Part shown: piece by piece, positions 1-25,235 of the stretch | Layout of the letters: the number at the start of each line of letters is the position of its first letter | Numbering within the stretch: the first letter of the stretch is position 1 | Virus record (IMG/VR): IMGVR_UViG_3300031773_000035 | Location: 1 to 25,235 of that record | Length of the DNA stretch: 25,235 nt | Source: a virus | Taxonomy: Duplodnaviria; Caudoviricetes | Reading direction: 5' to 3' (one strand) | The notes under the pieces: generated by a model | What the model saw: only the letters and a program-made list of their open reading frames with translations | The model's database searches: none | Told to the model about the DNA's origin: nothing | Made by a program: the position numbers and the translations under genes

Positions 1-26
1 CCAGAATCGAACTGGGAAAGAACCAT

Positions 27-134
27 TTAGCCGAGCTTATGTGCCAACCAAGCAGGTACCAAAGTACATGCAATGATTACCAAGCTGTAAAAGATAAAAG
101 CCACGATTTCGTGGCAGTGAATTAGATCTATCAT
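27..134 (-). CDS. Small hydrophobic (single TM-like) peptide, 35 aa: MIDLIHCHEIVAFIFYSLVIIACTLVPAWLAHKLG
   Basis: Not in the ORF track. Minus-strand ATG at 134-132 and TAA at 29-27. Strong SD GAGGAGG (147-141) lies 6 nt upstream of the ATG. An uninterrupted hydrophobic stretch of about 21 aa is followed by HK. Confidence 0.7.
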   Translation of the reverse strand: MIDLIHCHEIVAFIFYSLVIIACTLVPAWLAHKLG

Positions 135-140
135 TTGAAA

Positions 141-147
141 CCTCCTC
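141..147 (-). promoter_or_regulatory. Shine-Dalgarno GAGGAGG of the 35-aa ORF, base-paired within hammerhead stem III
   Basis: Plus-strand cctcctc (141-147) is complementary to gaggagg (200-206). The SD is 6 nt from the ATG at 134. Confidence 0.75.
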
Positions 148-206
148 GAGTTTCGACCTGTCATGGTCATCTTCAGAGTGCCGACATCAGGCACTGACTG
201 AGGAGG
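141..206 (-). ncRNA. Type III hammerhead ribozyme (self-cleaving), predicted cleavage after GUC between positions 196 and 195
   Basis: Minus strand reads CCUCCUCAG-UC / AGUGCC-ugauguc-GGCACU (stem I) / CUGAAGA / U / GACC-augaca-GGUC (stem II) / GAAA / CUCGAGGAGG (stem III, one bulged C). The conserved core CUGANGA, GAAA and UH is all present. There is one extra U between A9 and G10.1, an insertion position known to be tolerated in natural hammerheads. Loop I UGUC is complementary to loop II GACA. Confidence 0.88.
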
Positions 207-220
207 AGGAATTTAATCAC

Positions 221-373
221 AACAGGGCAAAATCACTGCTGTTCAAATTAGCCAGAAAAACCGAGCAAGAATGGCTCTAAGGTTTTTCCTAGTCTCACCA
301 TTTCCTCTGGTGCGGATCGGTTGCCCCAACCTAAGCCTTAGCTTCGTCTAAGAGTGTCCATCTCTGCCGATGG
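221..373 (-). ncRNA. Putative structured leader or ncRNA upstream of the hammerhead (chain of hairpins)
   Basis: Inverted repeats at 358-373 (CCATC/GATGG), 319-331 (GGTTG/CAACC), 296-312 (CACCA/TGGTG), 255-288 (GAAAAACC-GAGC/GCTC-GGTTTTTC) and 221-243 (AACAG/CTGTT). No convincing ORF. Strand is inferred from the adjacent ribozyme. Confidence 0.4.
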
Positions 374-518
374 GATCTCTGCAACAAATACAAAGCTAGT
401 GCCTCTAAGTAGACATCGCAAGTCATTCGTCAACATTTGTCGACAAGAGAGAGCAGAAACACCCTCTGACCTGCGGTTATACAACCAAAAAGAATTTTCA
501 AGAAATCCCCAAAAAGCA

Positions 519-772
519 TGACATAAACCAGTCAAAAAGGAAAAAGACCAAACCAAGACCAAGACCACACAGGGACAAAAACAGACAAATATCTTCTGGT
601 CGCTACATCCCATAAGAGACTCGTTGGCTTTATCTTTTTTTGACCAGATCCTGTCAAAATAATCCAGATCGGATGACTCTTAGTCACTGCTAGGAAGAAC
701 TCGGAGCTTGCAGAGTCAAAACACTTCAAATTACAAGCAAACACTGGGAAAAGTCTTGACCAAACGTGTCAA
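519..772. promoter_or_regulatory. Cluster of TGAC-N(5-8)-GTCA palindromes (operator- or packaging-site-like)
   Basis: TGAC-N8-GTCA at 519-534, TTTTGAC-N8-GTCAAAA at 638-659, TGAC-N5-GTCA at 674-686 and TTGAC-N7-GTCAA at 756-772, all within the non-coding region between divergent units. Confidence 0.4.
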
Positions 773-831
773 TCGAATGGGGGTGCATAAAATCCGACTA
801 CAAGGGGCAGGGGAAAGGCTTCCCAGATTGC

Positions 832-880
832 TAACGACAAAACGACTATAGATCCTGTCGTTAAGGTGCCAGTGGCACCT
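832..880. repeat. Two adjacent inverted repeats
   Basis: TAACGACA-N16-TGTCGTTA (832-863) is immediately followed by AGGTGCCA-G-TGGCACCT (864-880). Confidence 0.55.
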
Positions 881-1165
881 GTCTGATTCTTGTCTCTGTT
901 TCTCCCCTTAGACTAGGACTAGGACAATAGACTTATTCCCCCCTCCCGATACTTCCCCGACCTTTTCAAAGAGTTGTCGTCACTCACATTGCTAATAGTT
1001 TCTAATGACCAGTTTTGGTGAAGTTCTCCTCCCGATCAACCTGCCAGTGGTTCGGGGTTCGGAGTGCCGGTTCTGAACTTGTACTCGGTGTCTGGCATCA
1101 CTGTCGAAGCCGAGCATTCTCATACTATACCCAAACATAGTCTACTATGGTCGGGGAGTAAATAG

Positions 1166-3067
1166 ATGGCTAAACCGAGACTAAAGAAATACGAAACATG
1201 GTCTAAAGACAGACTGTATAAAGCGGCGATAGCCAAAGTCTTAAACGAAGGCTGGACACAATCCGATGCCGCAGTTGAGTTCGGCATCTCACGCCAGCAC
1301 CTCTCCAAGAGGCTCGGCATCGAGCGTGAAGCTCGTGCCGTGCGTGTAGAGGAAGCCAAAGAACAAGCCAAGGTTGGACCGCTGGGTCTGAACGAGAAAC
1401 GCCGTGTGGGGACTTTCGCTGAGTTCTGTGACCATTACCTGCAAAACTGGTCTTGTCCTGATTGCGGTGTTCACCATGAGACTCCACAGTTCCACCATGA
1501 TATAGCTGAGGCTGTTACTGGGGACTATCGGAGGGTTTTGATTAACATGCCTCCGTACCATTCTAAATCTACGTTGGTGACTGTTTGGCATACCGTGTAT
1601 GACATTTGCCGTGATCCTAATTTGCGTACTTTGCTTGTTTCCAAGTCTTTGCCTTTTGCTAGAACCTTTATGCACTCTATTCACGAGATGCTGTCTAATC
1701 CTGAATTATATGCAGACGGTCCTAATCTGATTGATGATTGGGGTCCATTCCGTCCTGATGGACAGTCTGTCTGGTCATCTGAGAACATTTATGTTGCTGG
1801 TAGGACTACTGCAGAGAAAGATCCAACTGTAGCTGTGTTGGGTGTCGGTCAGCAGATTTATGGTAGGCGAGCCGATGTAATTAAGTTTGATGACGTTGCT
1901 ACTTTGGACAACCAGCGCAACCCTGATCGGGTTGCTGGAATGATGGAGTGGTTCGATAAGGAGGCTTTGTCTCGTATCGGTAAGACTGGTCGTGCTATTT
2001 GGATTGGTACTCGTGTTACGGCTGGTGATGTTTACTCTCAGTTGGGTACTCGTCCGGGATATAAGGTTTTGAGGTATCCGTGTATTATGGATGATGAAAC
2101 GGAGACAACTCTGTGGGGTGAGCATTTCCCTTACTCACAGGCATTGATTCACCGTTCTGAAATGCGTCCTGCTGACTTCCAGTTGGTTTACCAGCAGGTT
2201 GACATTCCCGGTGCAGGAGCTTCTTTCACTCAAGACATGCTGGATATGTGTAAGGACACTTCTCGTGTGAGGGGTCATTATCAGGATGGCTGGAGACTTT
2301 TCGCTGGTTTGGACCCAGCAGGGGCTAATAAAGGTTCGGGTTTTACAGCTTTTAGTTTGGTCGGTTTAGACCCAGCTACAGGTAAACGCTATTTAGTGGA
2401 CTCTATTGCAGTTAAGTCCATGAAGGCTCCCCAGATGAAAGATCAGATTCTAGAATGGACAGACAGGTATCCACTGTATGAGTGGAGGGTGGAATCTAAT
2501 GGTGTTCAGTCTCAGATAGTGCAATATGACATGGAGCTAGTTCAACATTTAGCTAAACGTGGAGTGAGGGTAGTACCTCATCATACTCACGGTAATAAGT
2601 GGGACCCCCAGTTTGGTGTTGAGTCGTTAGCTCCAATAATGGAAACTGGTTTGTTTAGTATCCCTTGGGCTAATGCGCCTACCCAGCAACAGTTCCAACC
2701 TCTAATGGAGGAATTGATTGCTTTCCCGATGGGTGCTGTTTCTGACAGAGTTATGTCATTATGGTTTGCTGATCTTGGCGCACGTACTTTGATGAACAGG
2801 GCTCATTTACCAATGTTCCATGAACGAATGCACGTACCTAACCGTATTAAGAAGAATCGGAGAGTTATAGATTTCCAAGCTCAGGAGGTTCGGCGTATAG
2901 CCCCTCGTGACCAGAGACCCGGTCACATGACTCGTGGGCAGTGGGGTTACAGGCGACAAACTGTAGGTCAAGCTCAACCGCATGGTGAAGTAGAAGAGTA
3001 CGATGTTGAGGATGGACCTCAGCCATTTAACATAGACCCAAAAATATGGTCTCCTGAAGAGGAGTAA
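1166..3067 (+). CDS. terL: Terminase large subunit with N-terminal helix-turn-helix domain
   Basis: Walker A-like INMPPYHSKST, Walker B VIKFDDV, coupling motif IGTR, RNase H-like nuclease GLDPAG...VESNG...SDRVMSLWFA. N-terminal HTH WTQSDAAVEFGISRQHLSKRL. SD GGGGAG at 1153-1158. Lies upstream of the portal. Confidence 0.93.
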   Translation: MAKPRLKKYETWSKDRLYKAAIAKVLNEGWTQSDAAVEFGISRQHLSKRLGIEREARAVRVEEAKEQAKVGPLGLNEKRRVGTFAEFCDHYLQNWSCPDCGVHHETPQFHHDIAEAVTGDYRRVLINMPPYHSKSTLVTVWHTVYDICRDPNLRTLLVSKSLPFARTFMHSIHEMLSNPELYADGPNLIDDWGPFRPDGQSVWSSENIYVAGRTTAEKDPTVAVLGVGQQIYGRRADVIKFDDVATLDNQRNPDRVAGMMEWFDKEALSRIGKTGRAIWIGTRVTAGDVYSQLGTRPGYKVLRYPCIMDDETETTLWGEHFPYSQALIHRSEMRPADFQLVYQQVDIPGAGASFTQDMLDMCKDTSRVRGHYQDGWRLFAGLDPAGANKGSGFTAFSLVGLDPATGKRYLVDSIAVKSMKAPQMKDQILEWTDRYPLYEWRVESNGVQSQIVQYDMELVQHLAKRGVRVVPHHTHGNKWDPQFGVESLAPIMETGLFSIPWANAPTQQQFQPLMEELIAFPMGAVSDRVMSLWFADLGARTLMNRAHLPMFHERMHVPNRIKKNRRVIDFQAQEVRRIAPRDQRPGHMTRGQWGYRRQTVGQAQPHGEVEEYDVEDGPQPFNIDPKIWSPEEE

Positions 3068-3098
3068 GTGACACCCTTCGGGTAGGTGATCGAGACCT

Positions 3099-3329
3099 AT
3101 GTTGAAAACTTTCCGAAATAAAAAAGCATTTCAACGTGCGTCAGAAACCGCTGCAGACGATGAAATCGTGTGTGGCACTTTAATAGATGACAAGCCGGTG
3201 TACTTCACTATGCCTAAAGAAGCGACAGAGGATGAAGTGAGAGCTAAGGCTTTTGAGGTACGAACAGGCAGGAGTATGAGCAGAGTAGAAGAGACACTTT
3301 TGTCCATAGCAGAAACGACTTCTAGATAA
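3099..3329 (+). CDS. Hypothetical protein (76 aa) between terL and portal
   Basis: Co-directional ORF filling the gap. Its TAA overlaps the portal ATG (TAATG at 3327-3331). Confidence 0.7.
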   Translation: MLKTFRNKKAFQRASETAADDEIVCGTLIDDKPVYFTMPKEATEDEVRAKAFEVRTGRSMSRVEETLLSIAETTSR

Positions 3330-5119
3330 TGTTAGAGATAGATCGTCTATCAGCGATGTACGCCAGTTGGCGTAGTAGGCAATACGACAGAGATGTACGA
3401 ATGGAAACCATTGACCGTGTGGTTCGTGGAGATTTCGATGTTTTTGATCCTGATGAAGAAAGTGTTGACTCTAGGTCACCTAACCTTATTCAGGTTGCTT
3501 TAGAGGATACGGCAGAATCGGCTTCTCTTGTGCCGACAGTTCGAGTTCAACCAGAACGCCCTAATCAGCAATCCAAGAAAACGGCGAGAACAATGGAACA
3601 GGTAGCTGTTTCATACATGGATATAAACAAAATGGATTTACTTATCCCTCGCTCTGTGATGGACAAGGCAGCTTATGGTATGTCTGTTTGGACTATCAGT
3701 CCAGATTTCGACCAAGAAATACCACTTATTGAACGGCGTGACCCTAGACAGTGTTACCCAGAACCGGGTTTTAGACCCGGTGATGAAGTTCATAAGTGTA
3801 TGTTTACTCGTGAGGTGTTCTTTTCACAGTTACCTCCCGAATATCAAGATGTTTTACGTTCAGCAGTCGCTGACCACTCAGAAATAGACGATCCAGACGA
3901 AAATGCGAAGGTTGTCCTTGTTGAATACTACGATGAGGACGAATATGTGTTGGCAGGGCTTTATCAGGCTTCAACATCTGGACTTGTGCGCTATAAGTCG
4001 GGTTCTGATGTGCCATATCCTGTTTTATTGGAAAGAATCGAAAATAAGATAGGTATTTGCCCAGTTGTTATAGGTTCTCGTATTTCACTCGATGGTGAGA
4101 TTAGAGGACAATTCGATCAGGTAGTAGGACTTCTTGAAGCACATATTCGCTTAATGGGACTCATTCTTGATTATGCCGACCAAGCTGTTTACTCTGACAT
4201 CTTTGTTAAAGACCTTATTGGTGAAATGCCTTATGGTGGTGGTTCGTTTATAGAGTTAGGACCGCAGGGTGCTATTGGTCGTGTACCTCCTGCCGTTAGC
4301 TCACTCAATGTTCAACAAGACTTAATGCAACTGATTGATGGTATACATTTAGGTGGTAGATACCCTAAGTCACGACCCGGTGAAATTGACCAGTCGATAG
4401 CTTCAGCTAAATTCCTAGAAGCCTCTGCTGGAATGATGAATACAGCCATCAGAACATACCATCAGATTCTTCAAAGACAAATGGAACGTGCTTTACGTAT
4501 CGCTTTAGAAGTAGACAAAGCATATTTCCCTAGATCAAAGACCGCTTCTGGGATTCTGAGAAATCAAGAGTTCCTAACTGAATACAATCCAAAAACTGAT
4601 ATAGATACCAAAAATTTACTACGAGTAGAATATGGACTAGGTTTAGGTCGTGATCCTGCCCAGTCCGCTGTTCTACACATTCAGTATTCTCAAGCGGAAT
4701 TTGTATCTAAAGAATTTGTACAGGAGAACATTGATGGACTCACTGATGTTGGTCGTGAGCGTTCACGCTTGGATGTCGAAAAATTTCGAGGGATGGCGTT
4801 GGCTAAACTACTACAGGGGTTGGAAGCCGGAACCATTCCGAATGAAGCGTTAATAGAGATAGCTCGATCCAGAGAAAAAGGCGAAGATCTCTTTGACATA
4901 TTTGAAAAGTATGTCGTACTGCCAGAACAGGAAGCAGCAAACGCCCAACAACAGAACATGATAGAAACAGGTTTAGGTCCACCAACGGAAGTTGGCGCTG
5001 GACCACCTCCACCTGAAGGAATGCCTGCTCCACCACCTCCCGGTGGCGCTGAATTACTAGCACGTATAGGAATGCCTGCAGGTGAGGGTGGAATGTTAGG
5101 AACACAGGTGACTGGATGA
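3329..5119 (+). CDS. Portal (head-tail connector) protein with Pro/Gly-rich C-terminal tail
   Basis: 596 aa, directly downstream of terL. Portal-like segments IERRDPRQCYP, VLVEYYD and CPVVIGSRISLDGEIRGQFDQV. Low-complexity GPPPPEGMPAPPPPGG tail of the kind common in podovirus-type portals. Confidence 0.85.
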   Translation: MLEIDRLSAMYASWRSRQYDRDVRMETIDRVVRGDFDVFDPDEESVDSRSPNLIQVALEDTAESASLVPTVRVQPERPNQQSKKTARTMEQVAVSYMDINKMDLLIPRSVMDKAAYGMSVWTISPDFDQEIPLIERRDPRQCYPEPGFRPGDEVHKCMFTREVFFSQLPPEYQDVLRSAVADHSEIDDPDENAKVVLVEYYDEDEYVLAGLYQASTSGLVRYKSGSDVPYPVLLERIENKIGICPVVIGSRISLDGEIRGQFDQVVGLLEAHIRLMGLILDYADQAVYSDIFVKDLIGEMPYGGGSFIELGPQGAIGRVPPAVSSLNVQQDLMQLIDGIHLGGRYPKSRPGEIDQSIASAKFLEASAGMMNTAIRTYHQILQRQMERALRIALEVDKAYFPRSKTASGILRNQEFLTEYNPKTDIDTKNLLRVEYGLGLGRDPAQSAVLHIQYSQAEFVSKEFVQENIDGLTDVGRERSRLDVEKFRGMALAKLLQGLEAGTIPNEALIEIARSREKGEDLFDIFEKYVVLPEQEAANAQQQNMIETGLGPPTEVGAGPPPPEGMPAPPPPGGAELLARIGMPAGEGGMLGTQVTG

Positions 5120-5205
5120 CGTTTCAAGATCCTTTTCAAGATGAAGAAACGATTGAAGCCTCCTGTGATTTAGAAAATCCTGAGTCTTGTGAAAGTTGTC
5201 AATAA
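5116..5205 (+). CDS. 29-aa acidic Cys-rich peptide MTFQDPFQDEETIEASCDLENPESCESCQ, resembling the C-terminal redox tail of class I ribonucleotide reductase alpha subunit
   Basis: Not in the ORF track. It fills the portal-to-next-gene gap exactly, with an ATGA overlap with the portal stop (5116-5119) and a TAATG overlap with the next start (5203-5207). AGGTG lies upstream. The C-terminus is C-x7-C-x2-C-Q. Confidence 0.8.
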   Translation: MTFQDPFQDEETIEASCDLENPESCESCQ

Positions 5206-5642
5206 TGCCTACAGACGAAATAGAAAAAACTCCCACATCGGATGTCTCTGTAAATAAGCCTGAATCAGGTGCATACGGAGAGAAAGCGGATCTGGCTCGC
5301 TTGAAACAATCTTTACCTCCGATGGGCATACCGGGAGTTGAGGGGACTGGAGCGGTAGCTCCAGCCCCTACTTCCGGCATGAGACCGCCACAAACTATGG
5401 GCAGACCCACAGGTGGACCTTCGGAAGTTCCTAATGTGCTTATGGCACCGACACAAAGACCAGATGTTCCCCTTAATCAAGCACCAGCACCGGCTCCAGC
5501 ACCCCTACCTCCTAAAGCTGTCGCTGCTAATCAACAAAGGATGGCTGTACTGGAAGCTCTTTCGACCCATGATGAAATATCAGAAGAAACAAAAGAATGG
5601 GCTAAAGAGGTTTTAGAATTTCTCCGTGAAGCAGGTAGATAG
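5205..5642 (+). CDS. Pro-rich hypothetical protein (about 145 aa), probably virion-associated
   Basis: Start reassigned from TTG 5196 to ATG 5205 (TAATG coupling). GAYGEKADL motif, Pro/Ala-rich middle and helical C-terminus. Located in the head operon. Confidence 0.7.
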   Translation: MPTDEIEKTPTSDVSVNKPESGAYGEKADLARLKQSLPPMGIPGVEGTGAVAPAPTSGMRPPQTMGRPTGGPSEVPNVLMAPTQRPDVPLNQAPAPAPAPLPPKAVAANQQRMAVLEALSTHDEISEETKEWAKEVLEFLREAGR

Positions 5643-5644
5643 AT

Positions 5645-8600
5645 ATGTCTATGGCGGAAGAAGAACTGCTAGTAGAGCCTGAAGAAGAACAAGTTCAACC
5701 TTCGATACTCGACCCCATAAAACAAAAAGGTGTTTTAGAAGGTGGGGCAGAACTTCTGGGAAACATGCTACCCGGCTCCTTTGTAGCCAACCAAGCTCAA
5801 CAACGAGGACAAGATGGCTATTCAGTAAAAGACGTTTTTAGTTCCTTATTGGATGTAGGTACATCAAGTGCCTACTTCACTCCCATAATAGGAGATGCTC
5901 TAGGGACTAGAGATGCCCTCAACATTTGGGATGATCCAGATGCTGACACATTTACCAAAGCAATGGGAGTTATGGGTGTCATTGGTCTTGTGCCTTTGGC
6001 AGCTTCAGCAGGTGCAGCAGTAAAAACCAATCGTGCTTTACAAAGCGCTAGGGCAGCATCATCGTTACCTGTTTCAAGCCGTCACCTCTTTGGCGACACT
6101 CTTTCTCACTTGTCAGGTGTAATAGATGAGCCTGTCAAGGCTCAATCCCTGCTTGCGACTCTAGGAGATAGTCGAGGTAGAAAAGTATTACAGGTTTTAC
6201 AATCAAAAGATTTTGAAGCTCAACCTATGGATAGAGCCAGAACTTTCGATCATATACGAACAGGGCTACAAGGTGAGAAAAGGTTAAACAACGGAGACCA
6301 AGCAATCGGCTTTCTTGACACATTAGGGTCAAATTTGATTGAAAGGATTCCCAGCTACAGACAGAGTGTCAATTCTTTGGAATTAACACCAGATCAAGTC
6401 AGAGTGTCAGCAGTAGCTTACGAAACGGCGAAAATGGATTACCTAGTTAAAACAAATAAACTCTCTGTTGGGGAAACCCAACAAAATGTGATCCCTATGT
6501 GGGAAAAGTTTATTAAAGGGGATGAGCTTCTTGCAGGAGAAGAGGTAATTTTCTTACATGATGCAATAGTTGAGATGGCTCACCTAACAGAAGGAACAGT
6601 TCACCCTCATTTTGCTTTTGATGATATTCGTTTTGGTCTAGATCAAATACTTTTAGATGGTCCTAATTCTAAAGTATTTATACAAGTGTTGGATCACGAT
6701 GGTGTTTCTTTAACACAGTTGACAGAAGAAGCCACTTTCAAACGTATAGTTAATGCTTCTGAGGTGAATGAATCTTCCATGTTGACTCATTTTTCTCAGA
6801 ATATAGTTGAGTTTTTCGATCAAGAAGTTAGAGGTTCGCTAGGGGAAGGTTCCTTAGTGGTGACAAGCTCTGGCGTACCGGGTCTTATTGACCACACTTT
6901 ATCTGCATCAGCAGGTTTCACTGTCTCTGGTCAGAATAAGACAGTTGACAACCTCGTTGAAAGGGCGCTTGAGATAGCTGGTGCGTCATTAGGTGAAGTG
7001 GCTACTGGTTCAGGCACAAAAACAATAACTGGTCCCATGTTGCGAGGTTTAATAAATCAAGTATTCAATCAGAAATTGGATCAGAACCTATCTCCCTCTT
7101 GGGCTATCACAGGCACAGGTAATCTAAGACAGGCTAAAGAGGGTGGAATTTTTTATCATTCTGCTAAGGGTGGCAAAATTGAAGTAGAGCGTGAATATCT
7201 ACACATGGGGACTTTAGAGTCTGCCATGATGAGAGCGCAAGTCCATCCAAATAAGTCTATCCCTGTACAGGAATATGAAGTTCGCCCTCAAAAACCTTAT
7301 TTTCCAGATGGCAAGATACTGGATGAAAGAATAGGAAAAGACAGAACAGAACTTTGGGTAATGGACACTGTTGGTAAAAAAGCGAAAGATAGTTTACGAG
7401 CGCAGGGTTATGATTCTGTTCCTTATATCAATGCTGTAGAAGGTGAGGGTCAAATTTCTTATATGATTTTAGATCCAAGAATCTTAAAACCTTTAAGAAG
7501 AAGAACTGTTCAAGTCAAAGGCGACCATGATTTTGGTGCAGGGAAAGGAAAGGACATCATTTCTGCTCCTAGAGATGGTGCTGGACAGGTAATATACCAT
7601 GTTGAAGTTATTGAAGAATTTTCAAATACTTGGGTTAAAGGTCAAGGACCAGCAAGAATTTACAATGACAACTTATTGAATATGCTTCAAAACCCTGCTC
7701 CAAATAAACTAGGTTTCAGGGCTCATCCTCCTAGAACTTCAGCGCCTAAACAAGTCCTACATGAACTTTTGAACGCTCCATCGACTAGAAAGGGATCGGG
7801 AACTCTAGTAGTTGCTGCCAGAGCAGATGGTGGTGTGGAAATAGTATCTCCCTTAACAGGTAAAAAAAGCAAGGGAAGGAATCGTGGAACCTACTCTTCA
7901 GTAGGTGGCAATTCACAAGGTCAACATGTGAGATTAAAGGTTCCAATGAGGGTAGCTGACACCGAATCTACCGCCATAAGAATTGCTGAATCAACAACTG
8001 TAGATGCCAGGGAAGCCTCAACAGGTTTCAGAAAAATGACTACCAACCATAGATCTTGGGCTTTTGAAGATGGCAGACATATCGTAATTTCAACTACTCA
8101 ATCCTCCGATGCCGTTCAACAACACCAGCAGATTTCATTACTGTTGGAAGAAGCTGGCATTCCACACAAACTCACCCTTGAGGAACCTCACATAGGGCAA
8201 TCAAAAGTTTGGAGAGACAGGATAACAGGAGAAGAGTATTGGTCTGTTGAAGAGTTTGAGGCTCAGGGTGTCAATCGTGGCAATTTAACTCTAGAGCTTC
8301 ACGAGGAGCCTAGAGTCCAAATTGCTTTAACTTTTGAAGATCCAGACAGTCTTTCTAGAGCGTGGCATATCCTACATGAACCAACCCCTCATAATGGAGA
8401 TCTCTCCGTTCAAGGTATAAACACTGTTTCCAGTGAATATGTCCGTCATTATGCCAGAGAGTATGGTCTTAAAATTATACCTCGTGGAATTAAACGAGAA
8501 ATAGAGTTCATAGATGCAGGAGGAGGGACTTCCCTCACTGAATTACAGGGTCGAAAGATAGATCCAAAATTTGCAGTCTCTGATCGTAAAACAATGGTCA

Positions 8601-9970
8601 AAATAGCTAAAGAATATGCCACTAAACGGACGACTAAAAAACTTGAAGCAGAAACAGCATCACAGTATGGCAATTTCATTATTGAAACTGATGCTCAGTT
8701 TCAATGGATAACTGAACAAGCAGGAGTCCGAATGGAAGTTGTTGACACAAATCCGTATGCCTCTCCGATGGAAATGGCTGCAGATATTCGTGACAATAAA
8801 AGACTTAAGATTCTGTCAACAGAATCCACTGGTGGACATCCTCTTTTAACAAATGCACAGAATGACAAGTTTAGATTTGTCCATGATTATTTTGGTCACT
8901 CAGCTTTAGGCAACTCTTTCACTAGACACGGAGAGTATGTTGCCTACCTTAAGCACGGTCAGATGTATTCTGAGGGAGCTAGAGGAGCCATGCACTCAGA
9001 AACTGTTGGTCAAAACGCTTGGCTGGTTTTCTCACCAGAGAATGAAGCTAAAGCATGGAAAGCCCTCCGTCACGGTCAAAGTTATACAGGTGACTTCATA
9101 GACCAAAGAGCGATTATTTTAGACAAGAAATACTGGAGTAATAAGGTACTGGCTCAAGAGGCTGGTTATATGACAGGCTCCGACAAGGGTAGGCGTATAG
9201 ATGGCATTTACAATGAAGAGATTTTAGATATTTCTGCTTACACCTATGGTGCAGATGAAGCTCCTGTAGGAACTAAAGCAGTTTTTGAACATCATTTTGA
9301 AGATGAGGCAGCATCAAAGCTGATCCACATGTCGAAAGATGGGGATGTGAATAGTCCTAATACAGAAGTTGCTTATGTCGCTGAAGATGGCATGTACCAG
9401 TATTTTGGTGATTCTGAAACAAAAGTCCATCAAGCAGGGAAAGGTTCTACAGGCTTCTCGAAACAAAATGGCGAGGTTTGGTGGCAAGGGGTTGCCAAAG
9501 TCTTAAACCATGAAGGTGGAGATTTTTTAGATGGCGCTCACAAAGATCTTTTTGATGTGAGGTACAAGCCTGCCCCAGATGCCCCAGCCGAATTTCGCTC
9601 CATAGCACCTACACGAATATATTTATACATCCCACCTGAAGGTCAAGGTGTACCATTACTTGCTTTTACAGGAACAGGGGCAGATGTGACAGGAGGGCAA
9701 GAAGCTGTTACACGCTTACGAGCCATTGCAAAGCAAGACCAAAGCCCGGAAAGGATCATTACAATAACCAGAAAAGGTGCCGAAATGCCTTTTGAATGGG
9801 TTGAGGATCCATCTCTTCCACCACGAGAAAGTGGGGTATATGAAATTGATAAAGATGGAGTCAGATTGCCTCCTTCATCACCCGGAGTGGATCCTTTCAT
9901 AGTAGATGATTACAACCACTTCATGGGAAGAACGAATACAAGAAAACGAACACTTACGGAACAAACATGA
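5645..9970 (+). CDS. Large polyvalent probable internal-virion/ejection protein (1441 aa) with a pre-toxin-TG-like N-terminus, an ART-like domain and an HDxxGH domain
   Basis: N-terminal PIIGDALG...GVIGLVP hydrophobic hairpin. FYHS...HMGT...GYDSVPYINAVEG...SYMILDP at 7148-7489 matches the pattern of ADP-ribosyltransferase domains in polyvalent proteins. NDKFRFVHDYFGH...GE...H...SETVGQN at about 8660-9030. Confidence 0.65.
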   Translation: MSMAEEELLVEPEEEQVQPSILDPIKQKGVLEGGAELLGNMLPGSFVANQAQQRGQDGYSVKDVFSSLLDVGTSSAYFTPIIGDALGTRDALNIWDDPDADTFTKAMGVMGVIGLVPLAASAGAAVKTNRALQSARAASSLPVSSRHLFGDTLSHLSGVIDEPVKAQSLLATLGDSRGRKVLQVLQSKDFEAQPMDRARTFDHIRTGLQGEKRLNNGDQAIGFLDTLGSNLIERIPSYRQSVNSLELTPDQVRVSAVAYETAKMDYLVKTNKLSVGETQQNVIPMWEKFIKGDELLAGEEVIFLHDAIVEMAHLTEGTVHPHFAFDDIRFGLDQILLDGPNSKVFIQVLDHDGVSLTQLTEEATFKRIVNASEVNESSMLTHFSQNIVEFFDQEVRGSLGEGSLVVTSSGVPGLIDHTLSASAGFTVSGQNKTVDNLVERALEIAGASLGEVATGSGTKTITGPMLRGLINQVFNQKLDQNLSPSWAITGTGNLRQAKEGGIFYHSAKGGKIEVEREYLHMGTLESAMMRAQVHPNKSIPVQEYEVRPQKPYFPDGKILDERIGKDRTELWVMDTVGKKAKDSLRAQGYDSVPYINAVEGEGQISYMILDPRILKPLRRRTVQVKGDHDFGAGKGKDIISAPRDGAGQVIYHVEVIEEFSNTWVKGQGPARIYNDNLLNMLQNPAPNKLGFRAHPPRTSAPKQVLHELLNAPSTRKGSGTLVVAARADGGVEIVSPLTGKKSKGRNRGTYSSVGGNSQGQHVRLKVPMRVADTESTAIRIAESTTVDAREASTGFRKMTTNHRSWAFEDGRHIVISTTQSSDAVQQHQQISLLLEEAGIPHKLTLEEPHIGQSKVWRDRITGEEYWSVEEFEAQGVNRGNLTLELHEEPRVQIALTFEDPDSLSRAWHILHEPTPHNGDLSVQGINTVSSEYVRHYAREYGLKIIPRGIKREIEFIDAGGGTSLTELQGRKIDPKFAVSDRKTMVKIAKEYATKRTTKKLEAETASQYGNFIIETDAQFQWITEQAGVRMEVVDTNPYASPMEMAADIRDNKRLKILSTESTGGHPLLTNAQNDKFRFVHDYFGHSALGNSFTRHGEYVAYLKHGQMYSEGARGAMHSETVGQNAWLVFSPENEAKAWKALRHGQSYTGDFIDQRAIILDKKYWSNKVLAQEAGYMTGSDKGRRIDGIYNEEILDISAYTYGADEAPVGTKAVFEHHFEDEAASKLIHMSKDGDVNSPNTEVAYVAEDGMYQYFGDSETKVHQAGKGSTGFSKQNGEVWWQGVAKVLNHEGGDFLDGAHKDLFDVRYKPAPDAPAEFRSIAPTRIYLYIPPEGQGVPLLAFTGTGADVTGGQEAVTRLRAIAKQDQSPERIITITRKGAEMPFEWVEDPSLPPRESGVYEIDKDGVRLPPSSPGVDPFIVDDYNHFMGRTNTRKRTLTEQT

Positions 9971-12900
9971 CCGAGATGCGAGATATTGACCTGAATTTAA
10001 GAGCTATCAGAAACTTTGAGGCAACTGGTTCCATGCCTGGTTTACCTGACATGGTGAAGCTGGACTTGGCTGCCAATTCTGGTATGACACCTAATGCGAC
10101 TGTTGAGTTTTTAGGTGGACTGTCTCAGGATCTTACCCTACCTTTAAGTACCACTAATATGTCTTATGAGGTAGCCCAAGCACCAATACCTACTCCTACA
10201 CCTCCACCAAAAATAAACAAAGACAATGGTTACAGTGCTGAACAGAAAATAAGAATGTTCACCAGAGCTACCGCCAATTTGAAAGCTCCGACTGACCTTA
10301 CAGGCTCTCAAGCTGTTATTGACTGGAAGAAGCGAGCCATCAGAATGGGGTATCTCAACCAGAATGATGTGGAGATGGACAACAGGTGGGACCCTGCTTA
10401 CAACCGTGTTGCATGGCAGATGTCTCAAGATGATTTCAATAGACGCATGAAAGGCAATAGTGCTGCACCGGGCGCTTCAATGGGACAACTTTTCCAAACC
10501 TTTGACGATTGGCTGTCACCTACAGGTTTAATGTCCGCTGCCGTAGGTATGGGTTTCTGGTGGGACGCTGAACAGATAGACAAAGAATGGGAAAAGTGGA
10601 AACGAGGCGATGCCCTTAAGGGCATTAAGGATGCTTGGGTAAAAAAAGATGGTGAAAGCTGGGGCTCCTATTTCAACCCCATTAAGTTCACCAAAGACAT
10701 GTGGAGAGTGTTGGGTCCAGTTGATGATCTTTTAATGCCTGTCATTAACACAGCTTTGCTGTTTACAGGTGTTGGAGAAGTGGTGGCTTTCTCAAGAGCT
10801 ACGATGTTAGCGACTAAAGGTGTTAATGGTTTCAATTTAGCTCATGGGGCTGTAAAGGCAAACCGTGTAAGAAACTATATTGCTGGTACTCGTGCAGGTC
10901 GTGTGGCAGGAATGTCAGGTGACATCGCTACTGATATAAATAAAATGTCGCAAGGTGGACTAATAGCTGGAAGGATATTCCCCGGTGTAGATCGTGCAGC
11001 GGAATTGGCTGCACAAGGCAAGAACATTGGCTCTGGTCGCAAGATTATCGGTGAATCTATGACAGGTTGGAGAAACCTTCGTGGGGTAATGCTCGCCAAG
11101 AAGTCTGTTCAAAAAGGTATGCAACTAGGTTTTGTCAATAGGGTGGAACAGGCTTTCGGCTACAACCCTGAGTTGTTGCCGGGTCAGGAAACTGTAAAGA
11201 ATTTCACAGAGGAGATGAGGCGCAACCCACTCGTCTGGGGAATGGGTGAAGCATTATTTACCCCTACAGCTATCCTTCAGCCGGGGCAGATCAAAAAACC
11301 TTTCGGGTGGGTCAATAAGTTTGAAAAGGTAGGCAAGAACTCCTTCTATTCTGATGAGTTTAGAAAAGCACACGAGTTCCAGATAAGCCAAGGCTTAGGT
11401 CAAGAGGCTCTTGAGGCAGGTATGTCTAAAGGACAAATAAAGCAAATGAGGGCAAGCAGATTAAAGGAATGGAATAAAGAAGTTAAAGAGCATGGTGTCT
11501 CTAAGGCTTTAGCCAATGAATATGCTGATGGCGATTTGCAGAAGATGGGCGCTTTCACGACTTGGATAGCGACCATTTCAGCGATTGACGACCAAGCAGC
11601 GGCATTAAGTAAAGTTACTAAAACAGGTGAGCTTTTTTCAGAAGGTGCTTCAAGGTTCGATCACAGTTTTCATATAGCTCGTAATAATGTAATCAATCAA
11701 CTTAGATATATAGATGAAGATGACATTGAGGGCATCATTCATGTCATGGCTTGGTCGAGAGCGAAGAACGCTAAACAGGCTGCCAAGCTAGTAGAAGAAA
11801 TAACTGAAAGTCTTGTTGGCAACACTAGACGGCAAGAAGCTCTTAGAAGGCTTATGAGTGTTCATAATGGTAAAAGAGAAGGTGCTTTTCAAGACCTTTT
11901 AGCACGTTACCTGACCGAGCCGGGTAAGCTGTCCGAGTCAATAGCTATCCATTTGGAATCTATGGGTAGGTGGGATGACTTCGTTGACAATATGGATGAG
12001 ATAGGGTCAATCTATCTAGCTGGTGGTTTAGATGAAGCAACAGCTAGAATACCTGTCAATCCAGAAACAGGGATGCCTCTAAAGGGTCAGACGGCTAGTT
12101 TGAAAGGACCGAAATCAAGTCCTCATCAGATTTATGGCAGACCAGACCCTGAAACAGTTTTCACCACCAGTATCAGTGATGTTTTAGACGATCAAGAATT
12201 TCTTGATTTTGCTCAGAAGGGTTATTTCGATGTTTTCAATAAGCCTTTCAATCCCAACGGCAGGTTTACAGTTGCAAGAACCGCTACGCCTACAGCACAA
12301 ACCAAGCGTGTCGAGATAGCGGTCATAAAACGACTAAACCTCATAAGGAATACCATGCGTAGGATGAGCGGAAGCTACGCCTTACCAGAAGAAAGAAGGT
12401 TTCTTTCTAAGCTGGAAGTAAAATTAAGTGGGAAAAAGTTCCCCTCTAGGATGGACGTTTTAGAGAATGTGAATCTCAAGCAACTCGAAGCCGCCTTAAC
12501 AGATCTAGGTGCTACAGCGAATCAGGCTAGAAGGTATCGCAGATTATTCAATTATGCTAAAAAGAATGACATCTTTGGGTTTGATGAAATAGCCAAACAT
12601 GCTAAAACAAGACTCACAGAGATCAACAAGTCATCACATTGGTCTAATGTTCATGGGATTCATTCCTCTTTACCTTTAGATATGAAGGTTAAAGGCTTAG
12701 TGAGACAAGTTGCCTACACAGCTACCGAAGTTGACGTAGACACTATCCCTCCTGCTTTAGCAGCCAAATTAGAACAAGCTGGCTATAAACTTGTTCATGG
12801 CGTAGAGTTCGCAGCCCCTAGCGATCTACTGAAACTTTCAGTGGAGTTTGAGGACATTGTTAATAAAGCAAAGTATACCAACTCACTAGGAACCGTTGGA

Positions 12901-15378
12901 CTTGCCGGTGTTGCTCGCAAACTAGAAGCAGGTGCAATTAAATCTGCTCGTGGTTTATACAGGTCAACTAACAGATGGCAACCTGATGCAGCTACCGCCA
13001 TGTACAGAACTACCTATAAGAACGCTTTACAGAGAGCTTTGTATGACGTAACTGATAGTGGTAAAAATTACCAGAAAAGTGCTGATGGTATAGCGAGTGC
13101 AGATTTGAACAAATTGATGGATCACCTGCAAGATGTTGTTCACGAAATTGGCAATGACATGATTCAACTTCAGCATGGAAAACGAAACATGTCAAAAATC
13201 TCTGTAAGAAGAATGAACATAAATGTTCAATCTTCTTTCACTCCAGCGGCACCTGCAGATTTGGTTAGGAGTCCCAGTATCTGGAGACAGACAACGGAAA
13301 AGCTGAGTGATTTGGGTTATACAGATAAAGAGATGGGCAGAATCTATAATGCCTTGAAAGAGTCTCGTGTTGTTGGTCCTCAGATACGAGGCAGGTTCAC
13401 TAACATGTTTGACAAGATTCAGTCAAATAACCAGTTGACAGGTGTCTTAAGGACGTTTGGCTCTGTCCCTGTTGAAGGCTGGCAACAGATGAGTGGTATA
13501 AAACGAACAGTTAAGGCGATACCTAGATTCCTTGGCAGGGGAATAGGCACTGGAGCAATTTCTGGTGCGGTTATATTGAGACATGATGAGATCAATAAAG
13601 ATGTAGACCGTTCGACATTTCAGAACTTTGCCGTAGCAGTAGGTTCTACTTTAGGTGGAAGGATGCTATCTGGAAAAATGATGAGATGGCTTCTTAGGAA
13701 AACTGGTGGAAATGCCGATGAAGTCGGCAGGTGGATTAAGCCTATGATTCAAAAGGTTGATGACTCAGCTAGATATAAACATTGGGCATATATAGCTGAT
13801 TCTGCTGCCACTGCAAGAGACTATTTCAGGTTCTCCTTGTCGCCTATCTTTGATGCTTCAAGGTATACAGAAGGAATGGTTTTAAGCCAGATAGGTGACC
13901 TACCTGAAGAGGTGATTGCTCGTGGTGGTTTAAGGTTCAACATCTCTCCCAGCAGATGGAAGAAAGACAAGTTGAAAGAACTCACTGGTAGTCGTAGAGG
14001 TAGCAGGACAAAACAAATAGAGGTTTTCCATAACCCTAACCTTAGATCGACAGAACCAGCGGAGTATTTGACCGCAGAACAAATGAAAGCTAGGAATTTA
14101 GATCCTGACAAGTGGGATTCAACCACCAAGAGAGCATCGGAAGTAGTTGACTCTCAGTGGGACACTGTAGTTAATGAATTTTCCGCTATTGGTAAACGCC
14201 GTCACGATTTCGATTACGAAGCTCTTGAGGCTGGTACTGCTCGCTTCCGTCAGATAGGTATTTTAGGTTTTAATACTCAAGAATGGATGGCTTCCATGTA
14301 TGCGGATTTAACTCGTTTACATGGTCTTGAACCTCAGAAGGCTTACGATATTGCTCGTAAGGCTTTCACTTATGGTGTGCAACCTCGTTCTGGGCTGGAA
14401 ATGAACATAAATGCCGTGTTCTTCCCCTTCTCTTTCACTAAGAAAATCTTCTCCCATGCAGCCAAGTTCTTATCTCAGGACTGGTCTAGGGCAGCGATGC
14501 TTCACGATGCTGTAAAAACCTACGAGATTCTCAACGAAGAATACGACCTGAATGATATGTGGGCAGATTACATGCCAATAATGACTAAACTCTACAGGTT
14601 GAATCCTTTTGCCTTTGGTGCAACTATGGGTGAGTTCGGTGGTGCTAACCGTCCGTTTATCAACTTTATAGGTGGCAGTGCAGCGAATTTAGACATTGAT
14701 CCTATTTTCAACGTGTTCCTACCTCAAGGGCATGACATTAGGGATGACAAAGACATGGTTGCCTTAGAGTCAACCTATAAGCGTTTAGCTCCTGTGTTTA
14801 ATGACATAACTCACATGTTACAACAAGTAAAAGAGCAGGGTCGTGTAATTTTAGGAGACACCCACATGACAACCACTGCTGAAGTTCAAGCAGGTTTTGA
14901 AGCAAGATCAGAACTTCGTGCCAGAGTGGACAGGATGATGAAAAGGGAAGGTTTCACAGATGGTATTAAAGATATTCGTAAGAAAGCAGCCGGTAGTTGG
15001 AACACTTATCTAAAGGAAGAAGAAGCTCAAATCAGGGAAGATTTCCCTGCTTATGCTGAGGCTTATGCAGATGTCATTTCTAATAGTGTTATGAAACAAC
15101 AGGAGATAGCAGGACTTAAAATGGTTCACGATGCGTTCGTAGCAGAAAATGAAGCTACAACTACGCCTGTAACTCGTGATGAGAAGGTTGGCTATCTATT
15201 GAAGTACGGCGACATGCTTGAGAAAAGGTATGGAGGGATCGAATATGTGCCTGTTGATGAGATTTATTACATGTTAAAACAAGCCACTTCTTGGGCGAAA
15301 GATGACAACTACATTAAATTAAAGTGGAGATCATTACTTAGATCCAAGTGGGGTCCAATAGAAACAGAGTTGGTATGA
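9967..15378 (+). CDS. Very large probable internal-virion/ejection protein (1803 aa)
   Basis: ATGA-coupled to the upstream gene. Looks mostly helical, with Gly/Ala-rich hydrophobic segments (INTALLFTGVGEVVAF; GIGTGAISGAVIL...FAVAVGSTLGG). Sits between portal and capsid genes. No catalytic motif recognised. Confidence 0.6.
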   Translation: MTEMRDIDLNLRAIRNFEATGSMPGLPDMVKLDLAANSGMTPNATVEFLGGLSQDLTLPLSTTNMSYEVAQAPIPTPTPPPKINKDNGYSAEQKIRMFTRATANLKAPTDLTGSQAVIDWKKRAIRMGYLNQNDVEMDNRWDPAYNRVAWQMSQDDFNRRMKGNSAAPGASMGQLFQTFDDWLSPTGLMSAAVGMGFWWDAEQIDKEWEKWKRGDALKGIKDAWVKKDGESWGSYFNPIKFTKDMWRVLGPVDDLLMPVINTALLFTGVGEVVAFSRATMLATKGVNGFNLAHGAVKANRVRNYIAGTRAGRVAGMSGDIATDINKMSQGGLIAGRIFPGVDRAAELAAQGKNIGSGRKIIGESMTGWRNLRGVMLAKKSVQKGMQLGFVNRVEQAFGYNPELLPGQETVKNFTEEMRRNPLVWGMGEALFTPTAILQPGQIKKPFGWVNKFEKVGKNSFYSDEFRKAHEFQISQGLGQEALEAGMSKGQIKQMRASRLKEWNKEVKEHGVSKALANEYADGDLQKMGAFTTWIATISAIDDQAAALSKVTKTGELFSEGASRFDHSFHIARNNVINQLRYIDEDDIEGIIHVMAWSRAKNAKQAAKLVEEITESLVGNTRRQEALRRLMSVHNGKREGAFQDLLARYLTEPGKLSESIAIHLESMGRWDDFVDNMDEIGSIYLAGGLDEATARIPVNPETGMPLKGQTASLKGPKSSPHQIYGRPDPETVFTTSISDVLDDQEFLDFAQKGYFDVFNKPFNPNGRFTVARTATPTAQTKRVEIAVIKRLNLIRNTMRRMSGSYALPEERRFLSKLEVKLSGKKFPSRMDVLENVNLKQLEAALTDLGATANQARRYRRLFNYAKKNDIFGFDEIAKHAKTRLTEINKSSHWSNVHGIHSSLPLDMKVKGLVRQVAYTATEVDVDTIPPALAAKLEQAGYKLVHGVEFAAPSDLLKLSVEFEDIVNKAKYTNSLGTVGLAGVARKLEAGAIKSARGLYRSTNRWQPDAATAMYRTTYKNALQRALYDVTDSGKNYQKSADGIASADLNKLMDHLQDVVHEIGNDMIQLQHGKRNMSKISVRRMNINVQSSFTPAAPADLVRSPSIWRQTTEKLSDLGYTDKEMGRIYNALKESRVVGPQIRGRFTNMFDKIQSNNQLTGVLRTFGSVPVEGWQQMSGIKRTVKAIPRFLGRGIGTGAISGAVILRHDEINKDVDRSTFQNFAVAVGSTLGGRMLSGKMMRWLLRKTGGNADEVGRWIKPMIQKVDDSARYKHWAYIADSAATARDYFRFSLSPIFDASRYTEGMVLSQIGDLPEEVIARGGLRFNISPSRWKKDKLKELTGSRRGSRTKQIEVFHNPNLRSTEPAEYLTAEQMKARNLDPDKWDSTTKRASEVVDSQWDTVVNEFSAIGKRRHDFDYEALEAGTARFRQIGILGFNTQEWMASMYADLTRLHGLEPQKAYDIARKAFTYGVQPRSGLEMNINAVFFPFSFTKKIFSHAAKFLSQDWSRAAMLHDAVKTYEILNEEYDLNDMWADYMPIMTKLYRLNPFAFGATMGEFGGANRPFINFIGGSAANLDIDPIFNVFLPQGHDIRDDKDMVALESTYKRLAPVFNDITHMLQQVKEQGRVILGDTHMTTTAEVQAGFEARSELRARVDRMMKREGFTDGIKDIRKKAAGSWNTYLKEEEAQIREDFPAYAEAYADVISNSVMKQQEIAGLKMVHDAFVAENEATTTPVTRDEKVGYLLKYGDMLEKRYGGIEYVPVDEIYYMLKQATSWAKDDNYIKLKWRSLLRSKWGPIETELV

Positions 15379-16955
15379 CAGAAGAAGAGATAAGAAGTGC
15401 AATAGAGGATATTCTTCGTAGTGAAGTGACCTTTACGGACGATACTGGTCAACCGTATGATGACGCTAATGTTGAACTTCAAATACAAAAGATCTTTACC
15501 GAAATTGAATCTGCGACAGATCTTTTAACTTACTGGGATCAGTTACAAAAAACTGGACAGAATCAAGACGAACTGACCAATCTCCGAGTAGATATAGTTG
15601 AGCGTGTTGAAACACTAAACAAAGATGAACAGGAAACACCAAAAGGCGTGAGATCTTCCGAAGGTGGTTCAGAGCTTCAGGTTGTGGATGAGACTATTCC
15701 TTCAGCTTGGGAACAACAATTACGAGCAATGGGTTTAATTGTAAAAGGAACTGCAGGAGGGTGGACTTGGGTAGACAATGATGCTAGGACTCGTATTGTC
15801 GATGGCGTGAAAGAGTATCTCAAGAATGAAGGACTGGATGATTTATTAGCTCAGTTCAAGAGTGCGGAGTCATTTAAGGATGTAGCTAAAGCTACAGAAA
15901 TGATTGATGACCCTGATTCATTTGCTGGTCTTACTCGTGGTGGTCTTGAAGCAATGTATGGGACAATTTTCCCAGACAGTGTAGAAGGTTCTTATACAAT
16001 CAGGTCGAGTAATGGCAAGAGTATAGTCGTGAAGCAATCAGAAGTTGACACAGCAGTGTCAATCTTTTCAGCAAAAGAACAAGATGTTACAAACGCCATG
16101 AGGGTTGGTTCTGCTGAAGGTGTACCTTGGGAGCTTTTGATGATGGTGACAAAAGAGACTTTTGATGAGACTCTCGATGTTGGTAGCCGTAAAACCAGTC
16201 TTGGTAATGCAGCCGAAGATATTAAAAGTAATTTGTTGAAATATAACGATGACGAACTTATGGCTTATGTTGCTTCTGTTAATCCTTTTTTAGCAAACAA
16301 AATTTTCAATGCTCCTAATTCATTAACTACAGCAGAGAAAAAACAGAAGGATGCTCTTCTTACACCTTTCAAATCGTGGGTTAATAACCCGACTTCTGAG
16401 ATGCAGTATGACCGAGAGGTTCTTGCATGGGTCGATAATTTAGCTGATTCAGATGCTGCCAAACCGGGTTTAGAGGCTCTTGATCCTGCACAGCTAGACA
16501 GTGAACTAACCAGTCTTTACAAGACTTGGTTCTCTACTGCTCCCTCTGATGAGGATTTGGCAAATTTCCAAAAGCATTTCACTGGGCAGTTGGAGCAATA
16601 CAGGGATCAGCAAGACAAGTTTAATCCTTTGAAAAAACAGTCAGGCTCGTTGTTGGAAAAAGCACCTACATCCAGTCTTTCTGCTAGGTCTTTTTTACAG
16701 GACACAGATTTATACAAGGGTACGTTCGGGAATATGCCTAGTCATTTAACTGAAGAGGAATATGCCTCAACGTACCATAACTATGCAAGCAATGTTCTTG
16801 GGTCTAATTACGCCTTGATGAATCCTGAAATAGCTATGGCTGGAATGAAAGCTGGAGATCTTGATGTTGTTAGAGAAGAGGCTTACAAGACTAATGCACC
16901 AAAGGTGCAAGAGAATAGGACGAAATTGAATGAGGCTATGAGGAGGTTGTTGTGA
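15375..16955 (+). CDS. Acidic helical hypothetical virion protein (about 526 aa)
   Basis: Start reassigned to ATG 15375 (ATGA overlap with the upstream stop at 15376-15378). Long ORF within the structural operon. Confidence 0.6.
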   Translation: MTEEEIRSAIEDILRSEVTFTDDTGQPYDDANVELQIQKIFTEIESATDLLTYWDQLQKTGQNQDELTNLRVDIVERVETLNKDEQETPKGVRSSEGGSELQVVDETIPSAWEQQLRAMGLIVKGTAGGWTWVDNDARTRIVDGVKEYLKNEGLDDLLAQFKSAESFKDVAKATEMIDDPDSFAGLTRGGLEAMYGTIFPDSVEGSYTIRSSNGKSIVVKQSEVDTAVSIFSAKEQDVTNAMRVGSAEGVPWELLMMVTKETFDETLDVGSRKTSLGNAAEDIKSNLLKYNDDELMAYVASVNPFLANKIFNAPNSLTTAEKKQKDALLTPFKSWVNNPTSEMQYDREVLAWVDNLADSDAAKPGLEALDPAQLDSELTSLYKTWFSTAPSDEDLANFQKHFTGQLEQYRDQQDKFNPLKKQSGSLLEKAPTSSLSARSFLQDTDLYKGTFGNMPSHLTEEEYASTYHNYASNVLGSNYALMNPEIAMAGMKAGDLDVVREEAYKTNAPKVQENRTKLNEAMRRLL

Positions 16956-18187
16956 TAGGTCAAATACTATCAGAGAGGAACGTCTGGGTTAGAGACCCTG
17001 CACCTGCCCATATCGCAGGTAGAGCAGGAACCCTAAAACCCCTAAACTCTGGTACAAATTACATCATTTTTGAAGTTGATAATGGTGGAGCTATTCAACA
17101 GATAGTCGTTAAGACTGGAAGAGGAATAGGTACAAACTCTGCTGATGCTATGACTAGAGATGAGTTCACTGAATTTATGGCTGGTGATGTCGTCCTTGCA
17201 GTAGGTGAGAAAACTCCTGCAGAGGCTGGCACCTTCGCATTGCAGTATGCCTATGACATAATGATGTCTGGCTTGGCAGGAACACTCGCAGTCCAAGATC
17301 CTAAAGTTATGGAAATCTACAATCAGGCATGGTCTGGTCAGGGCTTCCTAGACGATGACAATAACTTTGATTTCAGTTCTTTTGAAATGAATATGGTAAT
17401 GACGGATTATTACCAGCAACAAACTGCACGACAGGCACAGTGGAATGATCCTACCTTCAGTGAGGCTGATAGGAATAACTCCATTTTGTCTCAGGCTCAA
17501 AGGTTGATGCAATTACAGAATCAGTACACAGGTCAGCAACTTGACTGGACTGCTCTAAGCACAGATGATGACTTGACTGTCACTGTTGAAGAACTCACCA
17601 ATGGGAATCCTGAGTTGGCTTCTTGGGCTGAAAGGATTGCTTCTGGTGCTGTTGGTGAAGGGTCTGCCATTCTTGAATGGATACAGCCTACCGCTTTAGA
17701 GATTGCCAATAGTCCCTATAACAGGACATTGGAGAATGAAAAAAGAAAAGCAGGTGAGCGTGGGGTTCTCGAAGCTGGCATGTCAGGTCAGGTTGACAGT
17801 TTAAGAGAACGGTATGGTCTAGAAAGTTCTGCACAAGATTTATCAAGTTGGGGTACAAGAATGTACATGAATGAAATTTCCCTAGATGAATTAGAGGAGC
17901 AGTTCAAGCTGGAATCTCAGGCTTTGTATCCGAATAAACCTCTTGATGTTGATTGGAATACTTGGGCTAGTCCTTATCAGACTGCATTTCAGGACGTTCT
18001 TGAAACGTATAAACCTGATTTCAGAGATCCGACTTTACAGGAGTACTTAACTGGTGCTGAAGCTCCTAACTTGTTTGAGTTCAAGAAGAATTTGAGACAG
18101 GATTCTCGTTGGGAAGGTACTAAAAATGCTAGAGACACCTACTACAGGAATTTCAGTCTTGTAGGACAGAAGATGGGATTTATATAA
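16952..18187 (+). CDS. Hypothetical virion (probable internal/ejection) protein, 411 aa
   Basis: GTG start overlaps the upstream TGA, with SD AGGAGG at 16941-16946. The C-terminal LFEFKKNLRQDSRWEGTKNA...MGF segment is a motif I recall from uncultured aquatic phage structural modules (not verified). Confidence 0.6.
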   Translation: MIGQILSERNVWVRDPAPAHIAGRAGTLKPLNSGTNYIIFEVDNGGAIQQIVVKTGRGIGTNSADAMTRDEFTEFMAGDVVLAVGEKTPAEAGTFALQYAYDIMMSGLAGTLAVQDPKVMEIYNQAWSGQGFLDDDNNFDFSSFEMNMVMTDYYQQQTARQAQWNDPTFSEADRNNSILSQAQRLMQLQNQYTGQQLDWTALSTDDDLTVTVEELTNGNPELASWAERIASGAVGEGSAILEWIQPTALEIANSPYNRTLENEKRKAGERGVLEAGMSGQVDSLRERYGLESSAQDLSSWGTRMYMNEISLDELEEQFKLESQALYPNKPLDVDWNTWASPYQTAFQDVLETYKPDFRDPTLQEYLTGAEAPNLFEFKKNLRQDSRWEGTKNARDTYYRNFSLVGQKMGFI

Positions 18188-18188
18188 A

Positions 18189-19721
18189 ATGAGTTTTACA
18201 CAGGGCTGGTGGGCTAACCTTTCCCCAGCAGAGAAGAAACAGTTTGTTGAAGAAAACCCTGATGTCCAGTATGCGACTCGTGATTCGACAGGGAAGGTTG
18301 TTCGTGCTGGAGATCCTTTAGCTGATCCTGAGTTTGTTGTACCTATGAGTGGTATGGCTCCTGAAGCTATGGCTAAATGGGACCCTGTGGGGACAGCGGA
18401 ATTACAGGCACAACAGAATCGTTTTCAGGTTTGGTTATCTCAAAATCCTACTTTGGCAGAAGGTAAGAATAAATTCTCGGCTTGGGAGTTGTTTCACTCT
18501 AGTGAAAGGGTGTGGGGTCAAGGTTCAACAACAGACCCATTTATACCACCAAGTGATGAAACTGTACAGACAGGAGGATTTGATCCTTCACTTAGTAACC
18601 CTAACGATCAAGGTGGGGTTTACAATCAGAACCCAGCTAATCAAGTTGCCGAAGGTTTAGTAGCTAAGATAGCAGCAGATTTTCCTTGGGCTTCAGAGTT
18701 TGGCTTCTTGGATATGATAAAAGATTTAGCTATCGAGAACGCTACTGCAGAACAAATCGTAGCTGAGTTACGAGCTTCTGAAGTTTACAAACAACAGTTC
18801 CCCGGCATGGCTGGATCTGGTGGTATAAGACGTTTTGACAATGAAGGTCAATATATATCTGCTCGCCGTAATCTAAGAAATGTTCTTATAGATTATGGTG
18901 CTTACGATCCTGCTACTGACTCCCCTATGGATTATGTGGCTTTCTTTGATGCTGGTATTGAATCTAATGAACTAGCCTCAAGGTTTGATTATTACAGGGC
19001 TCTTGAAGAAGGCTCTAGAGATCTTCGGGACGCTTTCTTTGTTTATGCAGGGATGGAAGTTTCAGTAGATGATTTGTTTCAAGCTACAGTTTCTCCACAG
19101 TTCAGGAATGAACTGGTGAATAATTACGATCAAAATGTTGCTTCGCAACCTTTGGATTATGCAACCTATATTGACAGGGCTCGTCAAGTCTCTACAAATG
19201 CTGTTGTAGAGACTCTGGAAAGAATGCAGGCAAGAGGAGATATGACAGGAACTGCCGTGTCTCGTGTATTGCAATTAGATCCAGAGTTTGGACAGCGACT
19301 CATGGCTTCTATATTCACTGGTGGAGGTTCAGCAGCAGATACCAGAACTATGCAGTTGCCAGAATTAACTAGAGCTTTTGAGTATGCAGTCATGGGATCA
19401 GCAGCTACACAAGCTGGCTTTGCTATTCCTGACAAGGCACGTTTAGAAGAGTTCCGTCAAGCTGGTATTGACTCAGCAAAATTGACTACTGCATATTCCA
19501 GACTAGGTGAAAAAGGTTCTGCTTTGAGTGGAATGTTGAACAGGGTTAATCGTGGTGCAGATTTTGGCAGAGAGCTTTTAGATCAGGAACTTTTAGGCAA
19601 AGGTAAAGAGATTCATTACGCTCAACAGGCAGAAAGAGCGCTTGGACAACGTGCTGGTGGGTTCCAAATGGGTCAAGAAGGCACAAGATTTACACAAACA
19701 GGTCGTTCTCTCTCGTATTAG
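18189..19721 (+). CDS. Hypothetical virion (probable internal/ejection) protein, 510 aa
   Basis: Starts 1 nt after the upstream stop. Contains the ELRASEVYKQQFPG...YISARRNLRNVLIDYG segment. Last gene before the scaffold. Confidence 0.6.
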   Translation: MSFTQGWWANLSPAEKKQFVEENPDVQYATRDSTGKVVRAGDPLADPEFVVPMSGMAPEAMAKWDPVGTAELQAQQNRFQVWLSQNPTLAEGKNKFSAWELFHSSERVWGQGSTTDPFIPPSDETVQTGGFDPSLSNPNDQGGVYNQNPANQVAEGLVAKIAADFPWASEFGFLDMIKDLAIENATAEQIVAELRASEVYKQQFPGMAGSGGIRRFDNEGQYISARRNLRNVLIDYGAYDPATDSPMDYVAFFDAGIESNELASRFDYYRALEEGSRDLRDAFFVYAGMEVSVDDLFQATVSPQFRNELVNNYDQNVASQPLDYATYIDRARQVSTNAVVETLERMQARGDMTGTAVSRVLQLDPEFGQRLMASIFTGGGSAADTRTMQLPELTRAFEYAVMGSAATQAGFAIPDKARLEEFRQAGIDSAKLTTAYSRLGEKGSALSGMLNRVNRGADFGRELLDQELLGKGKEIHYAQQAERALGQRAGGFQMGQEGTRFTQTGRSLSY

Positions 19722-19812
19722 TAAACACTTTTTGGGAGAGGTAGTGAACCATTCCTCGATGATTTACCTCGGAATCATTGAGCGTAGGTAACACCGAGCG
19801 TAGGAGAAGATC

Positions 19813-20283
19813 ATGGATGATTACGATGACGATGAAGTCACCGAAGAGACAGGATCAACCCTTCGGCGAAAGCTGGAGGAGACAATTAGTGAAAATAGGC
19901 AATTAACTACTGAATTATCCAACCTGAAAGCCCAAGAGGTGATTGCAGAGAATGGATACAGCTTAGTTAAAGTCGATGATCTACTAGATGTCAACCTTAG
20001 TGAAATGACTGAAAAGGCAAGTCTGATCCAAGAGGAACGGACAAACCAACAGGTCGATCTTGCTAAGGACATGCTTGCTAGAAAAGGGTATGTAGGAGAT
20101 GAGTTGGATAAGGCAGTCAATGACTTCCTTACTCCCACACAAACTCCTGCTAAACAAGACGTAGCGGCACATCAGAGAACTCGTACAGTCTCTGCGATAG
20201 GTGGCAATGCCACCCCAGTGAATGATACGACAGATTTAATGGGCTTAGATGCTATTGATGCAGCCCTCAGAGGCAAGCAGTAA
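19813..20283 (+). CDS. Capsid scaffolding/assembly protein
   Basis: Acidic N-terminus, coiled-coil (LRRKLEETISENRQLTTELSNLKAQ), flexible linker and short C-terminal helix. Directly upstream of the major capsid gene. SD AGGAG. Confidence 0.75.
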   Translation: MDDYDDDEVTEETGSTLRRKLEETISENRQLTTELSNLKAQEVIAENGYSLVKVDDLLDVNLSEMTEKASLIQEERTNQQVDLAKDMLARKGYVGDELDKAVNDFLTPTQTPAKQDVAAHQRTRTVSAIGGNATPVNDTTDLMGLDAIDAALRGKQ

Positions 20284-20316
20284 ACCTACTACTGACTACC
20301 TACTAAGGAGAAAAAA

Positions 20317-21252
20317 ATGGCTACAGGAAGCCTTTCGCTTCTTGAGGCAGCCAAATATGGTTCGACCACTCTTGGTCGTGGTGTTGTTTCAACACTAATC
20401 CAAGAGTCACCGATCCTTGAAATGCTCCCATTTACGAGCATTACTGGCAACGCCCTCAAGGTAAGCGTTGAGGATACCCTTCCAACCCCTGCTTTCCGTG
20501 ATGTCAATGAATCTTACACTCGTTCACATGGAACTGACACCGAGCGTTTCTTCGGTTGCTCAATTCTTGGTGGCGAGGTATTCATAGATAATTACATTGT
20601 CCGAGTTCAGGCTGACCAAATATCAGCTAAAGCTCGTCAGTACTCAAAATTCGCTAAAGCGATGTCACGAGTATTCGACAAGTATTTCTTTGACGGCACA
20701 GGAACTGCAAAGGATTTCAAGGGTATCAACTCCCTCATTTCAGAGGGTCTAGGGCAGACAATATCAGCAGGCACTAACGGTGCTACGCTGACATTGGACA
20801 TGCTCGATCAAACATTCGACTCGTTGCGTTCGCAATCAAGTCCTGATGTTTTGTTGATGAACCGTGTCAATAGACGCAAGATCAACAGCTTGGCTCGTAG
20901 CACCTACTCAGGTGTGAGCCTTATTGACGTAGGAACAGACTCGTTCGGTAGACAAGTTAATATCTACAACGGTGTTCCTATCCGTATTGTTGGCGATGAC
21001 TCGAGTGGCACAGCCATTCTTGGTCATGACGAGACTCAAGGAAATCAAAACGCATCATCTTCCATTTATGCAATGGCTTTTGGAACAGATGAAAACGTCT
21101 ACGGTATTCTTGGTCTTGGCGGATCATTCGATGTCGTAGATTTCGGCGAAACAGAGGCGGCTCCCGGTCACCTTGGTCGTGTTGAAGTCTACCCCGGCAT
21201 CGTTGTGGCTAACAGTTTCTCAGTTTGTCGTCTAGCTGGCGTAAACGCTTAA
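20317..21252 (+). CDS. Major capsid protein, HK97 fold (epsilon15 gp7 / BPP-1-like pattern)
   Basis: 311 aa with LSLLEAAK...SPILEMLPF...GNA...LPTPAFRDVNE...ILGGEVFID...FDG...FKGI...LTLDMLD...YNGVPI...SSIYA...RLAGV. Strong SD AAGGAG. Follows the scaffold. Confidence 0.9.
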   Translation: MATGSLSLLEAAKYGSTTLGRGVVSTLIQESPILEMLPFTSITGNALKVSVEDTLPTPAFRDVNESYTRSHGTDTERFFGCSILGGEVFIDNYIVRVQADQISAKARQYSKFAKAMSRVFDKYFFDGTGTAKDFKGINSLISEGLGQTISAGTNGATLTLDMLDQTFDSLRSQSSPDVLLMNRVNRRKINSLARSTYSGVSLIDVGTDSFGRQVNIYNGVPIRIVGDDSSGTAILGHDETQGNQNASSSIYAMAFGTDENVYGILGLGGSFDVVDFGETEAAPGHLGRVEVYPGIVVANSFSVCRLAGVNA

Positions 21253-21266
21253 GGAGGCTGATAATA

Positions 21267-21677
21267 ATGGCACAAGCAACAAGAACAGTAGGACCCGGCA
21301 CCATAATAAATGATGCCAATGCACCTACATTACAAGCCACAGGCAATGTGACTTCAGATACAACAGGATCATGGGTTCAGGTTGATCGTCCTTGTGACGT
21401 TCAAGTTGAAATGGCTCTTGGAACCATCGGAGGATCTGTAACAGGATTCGATGTTGAGATTCAAGGTGCTGATGACGGAAGTGGAACTAACACAGTTTCT
21501 TACGGACGTTTCGATACTGTTGGAGCTTCTGATGATGACACAACACGCCGTATGGCAGCCCATGTGTACAAGCCGTACATGAGGGCAGTTATGGACCACA
21601 CAGGTTCTGGCAACGTGGGTGTGACTATCAAAGTCCGCACCACCCATAATCAGGTAACTGATTCAACTACCGCTTAG
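21267..21677 (+). CDS. Capsid cement/decoration protein (beta-jelly-roll type), about 136 aa
   Basis: Start reassigned to ATG 21267 after SD AAGGAGG. Beta-rich, with a VEIQGADD...PYMRA pattern. Its position right after the MCP matches Bbp16/epsilon15 gp10-type cement genes. Confidence 0.6.
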   Translation: MAQATRTVGPGTIINDANAPTLQATGNVTSDTTGSWVQVDRPCDVQVEMALGTIGGSVTGFDVEIQGADDGSGTNTVSYGRFDTVGASDDDTTRRMAAHVYKPYMRAVMDHTGSGNVGVTIKVRTTHNQVTDSTTA

Positions 21678-21691
21678 GCGGTCCACCATAG

Positions 21692-21727
21692 GCTAGGGGC
21701 ATCCGACTTAGGTCGGGTGTCCCAAGC
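21692..21727 (+). terminator. GC-rich RNA hairpin after the capsid/cement genes (terminator, attenuator or stabiliser)
   Basis: GCTAGGGGCATCCGAC-TTAG-GTCGGGTGTCCCAAGC. The G-U pairs favour the + strand. No U-tract follows. Confidence 0.55.
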
Positions 21728-21754
21728 TGATGGGTGGATATAGGAAAGGTTTAT

Positions 21755-22252
21755 ATGTCATCAGACACATTAAACAGCAAGACATGGAATGTTCTTGCGA
21801 CAGTAGATAAATGGGAGAAGGAAGAGGACTTTCTTGCAGGTAAACCTGCAGATGATGTTACCTCTCTTGAAGATAACCTTCTTCTAAATGAGGGCATTAA
21901 CCTTCTCTTAGATCTCTTAATCGGAGCAGGTGGAACCGCTTTCAATAATGGAAATAGTTATATAGGTGTGGGAGACAGTAGTGCCTCCCCAGCCGCCGCA
22001 CAAACAGGTTTGCAGGCTTCTTCTAATAAATCGTATAAGGCTATGGAATCCTCGTACCCTTCTCGCTCTGGTCAGACAGTGACTTGGCGTTCAATTTGGG
22101 GATCAAGCGATGGTAACTTCGCTTGGAATGAATGGTCTATTGCTAATGGCAATTCCAATAGTTCAACGAACCTGAATAGAAAGGTAGCTTCTTTAGGAAC
22201 AAAGGCTTCAGGATCAAGTTGGACACTAACAGTAACAATAACGGTGTCCTAA
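21755..22252 (+). CDS. Conserved virion structural protein (fibre-base/collar-like), about 165 aa
   Basis: Start reassigned to ATG 21755 after AGGAAAGG. NLLLNEG...YIGVGD...FAWNEW...LNRKV...GTK...WTLTVTITVS is a pattern typical of phage tail-collar/fibre attachment proteins. Confidence 0.6.
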   Translation: MSSDTLNSKTWNVLATVDKWEKEEDFLAGKPADDVTSLEDNLLLNEGINLLLDLLIGAGGTAFNNGNSYIGVGDSSASPAAAQTGLQASSNKSYKAMESSYPSRSGQTVTWRSIWGSSDGNFAWNEWSIANGNSNSSTNLNRKVASLGTKASGSSWTLTVTITVS

Positions 22253-22253
22253 T

Positions 22254-23492
22254 ATGGCTACTAATTATCCTTCATCTCTTGACACCTCTACTCAACAGCC
22301 GTCACCGACAGCATCTACAGAAATGGATGATGCCGGTTTTTTGCATGACGAAGTTCATACAAATGCTTCTGGCGCTATTATTGCGTTGGAAACGAAACTT
22401 GGTGTCGGAGCTACAACGGCTGCCACTGCTTCGACTAACCATGTACTTGTAAAGCAAGCAGATGGGGACACTGAATGGGCTGCTGCCCCTTCTAGTACTC
22501 CTACAGTAATTACGGTAGCTGACACTACTGACACTACGTGTTCAGTAGCTTTGTTTGAAGATGCTACTGGTGATCTTGCTCCTAAGACTGATGGTGGTGC
22601 CACATACAATGCTGGCACTGGGGTTTTAACAGCGACAGGGTTCGCTGGACCGCTTACTGGTAATGTTACTGGTAATGCTTCAGGTTCGGCTGGTTCCTGT
22701 ACAGGCAACTCTGCCACAGCTACAAACAGTACTACAGTCACTGTTGCTGATACCACTGACACCTCATGCAGTGTGGCTCTCTTTGAATCAGCTACAGGTT
22801 CACTAGGGGCTAAGACCGATGGAGGTGTAACTTACAACGCTGGCACTGGAACATTAACCGCTACTGCTTTCGCTGGTGCTTTGACAGGTAATGTCACAGG
22901 TAATGCTTCTGGTACAGCGGCGACTGTTACAGGTGCTGCACAAAGCGCTATCACTTCTGTTGGGGCTTTAACAGGTTTAACTATTGGTAGCGATGGTAAT
23001 GGTGGGGACGTAACTTTCCACTCAGACACAGCGGGTGACGCTCTCGTCTGGGATTCCTCAGCGGAATCTCTGACAATAACAGGAACTAATGCCCAAACAG
23101 CGTTGGCGGTAGCTGACGGTAATGTCACTATGGCTGACGATCTTACTGTGACAGGTGGTATTGTCGGCGGGAGTGTAGTAGCTCCTATAGCTTTTAATAA
23201 CCAGACAGGCACCACGTACACTTTCGTAATCGGCGACGCTGGAAAACTCGTTACTTCTTCTAACGGTTCCGCACAAACATTCACAGTGCCACCAAATTCT
23301 TCAGTGGCTTACGCAATAGGTACTCAGATCATTGTTCAGAACATTGGTTCAGCTAACTGCACTTTGGCTCAAGGGTCGGGTGTGACGATAACGTCTGTTG
23401 ATTCTTCGAAAGAGATCGACGGGCAGTACGCTTCTGCATGTTTGATTAAAACTGCTACTGATGCTTGGACACTTATTGGTAAGCTAGCTTAA
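22254..23492 (+). CDS. Fibre protein (Thr/Gly/Ala-rich) with an internal 60-aa duplication
   Basis: N-terminal MATNYPSSLD...H..VH...AIIALETKLG anchor. TGNVTGNA repeats. C-terminal NNQTGTTYTF..GDAGKLVT...QYA...LIK...W beta domain common in phage fibres. Confidence 0.7.
   Translation: MATNYPSSLDTSTQQPSPTASTEMDDAGFLHDEVHTNASGAIIALETKLGVGATTAATASTNHVLVKQADGDTEWAAAPSSTPTVITVADTTDTTCSVALFEDATGDLAPKTDGGATYNAGTGVLTATGFAGPLTGNVTGNASGSAGSCTGNSATATNSTTVTVADTTDTSCSVALFESATGSLGAKTDGGVTYNAGTGTLTATAFAGALTGNVTGNASGTAATVTGAAQSAITSVGALTGLTIGSDGNGGDVTFHSDTAGDALVWDSSAESLTITGTNAQTALAVADGNVTMADDLTVTGGIVGGSVVAPIAFNNQTGTTYTFVIGDAGKLVTSSNGSAQTFTVPPNSSVAYAIGTQIIVQNIGSANCTLAQGSGVTITSVDSSKEIDGQYASACLIKTATDAWTLIGKLA
22512..22919 (+). 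repeat. Diverged direct duplication within the fibre gene (22512-22691 and 22740-22919, period 228 nt)
   Basis: TVADTTDT(T/S)CSVALFE(D/S)ATG.L..KTDGG.TYNAGTG.LTAT.FAG.LTGNVTGNASG.A occurs twice, with many synonymous differences. Confidence 0.85.
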
Positions 23493-23507
23493 TAAAGGGG
23501 GCTTAAA

Positions 23508-24593
23508 ATGACTTTTAATCCACTTATTATAGGGTCGATACAAGAATCAGGTGCGTCAGCTCTTATGACCTACTCGACTAGTGGGTCACCTGTTCTTCGT
23601 ACTCACACCACTTATTCGTCTTTGACATGGACAGGTTCAGGCTCGTTTACTATTTTGACTAATCCGAACAGTCTTACTTTCGATTATATGATTGTCGCAG
23701 GTGGAGGTGCTGGAGGAACTACTGACGACTGTATGGGTGGCGGAGGAGGTGGCGGTGGTGTTCGTGTGTTCACTAGCCAAACTTTAAGCATTGCGGCTCA
23801 CACAGTTACTATCGGAGCAGGCGGTACTGCCGCTTGGAATGTAACTACATCTGGTTCGGGAGGTAACACTACCTTTTCAAGCAATACAACGACAGGTGGA
23901 GGTGGGGGCGGTAACCGTAACCCGGGAATAGGTTACCCTTCTTATGGATACCAAGTTGGTGCGACTGGTGGTGCTGGTGGAGGCGGTGGAACTTCCAGAA
24001 GTCATCAAGGAGCCGCAGGTGGCGCAGGTAACCAAGGCAGTTACTCTCCTGTAGAGGGAGTTAATGGTGCTACGGGTTTCGTGGATTGGGGTTATCCAAC
24101 AATAAATAATCAGGGTGCCGGCGGTGGCGGTGGTGGTGCCACTCTTTCGGGAGCGTCTGGTGGTGGAACTGGTACTACTCAAACAGCGCAGTCTTGGACT
24201 GTAAAAAGGAAAGGTTCTGCTGGGCAAACCAACAATTACATGACTGGCGCTACGATTACTGACCCTTACACAGGTGGGACTACTGCTTTCGGTGGAGGCG
24301 GTGGAGCGCCTCAGGCTCAAGGTAATTCATATCCCGGTTTTGGCGGGCTTTTGTATCGACTTGATTCAAATGGCGGCGAGTATGAACTTGATTCCACTGG
24401 TTGTACTGCGGGTGGTACTGGTCGTGGAGGTGCTGGAAGTTCGTATTCTGGAGCGGCGTCGGCTCCCGGTGCTGGAGTCGCTAATTCTGGTGGCGGTGGC
24501 GGTGGAAGATACCCTGATGGAAACGTGTCGTCACGATTAGGAGGTAACGGTGGGTCAGGCGTTGTTGTACTTCGTTGGGTAACGGAGGGTTAA
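23508..24593 (+). CDS. Glycine-rich adhesin / receptor-binding fibre-tip protein
   Basis: YMIVAGGGAGG...GGGGGGG...VTIGAGG...GGGGG...GNGGSGVVVLRW: polyglycine-rich motifs separated by variable loops, located in the fibre cluster. Confidence 0.7.
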   Translation: MTFNPLIIGSIQESGASALMTYSTSGSPVLRTHTTYSSLTWTGSGSFTILTNPNSLTFDYMIVAGGGAGGTTDDCMGGGGGGGGVRVFTSQTLSIAAHTVTIGAGGTAAWNVTTSGSGGNTTFSSNTTTGGGGGGNRNPGIGYPSYGYQVGATGGAGGGGGTSRSHQGAAGGAGNQGSYSPVEGVNGATGFVDWGYPTINNQGAGGGGGGATLSGASGGGTGTTQTAQSWTVKRKGSAGQTNNYMTGATITDPYTGGTTAFGGGGGAPQAQGNSYPGFGGLLYRLDSNGGEYELDSTGCTAGGTGRGGAGSSYSGAASAPGAGVANSGGGGGGRYPDGNVSSRLGGNGGSGVVVLRWVTEG

Positions 24594-25115
24594 ATGGCTC
24601 ACTTCGCTGAACTAGACGAAAACAATGTAGTAGTACAAATTCTTGTCATTGACAATAATGACATGACTATTGATGGTGTAGAAAACGAACAGTTAGGGAT
24701 TGATTTCCTTAACGATCATTACCCAGATTCAGGTACTTGGATTCAAACTTCTTACAATGGGAAGATAAGAGGTCGGTATGCAGGTGAAGGATCAGTTTAT
24801 TTACCTGATCGTGACCTTTTTCAAGTTGAACCGCAACCTTATCCTTCGTGGACTTTAGATGATGACGGTTATTGGAGACACCCAGAATCAGCAGGTGAAT
24901 GGCTTGCAGGTCATAGCTGGGATGAAGATTCTTTATCTTTCGTTAAACCTGACAGTCCTCATCCATCTTGGACATGGATTAGTAATGGAACAAAGATGGC
25001 TGGATGGTATGCCCCTGTTCCACATCCTTGGGAAGGGATCGCTCCTGAAGAAATTGATAATTCAACAGAGTATGAATGGAACGAAGAGACACAAGCATGG
25101 GATGAGATCGAATAA
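24594..25115 (+). CDS. Conserved companion of the Gly-rich fibre (MAHFAELD-type; possible fibre chaperone or assembly protein)
   Basis: MAHFAELDENNVV...WIQTSYNGKIRGRYAG.G..Y....D.F..PQPYPSW, followed by Trp/Pro-rich repeats. Starts immediately after the upstream stop. Confidence 0.65.
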   Translation: MAHFAELDENNVVVQILVIDNNDMTIDGVENEQLGIDFLNDHYPDSGTWIQTSYNGKIRGRYAGEGSVYLPDRDLFQVEPQPYPSWTLDDDGYWRHPESAGEWLAGHSWDEDSLSFVKPDSPHPSWTWISNGTKMAGWYAPVPHPWEGIAPEEIDNSTEYEWNEETQAWDEIE

Positions 25116-25156
25116 TGGCTGTTGAAATGATTGAAGCAGCGAAAGAAGAGTAAATA

Positions 25157-25235
25157 ATGACCTACAGGTCATCTGTTCTATATAGATCAGGCAAATACCG
25201 ACCCGGCGTTTATGAGCTTTTATATAGAAATACTT
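25157..25235 (+). CDS. 5' fragment of the next ORF (MTYRSSVLYRSGKYRPGVYELLYRNT...), truncated by the window end
   Basis: ATG at 25157, frame open to the window edge, repeated YR motifs. Confidence 0.5.
   Translation, partial: MTYRSSVLYRSGKYRPGVYELLYRNT

Follow-up and report, generated by a model that had tools for sequence, protein, structure and literature searches.

By the account of reviews, little is known of what self-cleaving ribozymes do in bacteria and phages, and the available text of Weinberg et al. (2019; PMC6765202) names glmS as the only well-understood bacterial case: a self-cleaving RNA in a bacterial 5′ UTR that is tied to gene expression, as the element described here would be. 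In the prophage hammerhead clusters of Perreault et al. (2011; PMC3088659), several ribozymes punctuate an operon whose flanked genes vary; the accessible main text never uses the words "Shine", "ribosome binding" or "translation". Masking of a Shine-Dalgarno (SD) sequence by a ribozyme is an engineered design. In the synthetic hammerhead and twister switches covered by the sections of Felletti et al. (2016; PMC5052635) used here, an SD/anti-SD stem is split by the cut and cleavage raises translation; the hammerhead version is credited there to Ogawa and Maeda, and SD-masking twister constructs in E. coli gave 5- to ~100-fold more reporter when active. Among natural systems, type I toxin mRNAs have a precursor that hides the ribosome site until it is processed (excerpts of PMC13000454 and PMC11228461), and the RNase III sites of T7 early transcripts allow a precursor to be cut to gene-length units before use (PMC8708148, in excerpt). 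Within the open-access literature, we found no natural SD-masking ribozyme, and none is described in the available portions of PMC3088659, PMC6765202, PMC10085705 and PMC13725137 (the last on eukaryotic RNA viruses).

The stretch of DNA analyzed here (the window) is a whole virus record of 25,235 nt with a completeness estimate of 52%. The + strand carries the genes for terminase, portal, major head and tail proteins; a leftward operon begins on the other strand and continues beyond the window's end. The downstream part of this operon was read instead from locus L001, which has a 100% identical terminase and runs 2.3 kb beyond the window's end through small leftward genes, one of them weakly SprT-like. 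A relative, L431, is part of a 45.9-kb record with a completeness estimate of 94%. The closest cultured terminases, distant matches only at ~28% identity, belong to Streptomyces phages of ~46 kb, and the ribozyme has no match in cultured phages. The host is probably an actinobacterium, since one Acidimicrobiaceae metagenome bin contains both relative L340 and a 78% identical terminase, although bins can be contaminated. The best-matching sequencing runs carry a marine metagenome label and come from a single study. Elsewhere in the window, a motif of ~35 nt at 445-481 matches unannotated actinophage stretches, several of them at a genome end and mostly with weak E-values; together with an A-rich region at 480-600, it may mark the genome terminus. 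Two very large ORFs on the + strand (5645-9970 and 9967-15378; 1,441 and 1,803 aa) lie between the portal and major head genes, have little or no family match and possibly encode internal virion proteins.

An earlier note on this DNA described a hammerhead ribozyme whose stem III contains the SD of a small membrane-peptide gene. Judged from its sequence, the minus strand from 209 to 141 is indeed a complete type III hammerhead fold, with the core, the GUC triplet, three stems and every other named part present and self-cleavage predicted (Table 1). The anti-SD reaches 209, 3 nt past the 206 given in the note, and two details had been missed there, the extra U169 and the bulged C148.

Table 1. 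Positions of the head ribozyme and neighboring features (window numbering unless stated otherwise)
Feature	Position	Strand	Remarks
Anti-SD, CCUCCUCCUC, CCU repeats	209-200	-	Outer 5′ strand of stem III; would stay with the 5′ product
Inner 5′ strand of stem III and GUC triplet	199-196	-	GUC at 198-196
Predicted cut	between 196 and 195	-	Position from the hammerhead consensus
Stem I (6 bp)	195-190/182-177	-	Covariation
Loop I (7 nt)	189-183	-	
Catalytic core CUGAAGA	176-170	-	
Extra U	169	-	Between A9 and G10.1
Stem II (4 bp)	168-165/158-155	-	G10.1-C11.1; covariation
Loop II	164-159	-	
GAAA core strand	154-151	-	Followed by the inner 3′ strand of stem III and bulged C148
SD GAGGAGG	147-141	-	Outer 3′ strand of stem III; 6 nt ahead of AUG 134
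35-aa ORF	27..134	-	AUG 134, stop 29-27; predicted transmembrane stretch at residues 10-28
Non-coding leader (predicted 5′ product)	196..390, approximate	-	Upstream end guessed
tRNA-top-half-like unit, first half	32-1	-	Short stem, GG loop, T-arm; truncated at record end
tRNA-like unit copies in L001 (L001 numbering)	2318-2378, 1878-1942, 1014-1078, 500-560, 26-88	-	
Terminase large subunit	1166..3067	+	phrog_38, E 1.6e-73; opens the divergent virion operon

Stem III consists of three core-proximal pairs, the bulged C148 and a 7-bp SD helix; among relatives, the bulge at this position ranges from 0 to 8 nt. The core carries the C3-U4-G5-A6-N7-G8-A9, G12-A13-A14 and A15.1-U16.1 that define type III hammerheads, and it is intact in all 34 distinct cores parsed, as the parser demanded. 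The cleavage triplet follows the NUH rule, being GUC here and GUC, GUA or GUU across 37 parsed loci (the parser required GUH). The claimed complementarity of UGUC in loop I and GACA in loop II is present as 4 bp, and in L003 both loops are altered together and are still complementary. Over the 34 distinct cores the loop pairing is weak, with a mean of 1.88 bp compared to 1.68 bp for permuted partners (p 0.033). The extra U is a known variant that hammerheads tolerate. An extra U at the position of U169 raised trans-cleavage 3-4-fold in a viroid hammerhead, and an insertion there is conserved in Penelope hammerheads, according to excerpts of PMC3705267 and PMC4209133, respectively. In a common variant of the head ribozyme (L005, L150, L159, L016, L026 and related loci), a pair of additional A residues stands between stem II and G12, and stems I and II have 4 bp and 6-8 bp, respectively; in L014, there is one extra base on either side of stem II.

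The search against the Rfam hammerhead models that the note had called for did not detect the element. Rfam gave no hammerhead at gathering score on the window and none at E up to 10 on positions 1-1200; RF00008 (Hammerhead_3; gathering threshold 48.5 bits) did not match the head ribozyme, and neither the window nor L001 contained a hammerhead or any other relevant family by this search. The head ribozymes of relatives are likewise missed, whereas their type II ribozymes are detected. A structure descriptor, on the other hand, finds exactly one site in the window, with one loose match in 300 Markov-random windows and none at the observed stem lengths. In an alignment of 12 sequences picked with a stem-requiring descriptor, all 143 of 143 cells are paired (29-41% in slid-alignment controls), with two-sided changes in 7/12 pairs: 5/6 in stem I, where 100% of cells are paired, and 2/4 in stem II. 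Because the descriptor already required stems, the variety of pair types is the informative part of this covariation. The SD/anti-SD helix has no two-sided covariation, since the SD and anti-SD are nearly invariant. Of what the note proposed to look for in related contigs, covariation is found in stems I and II and the placement of the SD in stem III is kept, but the SD helix itself does not covary.

Relatives were surveyed with the terminase as an anchor that is independent of the ribozyme. This gave 44 loci, 32 with a terminase at least 76% identical and 12 at 44-61%. Of the 32, 17 extend at least 1,200 nt upstream, and each of these has a type III hammerhead on the strand opposite the terminase, 970-1,534 nt from it and at the head of the leftward operon, with the SD and then a start codon directly downstream. 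Several of these loci are near-identical, so they are not 17 independent events. The anti-SD is intact in 15 of them and decayed in L431 and L432, which share one identical ribozyme. Among the 15 loci with at least 76% identity and less than 1,200 nt upstream, the hammerhead is visible in 2 and not in 13, and it is absent from 12/12 terminase relatives at 44-61% identity. A mask lacking a hammerhead in such distant relatives was considered and is unsupported: candidate genes occur in 8/10 loci, their first genes are ambiguous, and opening costs range from 0.5 to 7.7 kcal/mol. Upstream of the terminase in the more distant relatives L445, L446, L456 and L452, other repeated, strongly folded intergenic units precede each SD, and L450 has five type II hammerhead-like sites and no type III head.

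Pattern scans extended the set. A viral scan with six stem III pairs fixed returned 26 loci, of which 24 extend the helix across the entire SD and 23 show a start codon 7-10 nt beyond; a flipped-polarity control with the SD on the 5′ strand returned 4 loci and one valid fold. When only the 5′ strand was fixed and the 3′ side left unspecified, 22/120 metagenome loci passed the stem filter, and 21 of these 22 have an SD plus start. In a genome scan, 3/120 loci passed the stem filter, with an SD in L340 only and the remainder attributable to chance. A shifted pattern gave 9 loci with 4 valid folds (L465, L468, L469 and L471), each heading an operon divergent from a terminase. These form a second lineage with the same layout and a terminase 23% identical to that of the window.

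The head hammerhead is not the only RNA unit in these operons, and its sequence context suggests that it is one part of a punctuation system, capping a processed operon, because type II hammerheads or tRNA-like units separate the internal genes. Rfam detects type II hammerheads between internal genes of L005, L013, L158, L159, L161, L166 and L340. In the window's lineage and others, that intergenic slot is taken by a repeated unit that resembles the upper half of a tRNA and has a hairpin and then an SD downstream of it; besides the copies in L001, there are copies in L205, L420, L193, L162 and L155. Across 10 copies, 91% of cells are paired and 13/17 pairs have two-sided changes, and the unit belongs to no Rfam family. 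It is a candidate RNase P/Z substrate or a candidate ribozyme of a new kind; cutting by host RNase P or Z would accord with the rules of tRNA processing. Such punctuation is consistent with the processing idea of Perreault et al. (PMC3088659, as far as its accessible text goes). The operon is probably early, given its position and gene content. The note had suggested that release of the first-gene SD might also license the downstream operon; this finds no support, because each internal gene follows an RNA unit of its own and the SDs of these genes are mostly open.

Four RNA-library runs from one study contain the region as assembled contigs, with small-share runs (X5-X10) excluded as evidence. 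Because these contigs extend over virion genes and over intergenic DNA as well, they may stem from carried-over DNA. Among the run pieces listed, none covers 31 nt to each side of the cut, and one extends 19 nt across it. In the run contigs, at L001 514-1041 and 2299-2340, entire gene cassettes are missing or exchanged at the repeated units in population variants, and gene order differs between L001, L007, L205 and L086; the cassette swaps and differing orders suggest recombination between repeats.

The anti-SD is conserved in the alignment, and the lowest-energy fold and the active fold both pair it with the SD; every base of the SD is paired in 35/37 precursors in the former fold and in 36/37 in the latter. 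Loss of the 5′ product is predicted to lower the cost of opening the SD by at least 2 kcal/mol in 30/34 family contexts (median 4.9), with L151 and L190 left out as non-members and three rows lacking a readable gene also omitted; the drop is below 2 kcal/mol in L016, L017, L205 and L231. Within the same operons, first-gene SDs cost a median of 9.1 kcal/mol to open (n = 18) and internal SDs 2.8 (n = 92), a comparison among related, not independent, sequences; in L431/L432 the first-gene SD costs 2.7. An outer helix over the start codon was not counted, being absent from L002. A search pattern with stem III left out returned 120 viral loci, among which 53 distinct type III hammerheads fall outside the family, family members in the list being counted with the family. 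Stem III in these unrelated phage hammerheads has a median of 5 bp. Among the 45 with a downstream gene, SD access is gained in only one, L100 of the second lineage (median gain 0), and where there is a clear SD it is unmasked in 24/25 and masked in 1/25. Thus, the placement to which the note drew attention is conserved in the phage family and the second lineage, specific to the first gene and uncommon among other phage type III hammerheads. Among L030-L149, many unrelated phage hammerheads of type III that carry the extra U finish 15-30 nt before a start codon, and placement in a 5′ UTR seems general for phage hammerheads.

Given the observed fold, covariation, fixed place, SD/AUG spacing and variable first gene, we lean slightly toward translation of the first gene waiting for cleavage and leader removal. 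Stem III would close on the nascent RNA once the SD is transcribed, keeping ribosomes off while the ribozyme folds. Fast constitutive cleavage at 196/195 would leave a 5′-OH mRNA beginning with the stem I and stem II hairpins, and a ribosome, helicase or 3′-exonuclease would strip off the 5′ product and open the SD; the internal genes, separated by their own RNA units, would have open SDs. The device would be a processing checkpoint with a short delay for gene 1, rather than a ligand sensor or a peptide-specific lock. More tentatively, and as something that we regard as possible but not quite probable, the whole would be a natural cleavage-activated switch in which gene 1 is silent until the RNA cuts itself, within an operon that interchangeable RNA cutters divide into mRNAs of one gene each, with type II hammerheads serving in some members and tRNA mimics for host RNase P/Z in others.

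It is unlikely, though by no means negligible, that the ribozyme serves processing only. It would then make a defined, protected 5′-OH end, cleavage being too fast for regulatory masking, and the SD would be the nearest strong partner for closing stem III, with the internal units doing likewise for later genes. The internal type II hammerheads in several relatives are what this predicts, and the conversion of phage transcripts to gene-length mRNAs was proposed by Perreault et al. (PMC3088659, accessible text). Moreover, bulged variants have an inner stem III of just 2 bp and need the SD helix in order to fold, and the mask has decayed in L431/L432, which have their own inner stem. However, other phage type III hammerheads manage with the short stem III given above and leave the SD outside it, and L434-L436 retain a separate 7-bp SD helix besides their own 5-6-bp inner stem III. 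This separate helix, together with an SD helix that is kept despite 7-8-nt bulges in L205, L086 and L120, therefore argues for selection on the mask itself. The decay in L431/L432 argues against such selection, and is in keeping with a mask that is lost after stem III has become independent of it.

For a switch that depends on leader removal, strand release is the weak step. The two cleavage products are predicted to remain associated, by -13.0 kcal/mol in the window and by values from -3.5 to -22.2 among the 37 loci, and the window's free 3′ product can partly refold over the SD, so that the opening cost falls from 9.7 to only 4.8 kcal/mol. A leader decoy SD that would capture the anti-SD was sought and rejected (mean z -0.17, 0/36 below -2). 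The predicted product association and the lack of a decoy are also what would be expected if the mask were a lasting damper, with the cut leader staying bound and gene 1 weak or late whether cut or uncut, which would offset its promoter-proximal position. We consider this improbable: engineered ribozymes free a masked SD upon cleavage in E. coli (PMC5052635, available sections), and the catalytic core is intact throughout the cores that the parser, which required it, returned. In 20/37 precursors, the lowest-energy fold engages part of the core, by a folding program that ignores tertiary contacts; such pairing could delay cleavage.

The leader also bears on two further proposals. The note had raised an Mg2+- or protein-sensitive gate, for which we find no support: no sensor-like insert and no conserved sensor domain joined to the ribozyme was seen, the peripheral loops are 3-9 nt and variable, the leader is unconserved between sub-lineages and has no Rfam match, and the extra U raised cleavage in the viroid case (PMC3705267, in excerpt). 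A consensus scan of 196-390 found no promoter-like site. The other proposal is that the leader acts in trans, its 3′ end being complementary to an operon-wide SD block and shutting genes down as the leader accumulates. The internal genes of L001 are indeed preceded by the same SD block as the first gene, and the anti-SD is one CCU repeat longer than the active fold requires, but such complementarity follows from shared SDs, and the leader sequence differs between sub-lineages and folds no more strongly than chance would allow (z = -1.24, not significant). We regard a trans-acting leader as very improbable.

Of the first gene itself, homologs of the 35-aa peptide are 83-86% identical with many synonymous changes, which marks the ORF as a real gene. 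The best 19-residue hydropathy of the peptide is 2.49; it has no PHROGs or Pfam family, and Atlas leads only below 0.9. A consensus scan, which is weak evidence, found no + strand promoter-like site near the ORF that could drive a cognate antisense RNA. The note had implied a special link between ribozyme and membrane peptide. The first gene after the same ribozyme differs among relatives, which have many unrelated genes of 35-118 aa in this place; L001's second gene comes directly after the ribozyme in L205 and L086, and L205 has the peptide as gene 2, unmasked, with an SD opening cost of 1.6 kcal/mol. Since the first gene varies and the L205 copy is unmasked, the link is unsupported, and the peptide is incidental to the ribozyme, a cassette that moves among relatives. 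A safety lock on a toxic membrane peptide is the least probable reading and hardly credible: the conserved hydrophobic ORF resembles a type I toxin in size and character, and such toxins are usually translated only after processing (PMC13000454 and PMC11228461, excerpts), but the same ribozyme stands ahead of those many unrelated genes, the open L205 copy makes masking non-obligate, and the peptide lacks any family match in PHROGs, Pfam or Atlas. Inside the peptide gene, at 115-90 on the minus strand, there is a terminator-like hairpin with a U-rich tail, present in 3/3 full variants of the gene, which are homologs of one another, and in 0/128 other gene starts checked; it may end transcription if the gene goes untranslated, or may simply reflect the codons.

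Returning to cleavage-dependent translation of the first gene, the element can be set beside the systems described at the outset. The ribozyme class is already known; the SD-masking head architecture is well supported by the comparison of related loci, and its function is predicted. With the type III hammerheads of RF00008 (clan CL00010) it shares the core, GUC site, three stems, topology, G10.1-C11.1 pair and, putatively, the loop-loop pairing. Unlike them, it falls below the family's score, has a long, bulged stem III built from the SD, and lies in a DNA phage leader rather than a circular RNA replicon; Rfam misses the head ribozymes of this phage family. Compared with the clusters of Perreault et al., as far as their accessible text describes them, the present family differs in the masking of an SD by its head ribozyme and, in some members, in having tRNA-like units in place of internal ribozymes. 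In type I toxin mRNAs and T7, protein RNases make the cut (same excerpts), whereas in the phage element the RNA itself would be the cutter. The glmS ribozyme needs a metabolite, and its cleavage turns the gene off through decay (PMC6765202, available text); the phage element, if the proposed reading is true, would be an ON switch, not an OFF switch, and, next to glmS, the second bacterial self-cleaving ribozyme with a defined job. Phage ribozymes would thereby gain a testable job, in an element that is compact (70 nt) and sharply predictive, and the family supplies natural variants with intact, bulged and decayed masks, while the later genes, with their open SDs, serve as an internal control. 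The engineered switches, in the sections of PMC5052635 cited above, are synthetic and usually carry an aptamer, whereas the phage element is natural and aptamer-free, with a predicted function; if it works as proposed, a standard design of synthetic biology exists in nature.
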